Part shown: positions 1 through 64,000 of the stretch, in pieces
Position numbering within the stretch: position 1 is the first letter of the stretch
Layout of the letters: each line of letters begins with the position of its first letter
Assembly: GCA_977020255.1 (NCBI GenBank)
Contig: CDROCS010001089.1
Coordinates: 496,001-560,000, forward strand
DNA: 64,000 nucleotides
Source of the DNA: Obrimoposthia wandeli
Taxonomy: Eukaryota
Direction of reading: 5' to 3'
Program-made: the position numbers and the translations under genes
The notes under the pieces: model-generated
What the model saw: the letters and a program-made list of their open reading frames with translations, nothing else
Databases searched by the model: none
What the model was told of the DNA's origin: nothing

Positions 1-289
1 TTATAGTTTGGATACAGTCGGCAGAGTCGTTGCGTTTGAAGGGCGGCCAATTAATTTGACTAGCTACGAGTACCGCACCTTAGAGTACTTGATGATGCAT
101 GCAGGCAAAACAGTGTCAAAAGCTGAGTTAACAGAACATCTTTACCATCAAGATTTTGATCGCGATAGTAATGTTTTGGAAGTGTTTATCCGTCGTTTGC
201 GTCAGAAACTAGATCCAGAGCAAACCATGCTACCTATCACAACAGTGCGTGGTTTAGGCTATCGTTTTGATTTGGTATGTACCTCTTAG
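1..289 (+). CDS. OmpR/PhoP-family response regulator, C-terminal winged-helix part (5'-truncated by window edge)
   Basis: The frame is open from the window start. LTSYEYRTLEYLM...SKAELTEHLY...DSNVLEVFIRRLRQKL...ITTVRGLGYRF is a Trans_reg_C signature, and the gene overlaps the downstream kinase. Confidence 0.9.
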   Translation, partial: YSLDTVGRVVAFEGRPINLTSYEYRTLEYLMMHAGKTVSKAELTEHLYHQDFDRDSNVLEVFIRRLRQKLDPEQTMLPITTVRGLGYRFDLVCTS

Positions 290-1644
290 TGATAAAATGG
301 CTTGGAGATAAGTATCAATCGGTTAGATTTCGGTTGATACTTGCTTTCTTTTTTTTAATTGTCGCTGTTTTTAGTGTATTAGGCCTGTATTTAGAGCGGG
401 TACTTAGTGCTCAAAAATACTCTCATTTAACACAACAAATCACCGCTCAAAGTAACGTTTTTATTGCTTGTATAGAAAGCAAAAGCGATGTAGGTGTTGA
501 ATCACTTGATCAATGTGCTCATTTTCAAAATTATTTAAACCCTCATACAAATCTCTTTTTATATGATTTGCAGCAAGAGATGCTCTGGCAGTTCAAACAA
601 CGTTCCACTTCACTGCCCAGCAGCCAAAAAAGGTTAAGCTTAGCTCATAGTGCGTTGCTACAGCCTTCCTCAGCGCTATTAAGAATTGGCGATTATTATT
701 ATTTTAGCCACGCCTTGGACAGTGGGCAACTGCTGGTTTTAAATATTCATAAACAGTGGCTTAATGTTCAGATGGACGCTAGTAGGTGGCAGCTTGGTGT
801 TACTTTATTACTGATAATTTTGGTTTTGCTTGGTGGCTTTGCTGCGATTGTTCAGCGTGGATTGAAACCACTAAGTGAAATGGTCTTAGATTTAGATGAG
901 ATAGCGACAGGTAATGGCAATCAATTAAAAAACGGCCATGCTTCTGAGTTTTATGCGATGAGAAAAAGCTTAAATAACTTACTCAGAGCAGAGCAGATAC
1001 AAAGAGAGAAATACCGAAATACTTTAGCTGACCTCGCACATAGTTTGAAAACTCCGTTGGCCGTTATGCAAGGAGCAGCAAGTGAGAATTTAGATTATCA
1101 AGCTTATTTGAGTGTTGCAAGTGAGCAAATTCGACGCATGGATCAAATCATTCAGTATCAGTTGACGAGAGCAGTGAAAAGCGTTGGTGATGGGGCTAAA
1201 ACTAATGCAGTTGCAGTGACGCCAATCATTGAAAGAATATTATCAGCATTGGGTAAAGTATATCGAGAAAAAGAGGTGCGAGTGGTCCTCAACCTTGAAC
1301 CTGATGTAGAGCTTAACGCTGATGAGCGTGATTTGATGGAATTATTGGGAAATATGCTTGAAAATGCATTCAAGTATTGCCGGTCTGAAGTTGCTATTTC
1401 TTTGTATAATGACCCTGACAATGTTTATATAGACTTGGAAGATGACGGTGCAGGTGTCTCTGAAAACATGCGTAACACTATATTAGAGCGTGGAGAGCGG
1501 GCAGATACTTCAGCAGCGCCAGGGCAAGGCATTGGCTTAAGCGTTTCAGTGGATATTCTTAGCTCGTATAACTGCCGCTTAGAGGTTGAGGATTCATTCT
1601 CTCTTGGCGGGGCAAAATTCAGTATTACCTTTCCTAAGAATTGA
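277..1644 (+). CDS. PhoQ/CarS-like sensor histidine kinase
   Basis: Two TM segments, H-box LAHSLKTPLAV, N-box LLGNMLENAFKY, G1 EDDGAG and G2 GQGIGLS. Confidence 0.88.
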   Translation: MYLLVIKWLGDKYQSVRFRLILAFFFLIVAVFSVLGLYLERVLSAQKYSHLTQQITAQSNVFIACIESKSDVGVESLDQCAHFQNYLNPHTNLFLYDLQQEMLWQFKQRSTSLPSSQKRLSLAHSALLQPSSALLRIGDYYYFSHALDSGQLLVLNIHKQWLNVQMDASRWQLGVTLLLIILVLLGGFAAIVQRGLKPLSEMVLDLDEIATGNGNQLKNGHASEFYAMRKSLNNLLRAEQIQREKYRNTLADLAHSLKTPLAVMQGAASENLDYQAYLSVASEQIRRMDQIIQYQLTRAVKSVGDGAKTNAVAVTPIIERILSALGKVYREKEVRVVLNLEPDVELNADERDLMELLGNMLENAFKYCRSEVAISLYNDPDNVYIDLEDDGAGVSENMRNTILERGERADTSAAPGQGIGLSVSVDILSSYNCRLEVEDSFSLGGAKFSITFPKN

Positions 1645-1683
1645 AGCTAGAGAGCCCTTCAAGAGCTCCCACTGCACAAAAAG

Positions 1684-1989
1684 TTACAGTTTATCTAATT
1701 TTTCATTAACACTATCGATTTTATCTTGAATGGTTTGTGCTTTATCAACACGAGTCCCTAGTTTCATATGACTGGTGATACGCACCGCACCCATCGCATG
1801 TAACTCATCGTGGCAGCGTTTAACAGCGGCCATAACATCATCCCATTCTCCTTCTACATTTGTGCCATAGCTATGCATTTGGTGATTAAGGCCTGCTTGC
1901 TGAAAGATTTTTTGGCAGTGTGCGATAAAAGGTGAAACAGAGAGGCCGACACCGCCGGGTGAAACCATTATATCCATAATGACATGCAT
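1684..1989 (-). CDS. MTH1187/YqgV-family thiamine-binding-like protein
   Basis: 101 aa with SVSPFIA...GLNHQMHSYGTNVEGEWDDVM...RITSHMKLGTRVDK, typical of the family. Confidence 0.85.
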   Translation of the reverse strand: MHVIMDIMVSPGGVGLSVSPFIAHCQKIFQQAGLNHQMHSYGTNVEGEWDDVMAAVKRCHDELHAMGAVRITSHMKLGTRVDKAQTIQDKIDSVNEKLDKL

Positions 1990-2216
1990 TGAAAATTCCT
2001 CGTATGACTTAAAATATCTATTGAGTAAAACGTTCTGAGAATATAAGTTGTTAATTTATACTAAACAATGAAAAAAGAGTTTGGTTCTATCGCCTTTCGC
2101 TAATTGTATCCACAACTGAGTACTTTTTGGTTAGGTCATTAGCCACTGCTAGCGCTTTACTTTAAAATTATTGAAAATAAGTCAGCAAAACCGGGTGGCT
2201 ATGAAGAGGCCTCAAC

Positions 2217-3569
2217 CTATAGATTTTTAGCGAATACTTTAGATTTTCGCTGCAAGTTATAAATTTTCTGTTTCTCTTGTGGTAACTGATCAACACTAAT
2301 TTCTTTAAAGCCTTGCTCTAAAAACCAATGTGCTGTTTTGGTTGTGAGTACAAATAACTCGCTTAAATTTTTGGTGAGCGCGCGTTCTTCAACCGCTTTT
2401 AGTAATACGTCACCTCGGCTGCCGCCTAGGTAGTTTTCGTTAACAGCAATACAAGCTAGTTCGCCGATACTTTCTTGGGAAAAACAATAGAGCGCCGCGC
2501 AGGCAATAATCGCGTTGTCTCTTTCTATCACAATAAATTGCTCAATTTCAGCTTCTAACCGCTCTCTTGATCGCCGCACTAAAATACCCTTTTCCTCCAA
2601 GGGGTTAATCAGTTCAATAATACCGCCAATATCATCTACGTTCGCATCGCGCACTTGTTCGTATGATTCTTCTATAACCATAGTGCCATTGCCGTCTCTC
2701 GTGTAAAGCTCAGCAAGCATGGCGCCATCAATTTTGTAGGAAATCAAATGAGAGCGAGGTACACCCCCATCGCAAGCCTCAATGGCTGTTTCGAGCAAGA
2801 GTGAAATTTCTGTTTGAATTTGGTTTGGGTCTTCAATTTGATTGCGATACTGGCTAAGTAAACGCTGCGCTGTACTACTTAACAGCTCACTACGGGTATC
2901 GCCGCTGCTATCAGTCATGCCTTGCTCTTTACCAAAGAGAATGAGTTTATCAGCTTGTAAAGCCACCGCTGCTTTAGCGGCAACCTGTTCAACGGGTAAG
3001 TTAAACATTTCGCCAGTAGGTGAGTAACCTATGGTAGAGAGCAGCACAATTGAATTTAGATCCAATATATCTTGAATGCCCTGATGATCTATACGTCTTA
3101 CTTCACCTGTGTGACAAAGATCAACGCCATCAAAAACGCCGGCGGGGCGTGCGATAACAAAGTTTCCCGAGGCGAGCCGAATCTTAGCACCGTGCATCGG
3201 CGTGTTAATTAAACCCATAGAGAGCTTCGCTTCTATCAAAGCTCGAATAGAGCCGCTCGCTTCTACTGCACAATGTAAAGTATTAGCGTCGGTTACTCTT
3301 CTGCGATGATGCAGTTGTGCTTGTAAGCCTTGATCTGCTAACTTTTGCTCTATCTGAGGGCGCGCTCCGTAGACTAAAACGAGTCGCAAACCTAAACTAC
3401 TTAGTAGTGCTATATCGTGTATCACATTATCAAAATTAGCATCTTTAACCGCTTCACCACTAAGCATGATCACAACAGTGTTCTTGCGCAGGGCATTAAT
3501 GTAGGGAGATGATTGGCGGAACCAATTCAGGTATTGACTAACGTCAGGCACAGCGAGCTCCAAAAGCAA
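2217..3569 (-). CDS. argA: Amino-acid N-acetyltransferase (N-acetylglutamate synthase), AAK + GNAT domains
   Basis: WFRQSSPYINALR, DIALLSSLG, GYSPTGEMFNL, ELYTRDGNGT, C-terminal GNAT (FVLTTKTAHWFLEQGF, YNLQRKSKVF). The true start may be a few codons downstream. Confidence 0.95.
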   Translation of the reverse strand: MLLELAVPDVSQYLNWFRQSSPYINALRKNTVVIMLSGEAVKDANFDNVIHDIALLSSLGLRLVLVYGARPQIEQKLADQGLQAQLHHRRRVTDANTLHCAVEASGSIRALIEAKLSMGLINTPMHGAKIRLASGNFVIARPAGVFDGVDLCHTGEVRRIDHQGIQDILDLNSIVLLSTIGYSPTGEMFNLPVEQVAAKAAVALQADKLILFGKEQGMTDSSGDTRSELLSSTAQRLLSQYRNQIEDPNQIQTEISLLLETAIEACDGGVPRSHLISYKIDGAMLAELYTRDGNGTMVIEESYEQVRDANVDDIGGIIELINPLEEKGILVRRSRERLEAEIEQFIVIERDNAIIACAALYCFSQESIGELACIAVNENYLGGSRGDVLLKAVEERALTKNLSELFVLTTKTAHWFLEQGFKEISVDQLPQEKQKIYNLQRKSKVFAKNL

Positions 3570-3712
3570 ATAAATGTGCTATTGTGCCGTTTTTAAAAGA
3601 TTAGGTCGAGTAACGATCAGCGCTTAATCATTGAAATGTCTGTTAGTGAAATTTAAAAGGAAAAAGTATCGTGTAATGTGGGGTTAAATTGAAATAATTT
3701 GTCAGTCAGATT

Positions 3713-3865
3713 CATATATGTCCGGTTTAATTTTTGTTGCTCTTTAGCTTATTGATTTTACGCTAACCACAAGTATTATTTGGCTGAAAAAATCCAATTA
3801 ACTATGTTAGAAAACTACAAATCAATGGGTTATAGAGCTTATATCTTTTTAACCGGACAGCAATG
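3713..3865. mobile_element. MITE family A, copy 1 (153 bp, somewhat degenerate)
   Basis: Aligns along its whole length to 45422-45573. Ends are CATATATGTCCGG and CCGGACAGCAATG. Flanks AGTCAGATT / AGTAAGATC match at 7/9 (eroded TSD). Confidence 0.85.
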
Positions 3866-3947
3866 AGTAAGATCGAACAATCTAAATGAGGAGCGCTAAT
3901 GATTTAATTGTCCTTAGCGCATCCCAACTTAGATTCAGGTAATGCTG

Positions 3948-5213
3948 TTAGCTAAAAATGCCTTTGAACATGAAAAAGAACATAATAGATATCGCAGCAC
4001 CTGCTGGTAAAGTGACTACCCAAGAGACAAATATCGTCCCGATGACTTTTAGGTTTAAAGCCGCTAAGCCTCGAGCCAAACCAACACCTAAAACAGCACC
4101 CACTAACGTGTGAGTGGTTGAAATTGGCAAACCCGTTCCAGAGGCTACAACGACGGTGGTTGCAGCAGCTAGTGTTGCGGCAAAGCCGCGTGACGGCGTG
4201 AGTTCAGTAATATTGTTACCAACAGTCGCTATTACTTTGTGGCCGTACATGACGAGTCCTGCAACGATACCCGCACCACCTAATAGCAAAATCCAAGAAG
4301 GCATTACTGATTTCTGTAATACTTCTCCGCCGGCATTAACCACTCCTACAATGGCAGCAATAGGGCCGACAGCATTGGCTACATCATTTGAGCCATGCGC
4401 AAAAGCCATGGCACAAGCTGTGAACATCATTAGCACGCCGAACACTTTCTCGACACTTGAAAAGTGATAATCTTTATCAGCTTGTTTATCTTCTTTAATG
4501 CGGTTGAGCAGTAACTTTCCAAAGACCATCGTTACAAAAGCAATGCCGACTGAAATAAGCGCGCTGTTGATAAAGCTTACATCTAAACCGATATGCTTTA
4601 AGCCTTTAGTAAAGGTTACCATTGAAATAATAAAGCCAACTAAGAAAATATAACCAGGTACATACCTTTGTGCATTCTTAAAAGGATTAGCGGTATCAAG
4701 CACCAGCTTTTGTACGGACCTAAATAAGAAGAAAGCGATAAAGCCTGCGGTGAGCGGAGATACCACCCAGCTGGCCACAATTTTTGCCACTTTAGCCCAG
4801 TTGACAGCATCGGGAGAAATGCCAACAGCCGCAAAGCCCACGATAGCGCCCACGATGGTATGAGTAGTAGAGACGGGCCAGCCATAATAAGTAGCCACTA
4901 ATAACCAAATAGCCGCGGCTAATAATGCTGACATCATGCCAAATATTAATAACTCAGGCGCGCCTGCAAGTATAGATGGATCTATTATACCTTTACGAAT
5001 GGTTGCCGTTACTGCGCCCCCTGCTAAATAAGCACCGGCAAACTCAAAGACAATAGCGATCATTATGGCTTGTTTTAAAGTCAAAGCCTTGGAACCGACA
5101 GAAGTACCCATAGCATTAGCTACGTCATTGGCGCCGACTCCCCAAGCCATAAAGAAACCAAAAACACAGGCCATAATGACAAACATGTCACCGTGTTGAG
5201 CAATAATATTCAT
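3948..5213 (-). CDS. pitA: Inorganic phosphate transporter, PiT family
   Basis: Twin signature motifs GANDVANAMG and HGSNDVANAVG, plus PVSTTH/PISTTH; multi-TM. Confidence 0.95.
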   Translation of the reverse strand: MNIIAQHGDMFVIMACVFGFFMAWGVGANDVANAMGTSVGSKALTLKQAIMIAIVFEFAGAYLAGGAVTATIRKGIIDPSILAGAPELLIFGMMSALLAAAIWLLVATYYGWPVSTTHTIVGAIVGFAAVGISPDAVNWAKVAKIVASWVVSPLTAGFIAFFLFRSVQKLVLDTANPFKNAQRYVPGYIFLVGFIISMVTFTKGLKHIGLDVSFINSALISVGIAFVTMVFGKLLLNRIKEDKQADKDYHFSSVEKVFGVLMMFTACAMAFAHGSNDVANAVGPIAAIVGVVNAGGEVLQKSVMPSWILLLGGAGIVAGLVMYGHKVIATVGNNITELTPSRGFAATLAAATTVVVASGTGLPISTTHTLVGAVLGVGLARGLAALNLKVIGTIFVSWVVTLPAGAAISIMFFFMFKGIFS

Positions 5214-5237
5214 AATTTGAACTCTTAGATTTCGCTA

Positions 5238-5918
5238 CTATTGAGCGATAAGTAATTGAAGTCTTCCGCCTACATCTTGTGCGCGGTCAGCGAGATCTCC
5301 AATCCATGAGATAATCTTATACAAGAAAATAGCATCAATTGGATCGAGCTCTTTTTCTACTTTAAATAAGGAATGACGAATATGGCGTTCTAATTCATCA
5401 GTTTTGTGCTCAAGATCATCAAGCTTTACAATAAGTGCTTCAACTACTTCAACTTCACGGCCGCGAAAACCTGCACCAATCAATTCATCAAGTTCATTTA
5501 AAGCAACTAAAGCTTGATTTGAGGTATCGACAGCGGCTTGCACAAAGGCTAACATTTCTTGCTGTATTGCTAATGGTATCTTGGTTTGTCTACCTAGCAT
5601 AATGCCAGAAATATCTTTTGCACGATTCGCTATTTTATCTTGCATACGCAATAAATTTAACAAATCAGTCCGTGGGACAGGTAAAAATAAACTGCTAGGA
5701 AGGGATTGGCGAATATCTTTTTTGATTTCGTCAGCTTCATGCTCTAAATCAGTGATTTGTAGCTGATATTGCTCTGCTAGTTTCCAATCATTTTCAAAAG
5801 AAGCTTCAAAAAAAGGAATGAGTTGTTCTGCACAATCTTGTGCTTTTGCTATATGTTCTTGCATCGGTTTGAACGGTGATCGTGCAAACATTTGCAAGAA
5901 TGGATTAGTTGCGACCAT
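5238..5918 (-). CDS. TIGR00153/DUF47 PhoU-like phosphate transport regulator
   Basis: FARSPFKPMQEH, LEHEADEIKKDIR, LFLPVPRTDLL, IGDLADRAQDVG; directly upstream of pit. Confidence 0.92.
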   Translation of the reverse strand: MVATNPFLQMFARSPFKPMQEHIAKAQDCAEQLIPFFEASFENDWKLAEQYQLQITDLEHEADEIKKDIRQSLPSSLFLPVPRTDLLNLLRMQDKIANRAKDISGIMLGRQTKIPLAIQQEMLAFVQAAVDTSNQALVALNELDELIGAGFRGREVEVVEALIVKLDDLEHKTDELERHIRHSLFKVEKELDPIDAIFLYKIISWIGDLADRAQDVGGRLQLLIAQ

Positions 5919-5963
5919 AATCCTAAACCTCGTTGGTTATAATTTCGCGAAGTATAAATGCTG

Positions 5964-5981
5964 ATGTCATAAAATTGTAGC
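5964..5981 (+). promoter_or_regulatory. Putative Pho box (PhoB site) between the DUF47-pit operon and the CYTH gene
   Basis: ATGTCATAAAATTGTAGC matches CTGTCATAAAACTGTCAC at 14/18 and lies between phosphate-related divergent genes. Confidence 0.4.
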
Positions 5982-6073
5982 AAAAAGTGGTGCTTTTCTC
6001 ATGTTTATAAGTATAAGCAAACCTAATATACTGAAGTTTAAAGATATCTAACTGATATCTAGGAGTTAATTAA

Positions 6074-6703
6074 TTGAAACAAGAAATAGAGATAAAACTA
6101 AGTATCGCTCCAAACAAAGTTGCAAAGTTATTAAATTGCGATTTTATCACTCAGCTATCGAGTAAGTTTGAAAAGAAGCAGCTAGGAAATGCTTATTACG
6201 ATACTGCTCAGTTAGAGTTAAAAAAGAAGAAGATAGCGTTACGTGTGCGTAACAGTGATGGTAAATATATCCAAACTTTGAAGACGCAAGGGCAAAGTAA
6301 CGATGGACTGCATCAAAGGTTAGAATGGGAGTGGGATTTACCAACCCAACAGCTAGATTGTGCTTTATTACCAGCAGAGCATTGGCCTCAGCAAATTGAT
6401 ACACATCAGTTAAAAGTTATATTCAGCACAAATTTTACGCGCCAGCTTTGGTATTTTGAGCATACTAGCGTTAACGGAGTGAACTCTAGTATCGAAATGG
6501 CTTTAGATCAAGGGTTAGTAGAGACCTTGGGCGTAGATAATACGATAACCATCAGTGAGTTAGAATTAGAGTTAATTAGTGGTGATGCTGTTGCATTACA
6601 AGAAGTTGCACAAATATTATTAAAAGAATGTGCAGACCTGCAAACGAGTGATATTAGTAAAGCGGCCAAAGGATATGCTCTGTTAGCGCAAAAATTTAGT
6701 TAA
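6074..6703 (+). CDS. CYTH-domain protein (inorganic triphosphatase-like, YgiF N-terminal type, no CHAD domain)
   Basis: EIEIKL motif, LGNAYYDT, ALRVR, IQTLKT, RLEWEW, ELELEL, SKAAKGY; upstream of glnE. Confidence 0.9.
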   Translation: MKQEIEIKLSIAPNKVAKLLNCDFITQLSSKFEKKQLGNAYYDTAQLELKKKKIALRVRNSDGKYIQTLKTQGQSNDGLHQRLEWEWDLPTQQLDCALLPAEHWPQQIDTHQLKVIFSTNFTRQLWYFEHTSVNGVNSSIEMALDQGLVETLGVDNTITISELELELISGDAVALQEVAQILLKECADLQTSDISKAAKGYALLAQKFS

Positions 6704-6821
6704 TACTGGTCAACATGTTTGTGTGCAAAGGTTGTGTGTAGAAGATGGATTGAAAGAGATTTCAAGCGTATTAATGTATAAACGCGAGTAGTTTTACTTG
6801 CTGGAAAATCAAAGGAAATAT

Positions 6822-9731
6822 ATGAACAAACCGCATTTAAGCACTATTCCCCAGCAGCTGCATTCATACGTGCAGCAGCAGTGGTACCGCTTACAGCCTT
6901 GTTTTGATTTAGTCACATTATCCAGCGATCAAATCCTCGCGCTGACAAAAGTAGTTGCGACGAGTGATTATGTAGTAGAGCAATTTGTGGCTAAACCTGA
7001 AATGCTCGCGCAGTTAATAGAGTCTCAAGAATTACAGCAAAGCTATAAATCTCATGCATATACTGAAAAACTAGCTTTTCTTTTGCTAAATATTGACGAC
7101 GAAAATTTACTAGGAAGACAGCTACGCTTATTTCGCCATCGTGAAATGGTGCGTTTGATTTGGCGTGATCTGAATCGATTTTCTGATACAAGACAAACCA
7201 TTACTGAGCTAAGTGCACTAGCTGATGCCTGTGTGGATGAAAGCCTTAAAAAGCTTTACGTAATGCTTTGCAATCGTTTTGGTACTCCTTTCTCTAAAGC
7301 AGACGAAGCATCACCTGCAGAGCAGCAGTATTTAGTGGTTTTGGGGATGGGTAAGCTAGGGGCTAATGAGCTGAACTTGTCATCCGATATCGATTTAATG
7401 TTTTGCTATGCAAAGAACGGTGAAACTCAAGGACATAAAAAATCGTTAGATAACCAAGAGTTCTTTATACGCTTAGGTAAAAAGCTAATCCAGGCGCTAG
7501 ATGCGCCAACGGCTGAAGGTTTTGTCTTTAGAGTCGATATGCGTTTACGTCCTTTTGGGAGCGTTAGTCCTTTAGCTTGCAGCTTTATTGCGATGGAAAA
7601 CTATTATCAACAGCATGGCAGGGAGTGGGAGCGCTATGCCATGATTAAAGCACGTGTTGTGGCCGGTGATAGCCCGCAGGCTCAGCAATTGATGGCAGAC
7701 CTAAAACCATTTGTGTATCGCAAGTATATCGATTATTCCGCGTTTGAATCATTGCGAGAAATGAAAGCGATGATAAATGGAGAGGTGAGACGTAAAGGAC
7801 TGACTAACAATGTAAAACTAGGGGCAGGAGGCATTCGCGAAATAGAGTTCGTCGCGCAAGCTTTTCAACTTATTCGTGGCGGAAGAGATAAGCGCTTACA
7901 GCAGCGCGGCTTACTTAGCATATTGCCATTATTACCTGAAACAGTGGGCGTGCCTGAGCAGGTGATAACAGAGCTTCGTGATGCCTATCTTTTTCTGCGT
8001 GACACAGAACACGCGATTCAAGCAGTAGGAGACCGGCAGACACAAGAATTACCTGTCGATGAGCAAGAACTGCTGCGAATAGCGTGTAGCTTAGGTTTTA
8101 GCGATAACCAAAGTTTTTTGCACTGCTTAACAGAGCACCGCAGCCATGTAAGTACACATTTCGCACAAATACTGGCGTCTAGTGAAGATGAAGCTGAAAG
8201 TAGCTCAGATAGCAGTGATTGGCTATTATTGTGGGAGTTAAAGTTATCGCCTGAAGAGGCTGAACAATTGTGTGCAGAAAAAGGTTTTGAGCAAGGGCCG
8301 AAAGCAAGCAAGCTCATTACCGATATGGCAGGCTCGAAAAATGTCAAAATGCTACAACCCATCACAATAGAGCGCTTAAAATTAGTTATCCCTAAGCTGC
8401 TAGCTCAGATCAGTGATAGTGATAACAATATTCAAACATTAGAACGTGTGCTTATTTTGGTCGTTGCAATTTTACGGCGCTCTGCGTATTTAGTGCTGTT
8501 AGCTGAAAACCCCGACGCGTTAAAGCAGCTGGTTAAACTTTGTTCTGCAAGTAGCTGGTTTTCAAATATATTAACAAAGCAGCCAGTATTGCTAGATGAG
8601 CTGATCACTCCGCAAACTTTATATACACCTCCTGGAAAGCTAGCGCTAGATTTTGAGCTGAACCGACAAATGCTGCGCATACCGGAAGATGATGAAGAAC
8701 AGCAAATGGATAGCTTACGCTACTTTAAGCACGCTCATCTTTTGCGAGTGGCCGCGAGTGATATAACAGGTGTTCTGCCGTTGATGAAAGTGAGCGATTA
8801 CCTGACTTGGTTGGCCGAAACTATTTTACAGCGCGTGTTAGATATTGCATGGCATACTTTAGTTGCTAAACACGGAGTTCCCTGCAACAGTGCAGGTGAA
8901 GAGCAGGGGCGAGATTTTATTGTAGTAGGCTACGGTAAAATGGGTGGTATCGAACTTTCGTATGGTTCTGATCTCGATTTGGTTTTTCTGCATGGCAGTG
9001 ATTCAAACGCAATGACAAGCGGCATTAAGTCGATTACCAATGCAGTATTTTTCACTCGTCTAGGCCAGCGAGTTATTCATATCTTAAATACTTTTACAGC
9101 AAGTGGACAACTTTATGAAATTGATATGCGCTTAAGACCTGCCGGAAATTCAGGGATGTTGGTAAGTACTTTAGAAGCATTTGAAGCGTATCAGCTTAAA
9201 AATGCTTGGACTTGGGAGCATCAAGCGTTAGTGAGAGCAAGGGTAATAAGTGGCAGTGAATCATTAAGCCAAGCATTTAGTGTCGTGAGAAAGAATATTC
9301 TAGCAACCAAGAGAGACGATGCGACTTTGTGTACGCAAGTCAGTGAAATGCGTGAAAAAATGCGTAGTCATTTGGGTACAGCACAGCCACAACAAAACAT
9401 GCAGTTTAATCTAAAACAAGACCGTGGTGGTATCGTCGATATAGAATTCATCGTACAGTATTTCTGTTTAGCCTATAGCCATCTATTCCCTAGCATTATT
9501 ACCTATACCGATAACATTCGAATCCTAGATGCGGTGCAATCAGTGGGTTTACTCTGTGAAGAAGATGCACAAAAGTTGCGCGAAGCTTACAAAGCATTCA
9601 GGGCAATGGGGCATCGCCAAGCTATGCAAGAGCAATCTTCTACAATAGAGGTGAGTGCGCTAAAAGAGCATCGTCTGGAGGTGGGTATGCTTTGGGATAC
9701 AATTATCGGTGCTAAGGTGGCTGATGTTTAG
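6822..9731 (+). CDS. glnE: Bifunctional glutamine synthetase adenylyltransferase/adenylyl-removing enzyme
   Basis: Duplicated NT domains (GMGKLGANELNLSSDIDL and GYGKMGGIELSYGSDLDL), RVDMRLRPFG, EIDMRLRPAG, KQDRGGIVDIEF. Start placed at ATG 6822 after the AAGGA RBS. Confidence 0.97.
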   Translation: MNKPHLSTIPQQLHSYVQQQWYRLQPCFDLVTLSSDQILALTKVVATSDYVVEQFVAKPEMLAQLIESQELQQSYKSHAYTEKLAFLLLNIDDENLLGRQLRLFRHREMVRLIWRDLNRFSDTRQTITELSALADACVDESLKKLYVMLCNRFGTPFSKADEASPAEQQYLVVLGMGKLGANELNLSSDIDLMFCYAKNGETQGHKKSLDNQEFFIRLGKKLIQALDAPTAEGFVFRVDMRLRPFGSVSPLACSFIAMENYYQQHGREWERYAMIKARVVAGDSPQAQQLMADLKPFVYRKYIDYSAFESLREMKAMINGEVRRKGLTNNVKLGAGGIREIEFVAQAFQLIRGGRDKRLQQRGLLSILPLLPETVGVPEQVITELRDAYLFLRDTEHAIQAVGDRQTQELPVDEQELLRIACSLGFSDNQSFLHCLTEHRSHVSTHFAQILASSEDEAESSSDSSDWLLLWELKLSPEEAEQLCAEKGFEQGPKASKLITDMAGSKNVKMLQPITIERLKLVIPKLLAQISDSDNNIQTLERVLILVVAILRRSAYLVLLAENPDALKQLVKLCSASSWFSNILTKQPVLLDELITPQTLYTPPGKLALDFELNRQMLRIPEDDEEQQMDSLRYFKHAHLLRVAASDITGVLPLMKVSDYLTWLAETILQRVLDIAWHTLVAKHGVPCNSAGEEQGRDFIVVGYGKMGGIELSYGSDLDLVFLHGSDSNAMTSGIKSITNAVFFTRLGQRVIHILNTFTASGQLYEIDMRLRPAGNSGMLVSTLEAFEAYQLKNAWTWEHQALVRARVISGSESLSQAFSVVRKNILATKRDDATLCTQVSEMREKMRSHLGTAQPQQNMQFNLKQDRGGIVDIEFIVQYFCLAYSHLFPSIITYTDNIRILDAVQSVGLLCEEDAQKLREAYKAFRAMGHRQAMQEQSSTIEVSALKEHRLEVGMLWDTIIGAKVADV

Positions 9732-9764
9732 TACGTTCATGATGATAGGAAAATATTAGCTAGG

Positions 9765-9796
9765 CTAGCTTGATGTGATAAGTAACATCAAGCTAG
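9765..9796. terminator. Hairpin between convergent glnE and ilvE (likely bidirectional terminator)
   Basis: CTAGCTTGATGT-8 nt-ACATCAAGCTAG, a perfect 12-bp stem. Confidence 0.6.
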
Positions 9797-9818
9797 TAAC
9801 ATAATAGCTGTTTAGATT

Positions 9819-10814
9819 TTAGACTTTAAATAACCAGTTATGCTTATCTTCAGTGAGGCCCCATTGGATATCGTTCATTGCTTGGCGCAATTTCTTAGTA
9901 ATAGGTCCTTCTTTGCCATCACCCACTTGATACTCCCTATCTTTATGGATAAAGGTGCCAACGGGTGCGAGTACTGCAGCTGTTCCAGATAAGGCCGCTT
10001 CACAGCTAGGTTTGCTAGAACGTTCGATTATTTCATCAACTGAAATTTCTCGTTCGCTGACCGTCATACCCATATCGCGTGCTAACGTCAAAATTGAATC
10101 ACGAGTAACGCCGTGTAAAAAGCTCTCATCTAATGCTTTAGTGATGATTTCGCCATCGTCAATTAATAAGAAGTTTGCAGCGCCTGTTTCTTGTGCGAAT
10201 CCACCTGGGCAGAATAGCACTTGATCAGCTTGGAACTTATCTCTCGCCTGCATGATCGGACGCAATGCGCTGGCGTAGTTGCCGCCGCTTTTTATCATGC
10301 CATTGTGCGGCGCACAGCGCATGCCGGTTTCATCTAATAATAGTCGTAGCCCCCCCGCATCACTCTTGAAGTATTCTCCGACCGGGGATAATAAGATATA
10401 TTGCAAAGAAGTGTCAGAAGGCGTTGCCGCTTTACCAATGGCTGGGTCGATACCAAAATGAGTAGGGCGAATATACATAGATCCAGGAGGTGCGGGTACA
10501 TCATCTGCATATTGTGCAACAGAATCTAAGATCATTTGTGCAGTCGCACTTTTATCAATAGCGGGTAGTGACAACAGCTCACTGCTTTGTGCAAAACGTG
10601 CTATATTTTTGTCCATGCGGAACAATTTAATTGATCCGTCAGGTTGCTTGAATGCTTTTAAACCTTCAAAACACGTGCTTGAATAATGTAATACATGGGC
10701 GCCGGGATGCAGTGTAATGCTATCACTCGCTACCATTTCAGCTTGGCTCCACTGAGAACCATCAAAACGAGAAATTGCCATTTGCGGCATAAAAACTGTA
10801 CCAAACGCAGCCAT
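9819..10814 (-). CDS. ilvE: Branched-chain amino acid aminotransferase (PLP class IV)
   Basis: LHYSSTCFEGLKAF, LFRMDKN, IKSGGNYA (PLP Lys), ETGAANF, LHGVTRDS, SGTAAV. Start placed at ATG 10814 after a GAGG RBS. Confidence 0.93.
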   Translation of the reverse strand: MAAFGTVFMPQMAISRFDGSQWSQAEMVASDSITLHPGAHVLHYSSTCFEGLKAFKQPDGSIKLFRMDKNIARFAQSSELLSLPAIDKSATAQMILDSVAQYADDVPAPPGSMYIRPTHFGIDPAIGKAATPSDTSLQYILLSPVGEYFKSDAGGLRLLLDETGMRCAPHNGMIKSGGNYASALRPIMQARDKFQADQVLFCPGGFAQETGAANFLLIDDGEIITKALDESFLHGVTRDSILTLARDMGMTVSEREISVDEIIERSSKPSCEAALSGTAAVLAPVGTFIHKDREYQVGDGKEGPITKKLRQAMNDIQWGLTEDKHNWLFKV

Positions 10815-11070
10815 CTGAAACCTCAAAAAATATAATATAGTTATTTGCACGAGAGTGTAGATTGTCAGATGATTAGCTTTCTACATCGACAATTACTTTA
10901 AGCCACCGATTGTAGTCACCCTCGCACCAAAAAGGAATTACTGGAGTTAATAAATATCGAGTATTTACAAATAAACTGGGGATAAAGACGCATTTTTAGT
11001 ATGATATGACGCTATTTATAAAAATCTTGGTTAGGCCAAATCTCAAAGGAGATAAAATGGGGGCAAGCAA

Positions 11071-12108
11071 TTGAATATTTTGGTAGTCGGGCCTTCTTGG
11101 GTTGGCGACATGGTAATGTCTCAATCTTTGCTATTGAGATTAAAAGCAGATAATCCCTATTGTAATATCGACGTGCTAGCACCGGATTGGTGTCGCCCTG
11201 TGTTGGCGAGAATGGCGCAAGTTAATCAGGCAATCGCAATGCCCGTAGGTCATGGCGCCCTGCAGTGGAAAGTTAGAAAACAAGTTGCGTTGCAGTTACA
11301 GCAAAACGATTACCAACAAAGTATTATTCTACCTAATTCTTTGAAGTCAGCTCTTGTCCCTTGGTTAGCTAAAATACCTCAGCGCACCGCTTGGCGTGGA
11401 GAAATGCGCTATGGCTTAATCAATGATATGCGCACACTAGATAAACAGGCATTTCCTTTAATGGTGCAGCGCTATATTGCATTAGCTGAAAATGAAAAAA
11501 GCTCCGCGCAGCAGCTCAAAGCTTTGTTGAAGCCAAGTTTAAGTGTTGATTATGAAGCGCAAGAGGCTGTCTTTAGCGCTTTTTCACTTTCTCTGTCATC
11601 AGAAATAATTGCTTTTTGCCCCGGGGCTGAATTTGGTCCCGCTAAACGTTGGCCTCACTATCACTTTGCTAAGTTAGCAGGATTGCTCATTGATCAAGGT
11701 AAAAAAATAATCTGCCTCGGCTCGGCTAAAGATACGCCAGTAATACAAGAGATTAAAGAGTTACTCAGCGAAGAGCAATTGCAGGAATTCGTTGATGTGT
11801 CGGGACAAACAAGCTTGACGCAAGCGATAGATATATTGGCCAAAGTAAGCGCCATTGTCTCTAATGATTCTGGGTTAATGCATATCGGAGCGGCAGTGAA
11901 TACCCCGATGCTAGCTTTATATGGTCCTACGAGTCCCGATTTCACTCCACCGCTTAGCGATAATGCAGAAGTCATAAGGTTAATAGATGGCTACATTAAG
12001 CTGCGTAAAGGAAATTTAGACCAAGGCTATCATCAAAGTATGGTAGATATACAACCAGAGGCAGTGTTAGAGCGGTTACAGGTCTTGTTAGATAAGGAAT
12101 CTGTGTGA
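11071..12108 (+). CDS. waaF: Lipopolysaccharide heptosyltransferase II
   Basis: ILVVGPSWVGDMVM, PNSLKSALVP, GEMRYGLIND, CPGAEFGPAKRWP, NDSGLMH, YGPTSPDFTPPL. Confidence 0.96.
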   Translation: MNILVVGPSWVGDMVMSQSLLLRLKADNPYCNIDVLAPDWCRPVLARMAQVNQAIAMPVGHGALQWKVRKQVALQLQQNDYQQSIILPNSLKSALVPWLAKIPQRTAWRGEMRYGLINDMRTLDKQAFPLMVQRYIALAENEKSSAQQLKALLKPSLSVDYEAQEAVFSAFSLSLSSEIIAFCPGAEFGPAKRWPHYHFAKLAGLLIDQGKKIICLGSAKDTPVIQEIKELLSEEQLQEFVDVSGQTSLTQAIDILAKVSAIVSNDSGLMHIGAAVNTPMLALYGPTSPDFTPPLSDNAEVIRLIDGYIKLRKGNLDQGYHQSMVDIQPEAVLERLQVLLDKESV

Positions 12109-13133
12109 GAGTATTAATTGTTAAAACATCCTCTATGGGAGATATCATACATACTTTACCCGCACTGACAGATGCGACTAATGCCATTGCAGGTATTCGC
12201 TTTGATTGGGTAGTCGAAGAGTCATTTAAAGAAATACCACAGTGGCACAGTGCGGTAGATAAAGTGATTCCGGTGGCAATTCGACGTTGGCGAAAATCTC
12301 CTTGGAAGGCATGGACTAGCGGTGAATGGCAAACTTTTAAAGAAAACTTGCAAGCACGTGAATACGACGCTGTTATTGATGCTCAAGGCTTGTTGAAAAG
12401 TGCATACTTAGTGGTACGCAATGCCAAAGGCGCTAGTTTTGGTTTAGATAAAGTCAGTGCAAAAGAGCCTTGGGCTAGCAGTGTTTATCAAACTCAGGTC
12501 AACATTGCTAAAAACCAACATGCAATAGAAAGAATTAGGCAATTATTTGCGCAATCTTTAGCTTACAAGCTACCAGAACAACAAGGCGAATTTGGTATTG
12601 CTGAACATTTTGACAGTAATGTCGTACAAGATTATTTGATTTTTAATCACAGTACGACACGAATAGATAAACACTATCCTGAACAGTACTGGTTAGAGTT
12701 AATAAAGCTAGCAACAGATCAGGGTTGGAAAATAAAGCTACCTTGGGGAAATGAGCAAGAAAAAAAGCGTGCACTAAGGCTTGCTCAAGAAAATGATAAT
12801 GTTGAAGTGTTAAAAAAACTCACTCTTTGTGAAGTAGCACAAGTTATTGCAAATGCAGCAGCTTGCGTCTCTGTTGATACTGGGCTTTCGCATTTAAGTG
12901 CCGCACTTAATAAGCCCAATATCACTTTGTTTGGCCCTACAGATCCAGGGTTAGTTGGAGGTTACGGTATAAATCAAGTAACACTATTAGCAGAAAACTA
13001 TGTAAAAGAGTGTGCGCAGAGCCGCATTGCTAATGAAAGTGTCGAACCCGCTGTTTTCAGACCATTACCAGCGTCTATTGTTTGGCATGAATTGCAAAAA
13101 TTATTGAAAAATCGTGCCTCTAAGGGAGTTTAA
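12105..13133 (+). CDS. waaC: Lipopolysaccharide heptosyltransferase I
   Basis: MRVLIVKTSSMGDIIHTLPALTDA, FDWVVEE, DAQGLLKSA, VDTGLSHL, LFGPTDP; overlaps the waaF stop. Confidence 0.96.
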   Translation: MRVLIVKTSSMGDIIHTLPALTDATNAIAGIRFDWVVEESFKEIPQWHSAVDKVIPVAIRRWRKSPWKAWTSGEWQTFKENLQAREYDAVIDAQGLLKSAYLVVRNAKGASFGLDKVSAKEPWASSVYQTQVNIAKNQHAIERIRQLFAQSLAYKLPEQQGEFGIAEHFDSNVVQDYLIFNHSTTRIDKHYPEQYWLELIKLATDQGWKIKLPWGNEQEKKRALRLAQENDNVEVLKKLTLCEVAQVIANAAACVSVDTGLSHLSAALNKPNITLFGPTDPGLVGGYGINQVTLLAENYVKECAQSRIANESVEPAVFRPLPASIVWHELQKLLKNRASKGV

Positions 13134-14439
13134 GTTGTTCATAAATCGCCCGATATTAAGTGTGGCAAGGCATTACGTTAATTTTAGTGTGTTCTTATTT
13201 CTGGCATTGTCAGTGGCTTTTAAAGGGAGCTACGCTATAAGTGGTGCTGTGCTTGTTTCAAGCTATCTCTTTTTGTTTAGTGCGCAAATTCGAGAAAAAA
13301 TAGCATTAACTAAGATTGAAAAAGGCCTAATAACAGTTTTAATTATGTATTTGGCCTCTAACGTCCTAGAGGTTGTTTTTTATGATGTTGCTATTAGAAA
13401 GATAGATTCTGAGAGTAAAATATTGGCATTCATCCCGCTTATTTTCTTACTAAATGCGGTAAAAATTAATGTTTTAACTACAATATTAGGGTTAGGTGTT
13501 GGTTGTTGCGGGTTATTTATATTGGCGATATATGAAAAGTATTATTTAGGTTTAGGCAGAGTTGGGTTGAATATAAATGCGATACAGTTGGGCAATATCG
13601 CACTGGCCTTTGGTTTGTTAACTATAATATTTGCGCCTGTTATTTATGCTGTTAGATTGCGCAGTGAATCTAATTTAAAAAAGCGCTGTAAGCTCGCAGC
13701 ATCGATTTGTGTTGTATTAGGTTTTTTAAGCATAGTAGCATCAATATTTACCTTGACCAGAGGTGGGTTAGTTTTTGTTCCTGTGTTGTTAGTGGTGGTC
13801 AGTTTTTATTATTTAGCACAAATTAAACGTTACTTTAGGCAGCTTTTGATTTTTACAGTATTAGTAGGCGCAGTTTTAATGCTAGTGATACCAAATACTC
13901 ATCTAGTTTCTAGAGTGGAAGTGGCATTTAAGAATGTTGAAAGCTATTTCGTAGAAGGCAATGTCAGTACCTCTAGCGGAATAAGGCTAGAGTTATGGAA
14001 AGTTGCAGCGATTATCATCATGGATAACCCAGTATTGGGGGTTGGTGATAAGCAGTATATGGCGGAGAAAAAGAAGCTAATTAAGCGGGGAGAGATAAGC
14101 CCAGTGGTGCTGAATTATGGGCATTCTCATAATGCATATTTTTATGCAGCTGTGCGCAGAGGGGGGATAGGCTTGTTTATATTATTGGCGCTGTTATTTT
14201 ATCCCGTATTAGTAGCGCATCAGGAACTTAAACATCACATCAAATCTAGTCACCGTCAAGCGCAGAAAGCTCCGGCAGTTGCCTTGCTGGTGTTTGGTTT
14301 GTTTTTTATATTCGCCAATTTAACGCAAACGCTATTTGCCCATAACAGCGGTATGATAATGTATACGGGTATACTAATTATATTGACTTCTTTGATGTTG
14401 GCTAGGCGTGAAAAAAATCACTCAAATGTTCCACATTGA
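13114..14439 (+). CDS. O-antigen ligase (WaaL/Wzy_C) family membrane protein
   Basis: About 12 TM segments, NAIQLG, TRGG, SSGIRLELW...NPVLGVG and HSHN motifs, inside the LPS cluster. Confidence 0.8.
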   Translation: MPLREFKLFINRPILSVARHYVNFSVFLFLALSVAFKGSYAISGAVLVSSYLFLFSAQIREKIALTKIEKGLITVLIMYLASNVLEVVFYDVAIRKIDSESKILAFIPLIFLLNAVKINVLTTILGLGVGCCGLFILAIYEKYYLGLGRVGLNINAIQLGNIALAFGLLTIIFAPVIYAVRLRSESNLKKRCKLAASICVVLGFLSIVASIFTLTRGGLVFVPVLLVVVSFYYLAQIKRYFRQLLIFTVLVGAVLMLVIPNTHLVSRVEVAFKNVESYFVEGNVSTSSGIRLELWKVAAIIIMDNPVLGVGDKQYMAEKKKLIKRGEISPVVLNYGHSHNAYFYAAVRRGGIGLFILLALLFYPVLVAHQELKHHIKSSHRQAQKAPAVALLVFGLFFIFANLTQTLFAHNSGMIMYTGILIILTSLMLARREKNHSNVPH

Positions 14440-14497
14440 ATACTGAATCTTTGGTGCGTAGAATTTAAAGCTTAGTCATTAGCTTGGAATTCAGCTA

Positions 14498-15400
14498 TTA
14501 GCACTTCGCCTTTTGGTAAATTTTGTGTTTGCCGTCAGGCTGCGTTTTAAAGCGTTTATGCATCCACATATACTGCTCTGGTTGCTTGCGAATAGCTGTT
14601 TCAATAGTGTCATTCACAACTTGTGCAAAGGCGAGTTTATCGTTTGAATCACATGCTGCAACTTCACTGAATTCTAGCAAATATCCACTGTTATCGGGCT
14701 TTCTATAATGGGCCAGCATTAATAGCGGAGAGTTATTAAAGCGCACAAAATTTGAAGTTGCGGTAACGGTTGAAGCCGTTTGACCAAAAAAGTTGGCAAA
14801 TACACAGCCTTTGGCATTTAAATCTTGATCGGGTGCAAACCAAATACACTGATTATCTTTTAATTGACGGATAACTAAGCGTATATTCTTACGATCGATA
14901 GGTTGGCAGTATCTAGAGCGCCCCTCAATAATAGCGGCGTCTAAAGTCGGGTTGTTGTGTTTTCGGTATAAAGTATTAAGTGGCGCCTGAGTATAAGAGA
15001 AGAGTAAACCACCCAAATCTAAAGTACTAAAGTGCGCCCCAAGTAAGATCACCCCTTTTTGCTGCTTTAATGCTAAGTCTAATAAGTGTTGACCACGAAT
15101 TTCGACAAGGTCGTCAAACATAGATTGATTGGCATAATGTGCCCAAGCGGTCTCTACTAGACCGATGCCATTGGCAACAAAAATTTTCTTCACAAATTCT
15201 TGTTGCTCCTTACTAGATAGCTCAGGAAAGCAAAGAGCGACATTTACCGCCGTCACTCTGCGTCTTTTAACTGCCAATATGCGCAGTGTGTTTCCCAGTA
15301 GAGCACCAACACGCAGACCCCAACGAAAAGGTAGTTTAGCTAAATTACGTAGCAGCTTTAGAGTAAGTTGTGCAGGCCAATCTTTTTTTTGATCATTCAC
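14498..15400 (-). CDS. lpxL: Lipid A biosynthesis lauroyl acyltransferase (LpxL/LpxP family)
   Basis: NVALCFPEL, GVILLGAHFSTLD (HxxxxD/E), WFAPDQD, FANFFG, PEQYMWMHKRFKT. Confidence 0.9.
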   Translation of the reverse strand: MNDQKKDWPAQLTLKLLRNLAKLPFRWGLRVGALLGNTLRILAVKRRRVTAVNVALCFPELSSKEQQEFVKKIFVANGIGLVETAWAHYANQSMFDDLVEIRGQHLLDLALKQQKGVILLGAHFSTLDLGGLLFSYTQAPLNTLYRKHNNPTLDAAIIEGRSRYCQPIDRKNIRLVIRQLKDNQCIWFAPDQDLNAKGCVFANFFGQTASTVTATSNFVRFNNSPLLMLAHYRKPDNSGYLLEFSEVAACDSNDKLAFAQVVNDTIETAIRKQPEQYMWMHKRFKTQPDGKHKIYQKAKC

Positions 15401-15534
15401 GATGTTAACGGCTATCCGATAAAGAATTAAGTTACAATAAAGTTTATTATAGGCAGTTGATTGATAAGGTGCTATCCCTAGCCGCTTTTTTGATTATCAT
15501 TTTGTTTGCTGATTATTATATAGGTTTATGACAT

Positions 15535-17274
15535 TTGAATTTAACACCTTGGCAAGTTTACAAACGATTACTCAGTTATATTCTCCCTTATATGACTTTT
15601 TTTGTGTTAAGTATTGGCGGTTTTATATTGTATGCTTTGACGCAAACGGGTTTTGCGGTATTGATGGAAAAGATTATTGCACAAATGGATGAGCCAACAG
15701 GAAAGGCCTATATCTATTTACCGCTAGCTATCATATCTATAACTTTTGCGCGCGGTTTAGGAGGATTTGTTGGCACTTATTGCTTAGATAAGGTCGCTTT
15801 TAGTGTGGTCTTTGAGCTGCGTAAACAAATTTTCTCTGCTATTTTACAATTGCCAAGAGCAGAATATTTACAGCGTGATTCAGGGCAGTATTTAGCGGTG
15901 CTGATTTACAATGTAGAGCAAGTTACGTCAGCGTGTACTTCTGTTGTGCGAACTTTAGTGCGCGAAGGGGCCACAGTAATTGGGCTAATTACTTATTTAG
16001 TTTATCTAAACTGGCAGTTATCACTACTGTTTTTTGCTGCCAGCCCCTTTATAGCATTAGTTATAAGCTTAGCATCGAAAAGATTTCGTAAGCTCGCGAA
16101 AAATATGCAAAGCTCTATTGCTGATATTACACATGCCGCAACAGAAAGCTTACAAGGTATTGAAGTGGTTAAAACCTTTGGTGGGTACTCAGTAGAAGTT
16201 ACCCGATTTAATCAGGCAAGTGATGATTTTAGAAGTCAGTCTTTAAAAATGACTGTAACGACAGCGCTTAATTCACCTATCGTGCAACTGCTAATTTCTA
16301 TTGCAATGGCGCTACTTATCTTTGTCGCTTTATATCCTAATTTAATGGAACGTATGCCAGGCAGTGAGTTCGTAGCTTTTTTGGTGACAGCAGGTCTAAT
16401 TGCTAAGCCACTGCGTGCACTTACTGAAATAAATGGCCCTTTACAAAAAGGTATTGCCGCTGCCACTAGCTTATTTGAAATGATTGATAGCGAAGCTGAA
16501 AAAGATAACGGCAGTAAAGTGATACCGCGTGCTAGCGGTGAATTGCAATTTAAAGATGTAAATTTTAGTTATACAGATGAGCCGCTACTTAAAAATATTA
16601 ACTTTAGCGCTAAAGCTGGAGAAACCATTGCCTTAGTTGGGCGCTCAGGAAGTGGCAAAACGACCTTAGCTAATTTGATTCCGCGATTTTTTGACTTAAG
16701 CAGTGGTCAAATATTATTGGATGGAGCAGCGATTGATGAATATTCACTAGAATGTTTGCGAGAACAGATTGCGATAGTTAATCAGCAAGTGTTTCTTTTT
16801 GCGGGAAGTATTAAAAGTAACATAGGATATGGCTCTTTAAAAGACAAGACGGAAAGTGAAATACAAGCGGCATTGGCGATTGCTAATGCCACAGAGTTTG
16901 TTGAAAAGTTACCACAGGGTATTCACACACCTTTAGGTGAGAAAGGGCTTTCACTTTCAGGAGGACAAAGACAACGCTTAGCCATTGCCAGAGCTGTGCT
17001 AAAAGATGCGCCTATACTTATTTTGGATGAAGCGACTTCTGCTTTAGATAATCATTCAGAGCGCTATATTCAGCAAGCTTTAGAAACAGTGATGCAAAAC
17101 CGCACTACTATAGTCATCGCGCACAGGCTTTCTACCATTCAAAATGCAGATACTATTTTAGTGATGGACGAAGGCGAGATAGTGGAACGCGGCACTCATC
17201 AGCAATTGTTAGCCAAAAACGCATTGTATGCTGAACTCTACCAACATGGGTTTGAGGAATATTTGAGTAGCTAA
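15535..17274 (+). CDS. msbA: Lipid A export permease/ATP-binding protein
   Basis: N-terminal TMD (YNVEQVT, LVREG), Walker A GRSGSGKT, LSGGQRQRLAIARA, ILDEATSALD. Confidence 0.95.
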   Translation: MNLTPWQVYKRLLSYILPYMTFFVLSIGGFILYALTQTGFAVLMEKIIAQMDEPTGKAYIYLPLAIISITFARGLGGFVGTYCLDKVAFSVVFELRKQIFSAILQLPRAEYLQRDSGQYLAVLIYNVEQVTSACTSVVRTLVREGATVIGLITYLVYLNWQLSLLFFAASPFIALVISLASKRFRKLAKNMQSSIADITHAATESLQGIEVVKTFGGYSVEVTRFNQASDDFRSQSLKMTVTTALNSPIVQLLISIAMALLIFVALYPNLMERMPGSEFVAFLVTAGLIAKPLRALTEINGPLQKGIAAATSLFEMIDSEAEKDNGSKVIPRASGELQFKDVNFSYTDEPLLKNINFSAKAGETIALVGRSGSGKTTLANLIPRFFDLSSGQILLDGAAIDEYSLECLREQIAIVNQQVFLFAGSIKSNIGYGSLKDKTESEIQAALAIANATEFVEKLPQGIHTPLGEKGLSLSGGQRQRLAIARAVLKDAPILILDEATSALDNHSERYIQQALETVMQNRTTIVIAHRLSTIQNADTILVMDEGEIVERGTHQQLLAKNALYAELYQHGFEEYLSS

Positions 17275-17372
17275 TAACCTGAGCAATAGCTTGCGTAATA
17301 ACTTGTGCGATAAATAGAACAGCAACATGCGATTAAATCTAATACAACCTCAGAATCTAGGAGCTACTCTCT

Positions 17373-18797
17373 GTGCTTGAATTAACGATGCCGGAATTTA
17401 ACAAAACTCAAATATTAGTCGTTGGCGACATTATGCTTGACCGCTATTGGCACGGGGCAACCGATAGAGTATCCCCTGAAGCTCCAGTACCTGTTATCAA
17501 TGTAACACGACAAGATGATAGACCTGGAGGCGCGGCCAACGTAGCGCTTAATACTGCAGCACTTGGCGCAAAAACTCACTTAATGGGGCTGGTGGGCAAG
17601 GATGAAGCAGCGACAGTATTAGCATCAAGGCTCCAAGCGGCAGGCGTGGGCTGTGATTTTACCCAGAGCCAAGGCGAGCCCACCATTATGAAATTGCGGG
17701 CAATTAGTCGCAATCAGCAGCTGATCCGTATGGATTTTGAACAGCGCTTTTCCAGTGATTATGCAGCCAGCATTACAGCCTCAGTATCTAAGCAGATAGA
17801 AAGTTGCGACGTGTTAATTATATCCGATTATAACAAGGGAACTTTGAGCGATTGCCAAAGCCTTATTGCACTCGCAAAAAAACACCACAAACGTGTGTTA
17901 GTTGATCCTAAAGGAAGTGATTATCGACCTTACAAAGGCGCGACTTTATTAACGCCTAACATGTCTGAATTTGAGGCGGTTGTTGGAAAGTGCCACACTG
18001 AAGAGCAAGTTATTAGTCGCGCAAGAGCATTAATTGTTGAATTAGAGCTAGAGTGCTTGCTTATTACTCGCAGTGAGAAAGGTATGACCTTGCTGCAACA
18101 AGAAGGCACAGAAATACATTTTCCGGCCCGCAGCCATGAAGTGTTTGATGTTACAGGTGCAGGGGATACCGTTATATCAACGTTAGCTGCAGCTCTGGGT
18201 GCGGGTGAAAGTATGCAAAAGGCCGTCGCTATTGCCAATATGGCGGCGGGCATAGCCATTGGCAAGCTTGGGACATACGCAATCAGTGGTCCAGAAATAA
18301 GAAGAGAAATAGCACTTACCAAGCGCAGCGCTCGTGGAGTGGTTAGTGACGAGCAATTATTAATAGCGATAGAAGATGCCCGTTTAGCAGGCGAAAAAAT
18401 TGTTTTTACCAATGGCTGCTTTGATATATTACACGCAGGCCATGTTGGTTACTTAGAGCAGGCAAGGCAACTAGGGCAGCGCTTAGTAGTAGGGATTAAC
18501 TCAGATGCCTCAGTGAAGCGTTTAAAGGGTGAAGGTCGACCTATAAACTCTGAAGATAGACGTATGATAGTGCTCTCTAGTTTAGAAGCAGTCGATTGGG
18601 TGGTTTGTTTTGATACGCCCACCCCCGAACACTTATTAGAGCTGATTCGGCCCGAAGTGTTAGTTAAAGGCGGAGATTACGGTATCGAAGGTGTTGTTGG
18701 CGGTGATTTTGTACGTAGTTACGGGGGGGATGTGCAAGTGTTATCTCTGCTAGATAATTGTTCTACAACGGCAATTGTTGAGCAAATTAAAGGGTAG
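17373..18797 (+). CDS. hldE: Bifunctional D-glycero-beta-D-manno-heptose-7-P kinase / heptose-1-P adenylyltransferase
   Basis: VGDIMLDRYWHG, RVSPEAPVP, DVTGAGDTV, FTNGCFDILHAGHV, KGGDY. Confidence 0.97.
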   Translation: MLELTMPEFNKTQILVVGDIMLDRYWHGATDRVSPEAPVPVINVTRQDDRPGGAANVALNTAALGAKTHLMGLVGKDEAATVLASRLQAAGVGCDFTQSQGEPTIMKLRAISRNQQLIRMDFEQRFSSDYAASITASVSKQIESCDVLIISDYNKGTLSDCQSLIALAKKHHKRVLVDPKGSDYRPYKGATLLTPNMSEFEAVVGKCHTEEQVISRARALIVELELECLLITRSEKGMTLLQQEGTEIHFPARSHEVFDVTGAGDTVISTLAAALGAGESMQKAVAIANMAAGIAIGKLGTYAISGPEIRREIALTKRSARGVVSDEQLLIAIEDARLAGEKIVFTNGCFDILHAGHVGYLEQARQLGQRLVVGINSDASVKRLKGEGRPINSEDRRMIVLSSLEAVDWVVCFDTPTPEHLLELIRPEVLVKGGDYGIEGVVGGDFVRSYGGDVQVLSLLDNCSTTAIVEQIKG

Positions 18798-18861
18798 ATC
18801 ACTGAATGTGCAGTAGCTTTTGATGATTATCAGAAATTTTTAAAGCGGCTGTTTATAGGCA

Positions 18862-19659
18862 TTAACTCGTTAATAGTTGATGATATTTAGCAACATTTGA
18901 GCGTAAGTTCTGTTCATTTATCGTGCCTATTACAGCGCTGTTCACTGCAGATTGTGAAAAAATCAGCTTTAAACTTGCAAGAATTAGGTCTTCATCTGCA
19001 TTTGCTTGGATATGGCCAGAAGCAAAGGCTTTTTTGATAAAAATACCTTTGTTATGCTGCTGGGCGTATTGAATTACCGGCAGCTCATCACGCATGGCTA
19101 AGTTGTAAGTAACCATCGCGCAATCGCTGTGCTGCAAAGCTGAAATCCCACCCGCTATGGTTTTCGTCGACATTCCCGTTGCGCGAATTTTGCCCTGCGC
19201 TTTGAGTTTGTTTAAAGTCTCTAGTGCTAAATCTTGTTCAATGATTTTAAGATCATCACCATTTGAATGAATCATCACAATGTCTAAATAATCGGTATTT
19301 AAGCGCTGTAAACTGCGTTCGACACTCAGCGTCAGCGCTTTTTCACTAAAGTCGAAATAAGATACCCCAGTATCGTTGTTAAACTCCTCTCCAGCTTTAG
19401 AACTAAGCACCCAGTGTTGTCTATCAAAAGGGTTTAGCAGTTGGCCTAAGCGTTGCTCGCTAAGCCCGTATGCGGGAGCGGTATCTAATAAATTGATGCC
19501 TAACTCTTTGCAACAACTTAGTAGATTTAGTACTTGTTGATCATCGGGGATCGTGAACTTAGTAGGATATTTAACACCTTGATCTCGGCCAATCTTAACG
19601 GTGCCAAAGCCAATAGGGCTAACTGCTACGCCTGTGTTGGCTACTGTTTTGGTCGTCAT
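18862..19659 (-). CDS. Aldo/keto reductase (resembles Pseudomonas PA4992-type)
   Basis: SPIGFGTVKIGRDQGVKYP, GINLLDTAPAYG, SKAGEEF, SLQRLNTDYLDIVMIH, GKIRATGMS. Start placed at ATG 19659, 4 bp after the upstream stop. Confidence 0.9.
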   Translation of the reverse strand: MTTKTVANTGVAVSPIGFGTVKIGRDQGVKYPTKFTIPDDQQVLNLLSCCKELGINLLDTAPAYGLSEQRLGQLLNPFDRQHWVLSSKAGEEFNNDTGVSYFDFSEKALTLSVERSLQRLNTDYLDIVMIHSNGDDLKIIEQDLALETLNKLKAQGKIRATGMSTKTIAGGISALQHSDCAMVTYNLAMRDELPVIQYAQQHNKGIFIKKAFASGHIQANADEDLILASLKLIFSQSAVNSAVIGTINEQNLRSNVAKYHQLLTS

Positions 19660-19663
19660 AGGT

Positions 19664-20857
19664 TCAAGCATTTGCATCAACCCAAGCAGGTAGCGCAATA
19701 TCTGGATTGCAAAGTTCAGTGAGTGTGCTGTTAGGTATCATGTTTTTCGGTGTTAGTTGTTGCTGTTTAAACAGAGCGATTACTTTGTCGCTCAAATCAG
19801 GTGCGAGTGCCAGTTTAGTCGGCCAAGCAACCACATAGTTGCTTTCGCTGTGTAAGTAAGCGCAATCAGGGCGTGATAAGTTGCCCTGCTTAGGCTCCGC
19901 TCGGTTCACTCGCAAGCTACTCCACTGCGCCTCTTCTAGCGTTACCCAAGGTAGTATTTTAGCGGTGAGGGCTTGCGCCGCGACTATTTGCTGTGCGCTA
20001 TCTCGCTGCACACCTGTTTCTGCAATGTCGCCGCCGAAATACCAAGTGAAGCTGCCATCTGCGTTGATATGATGGGTAATTGTCACCAATGGTTTGCTAC
20101 TCGCGCCAATACAATGTGCATAAATAGGTAAGTTAGTGCGGTGCGTCACTATTGCCATGTGTAGTGGACGCAGCTGCATTTGCAAAGCTGTAATATTCAG
20201 TGCATCTAAAATTGCACCGTTTCCCTCGCCTGCGGTAAAAATAAAGCGCTGGGCAGTAATGCTTAATTGCTGCTGCTCGCAAGTCAAACCTGTAACATTT
20301 TGCGCACTATCGCGTTGCCATTGGCAGTTTTGTGTATCAACTTTTAAAATGCGACTAGCAAGCTTAGAAGTTAATTGCTTAAACAGAGAAGGGGTGTCGA
20401 GCACAATTTCGTTGAGCTTATATAAATTACCTTTAAACTCAGGATGCTGAAAAACTGCGGGATAATCAGCATTCGCAACTGAGTCTACTCGCCCACTCAT
20501 TGATTTTTTAGCGAAAAAAGAAGTGATTTTTGCACCAAGAGAACGCTGAGACCATAGGTAATGAGCGTGGCTTAAAGTAGTCACGCCGCTTAAATCTACA
20601 TCACCTTCACCCGCTAAACACTGCTTCCAACGCGCTGGCATTTCTTTAATGGCATCAGATGCTTGCGAGAGTACGCCATTGAGTGCGTATTTCATGCCTC
20701 CGTGAATAATGCCTTGAGAGCGAATACTTTGGCCACCACCAATGCTGTTCGCTTCTAATAATAATACATCAAAGCCTTGTTTCGTTAGGCTGTTAAGCAT
20801 CCACAGTCCTGCTATTCCAGCGCCAACAATAACAATGTCAGTGTTTAATTCTCTCAT
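19664..20857 (-). CDS. FAD-dependent oxidoreductase (DAO/glycine-oxidase fold; resembles Pseudomonas PA4991-type)
   Basis: DIVIVGAGIAGLW Rossmann motif, GGGQSIRSQGIIHGGMKYAL, LRPLHM, VNRAEP, WPTKLALAP. Confidence 0.88.
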   Translation of the reverse strand: MRELNTDIVIVGAGIAGLWMLNSLTKQGFDVLLLEANSIGGGQSIRSQGIIHGGMKYALNGVLSQASDAIKEMPARWKQCLAGEGDVDLSGVTTLSHAHYLWSQRSLGAKITSFFAKKSMSGRVDSVANADYPAVFQHPEFKGNLYKLNEIVLDTPSLFKQLTSKLASRILKVDTQNCQWQRDSAQNVTGLTCEQQQLSITAQRFIFTAGEGNGAILDALNITALQMQLRPLHMAIVTHRTNLPIYAHCIGASSKPLVTITHHINADGSFTWYFGGDIAETGVQRDSAQQIVAAQALTAKILPWVTLEEAQWSSLRVNRAEPKQGNLSRPDCAYLHSESNYVVAWPTKLALAPDLSDKVIALFKQQQLTPKNMIPNSTLTELCNPDIALPAWVDANA

Positions 20858-20904
20858 TGAATCTCTCTGCGTAATGATGGATAAAACTGAGGACAGTTAT
20901 CGCA

Positions 20905-21435
20905 CTAGTTGTTAATGATATGTTTTGCAAATGCTGCTAAATCAGCATAAACGGGAACATCTGCAGCTATTCCGGCATCTAAAGTACGCTGGCCTTTACC
21001 TGTTAACACTAGCGCCGCTGCTATATTGGCACTGTTTGCTGCTTTTAAATCGCTTAGGCTGTCGCCAACAAAGTAAATATCACTTAAATTTGGATAATCA
21101 TCCATGATATCTAAAAGCATGCCCGGTAAAGGTTTACGACATTTACATAAGGCGTCAGGCAAGTGAGGGCAAAACACTATTTTGTCGATCACGCCACCCG
21201 CGCTATGTACTAAGGAATGCATTTTTTGATGCATCGCGGCTAGGGTGTCTAATGAATAATAACCGCGGCCAATACCCGATTGATTAGTAGCAACCGCGAT
21301 TTTATAACCAGCGCACGATAAATCAGCAATGGCTTGTATGCTATTGGGGATAGCGCGCCATTGATCAACAGTGCGAATGTAATTATCGCTGTCATAGTTA
21401 ATAACGCCATCGCGATCGAGTATGATTAATTTCAT
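20905..21435 (-). CDS. gmhB: D-glycero-beta-D-manno-heptose 1,7-bisphosphate 7-phosphatase
   Basis: ILDRDGVIN, ATNQSGIGRG, CPHLPDALCKCRKPLPGM, VGDSLSDL. Confidence 0.95.
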   Translation of the reverse strand: MKLIILDRDGVINYDSDNYIRTVDQWRAIPNSIQAIADLSCAGYKIAVATNQSGIGRGYYSLDTLAAMHQKMHSLVHSAGGVIDKIVFCPHLPDALCKCRKPLPGMLLDIMDDYPNLSDIYFVGDSLSDLKAANSANIAAALVLTGKGQRTLDAGIAADVPVYADLAAFAKHIINN

Positions 21436-21440
21436 GCTGG

Positions 21441-22022
21441 TTATTGCGATGCCTGTTGTTTGGCAAGTGCGCGTCTGTCTGCATCTTCACATAGCCAGTG
21501 GCCTGCGAATATATGCGCTTCTTGGACACGGGCTGTTTCAGTCGCCGGTACAGCAAGAATATGATCAGCTATATCTTTTAATAACCCGCCATCTTCCCCT
21601 GTCCAAGCCCAGCTAGTCGCGCCTATTTTTTGGCCGGTTTCAATAGCGTGGATAATATTTTTACTATTACCCGATGTAGATATACCAATGATGATGTCTT
21701 CAGGCTTCGCTAATGCTTCTACTTGGCGGCTAAACACAGTATCGAAAGAGAAATCATTGGCGTGGGCTGTCAGTAAAGAAGTGTCAGTGGTTAAAGCGAT
21801 AGCAGCTAATGGTGCGCGTTCGGCTTTATAGCGCACTACAAACTCAGTTGCTAAATGTTGGCTATCGGCCGCGCTTCCGCCATTGCCCATAAAAAATAAT
21901 TTACCGCCGCGATCAAAGCAACGATCAATATGCTCTGCTAGTAACTGGAGTGTTTGTTCGCATTGAACCATTTTTTCAAACAATTGCTGGTGGCGCTGCA
22001 ACGCATTTAAGTAGCTAGACAT
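21441..22022 (-). CDS. gmhA: Phosphoheptose isomerase
   Basis: GNGGSAADSQHLATEF, ALTTDTS, ANDFSFDTVFSRQ, ISTSGNS, TARVQEAH. Confidence 0.95.
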   Translation of the reverse strand: MSSYLNALQRHQQLFEKMVQCEQTLQLLAEHIDRCFDRGGKLFFMGNGGSAADSQHLATEFVVRYKAERAPLAAIALTTDTSLLTAHANDFSFDTVFSRQVEALAKPEDIIIGISTSGNSKNIIHAIETGQKIGATSWAWTGEDGGLLKDIADHILAVPATETARVQEAHIFAGHWLCEDADRRALAKQQASQ

Positions 22023-22138
22023 GAGAGCTGATTACCTTGATAAATTTAATCAAATTCTAACTGATATACACTGCGCGATAAACTACAATAACCAGCTATG
22101 TTGAGAATTTCATCTTTTGTTAATGGTAGCCATATCCT

Positions 22139-23458
22139 TTGAGAATTATCTATAACTGCATTTTTTACCTGCTTACACCATTCTTGTTGCTCAAGTTATG
22201 GCGCCGCGGTGCAAAAGCACCTGCTTATCGCCAACGTATTTTAGAACGATTTGGCTATGCTTCTAAAAGTTTTGCCATTGCACCATTATGGGTACACGCC
22301 GTATCTGTAGGAGAAACGGTGGCGATAGCGCCGTTGTTAATGCAGCTATTAGAAAAGCACCCGCAGCTGCACATTCTTATTACAACATCAACGCCAACAG
22401 GTGCAGATAGAGTGGCTAAGTTATTCGTCAATTACCCTCAGGTGTGGCATCAGTATTGCCCTTATGATCAGTCTGGTGCAGTGTCGAGATTTGTAAATAC
22501 CCACAAGCCATTAGGGTTATTGATTGTTGAAACTGAGCTGTGGCCCAATATGCTGGCTAAATGCCAAGCTAAAGGCATTGCTGTGTTACTGGCTAATGCT
22601 AGAATGTCGGAAAAATCAGCAGCAGGCTACGCTAAAATTGCCAGTCTTACCAGTGCAATGCTATTGCAACTAGACTCATTAGTTGCGCAGTATCCAAGTG
22701 ATGGGGAGCGCTTTAAAAAGCTCGGTTTACCAGCAGAAAAATTATCGATAAGCGGCAGTATTAAATTTGATATAGATGTGCCTGAATCGCTGCTGCAAAA
22801 TGCAGCGCAGCTACGTTTGCAAATAGGCGGGCGCCCAGTGCTTATTCTCGCCAGTTCCCACCAAAGTGAAGAGCAAGGTGTGTTGCAGCTAATGGATGAA
22901 ATATGGGTAAAACACCCTCACTTATTACTCATAATAGTGCCCAGACATCCTGAAAGATTTGATGAAGTCACCCACTTGGCAGAGCAAGTTACCGATTTAG
23001 TGGCTAGGCGCTCAAAAAACGATTTAACTATGCAGAGCAAAGTTTATATTGGTGATACTATGGGCGAACTTAGCATGCTGTATGGGGCCGCTGATTTAGC
23101 TATAGTGGGCGGCAGTTTCGTGGCGATGGGCGGGCAAAATCCAATAGAACCTGCCAGTGTCGGTAAAGGGGTATTGATGGGGCCACAGCAATTTAATTTT
23201 TCGGTAATATGCCCACAATTAGAAGCAGCGGGTGGTATGCGCAGCTGCGCCGATTACCAGCAACTATCAGAGTATTTATTTGCACTATTAGCCGAACCAT
23301 TAGTTATGCGGGAAATGGGTGTGAAAGCGCAGCAATACTTTTTATCTCAGCGCGGCGCGACTGATTATTTGTTAGGTAAAATAGAAAAAGTGTTATTGAA
23401 TCAAGCGCGTGCTTTTAAAATTGACAGCATCATCGACAAAGACCGGGGTTTAAAGTGA
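22139..23458 (+). CDS. waaA: 3-deoxy-D-manno-octulosonic acid transferase
   Basis: WVHAVSVGET, ETELWPN, NARMSEKS, GSIKFD, VPRHPERF, GDTMGEL, GGQNPIEPA. Confidence 0.96.
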   Translation: MRIIYNCIFYLLTPFLLLKLWRRGAKAPAYRQRILERFGYASKSFAIAPLWVHAVSVGETVAIAPLLMQLLEKHPQLHILITTSTPTGADRVAKLFVNYPQVWHQYCPYDQSGAVSRFVNTHKPLGLLIVETELWPNMLAKCQAKGIAVLLANARMSEKSAAGYAKIASLTSAMLLQLDSLVAQYPSDGERFKKLGLPAEKLSISGSIKFDIDVPESLLQNAAQLRLQIGGRPVLILASSHQSEEQGVLQLMDEIWVKHPHLLLIIVPRHPERFDEVTHLAEQVTDLVARRSKNDLTMQSKVYIGDTMGELSMLYGAADLAIVGGSFVAMGGQNPIEPASVGKGVLMGPQQFNFSVICPQLEAAGGMRSCADYQQLSEYLFALLAEPLVMREMGVKAQQYFLSQRGATDYLLGKIEKVLLNQARAFKIDSIIDKDRGLK

Positions 23459-23619
23459 AAAACTACAAACTATTATTGAAGCTCAGTGTATTTACCAGTA
23501 TTTTATGGCTGGTTGGTTGCGGTCAAAAAGGACCGTTGTATTTAGAAAAAGAACCGGTCAAAGAGACGGTTGAAAGTAACGTTAGTGAAGTGCCTAGCAA
23601 GACAAACGTTAGCGAATAG
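23455..23619 (+). CDS. lptM: LptM/YifL/LppL-family small lipoprotein (54 aa; not in the supplied ORF track)
   Basis: Manual translation from GTG 23455 gives MKNYKLLLKLSVFTSILWLVGCGQKGPLYLEKEP..., with a lipobox and the family motif CGQKGPLYL. It sits upstream of lysA as usual. Confidence 0.9.
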   Translation: MKNYKLLLKLSVFTSILWLVGCGQKGPLYLEKEPVKETVESNVSEVPSKTNVSE

Positions 23620-23677
23620 TTAAATATTTAATAAAAAATAATTCAGTAGAGAAGATCAATAACAGGTGTAAAGATTC

Positions 23678-24931
23678 ATGGAAAGTTTTGAGTACCGCAA
23701 CAATAGTTTGCACTGCGAAAACGTATTACTCAGCAAAGTGGCAGAGGAGTATGCTACGCCAACTTATGTCTATTCTAGAGATGCCATTGAGCTTGGCTAT
23801 CTTGCATATGCCAATGCACTAGAAGGCAGAAACGACATGGTTTGCTACGCGATGAAAGCAAACAGTAATATCGCAGTATTAAACGTATTAGCGCGTTTAG
23901 GTGCCGGTTTTGATGTGGTTTCTCAAGGCGAGTTAGAGCGCGTATTGACAGCGGGGGGGCAAGCTAGTCGTATTGTGTTTTCAGGTGTATCAAAACAATC
24001 TAGTGAAATTCGCCGCGCTTTAGAAGTGGGCATCCACTGTTTTAATATTGAATCAGAATCGGAGTTGATTCGTATCAATGCGGTTGCTGAGCAAATGGCA
24101 ATGCAGGCACCTATCTCTTTTCGTATAAATCCCAATGTTGACGCGGGCACTCATCCATATATATCTACGGGTCTTAAAGAAAATAAATTTGGTATCGACA
24201 TTGAAGAAGCGTTGCGCATTTATCAACACGGCGCAAGTTTGAGCAACGTTAATATCATTGGCATGGATTGTCATATTGGTAGTCAGCTAACTCAAATAGC
24301 CCCTTTTATGGATGCTATGGATAAATTGCTAGCACTGATCGATACCTTAGCAGAACATGGTATTACACTTAAGCATTTAGATCTTGGTGGCGGGTTAGGT
24401 GTTTGTTACACCGATGAGCAACCACCCAGTGCTGCTGAGTATATCGGAGCTGTTTTAGAAAAAATTGGCGAGAGAAAGCTGTCTCTAATTTTTGAACCGG
24501 GGCGATCTATTGTGGCAAATGCAGGGGTATTATTGACTGAAGTTGAATACCTAAAACATAACGAAAGCAAAAATTTCGCCATTGTAGATGCTGCGATGAA
24601 TGACTTGCTACGCCCTGCTTTGTATAGCGCCTATCAAGAAATTATTCCGTTACAGATTAATGAAGATATAGCAAAGCATAACTATGATGTGGTCGGCCCT
24701 GTTTGTGAAACGAGTGATTTTTTGGGAAAAGATCGTCAGCTAGCCATTGCCCCAGGAGATTTACTGGCGGTATGTTCTGCGGGCGCTTATGGTTTTACAA
24801 TGAGTTCAAACTACAACACTCGAACACGCGCCGCTGAAATAATGATTGATGATAATGAAATTTATGAAATCCGCAAACGAGAAACTTTTGCAGATTTAGT
24901 GAAAGGTGAAAAATTACTACCTGAAGACTAA
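23678..24931 (+). CDS. lysA: Diaminopimelate decarboxylase
   Basis: YAMKANSN (PLP Lys), GFDVVSQGE, HPYISTGLKENKFG, HIGSQL, EPGRS, GPVCETSD, GAYG...SNYN. Confidence 0.97.
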   Translation: MESFEYRNNSLHCENVLLSKVAEEYATPTYVYSRDAIELGYLAYANALEGRNDMVCYAMKANSNIAVLNVLARLGAGFDVVSQGELERVLTAGGQASRIVFSGVSKQSSEIRRALEVGIHCFNIESESELIRINAVAEQMAMQAPISFRINPNVDAGTHPYISTGLKENKFGIDIEEALRIYQHGASLSNVNIIGMDCHIGSQLTQIAPFMDAMDKLLALIDTLAEHGITLKHLDLGGGLGVCYTDEQPPSAAEYIGAVLEKIGERKLSLIFEPGRSIVANAGVLLTEVEYLKHNESKNFAIVDAAMNDLLRPALYSAYQEIIPLQINEDIAKHNYDVVGPVCETSDFLGKDRQLAIAPGDLLAVCSAGAYGFTMSSNYNTRTRAAEIMIDDNEIYEIRKRETFADLVKGEKLLPED

Positions 24932-24938
24932 TCCAAAC

Positions 24939-24968
24939 TGGCTATGATCATTATTGTGATCATAGCCA
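24939..24968. repeat. Intergenic stem-loop between lysA and dapF
   Basis: TGGCTATGATCA-TTATTG-TGATCATAGCCA, a perfect 12-bp stem with no U-tract, so a processing/stability hairpin or weak terminator. Confidence 0.5.
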
Positions 24969-25010
24969 TATCAATAAGTGTGATACTTAAAATAAAAACG
25001 GAAAAGAATA

Positions 25011-25844
25011 ATGCTACTACGTTTTACCAAAATGCATGGGTTAGGTAATGACTTTATGGTTGTTGATTTAGTCACTCAGCGCTTCAAATTTAATTCGCAA
25101 ATGGTAAAACGTCTTGGGGATCGAAAATTAGGCATTGGCTTTGACCAGCTACTTATTATTGAAATTCCTACCGATCCAGATATGGACTTTCGCTACCGTA
25201 TTTTCAATGCCGATGGCAGCGAAGTTGAACATTGTGGCAATGGCGCGCGATGCTTCGCACTTTTTGTGAAAGACAAGAGACTCACTGTTAAAAAGCAGGT
25301 TAAGGTTGAAACCGCTAAAGGTAATATGCTGCTGACTATTCGCGATGATCGCCAAGTGGAAGTCGATATGGGTGCACCGATACTCTCTCCGGCTGAAATA
25401 CCTTTTATAGCGGCCGAGCAGCAAAAAACCTACCCTTTACAAGTCGCAGGGCAGCAGTGGCAAATCTCAGCTATATCGATGGGAAACCCCCATGCAGTAA
25501 TAGTCGTTGATGATGTGCAAACAACAGCGGTGGAATCTTTAGGGCCTGCTATTCAAGCGATGAACTGTTTTCCAAATGGCGCCAATATTGGCTTCATGCA
25601 AATAGTCAGTGACAGTGAAATTAACTTACGTGTTTACGAGCGCTCTGTAGGTGAAACGCTTGCCTGCGGCACTGGGGCATGTGCAGCGGTAGTTGCTGGT
25701 AGGCAGCGCGGTTTGCTTAGTGAGCGAGTTAAAGTAAACGTTACAGGTGGTTGTCTAGAAATTTTTTGGCAAGGCCAAGACAGTGATCCAGTAATAATGA
25801 CAGGGCCTGCAACAAGTGTTTTTGAAGGGAAAATTTTTATATGA
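25011..25844 (+). CDS. dapF: Diaminopimelate epimerase
   Basis: FTKMHGLGNDF, EVEHCGNGARCF, SMGNPHAV, YERSVGETLACGTGACA. Confidence 0.97.
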   Translation: MLLRFTKMHGLGNDFMVVDLVTQRFKFNSQMVKRLGDRKLGIGFDQLLIIEIPTDPDMDFRYRIFNADGSEVEHCGNGARCFALFVKDKRLTVKKQVKVETAKGNMLLTIRDDRQVEVDMGAPILSPAEIPFIAAEQQKTYPLQVAGQQWQISAISMGNPHAVIVVDDVQTTAVESLGPAIQAMNCFPNGANIGFMQIVSDSEINLRVYERSVGETLACGTGACAAVVAGRQRGLLSERVKVNVTGGCLEIFWQGQDSDPVIMTGPATSVFEGKIFI

Positions 25845-26545
25845 GTAACACCGAAGATAAACAAATTAATACACCGAGTATAACTCGCGAACAAGTTGCC
25901 GCCTTCTTGCAAAAAGATGCAGATTTTTTTATTGAGTATGAGTATCTATTAGAAGTACTATCGGTACCGCATGAATCGGGAGCAGCGGTTTCTTTTGTTG
26001 AGAGGCAGTCTTCTATGCTGCGCGAAAAGAACAAAAAACTCACTGTTCATTTATCTGATTTTTGCGACGCAGCGCGGCACAATGATGTGCAGTTTGAAAA
26101 GACTAAACGCATGGTGCTATCGCTATTAGATGCACAAACACTAGATGATTTAGGTGATGCGTTAGAAGAGAGCTTATGCCGAGATTTTTACGGAGATGCT
26201 ACATCGCTTATTTTGTTTGACGATAAGCAACTAACCGTTAATAACCGACGCATGATGCCACGTGAAATGGCAGGCATTGTAGAGCCGCTGATGATTTCTA
26301 ATCAACCTAGTTGTGGCAACTTATCAGCCGCTGAGAATCACTTTTTATTCGAAAATCGCTCTGCTATGATTCAATCCGCCGCGGTTATTCCCTTAGTACA
26401 AGGGGAGACAATGGGTTTGTTAGGCATTGGTAGTTTTGATGAAGATTATTTTCAAAGTAGCCAAGGAACAATGTTTTTAACTTATGTTGGTGAGGTTTTA
26501 AGCCGTGTGGCAAGTCGCATTTTGCAAAGCAAAGTTGAGCCTTAA
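25841..26545 (+). CDS. DUF484 (YigA-family) protein
   Basis: VAAFLQKDADFF, LSVPHESGAAVSFVERQ, QGTMFL; canonical position between dapF and xerC. Confidence 0.9.
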   Translation: MSNTEDKQINTPSITREQVAAFLQKDADFFIEYEYLLEVLSVPHESGAAVSFVERQSSMLREKNKKLTVHLSDFCDAARHNDVQFEKTKRMVLSLLDAQTLDDLGDALEESLCRDFYGDATSLILFDDKQLTVNNRRMMPREMAGIVEPLMISNQPSCGNLSAAENHFLFENRSAMIQSAAVIPLVQGETMGLLGIGSFDEDYFQSSQGTMFLTYVGEVLSRVASRILQSKVEP

Positions 26546-26620
26546 ATAGTACAATTCAAAGCGTGTTGTATGTTATAAAAGTAGTTATTTGCAGAAACTT
26601 TTGTTATCAATAAGAGACGA

Positions 26621-26664
26621 CTGTCCAGTTAAAAAGATTATAAAAATGAATACGGACAGCCATG
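26621..26664. repeat. Possible internally deleted remnant of MITE family A
   Basis: CTGTCCAGTTAAAAAG matches the element end at 15/16, and CGGACAGCCATG (11/12) follows about 20 bp later in inverted orientation. Confidence 0.4.
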
Positions 26665-26671
26665 TCAACAA

Positions 26672-27559
26672 GTGATGAATATGAGCTCTTTTAAAGCAAT
26701 ATCAAACCTGAGTTTGCCGCTTGAACAATATATCGCTTACTTACAGCGTCAATCGTTAGCTAACAACAGTTTAGTCAACTATCGTAGTGATTTGTCTCGC
26801 TTTCTGGATTTTATCGCTGACTATCGATTAAAAAAGTGGCAAAGTATAAGTGAAAAACAAGCTCAAGCTTTTTTTTGGGACGCTCATAACAGCGGAAAAT
26901 CAAGAGCAAGTATTAATCGTCAGCTCAGTACTGTACGAGGATTTTTTAACTATTTAAGACGTACTTTACAACTTGATTTTGACCCATTGCTTGGTCTGAA
27001 TTTACCAAAAGAATTAGCGGTTGTAGCGGCGACCGTAACCCCTATTAATTTACCATTATTGCTAAAATTTACAGTAATAGATTTTATGACTGCGCGAGAC
27101 AAAGCGCTATTAACGCTGCTCATCGAATGTGGTATTACTATTACTGAACTGGCAGCATTAGAGCTGTTTAGCCTAAATATAGCGCAAAGCAGCGTGGTTT
27201 GTGTTGAGCAAAAAGGTAAGCAAAGAGAAATTAAACTCAGCCAAATCTGTTTAGAAGCTTTAGAGTGTTGGATGCAATATCGTGTATCAATATCTTCGCT
27301 AGAGCCTGCACTGTTTATTTCTAAACAGGGACGGCGCCTCAGCGTTCGTGCGATTCAACTGCGCATTCAGCATAGAGGGCAACAAATTACTACTAGCAAC
27401 TTGAGTGTTAGAAAATTACAGCAAGCTAGAGATCAGCAACGATTGGCTGATGATAAAACCACTATAGATCAAACAGCTGAGCACGAAAACGCCCTAGCCC
27501 AGCAACAACTGATAACAGCATATTTACATGCGCACCCAAGAGCGAATAAAAATGATTAA
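26672..27559 (+). CDS. xerC: XerC-like tyrosine recombinase homolog with degenerate catalytic site
   Basis: Canonical dapF-DUF484-xerC-yigB position, core-binding domain (SINRQLSTVRGFFNYL), ARDKALL, LFISKQGRRLSVRAIQ and terminal AHPRA. Catalytic Arg, His-x-x-Arg and Tyr are missing. Confidence 0.85.
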   Translation: MMNMSSFKAISNLSLPLEQYIAYLQRQSLANNSLVNYRSDLSRFLDFIADYRLKKWQSISEKQAQAFFWDAHNSGKSRASINRQLSTVRGFFNYLRRTLQLDFDPLLGLNLPKELAVVAATVTPINLPLLLKFTVIDFMTARDKALLTLLIECGITITELAALELFSLNIAQSSVVCVEQKGKQREIKLSQICLEALECWMQYRVSISSLEPALFISKQGRRLSVRAIQLRIQHRGQQITTSNLSVRKLQQARDQQRLADDKTTIDQTAEHENALAQQQLITAYLHAHPRANKND

Positions 27560-28271
27560 ATGCCTAACTTTCGATTTAGATGATACTTTGTGGGATATTC
27601 GACCTGTCATTAAAAATGTAGATTTGCAACTTTATCTTTGGTTGCAGCAAAATGCGCCAGCTTACACCGCCAAGTATGCTTTAGAGAACTTTGAAGCACT
27701 GCGTAAACAAGTGGTGAATGCATACCCTGAAATAGCGCACAGTGTGACAGATATTCGCAAAAAAGGGTTACAGATAGGTTTAACCAAATCTGGCTATGAT
27801 CCCCAACAGGTTGTTAAGCTGGCAGAACAGGGGTTTGAGGTTGCACTTAAAGCGCGCCAAGAAGTAAATTATTTTCCCCATGTTTGGCCTGCGTTAGATG
27901 AGCTAAAAGCGCAGGGGTACGTTATGGGCGCAATCACCAACGGTAATGCTGATATCTACAAAGTGGGGTTGCAAGACCATTTTGATTTTCAGTTTAATGC
28001 GCATGACTGTGGAGTAGAAAAACCACACCCAAGTATCTTTGAACAAATGCTAACGCATGCTGGATTATCAAGCCGACAAGTTATTCATATTGGTGATAAC
28101 CCAATTGCTGATGTACAAGGTGCACAACAACTGGGAATGTCGACCATTTGGGTAAATGTTATCACACAGCAATGGTCCCATGATTTTAATGCAGATCAAC
28201 AGATTGATTGTATTAGCGAGCTTCCAGCAGCAGTGCAAAAGATAGTGAAAGCTAGAAAGCTAGAAAGCTAG
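27552..28271 (+). CDS. HAD-superfamily hydrolase (YigB-like)
   Basis: TFDLDDTLW motif I, ITNGNAD, KPHPSIF, HIGDNPIADVQGA. The ATG overlaps the xerC stop. Confidence 0.92.
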   Translation: MIKCLTFDLDDTLWDIRPVIKNVDLQLYLWLQQNAPAYTAKYALENFEALRKQVVNAYPEIAHSVTDIRKKGLQIGLTKSGYDPQQVVKLAEQGFEVALKARQEVNYFPHVWPALDELKAQGYVMGAITNGNADIYKVGLQDHFDFQFNAHDCGVEKPHPSIFEQMLTHAGLSSRQVIHIGDNPIADVQGAQQLGMSTIWVNVITQQWSHDFNADQQIDCISELPAAVQKIVKARKLES

Positions 28272-28277
28272 AAAGCT
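28247..28277. repeat. Octamer tandem repeat (GAAAGCTA)x3.9 spanning the yigB stop codon
   Basis: GAAAGCTA GAAAGCTA GAAAGCTA GAAAGCT, read directly. Confidence 0.85.
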
Positions 28278-28406
28278 CTCAGTAGAGCGCGCCAATTGGT
28301 TTCTCACTATTCATGATCAGGGTGCTACAGTGAGGGGCGTTATAATAGCTGCTTGTTTACTCGTTACATTTTAAGAAGATAGCGCTTCTATAAAACAAAA
28401 GGCTGA

Positions 28407-29669
28407 TTAAAAGAAGTAACGAGCGGCTAGCTGAATTTGTTGCTCAGTTAGATTGGTTGAATAACCTAGATATGCTCTAGAGGGGCGAGAAGATTTTATC
28501 CAATTATACTCAGCTGAAAGTAGTAAAGGTTTTGACCAGCGGTAGGTGTAATTAAAGGTGGCCGCTTTACCGTATTCAGTATTGTTATCCCCAATAGTTT
28601 GATCATTATCAGTGACAGAAAATTCTTCTAACCTTACAGTATATTTGTGCTTTTTTACTTTACGAGACAGTGCGACAAATCCACTTCTATAATCGTTATT
28701 TACCACATCGGTGCGCTGGGGAGATTGCATTAAAGTGGAGCCTTGCAAAAGCTGCGCGCTTAATTCTAAATCTTTTGCCAAGCGCCAACGACTACCGGCA
28801 TATAAAAACTTTGTTCTCCAGCCGTATTGCCCATCAATTTCCAAATAGGGTTTTGCGCGGTTATCATAATAGCCAATTAAAAATTTACCTTTTTTATGTT
28901 GCTTCCAATCAAATTGAAAGTGATAGCCTGGGCGGTTGTCAATTTCTAAAAAGGCATTAGATTTTTTTGCTTGATGTTCAAAAATACCGCCAGGAGCAGT
29001 GGCCGGTATTGCGGGAAATGGCTGGCTTTTTCGCCAAGAACTTTGCCTGTTACTCGTCGTCCAGCCGTGCCAAGAAAGTAAAGCACCATTCGGATCATTG
29101 CTGGTAAATAAACTAGCACTGAAAGAGATATCAAAAGGGTCATCTTTTAAGCGACCTAGGCGTGTTACTTTAACTTCACTACCTAGCACTCTAGTTTCTT
29201 CCCCTATCCAAGTATTTAAGGTTGAAGAGTTTAAGGTATTGATACTTGCCCATGCAAAAGCTTCATTTTCAATTGAAATTTTTGGATAAAAGATGCCGCT
29301 TCTGTTCTCCCAGCGATAGCCTGATTCTGAGGGGATTGATTTATATTTTAGATAAGCTTCAGTGACGCCTAAACCTATTTGGTTATTTTCGATATAGCTA
29401 TTAACGACCAAGTTAGCGCTTAAGCCGTTGTCCCAAAGTAGTTGAAATTGACCTGCAAATTGAGGCAGTGCGAGTGCTGCAGATCTATCGGATGAAAACT
29501 TGCCATAGCCGCCAGAAAGATAACTGTCGATACTTTGGTTACTGGATAATCGAAAATCTAATAATCCGTTTACTTTAAATTCGCTGGCAGTAACGTAACT
29601 GACACTCGAGTAAGTTAAAAAACAGCAGGTGATAGCTTTTATTTTTCGAGATAATTTTAACATGATCAT
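28407..29669 (-). CDS. Uncharacterised outer-membrane beta-barrel (porin-like) protein
   Basis: Signal-peptide-like N-terminus, alternating amphipathic strands, and C-terminal barrel signal QIQLAARYFF; last gene of a three-gene operon. Confidence 0.7.
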   Translation of the reverse strand: MIMLKLSRKIKAITCCFLTYSSVSYVTASEFKVNGLLDFRLSSNQSIDSYLSGGYGKFSSDRSAALALPQFAGQFQLLWDNGLSANLVVNSYIENNQIGLGVTEAYLKYKSIPSESGYRWENRSGIFYPKISIENEAFAWASINTLNSSTLNTWIGEETRVLGSEVKVTRLGRLKDDPFDISFSASLFTSNDPNGALLSWHGWTTSNRQSSWRKSQPFPAIPATAPGGIFEHQAKKSNAFLEIDNRPGYHFQFDWKQHKKGKFLIGYYDNRAKPYLEIDGQYGWRTKFLYAGSRWRLAKDLELSAQLLQGSTLMQSPQRTDVVNNDYRSGFVALSRKVKKHKYTVRLEEFSVTDNDQTIGDNNTEYGKAATFNYTYRWSKPLLLSAEYNWIKSSRPSRAYLGYSTNLTEQQIQLAARYFF

Positions 29670-29694
29670 CTTTGTTTATTAAGAAAGTGAGTGC

Positions 29695-32025
29695 TTATGA
29701 AATAGTTCTTTCTTCTCGATAGCCTAATTGTAGTTTCAACCAAGAGGAAAGTTCTTCAGCGGGTTTAGGTTTACTAATAAAGTAGCCCTGCGCTTTTTCG
29801 CAGCCATTCCTTTTTAGCCAATCTAAGGCGAATTGATCTTCTATTCCTTCAGCAACAACGGTTAATCCCATATTGTGGGCAAGTTCGATTGTAGAGCGGA
29901 CAATGATCTGGTCATCAAGGTCGTGCTCTAAGCGCTGCACAAAAGATTTATCAATTTTAAGCTCATGCACAGGCAGCTGCTTTAATTGTGCAAGAGATGA
30001 GTAACCGGTTCCATAGTCATCAATAGATAAAAATATACCTAGGTTTTTGAATTTCCTAAGTAGCTCAATGGCTGATTTTGGATCATCTACTACCGCGCTT
30101 TCAGTAACTTCTAACGTGAGTCTATTCGCGTTAACATCCGCTGTTTTTAATGATAGGCGAACAAAATCAAAAAAAGCAGGGTCGCGAAAATTTTCTGCTG
30201 AAATATTGATGGCTATATTGATATCCATTCCCATTGCTAGCCAGCGGCTGTATTGCTTAATCGCCGTTCTTAATACCCAACAGGTTAAATCATTAATTTG
30301 CCCTGTTTGCTCAGCAACTGGAATAAAATCATCAGGTGGAATCATCCCCAATGACGGATGTTGCCAGCGTACCAACGCTTCCATATGCGTGATCACTCCA
30401 GATTTAAGGTCCATCTTGGGTTGGTAATACAGTATTAACTGATCGCCACTAACAGCATTTTTAAAATCATTGATTAAACTTAAACGCTCAATAGAATTAG
30501 TATCAAATTCGGCATCGTACACTTGTGTTGGCTGGCGGTTCTTACGCGTTTGATGCAAGGCTGTATCAGCCATTTGCAGTAAAATATCGACCTTACTTGT
30601 ATGTTCTGGGTAGAGTGCAATACCCATGCGTACTTGTAGTTGAAAGCAGAAGCAATCATGATCAAAAGGAGCTTTCAGTTGTTGTTGTACACTAGATATC
30701 AATTCTGAGAGGTTGCACTTATCACGCTGTTGGCTAATTAAAGTAAACTCATCACCACCCATGTGATAAGCTTTTTTAAAGCCTGGCGTATCGTTTAATC
30801 GCAATGCGGCCTCTTTGATAATTTGATCACCCACTTCGTGACCTAATGTATCATTAACATCTTTTAAACGACTTAAATTTAAATGAAAGATAGTAAAACA
30901 ATCATTGGTGCTAGACATTGCACGTAGATCATTGAGTAACATATTGCGATTTGGCAAATCAGTGAGTGGGTCGTAATTTACACTGTGCTGTAAAGCATTT
31001 TCACGCGATAGCACTGCGTTTTGCATAACATTAAACTCATTCGCTAACTGACCTAATTCACTTTTATCGCGCAGCTTTATACCTTGCGAATAATCTCCAA
31101 GCGCCACGGTTTTTACTTGTTTGACCAGTATTTTAATTGGTTTAGTGATAGAAGCTGCTACTAAGTAGGCGCCAGCTAAAGAAAATACTAACGTCGATAA
31201 AATAAGCAATAGCAGCTTTCCCCACTGCTTTTGTAAAACTTCGACCAAATCTGCTCTTAGGCCATACATAGCGACCCCAAATTGGTTGTCGTCAAAACTG
31301 CTGATCAACTGACTTTGAGCAATATAATGCTGCGGAATTTCACCTTTGACGATTTTTTTCGCTAAACTCAATTGCGCATTGTAGGCGGAGGAGGCAACCA
31401 GCTCCCATTCTTTAGTATCACGTAGAATGAAAATAGTTTCTAAACCGGTAATTTCTTTATATTTGACGGCTAAGCTGTGGTCAATTTGAAAACCAAAACC
31501 GACCCACCCTAATACCTTTGAGCCCACTTGGATAGGAGATAAACTGAGTTGATAGAGCGCACCGTTAAGTTTGTACAAATGCTCTAATGACTGATTTTTA
31601 TTGAGCCAAGAAATATATTCAAACTGTGAGTTTGTCTCTTTGCCGCGCTTTATTTTTCTATCAGCGCCTTCGCCAGTGGCAATAAGTTGAGCGCTGATAA
31701 GGCCGTTTTCGGTAATAGACATAACTAAATCAGCATTAATACGCTTGCGATGGTTGTTTAGGGCCACCAATAAACTGCGCCTATCTTCGTTAAATACTTG
31801 TTTAATACCGTAATCTTTAGAAGCAGTGGTGGAAAATGCTCTTAAGTATTTACTACGGCTATCGAATAATTCAGTAAATATGGTTTTTGCGGTGTTTAAA
31901 CGATTGCTTATCTCTTGAGCTTCTTGGTTGTTTTTACCAGACAATACTGTCCATACACCTATTAGTTGTACCAATAAGAGCAGTAAAACGAAGAATAAAA
32001 ATATTTTATTCTGTAAGCTTTTCAT
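29695..32025 (-). CDS. Membrane sensor: periplasmic domain-HAMP-GGDEF-EAL (likely c-di-GMP phosphodiesterase)
   Basis: Two TMs, HAMP (KPIKIL...ELGQLANEFNVM), YDPLTDLPNR...MGGDEF, and EAL with MEALVRW, LEVTES, DDYGTGYSSL, LKIDKSF, AEGIE, QGYFISKP. Confidence 0.92.
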   Translation of the reverse strand: MKSLQNKIFLFFVLLLLLVQLIGVWTVLSGKNNQEAQEISNRLNTAKTIFTELFDSRSKYLRAFSTTASKDYGIKQVFNEDRRSLLVALNNHRKRINADLVMSITENGLISAQLIATGEGADRKIKRGKETNSQFEYISWLNKNQSLEHLYKLNGALYQLSLSPIQVGSKVLGWVGFGFQIDHSLAVKYKEITGLETIFILRDTKEWELVASSAYNAQLSLAKKIVKGEIPQHYIAQSQLISSFDDNQFGVAMYGLRADLVEVLQKQWGKLLLLILSTLVFSLAGAYLVAASITKPIKILVKQVKTVALGDYSQGIKLRDKSELGQLANEFNVMQNAVLSRENALQHSVNYDPLTDLPNRNMLLNDLRAMSSTNDCFTIFHLNLSRLKDVNDTLGHEVGDQIIKEAALRLNDTPGFKKAYHMGGDEFTLISQQRDKCNLSELISSVQQQLKAPFDHDCFCFQLQVRMGIALYPEHTSKVDILLQMADTALHQTRKNRQPTQVYDAEFDTNSIERLSLINDFKNAVSGDQLILYYQPKMDLKSGVITHMEALVRWQHPSLGMIPPDDFIPVAEQTGQINDLTCWVLRTAIKQYSRWLAMGMDINIAINISAENFRDPAFFDFVRLSLKTADVNANRLTLEVTESAVVDDPKSAIELLRKFKNLGIFLSIDDYGTGYSSLAQLKQLPVHELKIDKSFVQRLEHDLDDQIIVRSTIELAHNMGLTVVAEGIEDQFALDWLKRNGCEKAQGYFISKPKPAEELSSWLKLQLGYREERTIS

Positions 32026-32037
32026 TAAAAAATAATC

Positions 32038-32703
32038 CTAATAATCCGAAAGGAAATCAAAGTCGTCATCGCTTTTTTGTTCGGGAATTTCGTCCATTTT
32101 CTGAGATAAGCTCATCACTATTTCTTGGTCTTTAGCAATGTTAATTTCTTTGTTTATCCTATTGTTTTTCGTATTTATTTGCGGGTGCCAAACTATAATT
32201 TTGTAGCGCCCACTGCCTTTAATGTCTAAATTAGCCTGCCCTTTTGCGTTCGTTTTAGTAAAATAAGGCGTGTCTAAAACTAATAGGTAACCACTCATCC
32301 AGTCATGCACGTTACAGCCCATTACTATTTCATTAGATTGTGCTAATTTGGGTTGTTTCACTTCTTGGCCAGGGCGAATTAAAAAAGCGAATTTTCTGGG
32401 GCCACCGGCAGAGTAAATATGGTGGGTAATGTCATCTTTGTTACTAAAAACGATTGAATTACCTGTTTGGGCAACACTGATGTAAGGGGTAAAAGATTTT
32501 TTTGCTTGAGAGATGATGATGTTCTTATTAGTTTTCCCTAAAGGTTGCTGCTCAAGTGGTTCAGCATAAACTACTACATCAGCTAAATTAACGCCGCTAC
32601 TATCTTTAACAATCACGGATAGTGCGCTAGCTACATTAACATGGAATAAAAACGCGGCTGCTAGGAAAAAACGCCAAGTTGTTGTCCTCATAAAAACCCC
32701 CAA
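32038..32703 (-). CDS. Exported cupredoxin-like protein (often labelled 'methylamine utilization protein')
   Basis: Signal peptide, SQAKKSFTPY, FSNKDDITHHIYS, GCNVHDWMSGYLLVLDTPYF and WHP; putative type-1 Cu ligands H94/95, C130, H133, M136. Confidence 0.78.
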   Translation of the reverse strand: MGVFMRTTTWRFFLAAAFLFHVNVASALSVIVKDSSGVNLADVVVYAEPLEQQPLGKTNKNIIISQAKKSFTPYISVAQTGNSIVFSNKDDITHHIYSAGGPRKFAFLIRPGQEVKQPKLAQSNEIVMGCNVHDWMSGYLLVLDTPYFTKTNAKGQANLDIKGSGRYKIIVWHPQINTKNNRINKEINIAKDQEIVMSLSQKMDEIPEQKSDDDFDFLSDY

Positions 32704-33519
32704 TCTTTATTAATTTACAATGTACCATTTTAGCTTTTTAAAAAGGAGTTGTGCATTTAAAAACGGTTAAATTATCTTTAAAAGCTATCGTACAACAATA
32801 TAACCATGGCAGATGAATGAAATATTAATACATTTGCTTAGGATTCGTTTCTAAACATGAATCACCATGCAAAATAACTGTATTGTGCAAATGTAAATTC
32901 ACTCGGTGTTGGCTGATTTCACAGTAACAATGAGTTGCCATCTTTAAGTTTAGAAAAATACAGGAGTATTACTTTGTCGTTTATTCATCATAAATACAAC
33001 AAATAATAGACTACTTACCCCGAGTTTTATAAAAACGCAGTTTGTTAAACCTATTTAAGTTTAGCAAGTTACTATCAACCGAGTAATAAGAATGGTTTGT
33101 AGACAAGTTACATCTTTTTCGTCTAATAGTAACTCAGCATTTATTGATCGAGAGCATGCTTATGGTAATTATCAGCTGTTAATATCATTAAATATTCTTG
33201 GTTCACGGCTTGTTAAGAGTAAAGGTAATAGTGTTGTTAGTTTTATTAGAATATATGATTTCAGTAAATTAAGCACAGCAGTTTATAAGGGATCATCAAC
33301 GAAGAGTCATCGGTCAAAATTTACGGTTAGACTATATATGGCTATGAAAATTTTTTATACAACTGCTAAGAGCTAAGCCGGCGTTTACAGTTTTAACCGC
33401 TCTCAACGCTGAATGTCGGACTCGTTTAAAGGTGCAAAGCAGGATCTTTACGTTTTAACCGCACCGTTATACTTACAATTACGCGCACCACTTATTGAAA
33501 ATATTCATTTGGATTTAAA

Positions 33520-36024
33520 TTGACTTTATTTTGCGACCAACTTTTTATTAGAGATATTGCCCAGCGTAACGTTGCTAGCTGTGCACCTACTCTACCCATT
33601 AAAGACGCTGCTAAGATGATGCATAGACGGCGCTGTAGTTCTATTGTCATTGTTGATGATGGATACCCAGTCGGTATTTGGACAGAAGCTGAGGCACTTA
33701 AGCTCAATTACAGTCAAATTAAAGATGCAAATCGGCCTATAAATAGCGTGATGAACGATCAGATTTGTACTGTTGACGCTGGTTTAGAAGTGAGCCAAGT
33801 TGCGCTAAAGTTTAAAATATTGAACACGACACATTTAGTTGTTTTAAATCATGATAAAACAATGTTTGGCATCATTAGCCAAACAGATATGGTAGTTAAC
33901 CAAGATGCTAATAATTTTTTAACTATCGTTGAATTAGGCGCCGTTAAAAGCACCCAGGCACCTTGTATGGATAGCGACACCCCTATTAGTGATATTGTTG
34001 ATAATATGCGCCGTTTTCAATGTGATGCATTGATTATTAACTGTAAAGGCAAATCACAAGGAATTGTTACTACCCGAAATTTAGTGCGCGCGATCTCTTT
34101 AAGTCAAACGCAACAAGCGGTTAGCTGTATTATGAGTCAATCATTGATAAGTGCTCCAGCATCAATGAATTTACTGGCTGTTCGTTCGTTGATGGTCGAA
34201 AAACAAATTAGGCACATTGGGGTTGAAAATGAACAGGGAGTGGCTTACAAGCTCATCTCATTTTCAGATATTTTAGTCAGCATAGATCACAGTTACAATA
34301 CAAGATTACACTTGTCATTAGAGCATAAAGAACTAAGACTGCAAGTTGCGGAACGCCACTTACATATCGCAAATGCTGTTATTAATGCTTCAAGTGATGG
34401 CATTATGATGACGAATGAAAAAGGCATTATTGTCTCTATCAACCCTGCTTACACTAAACTTACAGGCTACAGTTATGACGAAGCGGTTGGTCAGTCATCA
34501 AGTTTGACCAGTTCAGGAAAACATAATGCGCAGTTTTATCAGGATATGTGGCGAGAGATGGCTGATAAAGGGGTATGGCAGGGTGAAATATGGAACCGCA
34601 AAAAAAACGGAGAAATATATCCTGAATGGCTGACCATTAATAAAGTGTTAGAGCCTTATACTGGAAAAATAATGTATTCAGGGGTTTTTAGCGATGTTTC
34701 TGAGGCTAAAAAATCAAAGGAAACTATTGAAAATTTAGCGTATTACGACCCTCTCACCGAATTACCTAATCGCCAATTACTGCTAGATAGATTAGATGTT
34801 GCTATTAACTTAGCGCAACAAGAAGAATTTAAGCTATCTGTATTATTGATAGATATAGATAACTTTAAACAGATCAACGATTCATTAGGGCATTTAGTGG
34901 GCGATAACGTACTCAAAGAAGTCGCGCTAAGGTTGAACGATAGTATTACGCCTGGTCGAACTTTAGCGCGTATTGGTGGTGATGAGTTCATTGTATTATT
35001 TAACTATCAGAATATTAATCAAGTTTCAGATAAAGCGCAGCGTTTGTTAGATTCACTGAAGGTTCCCGTACAAGTGAATGATAGTAAATTTCTGCTAACG
35101 TTAAGTATTGGCTGCGTGCTCTACCCTAATGATGGCGAGAACCAAACTGATTTGATAAAGAATGCTGAAACGGCGATGTATAGAGCTAAAGCACAAGGGC
35201 GCAATAGGTTTTGTATGTATTCTCCGGATATGAATGCTCAGCATAAAGAGCGCTTATTGATGGAGTATCAGTTAAGGGAGGCATTAAAGAATCAAGAATT
35301 CCAGCTTTTGTATCAGCCAAAAGTGTGTCTAAAAAAAGATAAGATAGTCGGTTTAGAGGCGTTAATACGCTGGAATAACCGGGTATTAGGGAGCGTATTA
35401 CCCGATCAATTTATCTATCTTGCTGAAAACCTTGGCTTGATACCAGATATAGGCCATTGGGTTATCCGTGAAGCGATAGAGCAGGCCGCGTTGCTGCAAC
35501 CCTTAGCTAAAGAACCTATTGTCATCTCTGTTAATGTATCGGCTAAACAATTCATCAAAAATCAGCTGGTAGATCAGGTAAAACAAGCGCTTAGCGATTT
35601 TAATTTTGATCCTAAATTGCTAGACATTGAAGTGACAGAAAGCTGCTTAATTGATAATGTGTCTTTAGCTTGTGAAAATTTACAAACTTTAAGAGCTTTA
35701 GGCGTGCAAGTATCACTAGATGATTTTGGCACAGGTTATTCAAGTTTGAGTAAACTAAATCAACTGCCTTTAGACACACTAAAAATAGATCGCAGTTTTA
35801 TTAATGAAGTGCCAGGCAAGCAAGCATCACAAGCTTTGGTATCTACTATTATATTTTTAGCTCATCAGCTTAATTTAAAAGTGGTTGCTGAAGGTGTTGA
35901 GAACAGTAAACAACAGCAGTTTTTAAAAGAATTAGATTGCGAGCAAATGCAAGGTTACTATTTCAGTAAGCCGGTTAGAATCGAGAAAATTTACGCCATG
36001 CTTGAAAAGCAAAAAACGCATTAA
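33520..36024 (+). CDS. Cytoplasmic CBS(x4)-PAS-GGDEF-EAL protein
   Basis: Two CBS pairs (VGIWTEAEA, GIISQTD, GIVTTRN, LISFSD), PAS (SINPAYTKLTGY, WQGEIWNRKKNGEIYPEW), ARIGGDEF, and GLEALIRW...DDFGTGYSSL...AEGVE...QGYYFSKP. Confidence 0.92.
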   Translation: MTLFCDQLFIRDIAQRNVASCAPTLPIKDAAKMMHRRRCSSIVIVDDGYPVGIWTEAEALKLNYSQIKDANRPINSVMNDQICTVDAGLEVSQVALKFKILNTTHLVVLNHDKTMFGIISQTDMVVNQDANNFLTIVELGAVKSTQAPCMDSDTPISDIVDNMRRFQCDALIINCKGKSQGIVTTRNLVRAISLSQTQQAVSCIMSQSLISAPASMNLLAVRSLMVEKQIRHIGVENEQGVAYKLISFSDILVSIDHSYNTRLHLSLEHKELRLQVAERHLHIANAVINASSDGIMMTNEKGIIVSINPAYTKLTGYSYDEAVGQSSSLTSSGKHNAQFYQDMWREMADKGVWQGEIWNRKKNGEIYPEWLTINKVLEPYTGKIMYSGVFSDVSEAKKSKETIENLAYYDPLTELPNRQLLLDRLDVAINLAQQEEFKLSVLLIDIDNFKQINDSLGHLVGDNVLKEVALRLNDSITPGRTLARIGGDEFIVLFNYQNINQVSDKAQRLLDSLKVPVQVNDSKFLLTLSIGCVLYPNDGENQTDLIKNAETAMYRAKAQGRNRFCMYSPDMNAQHKERLLMEYQLREALKNQEFQLLYQPKVCLKKDKIVGLEALIRWNNRVLGSVLPDQFIYLAENLGLIPDIGHWVIREAIEQAALLQPLAKEPIVISVNVSAKQFIKNQLVDQVKQALSDFNFDPKLLDIEVTESCLIDNVSLACENLQTLRALGVQVSLDDFGTGYSSLSKLNQLPLDTLKIDRSFINEVPGKQASQALVSTIIFLAHQLNLKVVAEGVENSKQQQFLKELDCEQMQGYYFSKPVRIEKIYAMLEKQKTH

Positions 36025-36327
36025 CTATTAGTGTTTAAATAGCTTGCCTTAGTCTGCTCGTTATTCGGTGTGTTGATTGTTAAAAATAACATATTAATAA
36101 GTTAGCATCTAATTGAATAATTAAGTGGCGCAATTAGTGAGGCAGGGGGAGAGCGTTACATTTTGTGTAAGAGAGTGATTCAGGGCGAAGGTTATCAATG
36201 GGCGTTACAAGATTCGCGCCACGTATTGCAGATCTTTACGATATTTGAATGTTACACTAAGATTCGGATCAAAGCCCAGCAGCATCACTTATCTTTAGCA
36301 GATAATGGATAGCCACTGCCCGTATAA

Positions 36328-37230
36328 TTATTGCTGTGATAACCAACGCATCACAGTGGCTATAGCGACATCTTGATTGTTGGGATGATGGTTAAGAAGA
36401 TAGTAGCCGTAATCAGGGCGCTCAACTTGTGGGCCAACTACCATCAATGCACCACTATCAATAAAATGTTGTACTAAACCTCTAGTACCAAGCACGACAC
36501 CTTCACCTGCTCGCGCACGTTCAATCAGTAATGGATAATTGAGATAGTGACCCACTAGGCGGCTACTAGGTGCTGGAATATTTTGCAGAGCAAACCATTT
36601 ATCCCAAGTAAGCCAATCGTGATTACCTTCATCATAGCAAAGTAGCCAAGCGGCTTTAAATGCTTTGGCACTGCTTTGAGCCGATAAATTATGACGTGCT
36701 GCAAATTCTGGGCTGGCTAAAGGAACACAGTACTCGGGAATTATCCGTACACCTTGTGAATAAATACCAAAACGGATCGATAAATCAACATTGTTACGGT
36801 AGTAGTCTCGGTAGCGCTCAGCGGTAAATAAACTTAGATCTAACTTTGGGTCTAGCTCATTAAGGCCCGCTAAACGCGGCAGTAACCATAAATGAGTGAC
36901 ACTGATAGAACAGCCTAAAACGACGGATTTATAACCGGTTTGGCGCAGTTGCTGCACTGTATCGCGTAAATCGTCAAATGCTTTATCAGCACTTTGCGCG
37001 AGTATTTTTCCTGCAGAGGTTAATTGCGCTGAGTTAACGCCTCGATCAAACAAACGTACTCCTAACCAATCTTCTAGCAGCGCCACATGGCGAGTGATAG
37101 AAGGTTGCGCTACCCCTAAGCTTTTAGCTGCCTGGGTAAAGCCACCACAGCGCGCAGCATGACTAAAAGCAACCAGAGCATTGAGGGGTGGCAAAGTATC
37201 TGAGTTTGCCATTTGTGATTTGATCGCCAT
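36328..37230 (-). CDS. LysR-family transcriptional regulator (GcvA-like)
   Basis: LPPLNALVAFSHAARCGGFTQAAKSLGVAQPSITRHVALLEDWLGVRLF HTH, WLLPRL, DLSIRFG. Confidence 0.93.
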   Translation of the reverse strand: MAIKSQMANSDTLPPLNALVAFSHAARCGGFTQAAKSLGVAQPSITRHVALLEDWLGVRLFDRGVNSAQLTSAGKILAQSADKAFDDLRDTVQQLRQTGYKSVVLGCSISVTHLWLLPRLAGLNELDPKLDLSLFTAERYRDYYRNNVDLSIRFGIYSQGVRIIPEYCVPLASPEFAARHNLSAQSSAKAFKAAWLLCYDEGNHDWLTWDKWFALQNIPAPSSRLVGHYLNYPLLIERARAGEGVVLGTRGLVQHFIDSGALMVVGPQVERPDYGYYLLNHHPNNQDVAIATVMRWLSQQ

Positions 37231-37244
37231 AACAATAACCTATG
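37228..37244. promoter_or_regulatory. Putative LysR T-N11-A operator 1 (overlaps the LysR start codon)
   Basis: CATA-ACAATAACC-TATG dyad; its reverse complement matches operator 2 at 12/17. Confidence 0.45.
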
Positions 37245-37409
37245 CTGGAACAACATTAATGGGAGACTTTTAAATTACTCGGAATTGAGGTTAAATCCAT
37301 ATTCAACTTAATGCCAATCAGCAGTAAATAAGCATTGAAATGATTACTTTGTTTCATAGTGCCTCGTTTTACTGGCGTTGGCTAACTAAGTTTATAGCCA
37401 ACGTTCTGT

Positions 37410-37426
37410 CATAGGCAATAGGTATA
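37410..37426. promoter_or_regulatory. Putative LysR T-N11-A operator 2 (upstream of the MFS gene)
   Basis: CATAGGCAATAGGTATA, T-N11-A with dyad ends, about 90 bp before the MFS start. Confidence 0.4.
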
Positions 37427-37518
37427 GCATTTTACATTACTAGGCGTTAATTAAGCGTTTGCAATGCATAAAAAGTCACATTCCATGGCTAATACTGGTA
37501 ATAGCAAAGGACAAATAA

Positions 37519-38805
37519 GTGTCACAACTACTAAAGCAGGTCAGTGCATTATTATTAAGCTACGGGTGTCTGCTAATCGGTAGCGGCTTGTTTATGACGT
37601 TGTTAAGTTTACGTAGCTCATTAGAGGGCTTTTCAACGAGTACCACTGGTTTGATCATGAGTGGGTATTATATCGGGATTTTTCTCGGTGCACGCTGCAG
37701 CGCTTCGTTAGTGAGTCGAGTGGGTTATATTCGTACTTTTAGTGTTTTAGCATCAATAATTTCTATTACGCCTTTAGTGCATATGCTGTGGGTTGAACCC
37801 ATGGCATGGTTTATGTTTCGGATGATCACCGGCTTTGCCATGGCAGGATTAATAATGGTGACAGAAAGTTGGTTAAACACTGGCGTGGATAATCAACAGC
37901 GCGGTAGTTTATTAGGCATTTATATGGTGATTAATTATTTGGGGGCAGGGGCTGCACAACTGTTACTGCTTTTACACGATGTCAGTGGTTATCAATTATT
38001 TGTGATGTCATCTATTTGTTTTTCACTGTGTCTAATACCCGTAGCGCTTACCCATCATGCAGAGCCTACTCCAGAAGCTGCTCAAGCAATGAAGATACTA
38101 CCCACCTTGAAAAGAACACCTGTTGGTTTTTTCTGTGCGATGTGTGCGGGCTTCTTAGGAGCATCTTTTAATTCTATAGGGCCTATTTTTGCATTAAAAA
38201 TTGGCCTTTCAAATGAAGAAATAGTCTGGTTCATGGCATTGGGCATTTGTGGTGGATTAGTGCTGCAAAGTCCTATCGGTAAACTTTCCGATCGTATTGA
38301 TCGGCGTAAAGTTATCGCTTTGGTCGCGACATTGGTGGTGTTTAGTTGCCTGCTAATGCGCTGGCAAGTGATGCATAGCTCCCCTTTGTTCGCGCTATTG
38401 GCAGGGAGCTTTCTCTATGGCAGTTTAGCTTTTACTTTGTATTCTTTAGCGGCGGCACACGCCAACGATTGGGCGGGTAATGGTACGCGTATGCAAACCG
38501 CTGGAGCATTGCTTGTGGCATACAGTATTGGGGCTGTGATTGGGCCTATGCTCAGTGCGAGAGCTATGAGTTATTTGGGTGCGATAGGCTTGTTTGATCT
38601 CTTGGCATTAGGGGCTAGTGTTTTAGCGCTATTTAGCGTCTTTCAAATAGTTGGATTACGCCGCTATCGGCCACGTAGTAAGAAACAATTTGTACCTAGA
38701 CCTGGATCTTACTATACATCGGGAGAAATATATCGCGCTGTTCAGGCTGAATCAGAACCAGTGGAGGATCAAGTTGAAGACGTTGTACAGCCGATGAAAA
38801 AATAG
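37519..38805 (+). CDS. MFS transporter (YcaD-like)
   Basis: 12-TM pattern, RVGYIRTF, ESWLN, QSPIGKLSDRIDRRKVI, YSLAAAHAND, GAVIGP. Confidence 0.9.
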   Translation: MSQLLKQVSALLLSYGCLLIGSGLFMTLLSLRSSLEGFSTSTTGLIMSGYYIGIFLGARCSASLVSRVGYIRTFSVLASIISITPLVHMLWVEPMAWFMFRMITGFAMAGLIMVTESWLNTGVDNQQRGSLLGIYMVINYLGAGAAQLLLLLHDVSGYQLFVMSSICFSLCLIPVALTHHAEPTPEAAQAMKILPTLKRTPVGFFCAMCAGFLGASFNSIGPIFALKIGLSNEEIVWFMALGICGGLVLQSPIGKLSDRIDRRKVIALVATLVVFSCLLMRWQVMHSSPLFALLAGSFLYGSLAFTLYSLAAAHANDWAGNGTRMQTAGALLVAYSIGAVIGPMLSARAMSYLGAIGLFDLLALGASVLALFSVFQIVGLRRYRPRSKKQFVPRPGSYYTSGEIYRAVQAESEPVEDQVEDVVQPMKK

Positions 38806-38904
38806 CTTACAAAAATGTAAAGGTCGTTACAGCTTGGTGTCAGTGAGGGCGAGTATCTTAAAACGATGGCTGACACCATGTCATCCAACATATTAGAGGA
38901 TAAG

Positions 38905-39249
38905 ATGATGAGAAAAGTGGCTAAGATAATATTAGGTACTGCTTTTAGCGCTGTAGCACTGAGCTCCCTTGCAATTGCTGGCACCGATAATCAAATAACT
39001 AATTCTTTAACAGCTAAGTTAAGTACGGAGCAAGCTACGGTTTTAGCATTGCAAATGCACCCCGGCACTTTGCAAGAAATAGAGCTTGAAAGTGAAGATG
39101 GGAAAATGGTTTTTGATATAGAAATAGCGACACAAGATGGAGAGGTTGAGTTGTTACTCGATGCAAACACCGGTGAATTGTTGGCAATGGAAAAGGAAAA
39201 TGACCACGAACAGGAAAGTGAAGAGAGTGACGACAAAGATGATGTTTAA
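38905..39249 (+). CDS. Secreted PepSY-domain protein
   Basis: GAGGA RBS, signal peptide, ALQMHPGTLQEIELESEDGKMVFDIEI...LDANTGELL, acidic tail. Confidence 0.85.
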   Translation: MMRKVAKIILGTAFSAVALSSLAIAGTDNQITNSLTAKLSTEQATVLALQMHPGTLQEIELESEDGKMVFDIEIATQDGEVELLLDANTGELLAMEKENDHEQESEESDDKDDV

Positions 39250-39318
39250 TAATAATTCAACGTGTTGTTAATTAAAGTAAGGTTCTTACTATTACAGTAG
39301 GAGCCTTACAAATTATTC

Positions 39319-39372
39319 CATTGCAGTGCGGTTAAAAAATATAAACCCCTAACTCATTGGTTTGTGGTTTTC
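39319..39372. mobile_element. MITE family A, degenerate terminal fragment
   Basis: CATTGCAGTGCGGTTAAAAAATATAAACCCCTAACTCATTGGTTTGTGGTTTTC aligns to the first ~56 nt of the copy at 56606. Confidence 0.65.
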
Positions 39373-39436
39373 AGTTATTAATAAATCGACATTCACCAGC
39401 GAAATGACACTTTTCGATAACGTAAAATCAATGATA

Positions 39437-40630
39437 TTATTCAATAAAAAATTCTAATAGATCGTTTAAAAACAATGCCCCTTGTGCAGTAGGCGCTATA
39501 TTTTGATCTACAGATAACAAGCCTTTTGCTTGCGCGTTATCCAATGCGTGTTGCAAACTAGCTAAAGATTGCCCAGTACGTTGTTGATAATATTCAATAG
39601 GTACCCCAGTTTTAAGTCGCAATGCATTCATCATAAACTCAAAAGGTAGTTCCTGGGCTGCTAGAGTATTTTCTCCACCCAATGGATTTAGATGGCTTAA
39701 ATAGCTCTTGGGTGAACGTTTTTTCCAGCGTCTTATAATTTCCAAAGACTGTGTTTGTTTATCGTAAAAGCTCAGCTTGCCATGAGCACCTGCGCCTATG
39801 CCGAAATAATCTCCAAACTGCCAATAATTAATATTGTGCTGCGCTTGGCAACCCGCTTTTGCATAAGCCGAAATTTCATATTGCTCAAAACCGGCCCTAG
39901 CGATCAGTGTTTGTCCTGCTTGTTGTATATCCCAAAGTGCATCTATATCGGGTAATACTGGCGGGCGGGCGTAGAACTCAGTATTGGGTTCAATGGTTAA
40001 CTGATACCAAGATAAGTGATCGCTGCCAAGGGCAATTGCAGTGTCTAAATCTTGCAGAGCTTGTTGCGGGCTTTGTTTTGCTAAACCGTGCATTAAATCG
40101 ATATTAATATGCTCAAAACCTAATTGAGATGCCGCTTGAATCGCTTTTATAGCCTCGTCTGCACTGTGAATTCTACCTAATTGGGCTAAGTGCTTGTCAT
40201 TAAAGCTTTGCACTCCCACGGATAATCGATTAACACCCGCAGCTTTAAAGCCGGCAAAGCGCTCGCGCTCAAAAGTGCCAGGGTTTGCCTCCATGGTGAT
40301 TTCGATATTGGTTGCAAAAGGTACTATTTTTTCAGCTTCGTGCAGTATTTCACCGATGGCTGCTGCACTAAATAAGCTAGGAGTACCACCCCCAATAAAA
40401 ATACTGCTGATTTTACGATCTTGCGCGGCATTTTTTTCTGCCGCTAAATCTGCTAATAAAGCTTTTACATATGCAGATTCCGGGATCTCACCGCGCACTG
40501 CATGCGAATTAAAATCGCAATAAGGGCATTTTTTAACACACCAAGGGATGTGAATATAAAGTGCTAGCGGCGGTAAAATGGCTGTTGTTGCAGTGATAGA
40601 GTTTTCAGCAGTGGATGTGAGCTTGGGCAT
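39437..40630 (-). CDS. hemW: Radical SAM heme chaperone HemW
   Basis: LYIHIPWCVKKCPYCDFNSH, IFIGGGTPSL, EANPGT, NIDLMHGL, YEISAY, GIGAGAHGK; adjacent to rdgB. Confidence 0.93.
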   Translation of the reverse strand: MPKLTSTAENSITATTAILPPLALYIHIPWCVKKCPYCDFNSHAVRGEIPESAYVKALLADLAAEKNAAQDRKISSIFIGGGTPSLFSAAAIGEILHEAEKIVPFATNIEITMEANPGTFERERFAGFKAAGVNRLSVGVQSFNDKHLAQLGRIHSADEAIKAIQAASQLGFEHINIDLMHGLAKQSPQQALQDLDTAIALGSDHLSWYQLTIEPNTEFYARPPVLPDIDALWDIQQAGQTLIARAGFEQYEISAYAKAGCQAQHNINYWQFGDYFGIGAGAHGKLSFYDKQTQSLEIIRRWKKRSPKSYLSHLNPLGGENTLAAQELPFEFMMNALRLKTGVPIEYYQQRTGQSLASLQHALDNAQAKGLLSVDQNIAPTAQGALFLNDLLEFFIE

Positions 40631-41241
40631 TATTTTAAATAATCTTGAATTTGTGTCACAAACTGCGCGACCGCTTTACCGCGATGGCTAATTTTGTGTT
40701 TTTGGGCAGGTGTTAATTGTGCAGCTGCGAGTTGTTGGCCATCAATTAGATCAGGGTTTATCAAAAAGAGAGGATCGTAACCAAAGCCAGATTCTCCGCG
40801 AGGAGCCGTTAAAATGCTGCCTTCTAGCGCGCCTTGGCATATTAACGGAGTAGGGTCTTTTGCATGGCGCATAAAAACCAGTGCACAGCGAAATCTAGCG
40901 CTGCGTTGCGCAGTTTCAACACCTGCTAATGCTTGTATCAGCTTAATGTTGTTAGCAGCATCTCCCGCACCAGAGTAGCGCGATGAATAAATACCTGGCG
41001 CGCCGAGTAAAGCATCAACTTCTAAGCCTGAATCATCCGCTAGTGCAGGTAAACCAGTTGCCTCACAGGCATGTCGCGCTTTTAAGATTGCATTTTCGAC
41101 AAAAGTTAAGCCTGTTTCATCTGCATCGCTCACTTGTAGCGTTTGCTGGCTAATCAGCTGAATATTTAAAGGGCGAAAAATCTCACTGAATTCTAGGATC
41201 TTTCCCTTATTAGAGCTGGCTAATACAATTTTATCTATCAT
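40630..41241 (-). CDS. rdgB: Non-canonical purine NTP pyrophosphatase
   Basis: LASSNKGKILEF, ETGLTFVENAILKARHA, ADDSGL, GAPGIYSSRY, GFGYDPLF, SHRGKA. Confidence 0.95.
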   Translation of the reverse strand: MIDKIVLASSNKGKILEFSEIFRPLNIQLISQQTLQVSDADETGLTFVENAILKARHACEATGLPALADDSGLEVDALLGAPGIYSSRYSGAGDAANNIKLIQALAGVETAQRSARFRCALVFMRHAKDPTPLICQGALEGSILTAPRGESGFGYDPLFLINPDLIDGQQLAAAQLTPAQKHKISHRGKAVAQFVTQIQDYLK

Positions 41242-41330
41242 TTTTTTACTCGAATTTAGATCTCGAATTTAAGCCCCTGAATACAAGTCTCGAGCTTAAG
41301 GCGCTATTTGGCAAGTCTTTCAATAACGCA

Positions 41331-41798
41331 TTAATCCACGAAGAACTTTTGTGAAAGCTCTAATTTGATGGCCGCTTGATTTGGATCGGGCTGTACTTGT
41401 ACATTGAAATTCATCTGTTCTTCATTGGCAAAGCGAAAACTAGCGATGTAATAAATGGCTTTTCCTTCAGCAATAGTGGCAAACTTTAATGACTGTTGTT
41501 GACCAAGTAAGTTTTGTACAGTGCCAGTGTTAATGCTTCTGACGGGGGTTGTGGTGCCATCGGTGTTTTTCTTTAGTACCGCGATGTTGAGCATGGCATT
41601 AAACTTACTGCGCACCAGCTGATTCTTTTTAGCAGCATTAGCATCTATAGCGGTGCTGTTAAAAGCATTGTAGTGAATTAGATACTGCCCTGTCTCTATG
41701 ACTTGCTCAGCCATTAAGTTGGTGCTGAGTAAGCTAAATAGCACTATTCTCAACAGCCTAATTTTTAGCTGCGTCATCCCGAAGTATTTTTTCATCAT
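41331..41798 (-). CDS. DUF4426 (YggI-like) exported protein
   Basis: IHYNAFNST, LNIAVL, NLLGQ, EGKAIYYIA; conserved position upstream of rdgB. Confidence 0.85.
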   Translation of the reverse strand: MMKKYFGMTQLKIRLLRIVLFSLLSTNLMAEQVIETGQYLIHYNAFNSTAIDANAAKKNQLVRSKFNAMLNIAVLKKNTDGTTTPVRSINTGTVQNLLGQQQSLKFATIAEGKAIYYIASFRFANEEQMNFNVQVQPDPNQAAIKLELSQKFFVD

Positions 41799-41925
41799 TT
41801 TCTCGTTAATTAGTTCGCTAGCATTTTATTGAATATAATCCGACGCTTTAAATGTTACTCATCAGCAAGGGCGTCGTTATTCTTATTAACCAAGCAGTTG
41901 AACAGTTATCTTAATTTAATGACGA

Positions 41926-42468
41926 TTAAATTAAGAATGGACGCAACTGCGATTGAATTAGCTGGATAGCAATAAAAATCAAAATGGGTGATAAATCGAA
42001 ACCACCCATAGGAGGCAGTGCTTTGCCAACTAACCGGTACAGCGGTGAAGAGATTTGCATAATTAACTGTGGTGCAGGATGTGGGCTATCCGGCGCTATC
42101 CAGCTAAGAATGACTGAACCCATCACCGCATAGAATATAATATCTAACAAGATATTTAATACACCAATAACAGCATAGAGAAAGAGGCTGGCGATCGGAA
42201 TTAACTGGCTGCCTAAGGCATACACCGCATATAAAATGACGGCGTTGAGCACTATGGCTAAAATCACGGGAGAAATATCAATGTTCAGTATTTTAGGGAT
42301 GATTTTTTGTAACGGGTTGATGACCGGTTGAGTAATACGTACGATCCCCTGCGAAATAGGATTGTAATAGTCCGCTTTCGCCAATTGCAATATTAGTCGT
42401 AGCAGTAAGATAAAAACATAAAGTTGACCTAAAGTACGGATGATCAAAATTAGTGGATTAGAGTCCAT
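41926..42468 (-). CDS. yggT: YggT-family membrane protein
   Basis: ADYYNPISQGIVRITQP, ILSWI, PPMGGFDLSPIL; two YGGT repeats. Confidence 0.9.
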   Translation of the reverse strand: MDSNPLILIIRTLGQLYVFILLLRLILQLAKADYYNPISQGIVRITQPVINPLQKIIPKILNIDISPVILAIVLNAVILYAVYALGSQLIPIASLFLYAVIGVLNILLDIIFYAVMGSVILSWIAPDSPHPAPQLIMQISSPLYRLVGKALPPMGGFDLSPILIFIAIQLIQSQLRPFLI

Positions 42469-42560
42469 AAGTTATTTGTCCAATTAGTTACTATGAAAAA
42501 TTCAGAAGTTTAGCATTCATTTGTAGCCCATGTCTGAAAAAATTTTAGAAAGCACAGAGA

Positions 42561-43412
42561 TTAAACGAGCTCTTTGGCTAGCTGCTCAGACCTTTCTATA
42601 TTTGCCTGCATGCCGTTTTTAATGATCTGGGCAAAGCCTGCTTTTTCGAAGCTGAATACTGTTTGCTCAGTGGTTCCTTTAGGTGACATCACCTGCTGTT
42701 TGAGCTGTGCAGGGCTTAAGTCACTTTGCTGGGCAATGGCTGCAGCCCCCATTGCGGTTTGTAGTGCTAATTGCTCGGCAGTTTCTCTAGGAAGTCCTTG
42801 TGAGACCGCGGCGTCGATCATTGATTCCATCAGCATAAAGAAATAGGCCGGGCCAGATCCAGATAATGCTGTTACGGCATCTAGCTGTGTTTCGTTTTCA
42901 ACCCACAGGGCTATACCGGTAGTGGCAATTATTTGTTGAGCAAGCTGTTTTTGGCGGTCACTGACTTTTGCATTAGCGCATAGCGCGCTGGCGCCAAGCT
43001 TTACTAAAGCTGGTGTATTAGGCATACAGCGTACAACGGCCAAATTACCCCCTAGCCATCGCTCGATACTTTGTGAAGTCACACCTGCTGCAACAGAAAC
43101 AAACAGCGGCTGGCGCTGTTGGGCAGCATTTACCAGAGGGCTCACAACCGATTGCATCAACTGTGGCTTTACACCTAACACGACAATATCAGATGCCAGT
43201 ACTGCCTGGGCGTTATCGGTAGCGGTTTTAATACCTTTTGCGGCTAAGTCTTCAAGTTTTTTAAGATCTCGCCCAGTTGCAAAAATATGTGCTGCTGGGT
43301 AACCATTTTTTAGCATACCGCCAATAATGGCTCTAGACATATTACCCGCACCTATAAAAGCAATGTATGGCGCAGCGGCAGAAGGTGTAGTTGGCTTGAT
43401 AGTTGATTGCAT
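42561..43412 (-). CDS. proC: Pyrroline-5-carboxylate reductase
   Basis: FIGAGNMSRAI, VKPQ, VRCMPNTP, ALSGSGPAYFF, VMSPKGTT. Confidence 0.96.
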   Translation of the reverse strand: MQSTIKPTTPSAAAPYIAFIGAGNMSRAIIGGMLKNGYPAAHIFATGRDLKKLEDLAAKGIKTATDNAQAVLASDIVVLGVKPQLMQSVVSPLVNAAQQRQPLFVSVAAGVTSQSIERWLGGNLAVVRCMPNTPALVKLGASALCANAKVSDRQKQLAQQIIATTGIALWVENETQLDAVTALSGSGPAYFFMLMESMIDAAVSQGLPRETAEQLALQTAMGAAAIAQQSDLSPAQLKQQVMSPKGTTEQTVFSFEKAGFAQIIKNGMQANIERSEQLAKELV

Positions 43413-43482
43413 AAGTGGCTCTTAAATAAATGAATGAATTTAGCTTTTATAGTAGCTGTAAGGCAGGTTAAACCAAATCAAG

Positions 43483-44181
43483 CTAAGCTTTATTGGTATA
43501 GTCCCTAGCGCCAAATAACGCTGTACCTACTCTTATAATCGTTGCGCCACACTCAATCGCAGGGCCTATATCAGCAGACATTCCCATTGATAGGGTATCT
43601 AAAGATGGGTGATGTTGCTGGCACTGTTTTAACAGATCAGCAAGAGCACTAAAAGCTTGCTGCTGCTCAACAGCATCAGTAGTAGCCTTAGGTATCGCCA
43701 TTAATCCACGTACTTTCAACTGGGGTAATAATACTACTTGTTCGATGAGTTGTAATGTTTCATCAATTAAGCATCCTGCTTTATTACTTTCGTTAGAGAT
43801 ATTAACTTGGATACAAATATTTAATGGCCCTAAATCATCCGGACGTTGCTCTGCTAAACGCTTGGCAATTTTTAAGCGATCAACACTGTGTACCCAGCTG
43901 AAGTTTTCTGCAATAGCGCGGGTTTTATTTGACTGAATAGGGCCGATAAAATGCCATATAAGAGGTAAGTCTTGTAGTATATGCTGCTTATCTAAAGCTT
44001 CTTGCAAGTAGTTTTCGCCAAAGTGCTGTTGGCCTAAAAGGTACAACTGCTTAAGCTGATCAGCAGGGCGAGTTTTGCTCACGGCAAGTAATTGCACGGA
44101 TTGTGTTGAGCGCTCGGCTTTTTGGCACAAGTCATTAATGTTATTGTTTACTTGGGTAAAGTTACTGGCTATATCGGTCAT
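43483..44181 (-). CDS. yggS: Pyridoxal phosphate homeostasis protein (YggS/PlpHP)
   Basis: LLAVSKT, FGENYLQEA, WHFIGPIQSNKT, LSMGMS, IRVGTALFGAR. Confidence 0.96.
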   Translation of the reverse strand: MTDIASNFTQVNNNINDLCQKAERSTQSVQLLAVSKTRPADQLKQLYLLGQQHFGENYLQEALDKQHILQDLPLIWHFIGPIQSNKTRAIAENFSWVHSVDRLKIAKRLAEQRPDDLGPLNICIQVNISNESNKAGCLIDETLQLIEQVVLLPQLKVRGLMAIPKATTDAVEQQQAFSALADLLKQCQQHHPSLDTLSMGMSADIGPAIECGATIIRVGTALFGARDYTNKA

Positions 44182-44377
44182 ATGATTTTTTATAAATTAA
44201 CTGTTGTTATATGTGAGTAACGATCTAACTAAGTAATTCTTAATATGCGTAATAATAATTATTATTAAAACGGGATAAATCCTATTGGATTAATAGGTAG
44301 AATTTAACTATGGTTAATCACCATTTATTCAAAGCCGCTGCTTTGGTGCTAAAAATATCACAAAAGAGATTATAAAT

Positions 44378-45412
44378 ATGGATATTACAGAGTTACTATC
44401 ATTTTCTGTGCAGCAAAAAGCATCAGATTTGCATATTACCGCGGGATTGCCACCAATGATACGGGTGGATGGTGAAATCCGCAGAATTAAGATGGATGCA
44501 TTACAAGATAAAGAAGTGCAAACACTCATTTATGACATCATGAGTGATAGAGTACGTAAAGATTATGAAGACAACTGGGAAGCCGATTTTTCTTTTGAAG
44601 TGCCAGGACTCGCGCGTTTTCGTGTAAACGCTTTTAATCAAAATAGAGGCGCGGCTGCAGTCTTTAGAACGATCCCTAGCACTATTTTGAGTATGGCTGA
44701 CTTAGGTATGGGCACTATATTTGAATCTTTAGCGAATAAACCTCGCGGTCTAGTGTTAGTCACAGGGCCTACTGGTTCCGGTAAAAGTACTACTTTAGCA
44801 GCGATGATTAACTATATAAATGAAACACGTGCTGATCATATTTTGACTCTAGAAGACCCTATTGAGTTTGTACATGAAAGTAAAAAAAGCCTAATTAACC
44901 AGCGTGAAGTTTCCCGTGATACGCGTAGTTTTAGTGCGGCACTTCGCTCAGCGCTTAGAGAAGACCCCGATGTAATATTAGTCGGCGAAATGCGTGATTT
45001 AGAAACGATACGTCTAGCGATATCAGCCGCAGAAACGGGTCATTTAGTGTTTGGTACATTACATACTACCTCTGCATCAAAAACCATGGACAGAATTATC
45101 GATGTTTTTCCAGGTGGCGAAAAAGACATGGTGAGAGCGATGCTTTCAGAATCATTAGAGGGGATCGTATCACAGAATTTACTGAAGAAAGTAGGTGGTG
45201 GGCGGGTTGCTGTACATGAAATTTTAGTAGGTACACCGGCTATTCGCAATTTGATTCGCGAATCTAAAGTAGCGCAAATATTCTCTGCGATTCAAACAGG
45301 TTCAGCGTTGGGTATGACTACTATGGATCAATCATTAGCTAAATTAGTGCGTGAGGGGACAATTACTCGTGAAACTGCGCGTGAGAAAGCCAAGGTACCT
45401 AGCGCTTTTTAA
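44378..45412 (+). CDS. pilT: Type IV pilus retraction ATPase
   Basis: ASDLHI, RFRVNAF, GPTGSGKSTT, LEDPIEFVH, ALREDPD, AAETGHLVFGTLHT, AIRNLIRE; divergent from yggS. Confidence 0.96.
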   Translation: MDITELLSFSVQQKASDLHITAGLPPMIRVDGEIRRIKMDALQDKEVQTLIYDIMSDRVRKDYEDNWEADFSFEVPGLARFRVNAFNQNRGAAAVFRTIPSTILSMADLGMGTIFESLANKPRGLVLVTGPTGSGKSTTLAAMINYINETRADHILTLEDPIEFVHESKKSLINQREVSRDTRSFSAALRSALREDPDVILVGEMRDLETIRLAISAAETGHLVFGTLHTTSASKTMDRIIDVFPGGEKDMVRAMLSESLEGIVSQNLLKKVGGGRVAVHEILVGTPAIRNLIRESKVAQIFSAIQTGSALGMTTMDQSLAKLVREGTITRETAREKAKVPSAF

Positions 45413-45421
45413 AGTACAGAT

Positions 45422-45573
45422 CATTAGTGTCCGGTTTAATTTTTGTTGTTCTTTAACTCATTGATTTTACGTTAACCACAAGTGTTATTTGGCTGAAAAA
45501 ATCCAATTAACTATGCTAGAAAACCACAAATCAATGAGTTAGAGAGCTTACACTTTTTAGCCGGACAGCAATG
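45422..45573. mobile_element. MITE family A, copy 2 (152 bp, intact, 9-bp TSD AGTACAGAT)
   Basis: TIRs CATTAGTGTCCGG / CCGGACAGCAATG. Identical 9-mers at 45413-45421 and 45574-45582. Internal IR AACTCATTGATTT / AAATCAATGAGTT. Confidence 0.93.
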
Positions 45574-45837
45574 AGTACAGATATTTTGTCATTTATTGTT
45601 GTTACATTAATGAATAGTTTCATTTGCAGGCAGTTGGAAAGTAGGGATATGCTAAAAAAACTACCTGCATTTGGTTTAGGGCCAGTAACTAATATTTAAG
45701 TCATAACAATCACAATACTGTATTGAATCATCTAGAATAGAGTATTGTAGGATACTGCCAGCCAATGCTGGATGTATATGGAAATACAGCGCACCATCAA
45801 AAATGGATTTTATAAAATTGACGAAAAAGGTAAATTT

Positions 45838-46947
45838 GTGACTCTTACTCAGTTCTTGACAGTAATTATAGAAAAGAAAGCTTCCGATTTGTTTTTAGTC
45901 GTTGGGGCAAAAGCAAATATAAGAGTAAGTGGCAAATTACTGCCTATATCTGAAGAAGTATTATCTCTTGAAGAGGTTAGATCTTTAGTTTTCAGTTCTA
46001 TGAATGCTCGCCAAAAATTAGAATTTGAAAACACCCAAGAATGTAATTTTGCCGTTAGTACAGAGCAAGGACGATTTCGGGTAAGTGCCTATTATCAGCG
46101 TGGTACTCCGGCAATGGTGGTTAGACGCATTCACACACAAATACCCAGCATGGAAAGCTTACAGCTGCCTAATGTATTGAAAGAATTGGCGCTATCTAAT
46201 CGTGGGCTTATTTTATTTGTTGGTGCAACTGGCACTGGAAAAACAACTTCTTTAGCTTCTTTAATTGATTATCGCAATGCTAATAGTGCGGGTCATATCA
46301 TTACCATTGAAGATCCTATTGAATATATGCACGAGCATAAAAAAAGTATTATCACGCAGCGTGAGATAAGCATAGATACAGAATCATTCGATATGGCCTT
46401 GCAAAATAGCTTAAGACAATCCCCCGATGTGATTTTAATGGGTGAGATACGCAACATAGATGTAATGCGTTTCGGCTTAACCTTTGCTGAAACAGGTCAG
46501 TTATGCCTTGCAACATTGCATGCGAATAACGCCGACCAAGCTTTAAATCGAATTATCAATATGTTCCCTGTTGAGTACCACGCGAAATTGCGCCTAGAGT
46601 TGTCAGTAAATCTCAAGGCAATCATCGCACAGCAACTAGTGCCCGCTAAAAATGGTAAAGAGCGTAGAGTCGCCACTGAAATTCTAACTAACACGCCTTT
46701 AGTGAGTGAATTGATTAGTAAAGGGCGATTCAGCGAAATTAAAGATGTGATGAAAAAATCTAACAACTTAGGCATGCAAACCTTTGATCAATCTTTATAC
46801 AAACTCTATTTGCATGGCGAAATTAGCTATGATTCAGCGCTATCGCACGCTGATTCTGCAAATGATTTACGCTTGATGATTAAGCTCAGCGCTGATACGC
46901 AAATTGACAGCGACGTTGCTGATTACCAGTTCTCGTTACAAGATTAA
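45838..46947 (+). CDS. pilU: Type IV pilus retraction ATPase PilU
   Basis: ASDLF, GRFRVSAYYQRG, GATGTGKTT, IEDPIEYMH, SLRQSPD, FAETGQLCLATLHANNA, GMQTFDQSL. Start placed at GTG 45838 after AAAGG. Confidence 0.93.
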   Translation: MTLTQFLTVIIEKKASDLFLVVGAKANIRVSGKLLPISEEVLSLEEVRSLVFSSMNARQKLEFENTQECNFAVSTEQGRFRVSAYYQRGTPAMVVRRIHTQIPSMESLQLPNVLKELALSNRGLILFVGATGTGKTTSLASLIDYRNANSAGHIITIEDPIEYMHEHKKSIITQREISIDTESFDMALQNSLRQSPDVILMGEIRNIDVMRFGLTFAETGQLCLATLHANNADQALNRIINMFPVEYHAKLRLELSVNLKAIIAQQLVPAKNGKERRVATEILTNTPLVSELISKGRFSEIKDVMKKSNNLGMQTFDQSLYKLYLHGEISYDSALSHADSANDLRLMIKLSADTQIDSDVADYQFSLQD

Positions 46948-46993
46948 GTGACAAGGTGTCTGTAACCGCCCTTGTTTGTGACTGGCTTTAGCC

Positions 46994-49144
46994 TCATGTT
47001 TCGTCTTTCATAGAAAGCGCAATACGTTTGCGCGCTAAATCAACTTCTACTACACGCACTTGCACAATTTGACCTGTTTTCACTACGGTATGCGGATCTT
47101 TCACAAACTGATTAGCTAGTTGCGAAATGTGTACTAAACCGTCTTGATGTACTCCAATATCAACAAAAGCACCAAAATTGGTAACATTTGTGACCACGCC
47201 TTCAAGTTGCATAGCAATTTCTAAATCATTAACACTGTTAACGCGCTCATCGAATTGGCTAGTTTTAAATTCAGGCCTCGGATCTCTCGCGGGCTTTGCA
47301 AGCTCATCAATAGTGTCATTAATTGTGTAAGATCCAAAATTTTGATAACTAAAAGCGCCGCTTTTTAATTGCTCTGTTAATTGGGAATTGCCAATTAACT
47401 GCTCAGTGGTTACTTGTAGATTGCTGGCCATCTGTGCAACTAAGGCATAGCTTTCAGGGTGTACAGCGCTGTTGTCTAAAGGTTGTTTCGGGTTATTTAA
47501 GCGCAAAAAACCTGCGCATTGTTGGTAAGATTTGGCACCTAGCCCTGTCACTTTTAACAGCGTTTTTCGATTGAAAAACTCGCCATTTTTATCACGCATA
47601 GCCACAATGTTTTCAGCAATAGTGCGGTTAATTCCCGCCACTTGTGAGAGCAACTGCACCGAGGCGCTATTTAGATTAACACCTACCTTGTTTACACAAT
47701 CTTCTACAACAGCCATCAGTTTCATTTGCAGTGCTTTTTGATTTACATCGTGCTGATACTGTCCCACGCCAATCGCTTTAGGCTCAATTTTAACCAATTC
47801 AGCGAGTGGATCTTGCAAGCGCCTAGCAATAGAAATAGCGCCGCGAATGCTAACATCGATGCTAGGGAATTCTTTACTGGCAAGTTCGGAAGCTGAGTAA
47901 ACAGAGGCGCCTGCTTCACTGACCATAATTGGAATAAAATCTTGATCACATTGGCTCAATAGCTCTTTTGCAAGTAGTTCAGTTTCTCTAGAAGCGGTGC
48001 CGTTACCAATACTGACCAGTTCAACAGCGTGTTTTTCTATTAATACGCGCAAGCTTGCAAGTGCTGTATCCCACTGCTTTTGTGGCGCATGAGGGTAAAT
48101 AACACTGTAGGCGAGTAACTCCCCAGTATTTCCTACCACGGCAACTTTTACACCACTGCGTAATCCAGGATCGAGCCCCATCGTTACTTTTTGGCCGGCG
48201 GGAGCGGCCATTAAAATATCCTTTAAGTTGGTGGCAAAAACTTCAATAGATTCAAGTTCAGCCCTTTCGCGTAATGTTTTGCTTAAATCACTTTCTAGTT
48301 GCGGTAGCAATTTAGCTTGCCAAGCGTTAACAGCCAATTGGCGCAACCAATAATCTTGACTGCGCCGAGTGTTATTGAGTTTTAAATGCTGTTCAATTAG
48401 TTTCGTAGGGTAGTGGGAATTGTGTTCAGGCGCGCTAATTTGCAGCTTTAAAACACCCTCTTTAATCCCGCGAAAGATAGCCAGCGCACGATGTGCGGGA
48501 ATTTTGTTTAATGCTTGAGAAAAAGCAAAATAATCGCGAAATTTACTGTGCTCATCGTTTTTGCCACGCTTCACTTTAACGTCTAATGAAGCGTTGTCAG
48601 CTAACCAATTACGTAGCTGTTTTAATAGTTGAGCATTCTCAGTTAACGATTCTATTAAGATATGCTCAACACCAAGTAGTGCTTGTTCAGCATTCTCAAT
48701 GCCCAATTTAGGATTGATGAATTGCTTGGCGATATACTCAGGGTTAACACTTTGTTCGCCGTTGATCTGCTCTGCTAAGGGCTGTAACCCAGCTTGTTTA
48801 GCGATGCTGGCTTTTGAGTTGCGCTTAACTTTAAACGGCAGGTATAAATCTTCAAGCTCCGTTTTAATGTTACAGTTTTCAATGGCTTGTTTTAAATTAT
48901 CGCTCAATAACCCTTGCTGCTCAATATTGAGTAAAATGCTTTGGCGACGCTTGTGTAATAGGCGCAAATAATCCAGGCGCTCTGCTAACTTACGCAACTG
49001 AATATCATCTAAGGCAGTGGTTACTTCTTTGCGATAGCGGGCGATGAAAGCCACCGTATCACCTTGATCAAGTAGCTCAATAGTAGCGCTTACTTGTTGT
49101 GGCTTTACATTGAGTTCAGAGGCGATTTGTTGAGCAATAAGCAT
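46994..49144 (-). CDS. tex: Tex-family RNA-binding transcription accessory protein
   Basis: FIARYRKEVT, ELEDLYLPFK, GLDPGLRSGVK, SEAGASVYSAS, GVGQYQHDV, C-terminal S1 (FGAFVDIGVHQDGLVHISQL). Confidence 0.95.
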   Translation of the reverse strand: MLIAQQIASELNVKPQQVSATIELLDQGDTVAFIARYRKEVTTALDDIQLRKLAERLDYLRLLHKRRQSILLNIEQQGLLSDNLKQAIENCNIKTELEDLYLPFKVKRNSKASIAKQAGLQPLAEQINGEQSVNPEYIAKQFINPKLGIENAEQALLGVEHILIESLTENAQLLKQLRNWLADNASLDVKVKRGKNDEHSKFRDYFAFSQALNKIPAHRALAIFRGIKEGVLKLQISAPEHNSHYPTKLIEQHLKLNNTRRSQDYWLRQLAVNAWQAKLLPQLESDLSKTLRERAELESIEVFATNLKDILMAAPAGQKVTMGLDPGLRSGVKVAVVGNTGELLAYSVIYPHAPQKQWDTALASLRVLIEKHAVELVSIGNGTASRETELLAKELLSQCDQDFIPIMVSEAGASVYSASELASKEFPSIDVSIRGAISIARRLQDPLAELVKIEPKAIGVGQYQHDVNQKALQMKLMAVVEDCVNKVGVNLNSASVQLLSQVAGINRTIAENIVAMRDKNGEFFNRKTLLKVTGLGAKSYQQCAGFLRLNNPKQPLDNSAVHPESYALVAQMASNLQVTTEQLIGNSQLTEQLKSGAFSYQNFGSYTINDTIDELAKPARDPRPEFKTSQFDERVNSVNDLEIAMQLEGVVTNVTNFGAFVDIGVHQDGLVHISQLANQFVKDPHTVVKTGQIVQVRVVEVDLARKRIALSMKDET

Positions 49145-49332
49145 AATTAAAACCGAAGTAAAAGAGCATAGTATAAACATTTCAAGCGGTTATAGGTTAC
49201 TAATTTACTAAGTGCGGCTATATAATTGAGAGCAGTACGCTCCGCACACCATCATTACGCTATGCATCACATAATGGCTCAGGTTAAGGGATATTATTGT
49301 CAATAATTACAGTAGAATAGTGATTAACCTTT

Positions 49333-51561
49333 TTGAAGTGGATATTTATCTTTGTGTTGAAACGCTCACTCATCACTGTGTTACTCATCATAGGCTTGGT
49401 TTTAAGCTTAAGTACTGTCTCTGACTATTCACAGCAAAGAGCGGTGAGTGAATTACAGCAACGTACCCATGGTGATTTAAATCGCTATATTTTAACGATG
49501 CGCCAAAAATTGGCTCGTTTTCGCAATATTCCGCAGTTGTTATCAAAACATCCCGATTTAATTAGAGCGCTACGCAAACAGGCGAACTCCAATGATTTCA
49601 TCAGAGCAAACCTACATTTAGCACAAGTCAATGCCATATTAGGCACCCGCGATGCGTATTTAATGGATGCTCAAGGGGGGACAGTAGCGGCTAGTAACTG
49701 GCAGAGTTCAAAATCTTTTATCGGGCGTAATTTCAACTTTAGACCTTATTTTAAAAAAGCCATGTCTGGTGAATTAGGTCAATATTTTGCATTAGGTACT
49801 ACGTCGAAAAAAAGAGGTTTTTATTACTCTTACCCGGTTGAGCACAGAGGCGCAATACTGGGTGTTATCGTGGTAAAAATTGATCTAAATGAAATAGAAC
49901 AAGATTGGAACGAGCAAGCTATCGAACTAATTGTCAGTGATGAAGACGGCGTTATCTTTATTTCAACGCGGGAAGAGTGGAAATTTAGAACCCTTAAATC
50001 TTTACAAAGCGCTGATTTAGATAGGATACAAGCCAGTAAACGCTATGCCGGGCAAAATTTAGTCGCTTTAAACATTACTAAGCGGCTACCCAGTGATGGT
50101 AATAGCCAAATTATTACCTTACAAGAACCTAATATAGGAAAGTCAGAGCAACAGTATTTGATTCAACATGGCACAGTGGGAAGCAGTGATTTAAATGTTT
50201 CTATACTGGCAGATTTAGAAACCGCGCAGCGCCAAGTGCTCGCCAATATGTTATATGCAGGTACAGTGTATAGCGCATTGGTATTGTTGGTGATGGTGAT
50301 TATTGCCAGGCGCAGAATTGCACGACAAAAAGCGGTGTTCGAGCACCGCGAGTTACAAGCGTTAGAAATAAGTGAAGCGCGGGTGAAAGCGATTATTAAT
50401 AATACTTGGGCAGGGTTAATTACCTTAGATACGAATGGTTGCATTGAATCAATGAACGTAACAGCGCAAAAAATGTTCGTGTATACGCAACAGCAATTAC
50501 AAGGTCAGCAGTTCGTCCCCCTGTTAGCAGACATCGATAAAAAGTTGTTTTTACGGCAAATTGATCCAAATACTCGCGCAAGCGAAAGCGTATTATTAGA
50601 AGGATTATTTGAACGGGGCGATGGCAGCAGGGTACCGATTGAATTTGTGGTAGGTAAAATGCAGCAACAACAAGAATTACGATTTTTAATTACCGTGCAA
50701 GATATTACAGAACGCAAGGAATATGAAGCGCAGCTTGACCAATCAAAGCGTTTGTTAGAAAGCCGAGTGGAGCAGAGAACACAAGAGCTTACCAGTGCCA
50801 ACGAGCGATTGTTGCAAGAAGTTAAGCAGCACAGTAATACGCAAAATGAGCTGATCCAAACCGCAAAACTAGCGGTGATAGGGCAGATGTCAACGGGGAT
50901 TAATCACGAATTAAATCAGCCGCTAATGGCAATTAGAGGCTATGCAGATAACGCTAGAAAATATTTGCAGCTAGATAAAGGAAAACGTGTAGATGAGAAC
51001 TTACATGAGATTGCACAGCTCACTGAGCGCATGGCTAAAATTTTGCACCCACTTAAAGAGTTTTCCCGTAAAAGTAGCGGCTCACAGCAAGCAGTATCAC
51101 TTAAAGCATTACGTAGCGGCGTGTTGGCTATTCTCTACCCTGAGTTAGAAAAGTCTAAAATTGTGGTCGCTTGGCCGGAGGTTGAAAACGATGTTGTCAT
51201 TTCAGCAGACCTATTGCGCTTGGAACAAGTGATGGTCAATTTAATTGCTAATGCGATGCAGGCCGTGGCACTAGAAGCTCATCCGCGCATAGAAGTATCC
51301 CAGCAATTATATGTGCACAATCAACTTAAAATTTGTGTTCGAGATAACGGCCCCGGTATGAAGGAGCAAGATATCAAACACATCTTTGAACCTTTCTTTA
51401 CCACCAAAAAAGAAGGGCAAGGCTTAGGCTTGGGGCTGTCTATTTCACAGCGCATCATCGAAGATTTAGCGGGTAGTTTAAGTGCTAAAAATTATCAGTG
51501 CGAAGCGGCGGCATTTCAAGTCAGCGGCGCACAGTTCACAGTAATACTACACAGAGGTTAA
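49333..51561 (+). CDS. DctB-like sensor histidine kinase (dCache) with an extra cytoplasmic PAS domain
   Basis: FNFRPYF, GQYFALGTTSKKRGFYYSYP (DctB sensor), PAS (GLITLD...QDITERK), H-box GINHELNQPL, RDNGPG, GLGLGLSIS. Confidence 0.88.
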   Translation: MKWIFIFVLKRSLITVLLIIGLVLSLSTVSDYSQQRAVSELQQRTHGDLNRYILTMRQKLARFRNIPQLLSKHPDLIRALRKQANSNDFIRANLHLAQVNAILGTRDAYLMDAQGGTVAASNWQSSKSFIGRNFNFRPYFKKAMSGELGQYFALGTTSKKRGFYYSYPVEHRGAILGVIVVKIDLNEIEQDWNEQAIELIVSDEDGVIFISTREEWKFRTLKSLQSADLDRIQASKRYAGQNLVALNITKRLPSDGNSQIITLQEPNIGKSEQQYLIQHGTVGSSDLNVSILADLETAQRQVLANMLYAGTVYSALVLLVMVIIARRRIARQKAVFEHRELQALEISEARVKAIINNTWAGLITLDTNGCIESMNVTAQKMFVYTQQQLQGQQFVPLLADIDKKLFLRQIDPNTRASESVLLEGLFERGDGSRVPIEFVVGKMQQQQELRFLITVQDITERKEYEAQLDQSKRLLESRVEQRTQELTSANERLLQEVKQHSNTQNELIQTAKLAVIGQMSTGINHELNQPLMAIRGYADNARKYLQLDKGKRVDENLHEIAQLTERMAKILHPLKEFSRKSSGSQQAVSLKALRSGVLAILYPELEKSKIVVAWPEVENDVVISADLLRLEQVMVNLIANAMQAVALEAHPRIEVSQQLYVHNQLKICVRDNGPGMKEQDIKHIFEPFFTTKKEGQGLGLGLSISQRIIEDLAGSLSAKNYQCEAAAFQVSGAQFTVILHRG

Positions 51562-51569
51562 CAGCTACC

Positions 51570-52943
51570 ATGCAGCAGGCGAATTTAAGTAAGCTCTCCA
51601 ACAAAGTATTGCTGGTTGATGATGAAAGTGCAGTGCGTATGTCGCTTTTGCAGAGCATAGAACTGGCCGGATTTGAGGTGATTTCAAGTAGTAGTGCAGA
51701 ACACGCACTGACGCAAATTAGTGCACACTGGGAAGGGGTGATTGTCTCTGATATCAGTATGCCTTGCATGAATGGCATAGAGTTAATGGAGCAAGTGAGT
51801 AAAATCGATAGTAATATTCCGATGATTTTGATGACTGGCCACGGCGATATTTCAATGGCAGTATCAGCTATTCAGCAAGGTGCCTATGATTTTTTAGAAA
51901 AACCTTTTGCCCCAGATAAACTAGTAGATGTGATTCGTCGTGCTAGTGAAAAAAGAGCACTATCGCTAGAAAATCAAAGGCTGCGAAATGAGCTAGAAAC
52001 CCAAGCGGCACTGGGGCCTCGTATTATTGGTAATAGCCCAGAAATAGTCCAACTGCGTCGCATCATACAAAGTGTGGCAGATGCACCAACAGATATTTTA
52101 ATTGAAGCAGAAACCGGTACAGGTAAAGACTTATTAGCACGCTATATTCATGAACACAGTCAGCGGCGCGATCATAAATTTGTAGCAATTAATTGTGGAG
52201 CAGTGCCAGAGAGCTTGATTGAAAGTGAGCTATTCGGCCATGAAAAGGGCGCTTTTACGGATGCAAAATCACGGCGTATCGGTAAGTTTGAATATGCAAA
52301 TGGCGGAACTGTATTTCTCGATGAAATAGAAAGTATGCCCTTAGTGCTACAAGTAAAGTTATTGCGTGTCATTGAAGAGAGAAGTATTGAGCGCTTGGGC
52401 TCCAATGAATCTGTGCAGCTTAACTTACGTATTGTGGCGGCCACTAAAGTCGATTTAAAAGCGCTCGCCGAACAAGGGTTATTCAGAGAAGATCTTTATT
52501 ACCGCTTAAATGTCGTTAAAGTGGAGATACCACCGCTTAGGCAGCGAAAAGATGATATACCTTTGCTGTTTCAGCATTTCTCTATTATAGCCTCTACTCA
52601 ATACGGTCGTGACGTACAAGAGCTTTCTAGGGAGCACATGGGCGCATTGATGAGCCATGATTGGCCGGGAAATATTCGAGAGCTGCGCAACATTGCCGAG
52701 CGCAATGTTTTACTGGGAGAGCACTGTACCTTTGATTTTGATAACCAACTCATCACTCAAGACCCTGCTGTACTTAACTTAGCTGAGCAGGTAGGGCAAT
52801 TTGAAAAGTTACTCATTCATACTGAGCTGAGCAAATGTGGCGGTTCGATACGTGAAACCCAGGAAAGCTTGGATTTACCGCGCAAAACTTTATATGACAA
52901 AATGAAAAAATATGGCTTAGATAAGAAAGATTACAAATTATAA
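51570..52943 (+). CDS. DctD-like sigma54-dependent response regulator
   Basis: Receiver (LVDDE, SDISMP, GAYDFLEKPF), AAA+ ETGTGKD and GAFTDA, C-terminal HTH PRKTLYDKMKKYGL. Confidence 0.92.
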   Translation: MQQANLSKLSNKVLLVDDESAVRMSLLQSIELAGFEVISSSSAEHALTQISAHWEGVIVSDISMPCMNGIELMEQVSKIDSNIPMILMTGHGDISMAVSAIQQGAYDFLEKPFAPDKLVDVIRRASEKRALSLENQRLRNELETQAALGPRIIGNSPEIVQLRRIIQSVADAPTDILIEAETGTGKDLLARYIHEHSQRRDHKFVAINCGAVPESLIESELFGHEKGAFTDAKSRRIGKFEYANGGTVFLDEIESMPLVLQVKLLRVIEERSIERLGSNESVQLNLRIVAATKVDLKALAEQGLFREDLYYRLNVVKVEIPPLRQRKDDIPLLFQHFSIIASTQYGRDVQELSREHMGALMSHDWPGNIRELRNIAERNVLLGEHCTFDFDNQLITQDPAVLNLAEQVGQFEKLLIHTELSKCGGSIRETQESLDLPRKTLYDKMKKYGLDKKDYKL

Positions 52944-52967
52944 GTTAGTAGTCTAGGCTCTGTCGCT

Positions 52968-52998
52968 TATAAAGCCTCTTTCGTATAGAGGCTTTATA
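52968..52998. terminator. Hairpin between convergent dctD-like and ABC-F genes (bidirectional terminator)
   Basis: TATAAAGCCTCT-TTCGTAT-AGAGGCTTTATA, a perfect 12-bp stem. Confidence 0.65.
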
Positions 52999-53032
52999 CA
53001 ACGAGCAAAGGATAATCACATTAGCAAAACAT

Positions 53033-54940
53033 TTATTGGTTTGATTCTATAACTTCTAGCTCTTCAAGTTTTTCCATCCATTCTTCTTCAGCATTTTCTA
53101 ACTGCGATTTTTTTGCAGCTTGCTCAGTTAACACTTGTTTGAGCTTAGTTTTATTTTCGCCACTGTATATGTCCGCATCAGCGAGCGTTTCTTCAAAATC
53201 ATGTAGATGTGTTTGCAGTTCGTCAATACTCTTTTCTAATGATGCTATACGGTTTTTTAATGGACGAAGAAGAGAGCGCTGCTCTGCCGCTAAGCGTTTT
53301 TGATCTTTCTTTTGATCAGCACTTAAAGAAGTGCTTTGGCGGCTGACCATTTTTGAGGGGGCTAAGTCGCGGCGCTGTTGAGTTAGCCATTGTTGGTAAT
53401 CGTTCAAATCACCTTTAAATTCAACGACTTTACCATTGGCAACTAATAGAAACTCATCCACGGTATTGCGTAGCAAGTGGCGATCGTGAGATACCAAGAT
53501 AACCGCACCTTCAAATACTTGCATTGCCATGGTTAAAGCGTGACGTACTTCTAAATCCAAATGGTTGGTCGGCTCATCTAATAACAATAAGTTCGGTTTT
53601 TGCCAAGCAATTAATGCTAGCGCCACGCGCGCTTTTTCGCCGCCTGAAAATTGCTTAACAGGATTAAAGGCATCATCGCCGAAAAAGCCAAAGGAGCCTA
53701 GGTAGCTACGTACCTGTTGCTCGGTGGCTTTTGGAGAGATACGCGTGATATGGGTAATAGGTGAAGCTTGTAAATCTAATGCTTCTAACTGATGCTGTGA
53801 AAAATAACCAATTTTAAGGTGTTCACCAGTGTTACGCTCGCCACTCAGTTTTTCTAAATCGCCCACTAAGGTTTTAATTAATGTTGATTTACCCGCACCG
53901 TTTGGCCCTAATAAACCGATTCTTGAACCGGGAGCGAGCACGATAGAAACCTGCTTTAAAATAGGTGTCCCTTGATAGCCACAATCAGCTAAGCGCAATG
54001 ATAATAGTGGGTTAGATACTTTTTCGCTACACGCAAAGTTAAAAGTAAAGGGGCTATCTACATGCGCTGCTGATATAACATCCATGCGCTCTAGCTCTTT
54101 GACACGACTTTGCGCTTGTTTGGCTTTAGAAGCTTTGGCTTTAAAGCGGCGTACAAATTGTTCAATTTCAGCGATGCGCTGCTGCTGTTTATCAAACTGT
54201 ACTTGCTGTTGCGCCAGGCGTTCTGCTTTGGCGCGTTCAAAAGCGCTATATTGACCTTTATAAATATCTAACTTGGCATTGTGCATATGCACAATGTGAT
54301 CAACGACTTGATCTAAGAAATCTCTATCATGAGAGATTAGTAATAATGTGCCTTGATAATTTTTTAACCAAGTTTCTAACCACATCGTGGCATCTAAATC
54401 TAAGTGGTTGGTTGGTTCATCTAAAAGTAGTACATCAGATCGACACATCAGCGCCTTAGCCAAATTTAAACGAATACGCCAGCCACCGGATAAATCATTG
54501 ATATCGCGCTTTGCATCATCTGTGGCAAAGCCTAAACCGTTAAGTAGCTGCTGAGCGCGAGACTCTGCGGTATAGCCGTCTAGATTATCTAGCAGTGCGT
54601 GTAATTCACCAATACGCTCAGGTTGGTGCTCGCTTTCTGCAATCGCCAAATCTGCTTGCACTTTGCGCAGTGCCACATCACCATCTAACACATAATCTAA
54701 AACGCAGCGGTTTTCAGCGTGCACTTCTTGCGCCATATGTGCGATGGTTTGGTTTCCCGAAAATTTTAGCTCACCGGCATCAAGTTGCAGCTCGCCTAAT
54801 AGCAACTTAAACAAGCTGGATTTTCCGACGCCGTTGGCGCCAATAATGCCTACTTTCCAACCAGAGTGTAAAGTAAGGTCAGCAAGATTTAACAGTTGCT
54901 GTGGACCGCGAAGTAAACTAAGTTCTAATAATTGAATCAT
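53033..54940 (-). CDS. yheS: ABC-F family ATPase (YheS-like)
   Basis: Two ABC domains (GANGVGKS, LSGGWRIRL, LDEPTNHLD; GPNGAGKS, FSGGEKAR), no TMs, C-terminal coiled coil. Start placed at ATG 54940. Confidence 0.9.
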   Translation of the reverse strand: MIQLLELSLLRGPQQLLNLADLTLHSGWKVGIIGANGVGKSSLFKLLLGELQLDAGELKFSGNQTIAHMAQEVHAENRCVLDYVLDGDVALRKVQADLAIAESEHQPERIGELHALLDNLDGYTAESRAQQLLNGLGFATDDAKRDINDLSGGWRIRLNLAKALMCRSDVLLLDEPTNHLDLDATMWLETWLKNYQGTLLLISHDRDFLDQVVDHIVHMHNAKLDIYKGQYSAFERAKAERLAQQQVQFDKQQQRIAEIEQFVRRFKAKASKAKQAQSRVKELERMDVISAAHVDSPFTFNFACSEKVSNPLLSLRLADCGYQGTPILKQVSIVLAPGSRIGLLGPNGAGKSTLIKTLVGDLEKLSGERNTGEHLKIGYFSQHQLEALDLQASPITHITRISPKATEQQVRSYLGSFGFFGDDAFNPVKQFSGGEKARVALALIAWQKPNLLLLDEPTNHLDLEVRHALTMAMQVFEGAVILVSHDRHLLRNTVDEFLLVANGKVVEFKGDLNDYQQWLTQQRRDLAPSKMVSRQSTSLSADQKKDQKRLAAEQRSLLRPLKNRIASLEKSIDELQTHLHDFEETLADADIYSGENKTKLKQVLTEQAAKKSQLENAEEEWMEKLEELEVIESNQ

Positions 54941-55085
54941 AAAAGGCCGGCGAGTAATTTTGTCAGGAATCAAAGCGGGCGATTTTAACACAGTGGGCTA
55001 TTTTTGCATGTAGATTGTGAGTACCGTGTACGAACAGTTACTAATGCATAGGCAATCATAAATCGACATTAAGGAATAAAAAGCA

Positions 55086-55655
55086 TTGAAAACTAAGATA
55101 GAGGACAAAATGCTTGATGATAATGCACTGTGGAGGTTCGCGACTGATTTCTACAAAGTACCAGGTATGGCTACACAACTGCTCGAGCTACAAAATCAAT
55201 ACGCTTTAAATATTAATCAGCTTATTTTCGCGATTTGGTTAGCCACACAAAACCAGCAATTGATGAGTTTACCTAAAGTAGCCACTGAATCAGAAGAATG
55301 GCGCAGCGATATAGTCATACCTCTGCGCAGCTTACGTTTTAACATCAAGCAAAAGGTGAGCAGTGTCGATGAAGGTGCAGCTAAATCGAATACAGAAACT
55401 AGCCACTTACTTGAAGCATGTTATCAGCAATTACTTAAAGCAGAATTAGCGGCTGAAAAAGTAGAACTGAGCTATTTATTTCATCAACGTAGTGAGTTTT
55501 CTCAGCTCGAGACTGAATATCAGCTAAGAAGCAGTGCAAAACTAGTGTCTGAAAATTTAAACGTTTGCTGGGGGCTCCGCTTAGTGAACAATAGTGAATT
55601 CAGGGAGCAAGCAAATACCTTCATTGAAGCTGTCATTATTAGCAAATTCTTTTAA
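55086..55655 (+). CDS. TIGR02444/DUF2390 family protein
   Basis: LWRFATDFY, LLELQNQYALNINQL, WRSDIVIPLRSLR, LKAELAAE; conserved neighbour of yheS. Confidence 0.8.
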   Translation: MKTKIEDKMLDDNALWRFATDFYKVPGMATQLLELQNQYALNINQLIFAIWLATQNQQLMSLPKVATESEEWRSDIVIPLRSLRFNIKQKVSSVDEGAAKSNTETSHLLEACYQQLLKAELAAEKVELSYLFHQRSEFSQLETEYQLRSSAKLVSENLNVCWGLRLVNNSEFREQANTFIEAVIISKFF

Positions 55656-55806
55656 ATCAGCGAGATATAAGATAAAAACAAATGCATTGCCTACCGCTAT
55701 TTATAATAGCAATACACAGAACTTTCCTGTTTAATGTTGTCACATCAGTAACAACTTTCTCAGTCGTTCTATACGATACCAAATATTTAAGGATTAAGGA
55801 TAAAAA

Positions 55807-56541
55807 ATGAAAAGAACAATACTAGCGATAGCCATGACTGCAGTGTTTGGTGCATCTTCAGCGTTTGCCGTAACTTTAGACAGTGAAGAGCAAAAACTGA
55901 GTTATAGTTTTGGCGCAATGATGGCAAAACAAATGCAACCTAGTTTTGCTAAATTAGATGTTGAAGCTTTTAGTGCTGCAATCAAAGATATCTACACGGG
56001 TGCAGACTCACAGCTAAGTGAGGAAGTAATTGAAGCATCATTGAAGAAATTTCAAGATGCGCAAGTTGCTATTCAAAAAGCGGCAGCAGAAGAAGCAGCG
56101 GCACTCGCTAAAATTGCGGCAGAGAAGTCGGCTGCAGATAATCAAGAAAAAGGTAGCAAATACCTAGCTGAAAATGCAAAGCGTGATGGCGTAACAACCA
56201 CAAAAAGTGGCTTACAAATAGAAATCACTACCCCTGGTAAAGGTGCAATGCCAACTGCAGAAGATACTGTCATCGTGCACTATACAGGCTCTTCAATTGA
56301 CGGTACTGTTTTCGATAGTTCAGTGAAGCGTGGCAAACCAGCTACTTTCCCGCTAAAAGGCGTGATACCAGGTTGGACAGAAGGTTTACAATTGATCAAA
56401 GAAGGTGGCAAAGCTAAGTTGTATATCCCATCAGAATTAGCATATGGCTTACAAGGCGCTGGTGGGTCTATCGGGCCTGGCGAAACATTAATCTTTGATG
56501 TTGAACTCATTGAGATTGTGAAAAAAGAAGCAGCTAAGTAA
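55807..56541 (+). CDS. FKBP-type peptidyl-prolyl cis-trans isomerase (FkpA/Mip type)
   Basis: Signal peptide, KLSYSFG, VHYTGSSIDGTVFDSS, VIPGWTEGLQL, LYIPSELAYG, LIFDVEL. Confidence 0.95.
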   Translation: MKRTILAIAMTAVFGASSAFAVTLDSEEQKLSYSFGAMMAKQMQPSFAKLDVEAFSAAIKDIYTGADSQLSEEVIEASLKKFQDAQVAIQKAAAEEAAALAKIAAEKSAADNQEKGSKYLAENAKRDGVTTTKSGLQIEITTPGKGAMPTAEDTVIVHYTGSSIDGTVFDSSVKRGKPATFPLKGVIPGWTEGLQLIKEGGKAKLYIPSELAYGLQGAGGSIGPGETLIFDVELIEIVKKEAAK

Positions 56542-56556
56542 TCGTAAAAAAGCATC

Positions 56557-56594
56557 AAAAAAAGGATGATACTCATAGAGATCATCCTTTTTTT
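56557..56594. terminator. Bidirectional intrinsic terminator after the FKBP gene
   Basis: A7-GGATGAT-10 nt-ATCATCC-T7. Confidence 0.8.
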
Positions 56595-56605
56595 ATATCT
56601 TAAAT

Positions 56606-56757
56606 CATTGCTGTCCGGTTAAAAAGTGTAAGCCCTCTAACTCGTTGATTTGTGGTTTTCTGGCATAGTAAAGTGGGTTTTTCCAGCCGAAATACACTTG
56701 TCGTTAACGTAAAATCAACGAGTTAAAGAACAACAAAAATTAAACCGGACACTAATG
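56606..56757. mobile_element. MITE family A, copy 3 (152 bp, inverted, 9-bp TSD ATCTTAAAT)
   Basis: Ends are CATTGCTGTCCGG / CCGGACACTAATG, with identical 9-mers at 56597-56605 and 56758-56766. Confidence 0.93.
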
Positions 56758-56769
56758 ATCTTAAATTGT

Positions 56770-57750
56770 TTATTTAAATTCGTTCAGCACACCGTTACTG
56801 CCTAATGCGAGGTAATCGCCAGAATCCGCAAAGGCAACCGCTATTACACTCACACTATTAGGGCCATATAGATCTTTTTTGTGTGCTTGCCAGTCTCTGA
56901 GCATTTCACCATCTTGAATGTCCCATAATTGTACAGAACCAGAAGAAGAGCCGGTCAATAACTCAGTACCATCGTTGGAAAATCGCGAGCTTAGGTAACT
57001 AATTCGCTTTTGCGTAAATGACTCGTCACCGCTGATGTATGAGATGATTTCGCCACTGGCAACATCCCAAACTACACCTTTATCTAAGCTGCTGGCACTA
57101 AATACGGTTTTGCCGTCATCGCTGATCGCTACAGTATCGACAATATTTTCCAACGTTAGCTTGTGCAACAGCTTGCCGCTTTCAACGTCCCAAATACTCG
57201 TGGTGAAATCGTCGGCACCGGTGATGGCCGTTTTACCGTCACGGCTTAAAGCCACTGAGCGCACTCTGCCACCGTGGCGCAAAGTACGTTTGATACCGCC
57301 GTTGACGATATCAAAAAATACTGCAGTGTGGTTGGCTAAACCTAGCAGTGCAAAACGTCCTTTGGGCGCGAGTGCGATGGCGAGTATCTCGCCAGGGGAG
57401 CTCCAAAACCATTCAGGCTTACCGGTTTTAGTATGCCACAACACCAAATCTTGCTGATTAGCTGTGACGGCGAATTCGTTCTCGGGGGAAAAAGCAGTTT
57501 TGGCAATTAAAGAGCGGGTATTTTTTTGATGATTCCACTCATACAGTCGCTCTTGAGAATCTATTTCCCACAAACTGCCGCCTTCCTCTTGGGCACCTAT
57601 CACAGCATAGCGCCCGTCTTTAGAAATAGCTGCGCTGTAAAGACCCAAAGTTGCATAGTTTTGCCAATCAAAAGGAGCTTCACCGGAGCTACAAGCTGTT
57701 AATAAAACGCTAACGATAGAGATAACACCGAATTTAGGCAGCAGTCGCAT
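56770..57750 (-). CDS. WD40-repeat beta-propeller lipoprotein
   Basis: Lipobox LLTA-C and repeated motifs GSLWEID, LVLWHT, LRHGGRVRSVALSRDG...SIWDV, GVVWDV, VQLWDI. Confidence 0.85.
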   Translation of the reverse strand: MRLLPKFGVISIVSVLLTACSSGEAPFDWQNYATLGLYSAAISKDGRYAVIGAQEEGGSLWEIDSQERLYEWNHQKNTRSLIAKTAFSPENEFAVTANQQDLVLWHTKTGKPEWFWSSPGEILAIALAPKGRFALLGLANHTAVFFDIVNGGIKRTLRHGGRVRSVALSRDGKTAITGADDFTTSIWDVESGKLLHKLTLENIVDTVAISDDGKTVFSASSLDKGVVWDVASGEIISYISGDESFTQKRISYLSSRFSNDGTELLTGSSSGSVQLWDIQDGEMLRDWQAHKKDLYGPNSVSVIAVAFADSGDYLALGSNGVLNEFK

Positions 57751-57755
57751 AGTAA

Positions 57756-58232
57756 TTACTTTGCCATTTTTTCATTGTGAGTTAAGTGTAAAAGCTCAAT
57801 CATCTTATCTTCTAGCGAGAAACGACTTTCTAGTGCTTCGCCTAAAGATGATAATTGCTCGGCAAATTCACGAATTTCTTGTACGCTTGGATCTCGCATA
57901 GAAGAAAACTTATCGTTGAAATCTAAAGCTTGATCTGTGGTTGGCTGAATCAGTGGAAACAGTTGCTGAGCTTCTTCTAATGATCCATCGTCAAACTCAC
58001 TTCCCTCGCGAAGCAATTGCTCGTAAACCTCAAAGTGTCCAGAGGATAAATAATCCATTAATAGATCACAGAACATGCTTAAACGCTCGTTCAAGCCATG
58101 AGCTATACTCTGCGCAGGTAGGGCCACAAAATGAGAGATAAGGACTTGGCGACCTTCTAACCAGGAATCGATGATATCGCTAACGCCGCCCCATCTATCC
58201 TGTGCCCCTTGACATTTTTCTAACATATTCAA
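57756..58232 (-). CDS. rsd: Regulator of sigma D / anti-sigma70 (Rsd/AlgQ)
   Basis: RWGGVSDIIDSWLEGRQ, FCDLLMDYLSSGHFEVYEQL, LDFNDK, LGEALESRFSLED. Confidence 0.94.
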   Translation of the reverse strand: MNMLEKCQGAQDRWGGVSDIIDSWLEGRQVLISHFVALPAQSIAHGLNERLSMFCDLLMDYLSSGHFEVYEQLLREGSEFDDGSLEEAQQLFPLIQPTTDQALDFNDKFSSMRDPSVQEIREFAEQLSSLGEALESRFSLEDKMIELLHLTHNEKMAK

Positions 58233-58505
58233 TTTCCTTTGCTTACAAGTGCATGTTCCCTTATATTAATCCTAAGCCTATCAGAGGCGCAAGAAGATTA
58301 GCGAAAAGCACCACGAGATATTAATTATATTAAGTATTGTTAGGTTATTGTTAGGCGCAAGCTATTTTTAGCGCTAAAATCTGCTGAGTCTTTTGTGACA
58401 AATGTAAAAAGATCAATCAACAATATTGAATTTACGCCCAATTATTCTTAAGTTAGAGCGCTAGCTGAAACTTGAGAGAGAATTAGGGGGTAAAAGAGAC
58501 TAAAA

Positions 58506-58952
58506 ATGGAAGCAAAAGTAATGACTAAACAAAAAAATGTTGTAACAGCAGTGTTCTTGAAAACGTTTTTTATATTGTTAATGAGTACCTGGGTTTCCTT
58601 TGTAGTGGCCGCTGATGAAGACGATTCCAATTATACAGGCTATGTGGAATTAAAGGCTTTTGTTGCCAATTATGGTGGAACCGAAGAGTTACACTTTGTT
58701 AAGTGCGAAATTACTATTCAAGTAGGCTCGCATGCTACCGAACAAGCTGTTAATAGCCATATTTCAGGCATTCGCAACGATATTTTGTTTTTGCTGATGG
58801 CTCAAAGTCAACAATCTATGAATTCAGTAACCGCACAAAACGTATTGGCGAAAAAAGCCATTATGTTAGTGAAGCAGCGCTTAATAGAAGAAGAGGGTGA
58901 GGATGTCATCGATATAGATGATTTGTTTTTCGTAAGTTTCGTAGCACAATAA
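58506..58952 (+). CDS. FliL-like protein (orphan)
   Basis: N-terminal TM/signal, YVELKAFVANY, IRNDILFLL, DDLFFVSFVAQ C-terminus. Confidence 0.75.
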   Translation: MEAKVMTKQKNVVTAVFLKTFFILLMSTWVSFVVAADEDDSNYTGYVELKAFVANYGGTEELHFVKCEITIQVGSHATEQAVNSHISGIRNDILFLLMAQSQQSMNSVTAQNVLAKKAIMLVKQRLIEEEGEDVIDIDDLFFVSFVAQ

Positions 58953-58964
58953 TTTATTTAACTA

Positions 58965-59123
58965 GTGCCCATCCAGAAACGACTGTCTACTGCGAACGCC
59001 TCACTAACTCAATCTACGTACTACTAGACCTAGTTGTTTGGAATAACCAAACGCCCATATCTAGTAGTACGTATCTTGAATCATTGAGACGCTCTCGCGA
59101 CGACCCCGTTTCAGGATGAGCAC
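58965..59123. mobile_element. TA-flanked palindromic MITE/ERIC-like element (family B, 159 bp)
   Basis: TA|GTGCCCATCCAGAAACG ... CGTTTCAGGATGAGCAC|TA; inner perfect 14-bp IR TACGTACTACTAGA (59015-59028) / TCTAGTAGTACGTA (59060-59073). Confidence 0.7.
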
Positions 59124-59153
59124 TAACTAACGCATTCTTTTCGTCGTTTACAA

Positions 59154-60719
59154 TCAACCCTTCATATACTCTGCAAGAAATTGATCAAAGTCTAAGTTGT
59201 CACTCGCTTCAATTTCTTGCTGTTGTAAAATAGATTGGCGTACTTTTTCGCTTAAATCAGCACACACTTCATCATCTATTGGCGACGATAACAGATCTTC
59301 ACGATGCTGTTTGCTAACATGCAGCGCCCAGTCAGTAAACTGTAAGCCGCTTTCACGCAGTGACGCTAATATAAGAGCCGAAGGGGTTAAGTCGCTATCA
59401 GCCACTTTAGCACGCTGCATTTTCACGCTGTCGCAGTAATTAGTGCCGCCTTTAACATGATCTATTACTGTGGCAACCTTTTCAATTTGATCTAGTATGC
59501 TGCTGGCTAATTCTGGTAATGGTATATCACCTTGCGCAGTACCTAGCTCTAAACCAGGTTCGCGTCCCCTAGTAACAACTAAGTCATTATTACGCGTAAT
59601 ACGATCGCACTCTAGTGCATCAATTTCCCCGTTTTCCTGTAATAAACAAGTAAGCAAAAACGCATCCATGAATAGAGCTTGGCAGTTATCAATGCCGACA
59701 GGTAATAAAGGATTGATGTCAGTATTGCGTACTTCAATATACTCAACACCGCGCTCAATTAATGCATCAACAGGCTTTTCACCAGGCGCTGCAACTCTTT
59801 TAGGGCGTACATCGCTGTAGTATTCGTTCTCAATTTGTAGCACATTGGAGTTTAGCTGACGGTACTGCCCGTCCACTTTAATACCCAGTTCTTCATAAGG
59901 GGCGAAAGAGGTTTTTATAGCGGATTGTAAAGAGCTTGCGTAACTGTCTAAGTAGTTAAAGCAAATATCTAAACTTTCTTGTGCTTTGTTGGAATAACCA
60001 AAGTCACCCATGCGCAGTGAAGTGGCGTAAGGTAAGTAAAGTGTATGTCCGTTTAACGTTTGCAGATGATGATCTGTATCTTGCATAAAAGAATCCGATA
60101 ACGCAGGAGAGGCGCCAAACAAATAGAGCAGCATCCAAGATTGGCGACGAAAATTACGAATCATTGAAAAATAGCCGTCTGAACGGAAATCTTGTAATGT
60201 TCGTTGGTCACCCTCCATTAGTTGCAGTACTTGCCATAACTCATCTGAAAGCGAAAAGTTATAGTGAATACCGGCAATACTTTGCATCATTTTACCGTAG
60301 CGATTTGCTAAACCAACGCGATAAACATGCTTCATTTTACCGGTGTTAGAAGAGCCATATTCACCAATGCGAATATCATCGTCACTTGCTAAGTAGCAAG
60401 GCATACTGGCATTCCAGATGATTTCTTCATCCAAATGGCGGTAGGTAAAACGGTGCAAGTCGGTTAAATAGTTGATTGCATCGAGAGAATTTTTATACAC
60501 CGGTGTAATAAACTCAAGCAATGCTTCAGAGTAATCAGTGGTGATAACACCATTCGTTAATGCGGATCCTAAACCACTAGGGTGATCGCTTTGTGATAAT
60601 CCTCCTTTAGGAGTGACTCTTAGGCCTTCTTTCTCAATACCGTGCATAACATCGGTTAAAAGATTCTCTTGGCCAGCGGCTTTCAGCTTTTCCAGCTTTA
60701 GTTCGAGTACTGATTGCAA
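59154..60719 (-). CDS. gshA: Glutamate--cysteine ligase
   Basis: HGIEKEGLRV, ITTDYSEALLEFITP, QSIAGIHYNFS, YATSLRMGDFGY, LQIENEYYS, GVEYIEVR. Confidence 0.97.
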   Translation of the reverse strand: MQSVLELKLEKLKAAGQENLLTDVMHGIEKEGLRVTPKGGLSQSDHPSGLGSALTNGVITTDYSEALLEFITPVYKNSLDAINYLTDLHRFTYRHLDEEIIWNASMPCYLASDDDIRIGEYGSSNTGKMKHVYRVGLANRYGKMMQSIAGIHYNFSLSDELWQVLQLMEGDQRTLQDFRSDGYFSMIRNFRRQSWMLLYLFGASPALSDSFMQDTDHHLQTLNGHTLYLPYATSLRMGDFGYSNKAQESLDICFNYLDSYASSLQSAIKTSFAPYEELGIKVDGQYRQLNSNVLQIENEYYSDVRPKRVAAPGEKPVDALIERGVEYIEVRNTDINPLLPVGIDNCQALFMDAFLLTCLLQENGEIDALECDRITRNNDLVVTRGREPGLELGTAQGDIPLPELASSILDQIEKVATVIDHVKGGTNYCDSVKMQRAKVADSDLTPSALILASLRESGLQFTDWALHVSKQHREDLLSSPIDDEVCADLSEKVRQSILQQQEIEASDNLDFDQFLAEYMKG

Positions 60720-61072
60720 ATCGAAATCCTAACATAGGTGATAAAAATCCGATTATAAACCACTCACTAAGGGGTGAAGCAATCTTTAACGTTAGTTGAA
60801 GTGCAATTAATTAACAAAAGAGTCAATTTTTGCGCAAAAAACAATTTTTGTTGCACTGTCCTTTTTGAATACAAAGCGCTGAAAAGCCAGTTTGTAAACA
60901 ATGACGGCACGTTTTTTGGGTTGTTAAATATAGGTTCAGTTTTTTGTAGTGTGCTGATGAACTTGTTCTTTAAATAGCTTTTATAAATCCAAAGCAGAAG
61001 TAATTATTATTTTATTAATCTAGAAAATAAACTTATGCTCGTAGCTAACATACCTCTCGCATTTAAATAGGA

Positions 61073-62287
61073 TTGATAATGGCACAGGCATTAACGCTCG
61101 AAATACTGCAACGCTTGATCGCATTTGATACAACCAGCTGCCACTCGAATCTAGAGCTTATGGCGTATATCCAGGATTTTTTGGGTTCCCATGAAGTAGA
61201 AAGTGAGTTGATATTCGATGAGGAAGGCAAGAAAGCTAATTTGTATTGCACCATTTTTCTTGGAAAAAATGCTGAAAATGTATCGGGCATTATGTTGTCT
61301 GGGCATACTGATACGGTGCCTGTCAGCGGGCAAAATTGGCATTATGATCCTTATCAGTTAACAAAAGATCAAACTCGTTATTACGGGCGCGGCACTAGTG
61401 ATATGAAAGGTTTCATTGCAGTTGTTTTAGCCGCAGTACCAGAGATGATTGCGCAGCCATTGCATATTCCGATCCACTTAGCTTTCTCTTATGATGAAGA
61501 AATTGGCTGTATTGGCGTACGCCGCCTAATAGACACTTTAGAAGCGCAGCCAATCAAGCCCGCCATTTGCATAATTGGCGAGCCTACCTCGATGAAAGTG
61601 GTGAGTGCTCATAAAGGTAAGCTAGCCGCCAAAGTCAGTGTGCATGGCAAAGAGTGCCACTCTGGTATGGCGCCTTTAGGGGTTAATGCCGTGAACTATG
61701 CTGCACGGCTTATTGTTTGGCTTGAGCAATTAGCACAACAAAAGCAAGCTCAAGGACCGTTCGATCATAGTTACGACATCCCTTACAGCACAGTGCATGT
61801 AGGCACTGTAGACGGTGGCGTGGCACTTAATATCGTGCCAAAGCTGGCTAATTTTGAGTTTGAAATTCGCAACATTGGCGCTGAAGATCCAACCCAGCTT
61901 TTAGCACAATTTCAAGCCTATGCAGCAACGCTCGCCACTGAAATGCAAATCGTAGATAGACACTGTGCCATTGATGTTAAAGTGTCGACACAATACCCGG
62001 GATTAAGTACCACCCAAGATACTCAAGCGATTGAATTTGTGCGCAAACTAGCGCAAAACCGTGAGGTGGCGAGTATTAATTTTGGCACTGAAGGTGGTTT
62101 GTTTAGTAATAGGTTAGGTGTAGCTACGCTGGTGTGCGGGCCTGGTAGTATGGATCAAGGGCATAAGCCAGATGAGTTTATCGAAAATCAACAGCTAGAA
62201 GAGTGTGAAGCTTTTATGGCTCGTTTAATTGCTGAATTAAGGTCACCGCAAATAAAACTTGTGGTTAACGTTAAATCAATGAATTAA
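61073..62287 (+). CDS. argE: Acetylornithine deacetylase-like M20 metallohydrolase
   Basis: LSGHTDTVPV, YGRGTSDMKGFIA, SYDEEIGC, IGEPT, NIVP, FGTEGG, GPGSMDQGHKPDEFI. Confidence 0.85.
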   Translation: MIMAQALTLEILQRLIAFDTTSCHSNLELMAYIQDFLGSHEVESELIFDEEGKKANLYCTIFLGKNAENVSGIMLSGHTDTVPVSGQNWHYDPYQLTKDQTRYYGRGTSDMKGFIAVVLAAVPEMIAQPLHIPIHLAFSYDEEIGCIGVRRLIDTLEAQPIKPAICIIGEPTSMKVVSAHKGKLAAKVSVHGKECHSGMAPLGVNAVNYAARLIVWLEQLAQQKQAQGPFDHSYDIPYSTVHVGTVDGGVALNIVPKLANFEFEIRNIGAEDPTQLLAQFQAYAATLATEMQIVDRHCAIDVKVSTQYPGLSTTQDTQAIEFVRKLAQNREVASINFGTEGGLFSNRLGVATLVCGPGSMDQGHKPDEFIENQQLEECEAFMARLIAELRSPQIKLVVNVKSMN

Positions 62288-62318
62288 AGAACAACAACAA
62301 TTAAACCGGACACTAATG
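62249..62318. mobile_element. MITE family A, terminal ~70-bp fragment overlapping the argE 3' end
   Basis: CAAATAAAACTTGTGGTTAACGTTAAATCAATGAATTAAAGAACAACAACAATTAAACCGGACACTAATG matches the last 70 nt of copy 3 and the reverse complement of copy 2. Confidence 0.88.
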
Positions 62319-62338
62319 ATCTTCAATAGAAAGGGCTT

Positions 62339-63238
62339 TCATTTAGGGTGAACATGATGAGCAAGTTTAGCGCAGCGCTCTATCTGATGTGCGAGCGAAC
62401 GGCTTATATCAGTATTAACTCCCCAATGTTGCCAATACAGAGGGATTTGTATGGAGTGTTCGGGGGTAAGCAAGCAGAGTTCGCCGCTATCTAGATAGCG
62501 CTGAATTTGTAATTTAGGTGCCATACCAAAGCCCATAGAGCGCAAAATCCACTCGATATAACCTTCAGATGAGGGGATGAAATGCTGTAACTGCTGGCTT
62601 GAGTTAAGGTTAAAAAAACGCTTTAGATATTCATGCTGTAATTGATCTTTATAGTTAAAAACCACCATAGGTGCTTTTTTAAAAGCATCCCTAGTTACCC
62701 CTTTTGCAAAGTATTGTTTAATAAATTCGCTACTGGCAACACAGTGATATTCTAATGAGCCCAAAGGCGTTGTTGCGCAGCCCTGAAATACTTGCTCAAT
62801 AGAGCTTATACAGCCAATGACCTCTCCACTGCGCAATAATTGGTGAGTTTGATCTTGATCATCCACTTTTAAATCTAATAACACTTTGTTGGCGGCGCAC
62901 CAAGGAGCTAAAGCACTTAGCAGCCAAGTCGCTAAAGTGTCAGCATTTGTCGCTATTGCTATTTTTAACCACTGTGATTGGGTTCTTGGTGCTAGGTCAT
63001 TCATTAAGCTACGCTCAATCAATTGTAAACTGTTAGCGTATTTGAGTAACGATTGCCCTGCAGCGGTGGTTTTTATTTGAGGTGAGCGGATTAATAAACT
63101 CTGGCCTAGCTGCTCTTCTAAAGCTTTCAAGCGTTGTGAAACGGCTGATTGAGTAATGCATAATTGAATGGCTGCTCGTTCAAAACTGCGCTGTGAAACT
63201 ATTGCCGTAAATGCAGATAATCCTTTTGCATCAATCAT
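62339..63238 (-). CDS. argP: ArgP/LysG-family LysR regulator
   Basis: SFERAAIQLCITQSAVSQRLKALEE, IAIATNADTLATW, DDQDQT, HFIPSSEGY, IPLYWQHW; divergent from argO. Confidence 0.92.
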   Translation of the reverse strand: MIDAKGLSAFTAIVSQRSFERAAIQLCITQSAVSQRLKALEEQLGQSLLIRSPQIKTTAAGQSLLKYANSLQLIERSLMNDLAPRTQSQWLKIAIATNADTLATWLLSALAPWCAANKVLLDLKVDDQDQTHQLLRSGEVIGCISSIEQVFQGCATTPLGSLEYHCVASSEFIKQYFAKGVTRDAFKKAPMVVFNYKDQLQHEYLKRFFNLNSSQQLQHFIPSSEGYIEWILRSMGFGMAPKLQIQRYLDSGELCLLTPEHSIQIPLYWQHWGVNTDISRSLAHQIERCAKLAHHVHPK

Positions 63239-63310
63239 TTTAATCTCACCCCTTTTTCCTGTATTTCAGTCTCAGCTCAGATAACAATGACAGACATACA
63301 TAAACTTAGT

Positions 63311-63327
63311 CATTAATTTAATTAATG
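63311..63327. promoter_or_regulatory. Putative ArgP recognition site (T-N11-A palindrome)
   Basis: CATTAATT-T-AATTAATG, a perfect 8-1-8 dyad in the argP/argO divergent spacer. AT-richness raises the chance of a coincidental match. Confidence 0.45.
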
Positions 63328-63435
63328 TATAGTAAATATGTTTAATTTTACTTATGCAAGAACATAAAGCATAGTTCTAGCGGTGCTTAGAGGCAAAATT
63401 TTTTCATTATAGTTATTTAACAATAGGCGTTTAAT

Positions 63436-64000
63436 ATGTGGTTTTTCCCTTTTATAAAAGGTTTAGGCATTGGAATGAGTTTGATTATGGCGATAGGCTC
63501 GCAAAATGCGTTTGTGCTCAGTAGTGCGATACGTAAACAGCACGCCTATATGATTGGTTTTGTGTGCATTGTAATTGATATAGTTCTGATATATAGCGGT
63601 GTCTTAGGTTTAGGCATCATCATTAAAGAGCAGCCGATACTGGTGACGTTAGCGAGCTATTTTGGGGCTGCATTTTTAATCGTATACGGGTTTTGGGCTT
63701 TTCAGCGCGCCTTGGCCCCACAAGGGTTAGCTGAGCAATCTATACAAAAGATGTCATTGCTCGCGGCGGTATCTAGTACTGCTGCGCTGAGTTTATTAAA
63801 TCCACATGTATATTTAGATACCGTGGTTTTACTCGGTAGTATCGGTGGCCAATTGCCGGGATCAGATCCTTTGTGGTTCGCCTTTGGAGCAAGTGTTGGA
63901 TCCATCCTTTGGTTTTCCTTATTAGTGGTGGGTGGGATTGCGCTGGCGCCTTGGTTTAAAAGTGAAAAGAGTTGGCAAAAGTTAGATATTTTCGTGGGGA
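63436..64000 (+). CDS. argO: LysE/ArgO amino-acid exporter (3'-truncated by window edge; not in ORF track)
   Basis: Manual translation MWFFPFIKGLGIGMSLIMAIGSQNAFVL...SLLNPHVYLDTVVLLGSIG...FAFGA...WF; divergent from argP. Confidence 0.9.
   Translation, partial: MWFFPFIKGLGIGMSLIMAIGSQNAFVLSSAIRKQHAYMIGFVCIVIDIVLIYSGVLGLGIIIKEQPILVTLASYFGAAFLIVYGFWAFQRALAPQGLAEQSIQKMSLLAAVSSTAALSLLNPHVYLDTVVLLGSIGGQLPGSDPLWFAFGASVGSILWFSLLVVGGIALAPWFKSEKSWQKLDIFVG

Follow-up and report, generated by a model that had tools for sequence, protein, structure and literature searches.

The ADP-heptose pathway, as known from Escherichia coli, is complete without any pair of an FAD-dependent oxidoreductase and an aldo-keto reductase (AKR). 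A pair of this kind has been described in Pseudomonas aeruginosa, where PA4991 and PA4992 are both essential, and the authors of the structural work predicted a substrate bearing a phosphate or a carboxylate group (PMC4741190). The structures of the two proteins were solved as those of candidate drug targets, and the proteins have stood without an assigned function for a decade (PMC4741190, PMC3539698). PDB entries 4EXA and 4EXB have been identified as PA4992, and it is for PA4992 itself only that binding of NADP+ is recorded (PMC3539698). PA4991 showed no amino-acid oxidase activity, and a test with glycerol-3-phosphate was negative, the only acceptor in that assay being NAD(P)+ and the reaction being read at 340 nm (PMC4741190). 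In the literature that we searched, there was no connection of PA4991/PA4992, or of any FAD/AKR pair, to ADP-heptose.

The locus described here lies in a 64-kb stretch of DNA, all of which was analyzed and which we call the window. Four minus-strand genes follow one another in it with gaps of 5, 47, and 4 bp, an arrangement that has the form of a single operon. The first gene is gmhA (21441..22022), encoding sedoheptulose-7-phosphate isomerase, followed by gmhB (20905..21435), encoding D-glycero-beta-D-manno-heptose 1,7-bisphosphate 7-phosphatase, by a gene for an FAD-dependent oxidoreductase of the GR2/DAO family (19664..20857), and by a gene for an AKR of 265 amino acids (18862..19659). The true start of the AKR gene is the ATG at 19659; a longer open reading frame, which begins with TTG and extends to 19698, overlaps the FAD gene. 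A scan of the operon for promoter and terminator consensus sequences scored no better than shuffled sequence. GmhA has a SIS domain, and its best NCBIfam models (E = 3e-53) gave 181 bits for NF010546 (cutoff, 276) and 178 bits for TIGR00441 (cutoff, 209); its top PDB matches are the phosphoheptose isomerases 1TK9, 2XBL, and 1X92 at an E value of 6e-48, with DiaA far weaker at 7e-29. GmhB carries the HAD motif DRDG at its N terminus and scored 223 bits with NF006506, above the equivalog cutoff of 178, and its top PDB matches, 4PNH and 3L8H, are solved D,D-heptose 1,7-bisphosphate phosphatases (E = 1e-49 to 1e-51).

Judged by their sequences, the FAD protein and the AKR of the window are clear full-length orthologues of PA4991 and PA4992, respectively. 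The FAD protein (PF01266) matches the PA4991 structure, 5EZ7, over residues 3 to 394 of 397 with an E value of 1.4e-113, and its dinucleotide-binding GxGxxG motif reads GAGIAG at residue 12. H52, R319, and K348 of the window protein correspond to His53, Arg316, and Lys345 of PA4991, and all three are invariant in the alignments of the family (A1 and A3). The AKR matches 4EXA/4EXB at an E value of 1e-84 and PF00248 at 108 bits, and the catalytic residues D59, Y64, K88, and H131 are all present.

The operon lies between hldE-msbA and waaA, with waaF-waaC-waaL close by and lpxL also among the flanking genes. Convergent with the operon is hldE (17373..18797, plus strand), encoding the bifunctional heptose-7-phosphate kinase/heptose-1-phosphate adenylyltransferase (NF008454, 713 bits; cutoff, 521). 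The Kdo transferase gene waaA (22139..23458, plus strand; NF004388, 460 bits; cutoff, 438) diverges from gmhA across an intergenic region of 116 bp. Also on the plus strand are the genes for heptosyltransferase II, waaF (11071-12108), and heptosyltransferase I, waaC (12105-13133), whose products are 55% and 58% identical to E. coli WaaF and WaaC in tblastn searches, and the O-antigen ligase gene waaL (13114-14439), recognized by its Wzy_C domain. Upstream of waaF-waaC-waaL are an ilvE-like aminotransferase gene and glnE, not hldD. In its description of the locus, the original prediction thus holds up well: the open reading frame coordinates agree exactly with four tightly packed minus-strand genes separated by 5, 47, and 4 bp, profile scores and tblastn agree with its placing of hldE and waaA at the flanks and of waaC and waaF nearby, and the resemblance that it noted to the PA4991/PA4992 pair near hldE/waaA is confirmed by the matches to 5EZ7 and 4EXA.

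The flavoenzyme family comprises 658 clusters at 50% identity scoring at E values of ≤1e-30. For comparison with the window, 171 related loci were fetched from genomes and metagenomes, with the context seen to 8 to 10 kb around the pair; the metagenome loci are mostly Pseudomonas-like and contributed few new arrangements. Of the 166 loci with room for an AKR gene after the flavoenzyme gene, 165 have it as the immediate next gene, and the estimated gap between the two has a median of 14 bp. Several of the 50%-identity representatives were on contigs too short for context. The pairing is obligate. The pair adjoins ADP-heptose genes in at least five differing arrangements, spread across three major clades of the flavoenzyme tree. 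The order gmhA-gmhB-FAD-AKR is found in the window and in loci L001-L008. In Pseudomonas, Amphritea, Neptuniibacter, Kistimonas, Aestuariirhabdus, and a distant gammaproteobacterial MAG, the pair is divergent from waaA and convergent with hldE, with msbA beyond hldE and pointing the same way. This convergence with hldE is seen in most Pseudomonadales loci, and waaA is a conserved divergent neighbor in most Pseudomonadales-type loci (55 of the 80 metagenome loci) as well as in L088 and L089; the arrangement shared by the Pseudomonadales is inherited and therefore counts as one observation. Elsewhere, hldE, the flavoenzyme gene, and the AKR gene are codirectional in that order (L083, L084, L132, and L158). 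In Verrucomicrobiota/Kiritimatiellia-like loci, a stand-alone adenylyltransferase corresponding to rfaE domain II (HldC) is encoded immediately upstream of the pair (L087, L091, L093, L094, and L096) or downstream of it (L090). The possibility that this cytidylyltransferase-like neighbor is CoaD was considered and rejected, the E values being 1e-43 to 4e-54 for rfaE domain II versus about 1e-6 for CoaD. A link between the pair and heptose synthesis is therefore well supported, and far more strongly than the original prediction, which cited the direct linkage to gmhAB as pointing to the heptose branch, could have known, since it recurs with hldE, stand-alone hldC, and gmhA-gmhB in distant lineages; the link appears to be new.

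The reading that we favor, with the chances evenly balanced, is that the obligate pair of a PA4991-family flavin dehydrogenase and a PA4992-family NADPH-dependent AKR acts in or alongside the ADP-heptose branch of LPS core synthesis, where it makes a redox change of stereochemistry. The flavoenzyme would act on an anionic heptose intermediate, oxidizing one of its secondary alcohols. The operon and the recurrent linkage to hldE or hldC in distant phyla narrow the candidate substrates to a short list of heptose 7-phosphate, heptose 1,7-bisphosphate, heptose 1-phosphate, and ADP-heptose. Because the His/Arg/Lys set is kept as in the phosphate binding of the FAD-dependent glycerol-3-phosphate dehydrogenase GlpD, we propose that a carbinol next to a phosphate is oxidized, and the prime candidate would be the C6 hydroxyl beside the 7-phosphate of heptose 7-phosphate or heptose 1,7-bisphosphate, with heptose 1-phosphate and ADP-heptose as alternatives. 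The AKR would then reduce the resulting ketone stereospecifically, so that heptose stereochemistry would be changed or corrected in one direction only, and the pair would not be a plain stand-in for HldD. Flavin oxidation followed by stereospecific reduction with NADPH would be plausible chemistry. One counterpoint comes from the analogy with sn-glycerol 3-phosphate, by which the epimer of a 7-phosphorylated heptose expected to suit a GlpD-like site is the L-glycero and not the D-glycero form, a mismatch with a simple D-to-L conversion.

Other parts of the family bear on a different explanation, a housekeeping or repair role on another anionic metabolite, for instance a small phosphorylated alcohol or a sugar acid of the kind of Kdo or a uronate. 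The position among LPS genes would then reflect inherited gene order or coregulation with genes of the envelope, and not a chemistry in common. In a large Legionellales-like clade (Aquicella relatives), the neighbors of the pair are gidA and pncB, with no LPS genes beside it. One derived clade is translationally coupled to the glucuronate isomerase gene uxaC, in the order uxaC-FAD-AKR, with a PHP phosphoesterase gene next in L097, and the neighbors in L085, L082, and L168 are unrelated. (Linkage to uxaC was considered as a general feature of the pair and rejected, being confined to that one clade.) The Kdo enzyme gene waaA is as constant a neighbor as hldE in Gammaproteobacteria, and the glycerol-3-phosphate assay of PA4991, carried out with NAD(P)+ alone, leaves room for a flavin-linked activity on a small phosphorylated alcohol (PMC4741190). 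However, gmhA/gmhB, hldE, and stand-alone hldC are each direct neighbors of the pair, often codirectional with it, in separate clades and in differing orders, a pattern that inheritance alone would be hard put to produce, and we regard a role outside heptose metabolism as rather unlikely. For the reading that we favor, the Legionellales-like and uxaC clades remain a second counterpoint, suggesting that the substrate could be another anionic sugar or could depend on the clade.

The original prediction went further, holding that every ADP-heptose gene is present except hldD and that the pair replaces the missing enzyme by HldD-independent C6 epimerization, with a 6-keto-heptose formed by the flavoenzyme and then reduced by the AKR to give the L-glycero form. 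The first part stands for the window, where tblastn with E. coli HldD found no homologue in the 64 kb at an E value of ≤1e-3, but this absence was judged in that part of the genome only. Likewise, the same query found no hldD orthologue within 8 to 10 kb of the pair in any of the 171 related loci, hldE, gmhA, gmhB, waaC, and waaF being the genes of the branch that occur in the window or near the pair. All that appeared were GalE-like SDRs, 27 to 29% identical to HldD, in 6 of the 171 loci; they adjoin hldE in five Pseudomonas-like metagenome loci and in L051. Also in favor of replacement, the pair takes the place beside hldE or hldC that hldD has in some other bacteria, and the chemistry would be plausible for a flavoenzyme with a GlpD-like phosphate-binding set. 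The FAD protein and the AKR show no sequence similarity to HldD, their folds being GR2 and AKR and not SDR. A plasmid collection was uninformative on co-occurrence: the flavoenzyme was absent from it, and HldD was found only on mislabeled chromosomes or chromids of other taxa. In Pseudomonas, too, a long distance separates hldD from the waa genes, so the lack of hldD in a cluster is itself uninformative.

P. aeruginosa carries both the pair and rfaD (hldD; PA3337), and it is here that the evidence bears most directly on replacement. That rfaD can be deleted without polymyxin hypersensitivity (PMC10269820) would agree with a second epimerase. Yet once rfaD is deleted, adsorption of phage phiYY, which depends on LPS, drops to about 10%, compared with about 90% otherwise, despite the presence of the pair (PMC7452160), arguing that the pair is no substitute for HldD in this organism. 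A redundant epimerase would also leave unexplained why the pair is essential and rfaD is not, and this difference points to another role. Replacement of HldD thus fared poorly; the original prediction had itself proposed that an hldD routinely co-occurring with the pair and required alongside it would count against the idea, and P. aeruginosa closely approaches that situation. We consider such an epimerase distinctly unlikely. A variant that we think equally improbable is an irreversible C6 epimerization by the pair that takes place among the sugar phosphates, with heptose 7-phosphate or the 1,7-bisphosphate as the substrate. It would provide a second, HldD-independent route to L-glycero-D-manno-heptose and the sole route in the gmhA-gmhB-pair clade; if true, it would account for why P. 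aeruginosa cannot do without PA4991/PA4992 and also for why its rfaD mutants are viable.

Most Pseudomonas loci, and some Amphritea and Endozoicomonadaceae loci, have a third codirectional gene after the AKR gene. It encodes a Nudix-like protein, resembling PA4993, and is present after the AKR gene in 47 of the 80 genome loci and 58 of the 80 metagenome loci. The protein has no Pfam match and a degenerate Nudix box, the three glutamates of which are invariant. Its AlphaFold2 (AF2) model has a pLDDT of 92, and the top PDB matches are all Nudix proteins, with Foldseek E values of about 1e-3; the predicted fold is nearest to that of ADP-ribose pyrophosphatases, a moderate match (VIA-align Z score of 9.4, 17% identity). 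The third gene would be consistent with an ADP-sugar as the currency of the module. Neither the window and its clade nor Neptuniibacter and Hahella have this gene, which is therefore dispensable for the function of the pair. The frequency of this gene, its invariant glutamates, the modeled resemblance to ADP-ribose pyrophosphatases, and the thought that build-up of a toxic intermediate could underlie the essentiality of the pair might all suggest editing or recycling of ADP-heptose or heptose phosphates, with the Nudix-like protein, in the many lineages that have it, splitting ADP-heptose species and the redox pair correcting or removing wrong or damaged heptose, but the same absences and the moderate structural match speak against it, we know of no damaged heptose species, and we hold it to be very improbable.

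If a redox step in or alongside the ADP-heptose branch, the reading that we favor, is confirmed, a textbook LPS pathway, which is also the source of an innate-immune signal, would gain a new enzymatic step, and a very widespread family would have a function.

The closest known system is the P. aeruginosa pair. PA4991/PA4992 have the same active-site residues as the window proteins at about 50% identity, and the order of the FAD and AKR genes and their placement with respect to waaA and hldE are as in the window. The window differs in that gmhA and gmhB precede the pair within a single operon and in that the PA4993-type gene that follows the AKR gene in P. aeruginosa is lacking. Among characterized flavoenzymes, the glycerol-3-phosphate dehydrogenase/oxidase GlpD/GlpO and the glycine oxidase ThiO share the GR2 fold with the flavoenzyme at less than 18% identity, and the His/Arg/Lys set by which GlpD binds the phosphate next to the oxidized carbinol is kept (PMC4741190). 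A precedent for the proposed division of labor is the two-enzyme epimerization of deoxynivalenol, in which a dehydrogenase makes a ketone and the AKR DepB reduces it to the opposite configuration. The deoxynivalenol (DON) 3-epimerase AKR is a detectable PDB relative of the window AKR (E = 5e-11), a likeness at the level of the AKR superfamily only, and the oxidizing partner and the substrate differ between the two systems. HldD acts in the same pathway as that proposed for the pair, and oxidation and re-reduction at one carbinol is its mechanism as well. In HldD, one SDR protein carries out both steps on NADP+ that it binds tightly, so that nothing is oxidized or reduced on balance. The pair has folds unrelated to that of HldD, those of a GR2 flavoenzyme and a TIM-barrel AKR, and its reaction would use up NADPH and leave a reduced flavin.

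The gmhA (21441-22022), gmhB (20905-21435), DAO/GR2-type FAD oxidoreductase (19664-20857), and aldo-keto reductase (AKR; 18862-19659) genes lie tightly packed on the minus strand, and the ORF coordinates bear out the gaps of 5, 47, and 4 bp given in the original prediction. A mechanical ORF list places the AKR start at a TTG (19698) within the FAD gene, and the 265-residue protein read from the ATG at 19659 aligns with its relatives from the first residues onward. GmhB scores above the NCBIfam equivalog cutoff and resembles heptose 1,7-bisphosphate phosphatases of known structure. GmhA scores under all NCBIfam GmhA equivalog cutoffs, and its best solved relatives are phosphoheptose isomerases throughout (E = 6e-48), with DiaA far behind; the GmhA structures of Campylobacter and Burkholderia resemble it more closely than that of Pseudomonas aeruginosa does. 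A consensus scan of the operon for promoters and terminators gave nothing informative.

Annotation and comparison with Escherichia coli likewise agree with the predicted surroundings. The operon is flanked by the convergent hldE (17373-18797) and the divergent waaA (22139-23458), together with msbA and lpxL, and waaF-waaC-waaL lies at 11071-14439, WaaF and WaaC being 55 to 58% identical to the E. coli proteins. No HldD homolog was found in the 64-kb window. In this region (9819-14439), the order waaF-waaC-waaL is that of the E. coli hldD-waaF-waaC-waaL operon, but the position of hldD, upstream of waaF, is taken by an ilvE-like class IV aminotransferase gene next to glnE, as in the Pseudomonas waa region. 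Past waaA is the usual lysA-dapF-DUF484-xerC block (23678-27559). The best matches are to an Oceanospirillaceae metagenome-assembled genome (MAG; 91% identity) and to the Osedax symbionts Rs1 and Rs2 (69 to 73%), and as judged by sequence the bacterium carrying the operon is a member of the Oceanospirillaceae/Nitrincolaceae close to the Osedax symbionts.

The resemblance of the two redox enzymes to PA4991 and PA4992 of P. aeruginosa, put forward in the original prediction, proved right. The flavoprotein matches PA4991 (PDB 5EZ7) over its full length (E = 1.4e-113), the AKR matches PDB 4EXA/4EXB (E = 1e-84), which are structures of PA4992 (PMC3539698), and the window proteins carry all sequence-level defining features of both families. 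Assignment of the pair to the HldD family fails on fold and on sequence. PA4991 and PA4992 share one operon, and P. aeruginosa requires both of them in the PAO1 and PA14 backgrounds as well as in cystic fibrosis sputum (PMC4741190). PA4991 is a monomeric GR2 flavoenzyme in which His53, Arg316, and Lys345 are shared with glycerol-3-phosphate dehydrogenase; it showed neither amino acid or amine oxidase activity nor activity on glycerol 3-phosphate, the latter as assayed with NAD(P)+ at 340 nm only, and its substrate was predicted to bear a phosphate or carboxylate group (PMC4741190). The window flavoenzyme has the GxGxxG motif, H52, R319, and K348, all invariant across the family, and the AKR has the catalytic residues D59, Y64, K88, and H131; both proteins look catalytically competent.

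An exhaustive search gave 658 representatives of 50%-identity clusters for the flavoenzyme family (E ≤ 1e-30), and 171 related loci (L handles) were fetched around homologs: 80 loci from species-representative genomes, 11 from look-ups of distant representatives, and 80 from metagenomes. Of the 166 loci with room for it, 165 have a codirectional AKR gene directly 3' of the flavoenzyme gene (estimated median gap, 14 bp); the two genes are an obligate two-gene module. The gmhA-gmhB genes lie immediately 5' of the pair in the window and in L001 to L008, which form one clade (100/100 support). In the Pseudomonadales type, found in Pseudomonas, Amphritea, Neptuniibacter, Kistimonas, Aestuariirhabdus, and a distant gammaproteobacterial MAG, the pair is divergent from waaA and convergent with hldE, beyond which msbA runs in the same direction as hldE. 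A codirectional hldE precedes the pair in L083, L084, L132, and L158. In lineages most closely related, among named taxa, to Kiritimatiellia and Verrucomicrobiota, a stand-alone adenylyltransferase gene is the immediate neighbor of the pair, on its 5' side in L087, L091, L093, L094, and L096 and on its 3' side in L090. The best model for this adenylyltransferase is rfaE domain II (E = 1e-43 to 4e-54); it was rejected as CoaD, the models for which score about 1e-6. In L088, waaA, a deacetylase gene, and a GT2 glycosyltransferase gene precede the pair. The Pseudomonadales-type, codirectional-hldE, and stand-alone-adenylyltransferase arrangements fall in three different major clades of a maximum-likelihood tree of 53 flavoenzyme representatives, and heptose genes of three kinds have thus become direct neighbors of the pair repeatedly and in varied orders. 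As the principal finding, these neighborhoods support a functional tie between the pair and the ADP-heptose branch. Our literature search found no link of PA4991/PA4992, or of any FAD/AKR pair, to ADP-heptose, and the gmhA-gmhB-FAD-AKR and hldC-pair operons therefore provide a novel, testable starting point for work on this essential orphan pair.

Some clades have no heptose neighbors. In a very populous Legionellales-like clade, represented among named species by Aquicella lusitana and Aquicella siphonis (Legionellales), the pair lies between gidA and pncB with no lipopolysaccharide (LPS) genes nearby (L086:9001-10982 and L135:3147-5104). In one derived clade, the uxaC (glucuronate isomerase) and flavoenzyme genes overlap at the start of the latter (L092:7577-9004, L097:6430-7977, L098:759-2183, and L120:81-1310, the last assigned by context); L097 continues with the flavoenzyme, the AKR, and a PHP-domain phosphoesterase, and in L092 the flavoenzyme gene has no AKR partner. 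The neighbors of the pair in L082, L085, and L168 are unrelated. The pair of L085 (9001-11049), on a contig labeled Myxococcota, branches in the flavoenzyme tree with that of Pokkaliibacter, a gammaproteobacterium (100/100 support), suggesting gene transfer or else a binning error. Because of the clades without heptose neighbors, the flavoenzyme family may not be limited to a single substrate, or the linkage may just have disappeared from some clades. That the pair acts on another anionic metabolite, its linkage to heptose genes being merely inherited or regulatory, seems rather doubtful.

The original prediction, in which the absence of hldD was judged from 64 kb, had cast the pair as a candidate replacement for HldD, a reading that we consider unlikely. 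The pair and rfaD/hldD (PA3337) coexist in P. aeruginosa. In Pseudomonas, moreover, hldD is located well away from the waa genes, and little can be read into its absence from a cluster. rfaD is nonessential in P. aeruginosa, mutants having been made in three papers (including PMC7452160 and PMC10269820), whereas the pair is essential, unlike the behavior of a redundant epimerase. In an rfaD mutant, adsorption of phage phiYY falls from ~90% to ~10% (PMC7452160) despite intact PA4991/PA4992; the LPS is thus altered, and the pair does not supply HldD function in P. aeruginosa. Some room is left for the HldD-replacement reading by the lack of polymyxin hypersensitivity in an rfaD deletion, for which the authors suggest that D,D-heptose may substitute (PMC10269820).

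Of the 80 genome loci, 47 have a gene of ~290 codons 3' of the AKR gene and codirectional with it, in the position of PA4993, as do 58 of the 80 metagenome loci; it occurs in Pseudomonas, some Amphritea, Kistimonas, and Aestuariirhabdus (e.g., L027:12043-12918, L009:12007-12819, L028:11987-12844, and L044:11985-12854). Its product matches nothing in Pfam or NCBIfam, has a degenerate Nudix box with three invariant glutamates, and in a profile search of the PDB gave a sole, weak match to a Nudix protein. The structural matches of its AlphaFold model (pLDDT 92) are exclusively Nudix hydrolases, headed by ADP-ribose pyrophosphatases (Foldseek E ~1e-3; VIA-align Z = 9.4 over 146 residues), which is moderate evidence that it may be an ADP-sugar pyrophosphatase-like partner. 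In five Pseudomonas-like metagenome loci (L109:11104-12150, L114, L115, L131, and L165), a GalE-like SDR epimerase gene is flanked by the Nudix-like gene and hldE; its product is 28 to 29% identical to E. coli HldD and scores under the HldD model cutoff. Neither the window nor the other members of its clade have the PA4993-type gene. It is very unlikely that the pair belongs to an editing or recycling route with the Nudix-like protein.

We favor, with evenly balanced confidence, a redox step of the heptose pathway as the function of the pair. The flavoenzyme would oxidize a secondary alcohol adjacent to an anionic group to a ketone, which the AKR would reduce at the expense of NADPH. The closest analog of glycerol 3-phosphate would be the exocyclic CH(OH)-CH2-OPO3 tail of heptose 7-phosphate or heptose 1,7-bisphosphate, candidate substrates bracketed in the window by GmhA, which makes heptose 7-phosphate, and GmhB, which takes the 7-phosphate off heptose 1,7-bisphosphate. 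Heptose 1-phosphate or ADP-heptose could also be the substrate, given the linkage to the adenylyltransferase and the Nudix-like protein. In Fischer projection, sn-glycerol 3-phosphate would correspond to the L-glycero, not the D-glycero, configuration of a 7-phosphorylated heptose, so a GlpD-like site might accept the L epimer, and epimerization could run in either direction. Flavin oxidation followed by NADPH reduction would be one-way, whereas the reaction of HldD is reversible. The nearest functional analogies are oxidation of the GlpD type and redox epimerization by two enzymes, one of them an AKR, as for deoxynivalenol; the AKR of that system is a distant relative among the PDB matches.

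Follow-up and report, generated by a model that had tools for sequence, protein, structure and literature searches.

The tyrosine recombinases XerC and XerD are regarded as near-universal in bacteria with circular chromosomes, where they are needed for the resolution of chromosome dimers, and the C-terminal tail of XerC and of XerD touches the partner subunit. To our knowledge, lineages without XerC/XerD have so far been recognised by the absence or the replacement of the genes. A part played by Bacillus subtilis XerD in relation to SMC is reportedly independent of catalysis. Replacement of XerCD by single recombinases is documented for XerS and XerH (PMC5357621) and for XerL in the Legionellales (PMC9765430), and the XerS, XerH, XerL and XerA lineages all bypass the canonical XerC + XerD mechanism (PMC5357621, PMC9765430). 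In such single-recombinase lineages XerC/XerD are not the acting recombinases, and in Legionella any Xer homologue had previously escaped notice (PMC9765430). A survey of 2009 listed gammaproteobacteria with genomes of 2–5 Mb, including Colwellia psychrerythraea and Saccharophagus degradans, that are without detectable dif/Xer (PMC2731167). Functions of Xer proteins without strand exchange have also been described: the Y272F variant of Pseudomonas aeruginosa XerC, a protein involved in pyocin control, gives a phenotype less severe than that of the deletion (PMC8609362), and a passage of PMC12322038, citing Karaboja 2021, describes B. subtilis XerD as a sequence-specific SMC unloader. Inactive tyrosine-recombinase folds are already known from phages and transposons. 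The prophage master repressors MrpR/YopR (SPbeta) and SroF (phi3T) have the tyrosine-recombinase fold without its catalytic residues, have lost recombinase activity and act by binding DNA (PMC10516654), and in TnsF, a target selector from Tn6022-like Tn7 transposons, the recombinase domain is inactive (PMC10293859).

The locus described here differs from each of these, the new element being that the housekeeping xerC gene itself has been converted, at its native position and across a diverse clade with ordinary-size genomes. Like the canonical XerCs of E. coli and Nitrincolaceae, the gene product is encoded in a dapF-yigA-xerC-yigB locus and is a basic two-domain protein with the N-domain motifs and a Y-x2-AHPRA tail; unlike them, it has all six catalytic positions lost or not conserved and approximately 10 residues deleted around the Tyr helix, and it evolves about three times faster relative to its neighbours. 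B. subtilis XerD and P. aeruginosa XerC are still active recombinases, whereas catalysis in the dead XerC is entirely gone, and in contrast to the single-recombinase lineages xerC has here been retained, intact and under selection. MrpR/YopR and SroF are regulators encoded by phages of Bacillota and are not orthologous to a housekeeping Xer protein, and no specific sequence relationship to them was found; TnsF belongs to a mobile element, carries zinc fingers in addition and is missing most of the catalytic domain. Common descent with proteins of the MrpR, SroF or TnsF type was not found, the tree placing the dead XerC within Nitrincolaceae XerC, so that the likeness is at the level of the fold only. 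In the full-text literature, coverage of which was incomplete and is no proof, we found neither a description of a catalytically dead XerC orthologue nor a link between XerC and Osedax symbionts or Nitrincolaceae.

The window, i.e. the whole stretch of 64,000 nt that was analysed, contains an uninterrupted xerC-derived ORF on the plus strand at 26672–27559, which encodes 295 aa if read from its GTG; the alignment with L002, the closest relative, indicates that the probable true start is the ATG at 26681, giving 292 aa. Residue numbers below are those of the 295-aa protein, and the features to which the text refers are the following.

23678–25844, plus strand: lysA and dapF, the upstream genes of the conserved block
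25841–26545, plus strand: yigA (DUF484), the upstream operon partner, highly conserved
26546–26680, plus strand: yigA-xerC spacer, with an insertion of about 50 nt relative to L002 and an imperfect 13-nt inverted repeat
26672–27559, plus strand: dead XerC ORF (295 aa from GTG 26672, 292 aa from ATG 26681)
26720–26962, plus strand: core-binding (N-terminal SAM-like) domain, residues 17–97, PF02899; the most constrained part
27050–27385, plus strand: first two thirds of the catalytic-domain fold, residues 127–238; partial PF00589 match, active-site residues gone
27125–27151, plus strand: box I remnant ECGITITEL, in which T156 (27137–27139) replaces catalytic Arg I
27392–27520, plus strand: degenerate, shortened and Tyr-free segment, residues 241–283, which replaces helices K–M, His III and the Tyr nucleophile
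27410–27424, plus strand: box II remnant R247-K-L-Q-Q, in place of H-x-L-R-H
27521–27544, plus strand: C-terminal motif Y284-LHAHPRA, homologous to the XerC tail Y287-x2-AHPRA
27552–28271, plus strand: yigB (HAD phosphatase), with an 8-nt overlap (ATGATTAA) between its probable start and the xerC stop, likewise in relatives

The gene order lysA-dapF-yigA-xerC-yigB is identical in the window, in E. coli K-12 and in every relative examined, which confirms the description in the initial annotation of an intact 295-aa ORF at the canonical xerC locus, coupled to yigB. GC content and GC3 of the dead xerC are only slightly lower than those of the neighbouring genes. A scan of the operon for promoters and terminators gave nothing above chance, and none of the RNA runs searched for the locus contained it. 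The spacer between yigA and xerC is variable: in canonical relatives it is short or missing, the two genes overlapping in E. coli and in L007 and being 15–19 bp apart in Neptuniibacter (L029, L030), and across the dead clade they are separated by 14 to ~130 bp. In the window, positions 26596–26671 hold approximately 50 nt that are extra with respect to L002, and the arms of the imperfect inverted repeat lie at 26614–26626 and 26654–26666.

Alignment with E. coli XerC and XerD and with relatives bore out both of the altered arginine boxes that had been reported for this protein. Residues 152–160 read ECGITITEL, with T156 aligned to R148 of E. coli XerC (Arg I), and residues 247–251 read RKLQQ at the positions of XerC H240, R243 and H244, the His and Arg of box II being replaced by R247 and Q250. 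Overall, the catalytic residues R148, K172, H240, R243, H266 and Y275 of XerC correspond to T, Q (or K if a one-residue shift is allowed), R and Q, with the last two absent. A ‘KG’ motif that had been considered to be retained is not conserved among relatives and is therefore no evidence for a retained Lys. The only tyrosines of the window protein are residues 20, 23, 37, 51, 94, 203 and 284, with none between 204 and 283; because Tyr is absent from the poorly alignable segment 241–283, the nucleophile position is without Tyr under any alignment. The earlier claim that the Tyr-bearing segment had been deleted downstream of H271 thus stands as regards the missing nucleophile, but its account of the deletion has to be revised: the distance from the box II Arg position to Y284 is 34 residues compared with 44 in E. 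coli, a net loss of about 10, and the placement of the deletion is ambiguous, since H271 falls under H266 or under H277 depending on the alignment. Y284 itself is the homologue of a conserved non-catalytic residue, Y287 of E. coli XerC.

The same loss is seen in the relatives. The full R-K-H-R-H-Y set is present in 25/25 of the canonical sequences aligned, whereas not one of the dead-clade members aligned (13, together with 7 further loci and 7 further cluster representatives) has the Tyr, His II or His III. Subclades differ in the Arg that they retain, both arginines being present in L003, L012 and L014 and Arg II only in L004, L010 and P0003, as expected if the constraint on the pocket was lifted once and independent decay then followed. 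As the Tyr nucleophile and both histidines (II and III) are missing, and in most cases Arg I and Arg II as well, the protein cannot, as judged from its sequence, cleave or rejoin DNA or work as a tyrosine recombinase. Annotation pipelines name the dead XerCs ‘integrase/recombinase XerC’ or ‘site-specific integrase’, labels that conceal the catalytic loss.

With respect to family membership, both domains of the two-domain fold that defines the tyrosine recombinase superfamily were recognised above threshold: PF02899 scored 62.5 bits against a gathering threshold of 22.3, and PF00589 (Phage_integrase) scored 45.0 bits against a threshold of 27.1, over profile positions 8–120 of 172 only. The NCBIfam XerC equivalog TIGR02224 scored 122.7 bits, below its cutoff of 335.15 and over profile positions 1–231 of 295 only; by this model the score and the catalytic residues are not those of XerC, whereas the orthology of the locus and the placement in the XerC tree are. 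Canonical XerC positions are kept at 61% in the N-domain, 51% in the first half of the C-domain and 23% in the last part, mostly in the terminal tail, and two residues of the helix that follows the beta-sheet, R226 and Q229, are invariant in the clade members compared. The pI of dead-clade proteins, 9.4–10.6, is similar to or slightly above that of canonical XerC. Positions of the C-terminal motif are each kept in 62–85% of dead-clade members (85% for Y284), and the AHPRA motif has been lost in one subclade (P0007, P0009, P0010 and L013), so contact with XerD is not universally kept. The initial annotation, which had the core-binding domain and the HPRA helix both retained, was thus right that they are among the best-kept parts, but the HPRA tail is missing from that subclade.

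The AlphaFold2 model of the window protein had a mean pLDDT of 88, with high confidence for residues 11–250 and values above 90 in the core-binding domain, and residues 246–287 were modelled as one long helix of low confidence (pLDDT 59–76 in segment 241–283). The model of the Osedax-symbiont orthologue, which is without the deletion, has two further helices and, at the expected site of the Tyr helix, a disordered stretch with a pLDDT of 42. Best matches by Foldseek were XerD (1a0p) and XerA, with E values of approximately 1e-10 (best 1.5e-10). VIA gave Z scores of 17.0 to XerA and 16.4 to XerD, a Z score of 16.4 over 146 residues at 2.6 Å to 5dcf, the C-terminal (catalytic) domain of XerD, and Z scores of 12.8–13.7 for the core-binding domain against isolated integrase N-domains. 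A separate observation is that the nearest clusters to the protein in the ESM Atlas (window 26672–27556) are Bacillota families of 260–290 aa in which mostly the N-terminal SAM-like domain only is recognised, which suggests that there are other unrecognised recombinase-derived families with degenerate catalytic domains.

Approximately 25 syntenic orthologues were identified, all of them intact ORFs and all Tyr-less, forming 11 clusters at 50% identity and including those of the Osedax symbiont Rs2, of TARA plankton and of complete MAG chromosomes of 4.8–5.1 Mb; marine bacteria of free-living and of symbiotic habit are both represented. A word-based protein search found relatives of 80–85% identity in Oceanospirillaceae MAGs and a series at 35–45% that includes ‘Osedax’ symbiont Rs2. 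A scan of species-representative genomes gave seven loci (two, L008 and L009, are on contigs already represented by L002 and L004), among them loci on the complete MAG chromosomes CP093399.1 (4.79 Mb; 4,792,813 bp) and OZ251574.1 (5.06 Mb; 5,055,701 bp). Ten loci of the clade came from a scan of JGI metagenomes; among these, L016 is nearly identical to L004, and L021 and L006 are one and the same contig. Another relative, P0006, lies on a 4.90-Mb ENA contig (4,899,468 bp). The limits of the clade were sharp in a profile search of 1.84 billion representatives, in which eleven 50%-identity clusters scored 246–436 bits and were followed by a gap to 174 bits or less, a zone in which the full-length matches that were aligned proved to be canonical XerCs. 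Every member examined, including one on a TARA Oceans scaffold, has the lysA-dapF-yigA-xerC-yigB block and a full-length open frame, and 43 residues are invariant across nine members that are 35–80% identical to the window protein.

Two candidates from the metagenome scan, L026 and L027, were rejected as clade members, being unrelated canonical recombinases. In a divergent member on a long-read contig of 3x coverage (L031:46–2778) lysA and yigA are in pieces and the dead xerC is intact; the split genes are most likely due to sequencing error in this low-coverage contig. A metagenome contig of 2.9 kb (L028:224–2903) holds three overlapping tandem tyrosine-recombinase ORFs (224–1144, 985–2058 and 1935–2903), an arrangement unrelated to the dead XerC.

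In a maximum-likelihood tree the 13 dead sequences form one clade (SH-aLRT 100), whose stem is 1.26 changes per site long and which is nested within canonical Nitrincolaceae XerC (Neptunomonas, Amphritea, Nitrincola and Marinobacterium) with the canonical sequence P0172 as its sister; when the closest canonical XerCs, P0011 and P0172, served as queries, the named matches were from cultured genera of this family, namely Neptunomonas, Neptuniibacter, Marinobacterium, Amphritea and Nitrincola. The dN/dS (NG86) of the dead xerC is 0.13–0.18 in four pairs drawn from three subclades, with bootstrap 95% intervals within 0.08–0.27 and upper bounds of 0.20–0.27, and that of the flanking genes is 0.02–0.13. 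Within the gene, values are 0.06–0.11 for the core-binding domain and 0.12–0.23 for the catalytic-domain remnant; in the tail they are 0.17–0.23 in two pairs and approximately 1.1, on few changes, in the pairs L003-L012 and L012-L014. The ratio of dN in xerC to dN in lysA is 5.6 in the dead clade compared with 2.3 in a canonical Neptuniibacter control pair, so that constraint has been relaxed about threefold, yet evolution is clearly not neutral. Low dN/dS, intact ORFs in approximately 25 orthologues and their grouping in a single clade together mark this as a selected pseudo-enzyme and not a decaying gene. The initial annotation had proposed as much, and had named neutral decay with frameshifted relatives as the sign of an ordinary pseudogene; there were no frameshifted copies among the orthologues. 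Established by these results are the loss of the active site, the orthology to xerC, the single origin and the selection.

We consider it rather probable that the gene is a xerC orthologue in which catalysis was lost a single time and which has been retained as a non-catalytic DNA-binding or partner protein. The loss would have taken place in the ancestor of a subclade of uncultured Nitrincolaceae (Oceanospirillales), after which the gene would have been kept, as a protein, by purifying selection. The product, predicted still to be basic, to have both Xer domains and in most lineages to retain the Y-x2-AHPRA tail, may act by sequence-specific DNA binding, most simply at a XerC-type half-site, by partnering XerD, or by both, and would be an architectural or regulatory subunit. 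It is from the kept core-binding domain, the core of the second domain with R226 and Q229, the basic pI and the tail present in most lineages that we infer such a role, and with it DNA binding, the partner and the target site. Evolution faster than that of canonical XerC, the tail dN/dS of about 1 in one subclade and the loss of AHPRA weigh against this explanation.

The consequences reach beyond the gene. Canonical dimer resolution proceeds in two steps, a first strand exchange made by XerD and a second made by XerC; with a XerC that is without catalysis, this route is closed to these bacteria. The gene is intact and selected, and its chemistry is gone, in at least 11 clusters at 50% identity with genomes of free-living size, which raises the questions of how these bacteria resolve dimers and which non-catalytic Xer function is selected; P. 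aeruginosa XerC Y272F and B. subtilis XerD have given earlier hints of such a function.

One alternative, which we hold only tentatively, is that XerC and XerD are both catalytically dead and are kept as a non-catalytic DNA-binding pair, dimers being resolved by a different recombinase. A dead pair may serve in terminus organisation, in the unloading of SMC-type complexes or in regulation. Several points agree with this: one subclade does without the AHPRA partner tail, cases are known in which one unrelated Xer has taken the place of XerCD (XerL, PMC9765430; XerS and XerH, PMC5357621), some gammaproteobacteria of 2–5 Mb are without detectable dif/Xer (PMC2731167), and B. subtilis XerD is an SMC unloader according to the passage of PMC12322038 mentioned above. 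In its full form, which is conceivable and in our view improbable, a clade of marine gammaproteobacteria with 5-Mb genomes would have retired the whole XerCD pair while keeping the DNA-binding complex, with dimers handled by an undescribed, unrelated system. If so, these bacteria would be a living example of a halfway stage in replacing the dif/XerCD machinery, which is nearly universal, and their XerC would be a separation-of-function mutant made by nature that lays bare what Xer proteins do apart from catalysis. As to other recombinases, a family HMM run over six-frame ORFs of the window and 14 loci found one tyrosine recombinase gene per locus and no second, and the window contains no dif-like site at up to 3 mismatches. 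Searches for a second canonical xerC with P0011 and P0172 as queries, a weak test, returned none from the complete chromosomes or named MAGs of the clade among the best 120 of 8000 matches per search.

Equally doubtful is a resolution by XerD alone, in which XerD would be intact and the dead XerC would sit on the XerC arm of dif and let FtsK-activated XerD form Holliday junctions that are finished by RuvABC or by replication. E. coli XerC Y275F reportedly fails to sustain dimer resolution, which speaks against this mechanism, as does the loss of the tail in one subclade. It would be in keeping with the conserved core-binding domain and with the C-terminal tail kept in most lineages, and a precedent exists in IMEX integration, a single-strand-exchange Xer reaction completed by replication (PMC3442271).

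It is unlikely, although the fold would allow it, that the protein has taken on the new role of a transcription factor unrelated to dif in the style of MrpR and SroF. Its structural matches do include SroF bound to DNA (9rd5, Z 13.7) and MrpR/YopR (8a0a and 8bpz, Z 10.9), its ESM Atlas neighbours are clusters with only the N-terminal domain recognised, and the new upstream spacer uncouples xerC from yigA; however, the Z scores to SroF and MrpR are no better than those to active recombinases, so these matches speak for the fold only.

Very improbable, and largely refuted, is an ordinary pseudogene whose ORF stays open for no other reason than to bring ribosomes to yigB, with which it overlaps: the overlap of the xerC stop with the yigB start in several lineages, the evolution faster than that of the neighbours and the tail dN/dS near 1 in one subclade would fit, but the dN/dS of the whole gene with its upper bounds, the still lower values of the N-domain, the full-length ORFs that stay intact across saturated synonymous divergence and the 43 invariant residues do not.

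Hardly credible is a recombinase that is still active through another nucleophile or a remodelled pocket (Y284 being present in 85% of the clade, and L003, L012 and L014 having both arginines), or else an artefact of assembly, since Y284 is homologous to the non-catalytic Y287, no other candidate residue is conserved clade-wide, conservation and model confidence are both lowest in segment 241–283, and an independent assembly is without indels. The last point comes from Logan contigs of a public run (X1), which cover the whole ORF with zero indels, so that assembly error is excluded as far as it can be checked. Run X1 also contains two coexisting strains over window positions 26503–27800, a major one at a depth of ~14–18 and a minor one at ~7–9, which differ by 5–9% of nucleotides in places across yigA-xerC-yigB, again with no indels. 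In the minor strain, 14 of the 22 ORF differences listed fall at third codon positions.

Follow-up and report, generated by a model that had tools for sequence, protein, structure and literature searches.

Does a small exported copper-type protein, encoded beside a membrane c-di-GMP enzyme and an outer-membrane barrel, act as the input of one envelope-spanning sensor? The question is raised by three adjacent open reading frames, g1-g2-g3, on the minus strand of the analysed window (the whole stretch of 64,000 nucleotides). The original prediction, made from the sequence, read them as an uncharacterised trans-envelope module coupling copper or periplasmic redox state to c-di-GMP breakdown; the same frames and the same tight intergenic gaps, 12 and 25 bp, were recovered here. 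The operon promoter presumably lies in the upstream region of g1, where no ORF of more than 94 aa and no Rfam match was found. One weak promoter-like site is present on the minus strand at 32755-32727, and such sites are not enriched in this region relative to shuffles. GC is 0.353 for 32001-34000.

Table 1. Features of the g1-g2-g3 locus, in window coordinates.
Feature	Coordinates	Strand	Description
g3	28407..29669	-	420 aa; signal peptide; predicted 16-strand porin-like beta-barrel; C-terminal RYFF
g2	29695..32025	-	776 aa; predicted 2-TM inner-membrane dCache_3-HAMP-GGDEF(degenerate)-EAL protein
EAL domain of g2	29767..30471	-	residues 519-753; Pfam 249.8 bits; catalytic set complete
Degenerate GGDEF of g2	30535..30978	-	residues 350-497
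Periplasmic dCache_3 domain of g2	31276..31914	-	residues 38-250; PF14827, 41 bits vs cut-off 25.7
g1	32038..32703	-	221 aa as listed ORF; predicted exported, two-part protein with disordered acidic tail
Disordered C-terminal tail of g1	32041..32085	-	residues 207-221, ending FDFLSDY
Predicted type-1 copper site of g1	32296..32424	-	H94 at 32422-32424; loop C130-N-V-H133-D-W-M136 at 32296-32316
Upstream region of g1	32704..33519		816 bp, AT-rich, non-coding; common to divergent CBS-PAS-GGDEF-EAL gene

Components of the locus

The listed frame of g1 opens with TTG at 32703, and an ATG at 32691 (residue 5 of the listed ORF) fits the N-termini of homologues. The ATG is probably the true start, with the TTG unused; from it the protein has 217 aa and a Sec signal peptide that ends after ASA, before L. 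Residue numbers given throughout are those of the listed 221-aa ORF with the TTG start. The protein comprises a cupredoxin core (~60-143) and Ig-like beta strands (~145-198), perhaps with residues 25-50. As a whole it matches no Pfam or NCBIfam family at cut-off, and residues 59-146 give no Pfam cupredoxin match (Copper-bind, Cupredoxin_1 and the like) even at E<=10. The AlphaFold2 model (pLDDT 86) predicts a Greek-key cupredoxin beta-sandwich, and Foldseek against the PDB returns amicyanin, pseudoazurin, plastocyanin and purple cupredoxin with a probability of 1.0 and a target-normalised TM of up to 0.7.

A profile of the g1 family matches the cupredoxin domain of PDB 9cck, a copper nitrite reductase (NirK), at E 0.013 and places H94, C130, H133 and M136 on its ligand pattern, so that His, Cys, His and Met fall at the canonical type-1 positions. 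These four residues are invariant in the g1 proteins of 78 species from several phyla, and H95 is kept in 74 of the 78; because the loci were retrieved with patterns from two g1 ligand blocks, the apparent conservation of those blocks is inflated. The motifs first singled out in the original prediction, H94-H95, C130-x2-H133-x2-M136 and DDDFDFLSDY, are all present and invariant across 36 homologues. C130 is the sole Cys of the mature protein. We infer copper binding from this ligand set and consider g1 a putative soluble periplasmic protein of the blue-copper type.

The tail of g1 has a pLDDT of 37-49 over its last ~15 residues, and the model is devoid of secondary structure beyond residue 198. 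Every locus of the marine three-gene clade nevertheless carries [DE]F[DE]F[LI]xxY in this tail, and the terminal Tyr is kept in 45 of 45 close and 29 of 33 distant homologues. Homologues of the cyclase clade described below have a basic RRAP..GGY tail in place of the acidic motif. Because the segment is disordered yet conserved, as short docking motifs are, we count it in favour of a docking role, most likely toward the dCache_3 domain of g2. A crude test of charge complementarity between the tail and the periplasmic domain of the sensor was negative, which we counted against an envelope-spanning device.

Pfam places a HAMP domain at residues 288-337 of g2, in addition to the domains of Table 1. 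The dCache_3 domain lies between hydrophobic segments at ~8-28 and 268-290 in a hydropathy scan, and the periplasmic domain lacks any Cys. This agrees with the 2-TM sensor with HAMP, GGDEF and complete EAL of the original prediction, as does the state of the GGDEF domain: the motif itself is present, but the metal-binding Asp is replaced by N383 and the Arg before the motif by H421. The domain also lacks an RxxD I-site, and thus g2 does not carry the combination of GG[DE]EF, metal Asp and Arg expected of an active diguanylate cyclase. No NCBIfam equivalog reaches its cut-off; DgcN/YfiN matches the HAMP-GGDEF part only, at 110 bits against a cut-off of 325. Among 60 orthologues the two GG positions drift (G42/S13/W3 and G33/A20/S5), while the full catalytic and metal-binding set of the EAL domain (E549, N607, E639, E642, D669, D670, K690, E726 and Q746) is invariant in 60 of 60. 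We counted this difference between the two sites in favour of the device. The prediction for g2 is a c-di-GMP phosphodiesterase whose GGDEF domain is non-catalytic.

g3 matches no Pfam or NCBIfam family and thus has no curated porin match. PF07642 occurs in only a few of its homologues, which databases name 'hypothetical' or 'porin'. Its AlphaFold2 model (pLDDT 92) has ~16 long strands, and Foldseek returns OmpT/OmpU, chitoporin, PorB, Omp32 and OprP with TM 0.5-0.56 and E 1e-13 to 1e-10. The C-terminal R-Y-F-F recurs as RY[FY]F in relatives. Model, structural matches and sequence together point to a 16-strand barrel with a C-terminal aromatic signal, as in porins, in keeping with the barrel ending in YFF that had been proposed.

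Conservation of the gene neighbourhood

The original prediction proposed conservation of the neighbourhood as a check. Complete g1-g2-g3, in the same order, is found at 43 of the 80 species loci fetched, all but one from marine Gammaproteobacteria. Median projected gaps at these loci are 17 and -16 nt, and the divergence of g1, g2 and g3 is correlated (r 0.75-0.85). Recurrence of the motifs and of the gene order in dozens of genera puts the pattern far beyond chance. The three genes thus behave as a unit. The original interpretation is supported only in part. g3 is not universal: it is missing at 14 complete g1 plus GGDEF-EAL loci (e.g. L046, L070, L072) and at all cyclase-type loci, an absence counted against the device.

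Among more remote lineages, namely Verrucomicrobiota, Beta- and other Gammaproteobacteria, Nitrospirota and Desulfuromonadaceae, the gene directly downstream of the g1 homologue still encodes a dCache_3-HAMP sensor, which ends in GGDEF-EAL at some loci and in a class III nucleotide cyclase at others. As outer-membrane partner these lineages have an unrelated protein of ~290 aa, which at cyclase-type loci is outer-membrane-like and occupies the place of g3, or none at all. We scanned 18 complete g1-adjacent sensors, each with a g1 homologue directly upstream; HAMP was found in all 18 and dCache_3 in 17. The output beside g1 is GGDEF-EAL in the window, L051, L052, L069 and L072, and a class III cyclase in L049, L050, L057, L059, L061, L066, L067, L071, L076, L078 and L080. 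By tblastn, the dCache_3 domain of g2 is homologous to the cyclase-type sensors. On the g1 tree the two outputs are interleaved, L058 (EAL) and L076 (cyclase) being sisters with support of 96/81, and therefore what is conserved is the pairing with the sensor domain rather than with the output. As a pair, the cupredoxin and dCache_3 form a conserved input module to which different outputs can be attached. That g1 homologues pair with dCache_3-HAMP sensors of either output argues that g1 feeds the sensor domain.

At two loci, L048 and L075, g1 and g3 occur but a dCache_3 sensor does not, so g1 and g3 may also serve a separate function as a pair; these loci too were counted against the device. 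At some betaproteobacterial loci the gene immediately upstream of g1 codes for an exported truncated globin (L052 and L053) or for an NTF2-like protein, which fits a multi-protein periplasmic sensing assembly.

A proposed envelope-spanning sensor and its alternatives

We lean, by somewhat more than an even chance, toward g1-g2-g3 as an envelope-spanning input-output device in which g1 is a co-sensor controlling the phosphodiesterase and g3 its outer-membrane partner. The EAL domain of g2 would be active, the degenerate GGDEF at most regulatory, and phosphodiesterase activity would be set through the periplasmic dCache_3 domain and the HAMP linker. g1 would act in the periplasm as copper-loaded or empty, or as Cu(I) or Cu(II), and pass this state to dCache_3 by direct contact, with the tail as docking element. 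g3 would be a dedicated porin-like partner, serving either as entry route for the stimulus or as anchor for g1. As a result c-di-GMP breakdown would change, shifting the balance between motility and biofilm. Beyond copper binding, we infer every contact between the proteins, what is sensed (copper load, or redox, O2 or oxidant state) and in which direction regulation runs. The rigidity of type-1 copper sites makes it hard to see how a redox change would be transmitted; this was counted against the device. No published account of this module was found, and the presence of g1-g2-g3 in dozens of marine bacteria suggests an envelope-spanning sensor that has gone unstudied.

It is possible, if doubtful, that the signal is specifically redox, O2 or an oxidant. 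In this reading a small oxidant or a carrier in the periplasm would exchange electrons with g1, whose Cu(I)/Cu(II) state would tell the sensor about respiratory or oxidative status. g1 has the ligand set of electron-transfer cupredoxins, including an axial Met and a short C-x2-H-x2-M loop like that of amicyanin, the exported globins upstream of g1 in L052 and L053 would suit such a role, and CSS-domain phosphodiesterases, in which EAL enzymes are under periplasmic redox control, provide a precedent. However, no gene for a redox partner lies nearby, reduction alters the structure of blue-copper sites little, and the porin is given no obvious role.

A copper-specific version, in which g3 admits copper, apo-g1 captures it and the resulting holo form acts as a switch on the phosphodiesterase, seems unlikely to us. 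It would account for the complete and invariant ligand set, for a dedicated porin gene adjoining g1 and for the persistence of g1 with g3 where the sensor is absent (L048, L075), and if true it would mean that copper stress or scarcity alters biofilm behaviour. The window genes scanned at 15.5-41 kb nevertheless include no copper-homeostasis genes of the cop, cus or cue type, and the globin or NTF2-like partners of betaproteobacterial g1 homologues speak against metal sensing. To our knowledge, moreover, a type-1 site normally takes up its copper a single time and does not serve as a reversible metal sensor.

We find it improbable that g1 and g3 are instead a metabolic or transport pair, for example in substrate oxidation or uptake at the outer membrane, with g1 outside signalling and g2 merely a neighbour or a sensor of the pair's substrate through its own dCache_3 pocket. 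dCache domains do usually bind small ligands themselves, and L048 and L075 show the pair without a sensor. Yet g1 sits beside dCache_3-HAMP sensors across phyla, even where g3 is absent or the output differs, and no conserved enzyme partner for an electron carrier is encoded nearby.

Database sources name g1 homologues 'Methylamine utilization protein', and MauL is presumably classed as cupredoxin-like in CDD. MauL is an accessory protein of methylamine utilisation (PMC2474590), but the label had already been called unsupported, and a role for g1 as a MauL-type maturation factor of methylamine dehydrogenase clusters is very hard to credit: at 15.5-41 kb of the window there is no mau gene and so no methylamine dehydrogenase cluster around g1, the g1 neighbours scanned in the 80 fetched loci are recurrently dCache_3 sensors and barrels and include no mau protein, and most hosts are marine heterotrophs.

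Comparison with known systems

g1 has the predicted fold of amicyanin, pseudoazurin and plastocyanin (Foldseek probability 1.0), and its His...Cys-x2-His-x2-Met spacing is that of amicyanin. It differs from them in its extra Ig-like part, its conserved tail, the lack of a Pfam cupredoxin match at E<=10, the second, nearly invariant His that follows the ligand His, and in having its gene beside those of sensors, not of redox enzymes. Likewise, g3 shares with the general porins (OmpU/OmpT, PorB, Omp32, OprP) its predicted fold, strand number and C-terminal aromatic signal, but it is only 9-13 % identical to them, is longer by ~80 residues, which lie in extended loops (128-160 and 190-247), and, unlike them, is encoded within a signalling operon.

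In CSS-domain EAL phosphodiesterases such as E. coli PdeC, periplasmic redox controls a membrane EAL enzyme through the disulfide of the CSS domain itself, whereas the Cys-free periplasmic domain of g2 would need a separate copper protein. In LuxP-LuxQ of Vibrio, a double-PAS/Cache-type periplasmic domain reads a bound partner and not the signal itself; unlike g1-g2-g3, this pair has a histidine kinase output and an AI-2 solute-binding partner, and neither a copper site nor a porin. NspS-MbaA of Vibrio cholerae resembles g1-g2 in having the partner gene directly upstream of a membrane GGDEF-EAL gene, and NspS sets MbaA activity through the periplasmic domain, the same role that we propose for g1 on g2. 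NspS, however, is a polyamine-sensing solute-binding protein and g1 a cupredoxin of metalloprotein type. The system lacks an outer-membrane component, and MbaA, described as polyamine-regulated and bifunctional (bioRxiv 10.1101/2025.02.13.638143), contrasts with the degenerate GGDEF of g2.

YfiBNR (TpbB) of Pseudomonas aeruginosa and HmsCDE of Yersinia pestis resemble g1-g2-g3 in logic and not by homology: as here, three genes of one envelope-spanning operon supply a protein of the outer membrane, a regulator that is soluble in the periplasm and, in the inner membrane, a c-di-GMP enzyme with a periplasmic sensor domain and HAMP. YfiB, however, is an OmpA/Pal-like lipoprotein and g3 a predicted 16-strand porin; YfiR is not a cupredoxin; and YfiN, whose periplasmic domain is PAS-like, is a diguanylate cyclase that lacks EAL, where g2 is a predicted phosphodiesterase of dCache_3-HAMP-GGDEF-EAL architecture.

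The g1-g2-g3 operon and its conservation

Three minus-strand genes make up the operon: g1 encodes an exported cupredoxin-type protein, g2 an inner-membrane protein with two transmembrane segments, and g3 a porin-like outer-membrane barrel. They are separated by gaps of only 12 bp (g1/g2) and 25 bp (g2/g3). Housekeeping genes flank the operon, with lysA, dapF, a DUF484 gene, xerC and a HAD hydrolase gene on one side. On the other, beyond an AT-rich spacer, lies a divergent CBS-PAS-GGDEF-EAL gene followed by LysR, MFS, HemN-like and Ham1 genes. Rfam searches of 28200-33700 returned no riboswitch or other known RNA at E≤1, and scans for promoters and terminators gave candidate sites not above the level of shuffled sequence and no noteworthy internal terminator. 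The spacer, which holds no ORF longer than 94 aa and no Rfam match, may be a site of complex regulation or encode an undescribed RNA.

Features of the operon and its upstream side (positions in the window)
Feature	Position	Strand	Description
g1	32038-32703	-	ORF, 221 aa as listed
g2	29695-32025	-	ORF, 776 aa
g3	28407-29669	-	ORF, 420 aa
Non-coding spacer, g1 to divergent GGDEF-EAL gene	32704-33519	.	816 bp, GC ~0.35, unusually long
Divergent second c-di-GMP gene	33520-36024	+	CBS-PAS-GGDEF-EAL, 834 aa; strong matches to both catalytic-domain models

Scanning one genome per species, we found a g1 relative in at least 589 species and examined the best 80 loci. Utilizing tblastn, g1, g2 (periplasmic domain, GGDEF and EAL) and g3 were complete and in the same order in 43 of these best 80, in support of the three-gene unit proposed in the original prediction; further cases are interrupted by contig ends. 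Complete loci occur in Colwelliaceae, Shewanellaceae, Pseudoalteromonadaceae, Psychromonadaceae, Oceanospirillaceae, Endozoicomonadaceae, Cellvibrionaceae, Vibrionaceae, Kangiella relatives (Aliikangiella) and one member of the Lysobacteraceae. The projected junctions are short, with medians of 17 and -16 nt, and the pairwise divergences of the three proteins correlate (r 0.75-0.85). In Aliamphritea spongicola JCM 16668 (AP025283.1; L063:8001-12207) all three genes are present, each split over several reading frames, reflecting either pseudogenization of the whole operon or assembly indel errors. There is no constant fourth gene in the best 80 loci. The sole loosely recurrent neighbors are further genes of GGDEF/EAL type, present within 4 kb of g1 in 20 of these loci, a recurrence that may be due to chance where genomes have many genes of this kind.

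Predicted properties of the three proteins

No Pfam or NCBIfam model matches g1 at cut-off, and neither g1 nor g3, searched as single sequences, has a significant match among PDB chains. A word search returned 334 g1 relatives, mostly unnamed or called "hypothetical", "plastocyanin", "cupredoxin domain-containing" or "Methylamine utilization protein". The last label, already judged unsupported in the original prediction, finds no mau gene beside it at 15.5-41 kb of the window, and it is very unlikely that g1 acts here as MauL, the accessory protein that the label suggests.

Invariant across 36 aligned relatives of g1 are, among others, H94, H95, C130, H133 and M136, together with the block M-G-C-N-x-H-D-W-M-x-G, W172-H173-P174-Q175 and a terminal F-x-x-x-S-x-Y; among the fetched loci, the apparent conservation of the two ligand blocks is biased, as patterns from both were used for retrieval. 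An AlphaFold2 model from the same alignment has a mean pLDDT of 86, falling below 50 at a disordered end (218-221). At probability 1.0, the PDB entries that Foldseek matches to the model are all cupredoxins, namely amicyanin, pseudoazurin, plastocyanin, a purple cupredoxin and the NirK cupredoxin domain. A profile search of PDB sequences gave a marginal match (E 0.013) to the C-terminal cupredoxin domain of the copper nitrite reductase 9cck, pairing H94, C130, H133 and M136 with that domain's His, Cys, His and Met. The C-x2-H-x2-M spacing matches that of amicyanin, and C130 is the sole Cys of mature g1. The type-1 ligand set proposed for g1 is therefore real and lies within the right fold, and we infer that g1 binds copper. 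Residues 145-190 also weakly match the latter half of models for Ig-like domains, CarboxypepD_reg among them. The cupredoxin may thus be an insertion in an Ig-like domain whose first half is formed by the N-terminal strands (25-49), a tentative idea, since Pfam searches with g1 fragments gave weak Ig-like matches from the C-terminal half only. The ATG at 32691 is likely the true g1 start; start codons across the fetched loci were assigned mechanically.

Pfam divides g2 into dCache_3 (38-250), HAMP (288-337), GGDEF (350-497) and EAL (519-753), and no NCBIfam equivalog comes near its cut-off. Across 60 g2 orthologs from g1-linked loci, all catalytic and metal-binding EAL residues are invariant. 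The metal-binding Asp position of the GGDEF domain is Asn in 36 of these 60 and Asp in 16, the Arg position preceding the motif is His in 38, and both Gly positions drift. This pattern bears out the complete EAL and atypical GGDEF originally noted. We therefore predict that g2 works as a phosphodiesterase and that catalysis is not what its GGDEF domain is retained for. It is not a CSS-type redox sensor, because its periplasmic domain contains no Cys.

No curated family was found for g3 in Pfam or NCBIfam. Its model, built from 32 sequences (pLDDT 92), has about 16 long strands and long loops at 128-160 and 190-247, and Foldseek aligns it with general porins (TM 0.5-0.56, identity 9-13 %). Relatives are named "hypothetical" or "porin", a few of them carry PF07642, and the C-terminal RY[FY]F is kept, in agreement with the barrel ending in YFF that was originally noted.

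Distant relatives with other outputs and partners

The g1 tree resolves two clades, each with support of 100/100. Clade A is the marine g1-g2-g3 group and includes the window. Clade B brings together Verrucomicrobiota, Beta- and other Gammaproteobacteria, Nitrospinota, Nitrospirota, Desulfuromonadaceae and Gemmatimonadota, implying horizontal spread. Its g1 genes are followed by a dCache_3-HAMP protein whose output is GGDEF-EAL in some loci and a class III adenylate/guanylate cyclase in others (at the betaproteobacterial locus L064 the output domain is lost to a contig end), and the outputs are interleaved on the tree, as in the sister loci L058 and L076 (support 96/81).

Partners vary as well. 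Directly upstream of g1 in most cyclase-type loci lies an ORF of about 290 aa with weak outer-membrane barrel (OMP_b-brl) signals. It forms its own family, present in 10 distant loci (including L049:7145-7993, L050:7040-7987, L067:7094-7993 and L076:4445-5341) and without a Pfam match at threshold. Homology to g3 was rejected (hhalign probability 3.6 %), so that these proteins are at most analogous partners. In Betaproteobacteria, truncated (bacterial-like) globins with apparent signal peptides lie directly upstream of g1 at two loci (L052:7410-7883 and L053:1242-1799); such exported globins are themselves unusual and hint that the module may sense gases or redox state. Exported SnoaL/NTF2-like proteins, overlapping the g1 start by 4 bp at two further betaproteobacterial loci (L055:7474-7962 and L064:7495-7947), look like a third kind of accessory partner. 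Several loci with g1 and GGDEF-EAL have no g3, and the ~400-aa neighbors at two loci, L046 and L070, proved unrelated when considered as a hidden g3. The cupredoxin and dCache_3-HAMP are thus the stable pairing, around which output and outer-membrane partner vary.

At L058, the place that g3 has in the marine clade is taken by a DUF3034 protein (L058:11037-11909; Pfam E 5e-106), whose reading frame shares 4 bp with the end of the g1-linked GGDEF-EAL gene. At L062:7980-10328, a g1 homolog and a dCache_3-HAMP-cyclase form a single 782-aa ORF. We rejected a natural (Rosetta-stone) fusion and do not count it as evidence, because, relative to L078, the usual tail and stop are missing, and because the Cache domain of such a fusion would end up on the cytoplasmic side; it is probably an indel or assembly artifact in a long-read MAG.

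The g1 tail differs between the clades, being acidic ([DE]F[DE]F[LI]xxY) in clade A and mostly basic (R-R-x-P...G-G-Y, then zero or one residue) in clade B. The last residue or its neighbor is a Tyr in 45/45 close and 29/33 distant proteins. Disorder is predicted for this segment, and conservation combined with disorder at a chain end is characteristic of docking motifs. Acidic tails pair almost wholly with g3-type barrels (exceptions L046, L070 and L051), a pairing confounded by phylogeny. A crude test of charge complementarity between tail and sensor periplasmic domain gave no support (Spearman -0.10, p 0.44, n=67).

Possible signals and relation to known systems

Our functional statements are all predictions, made from sequence, modeled folds and genomic context. 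In the best reading, g1 would serve as a periplasmic co-sensor for the dCache_3 domain of the predicted c-di-GMP phosphodiesterase g2, with g3 as their putative outer-membrane partner. The signal may be copper load, as favored by the ligand set of g1 and the porin g3, or it may be redox, O2 or oxidant state, as favored by the electron-transfer-type site of g1 and the globin partners. It is also possible that g1 and g3 serve a separate metabolic role; in two Alteromonadaceae loci (L048 and L075) g1 is followed directly by a g3-like barrel, without a dCache_3 sensor.

Extending the co-sensor reading, we tentatively propose, as possible rather than probable, an input module that spans phyla and moves horizontally, and in which a blue-copper protein works as a signaling receptor and not in electron transfer. 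A dCache_3-HAMP transducer would read the metal or redox state of this protein, perhaps with the conserved Tyr-terminated tail docking into the Cache pocket or the barrel as a tethered ligand. The module would be wired either to breakdown of c-di-GMP or to synthesis of cyclic nucleotides, and its outer-membrane partners would differ between lineages. If so, surface copper or redox conditions would be tied to cAMP/cGMP signaling in Verrucomicrobiota and, in Colwellia, Shewanella, Pseudoalteromonas and Psychromonas, all abundant marine bacteria, to decisions about biofilm, and a misleading "methylamine utilization" label on hundreds of proteins would be corrected. A type-1 copper protein acting as receptor would be a new job for one of the best-studied metalloprotein folds.

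To our knowledge, c-di-GMP enzymes carry many periplasmic sensor domains, most without a known signal; genome context here gives a concrete, testable input for a whole class, the dCache_3-HAMP sensors of at least 589 species-level genomes. Searches of freely available full texts yielded no paper linking a cupredoxin with a c-di-GMP or cyclase sensor. The partner-protein logic of NspS-MbaA, LuxP-LuxQ and YfiBNR is well established. The proposed g1-g2-g3 module would follow the same logic with parts unrelated to theirs: it would be partner-protein-controlled periplasmic sensing by second-messenger enzymes, with a type of partner that is unprecedented.
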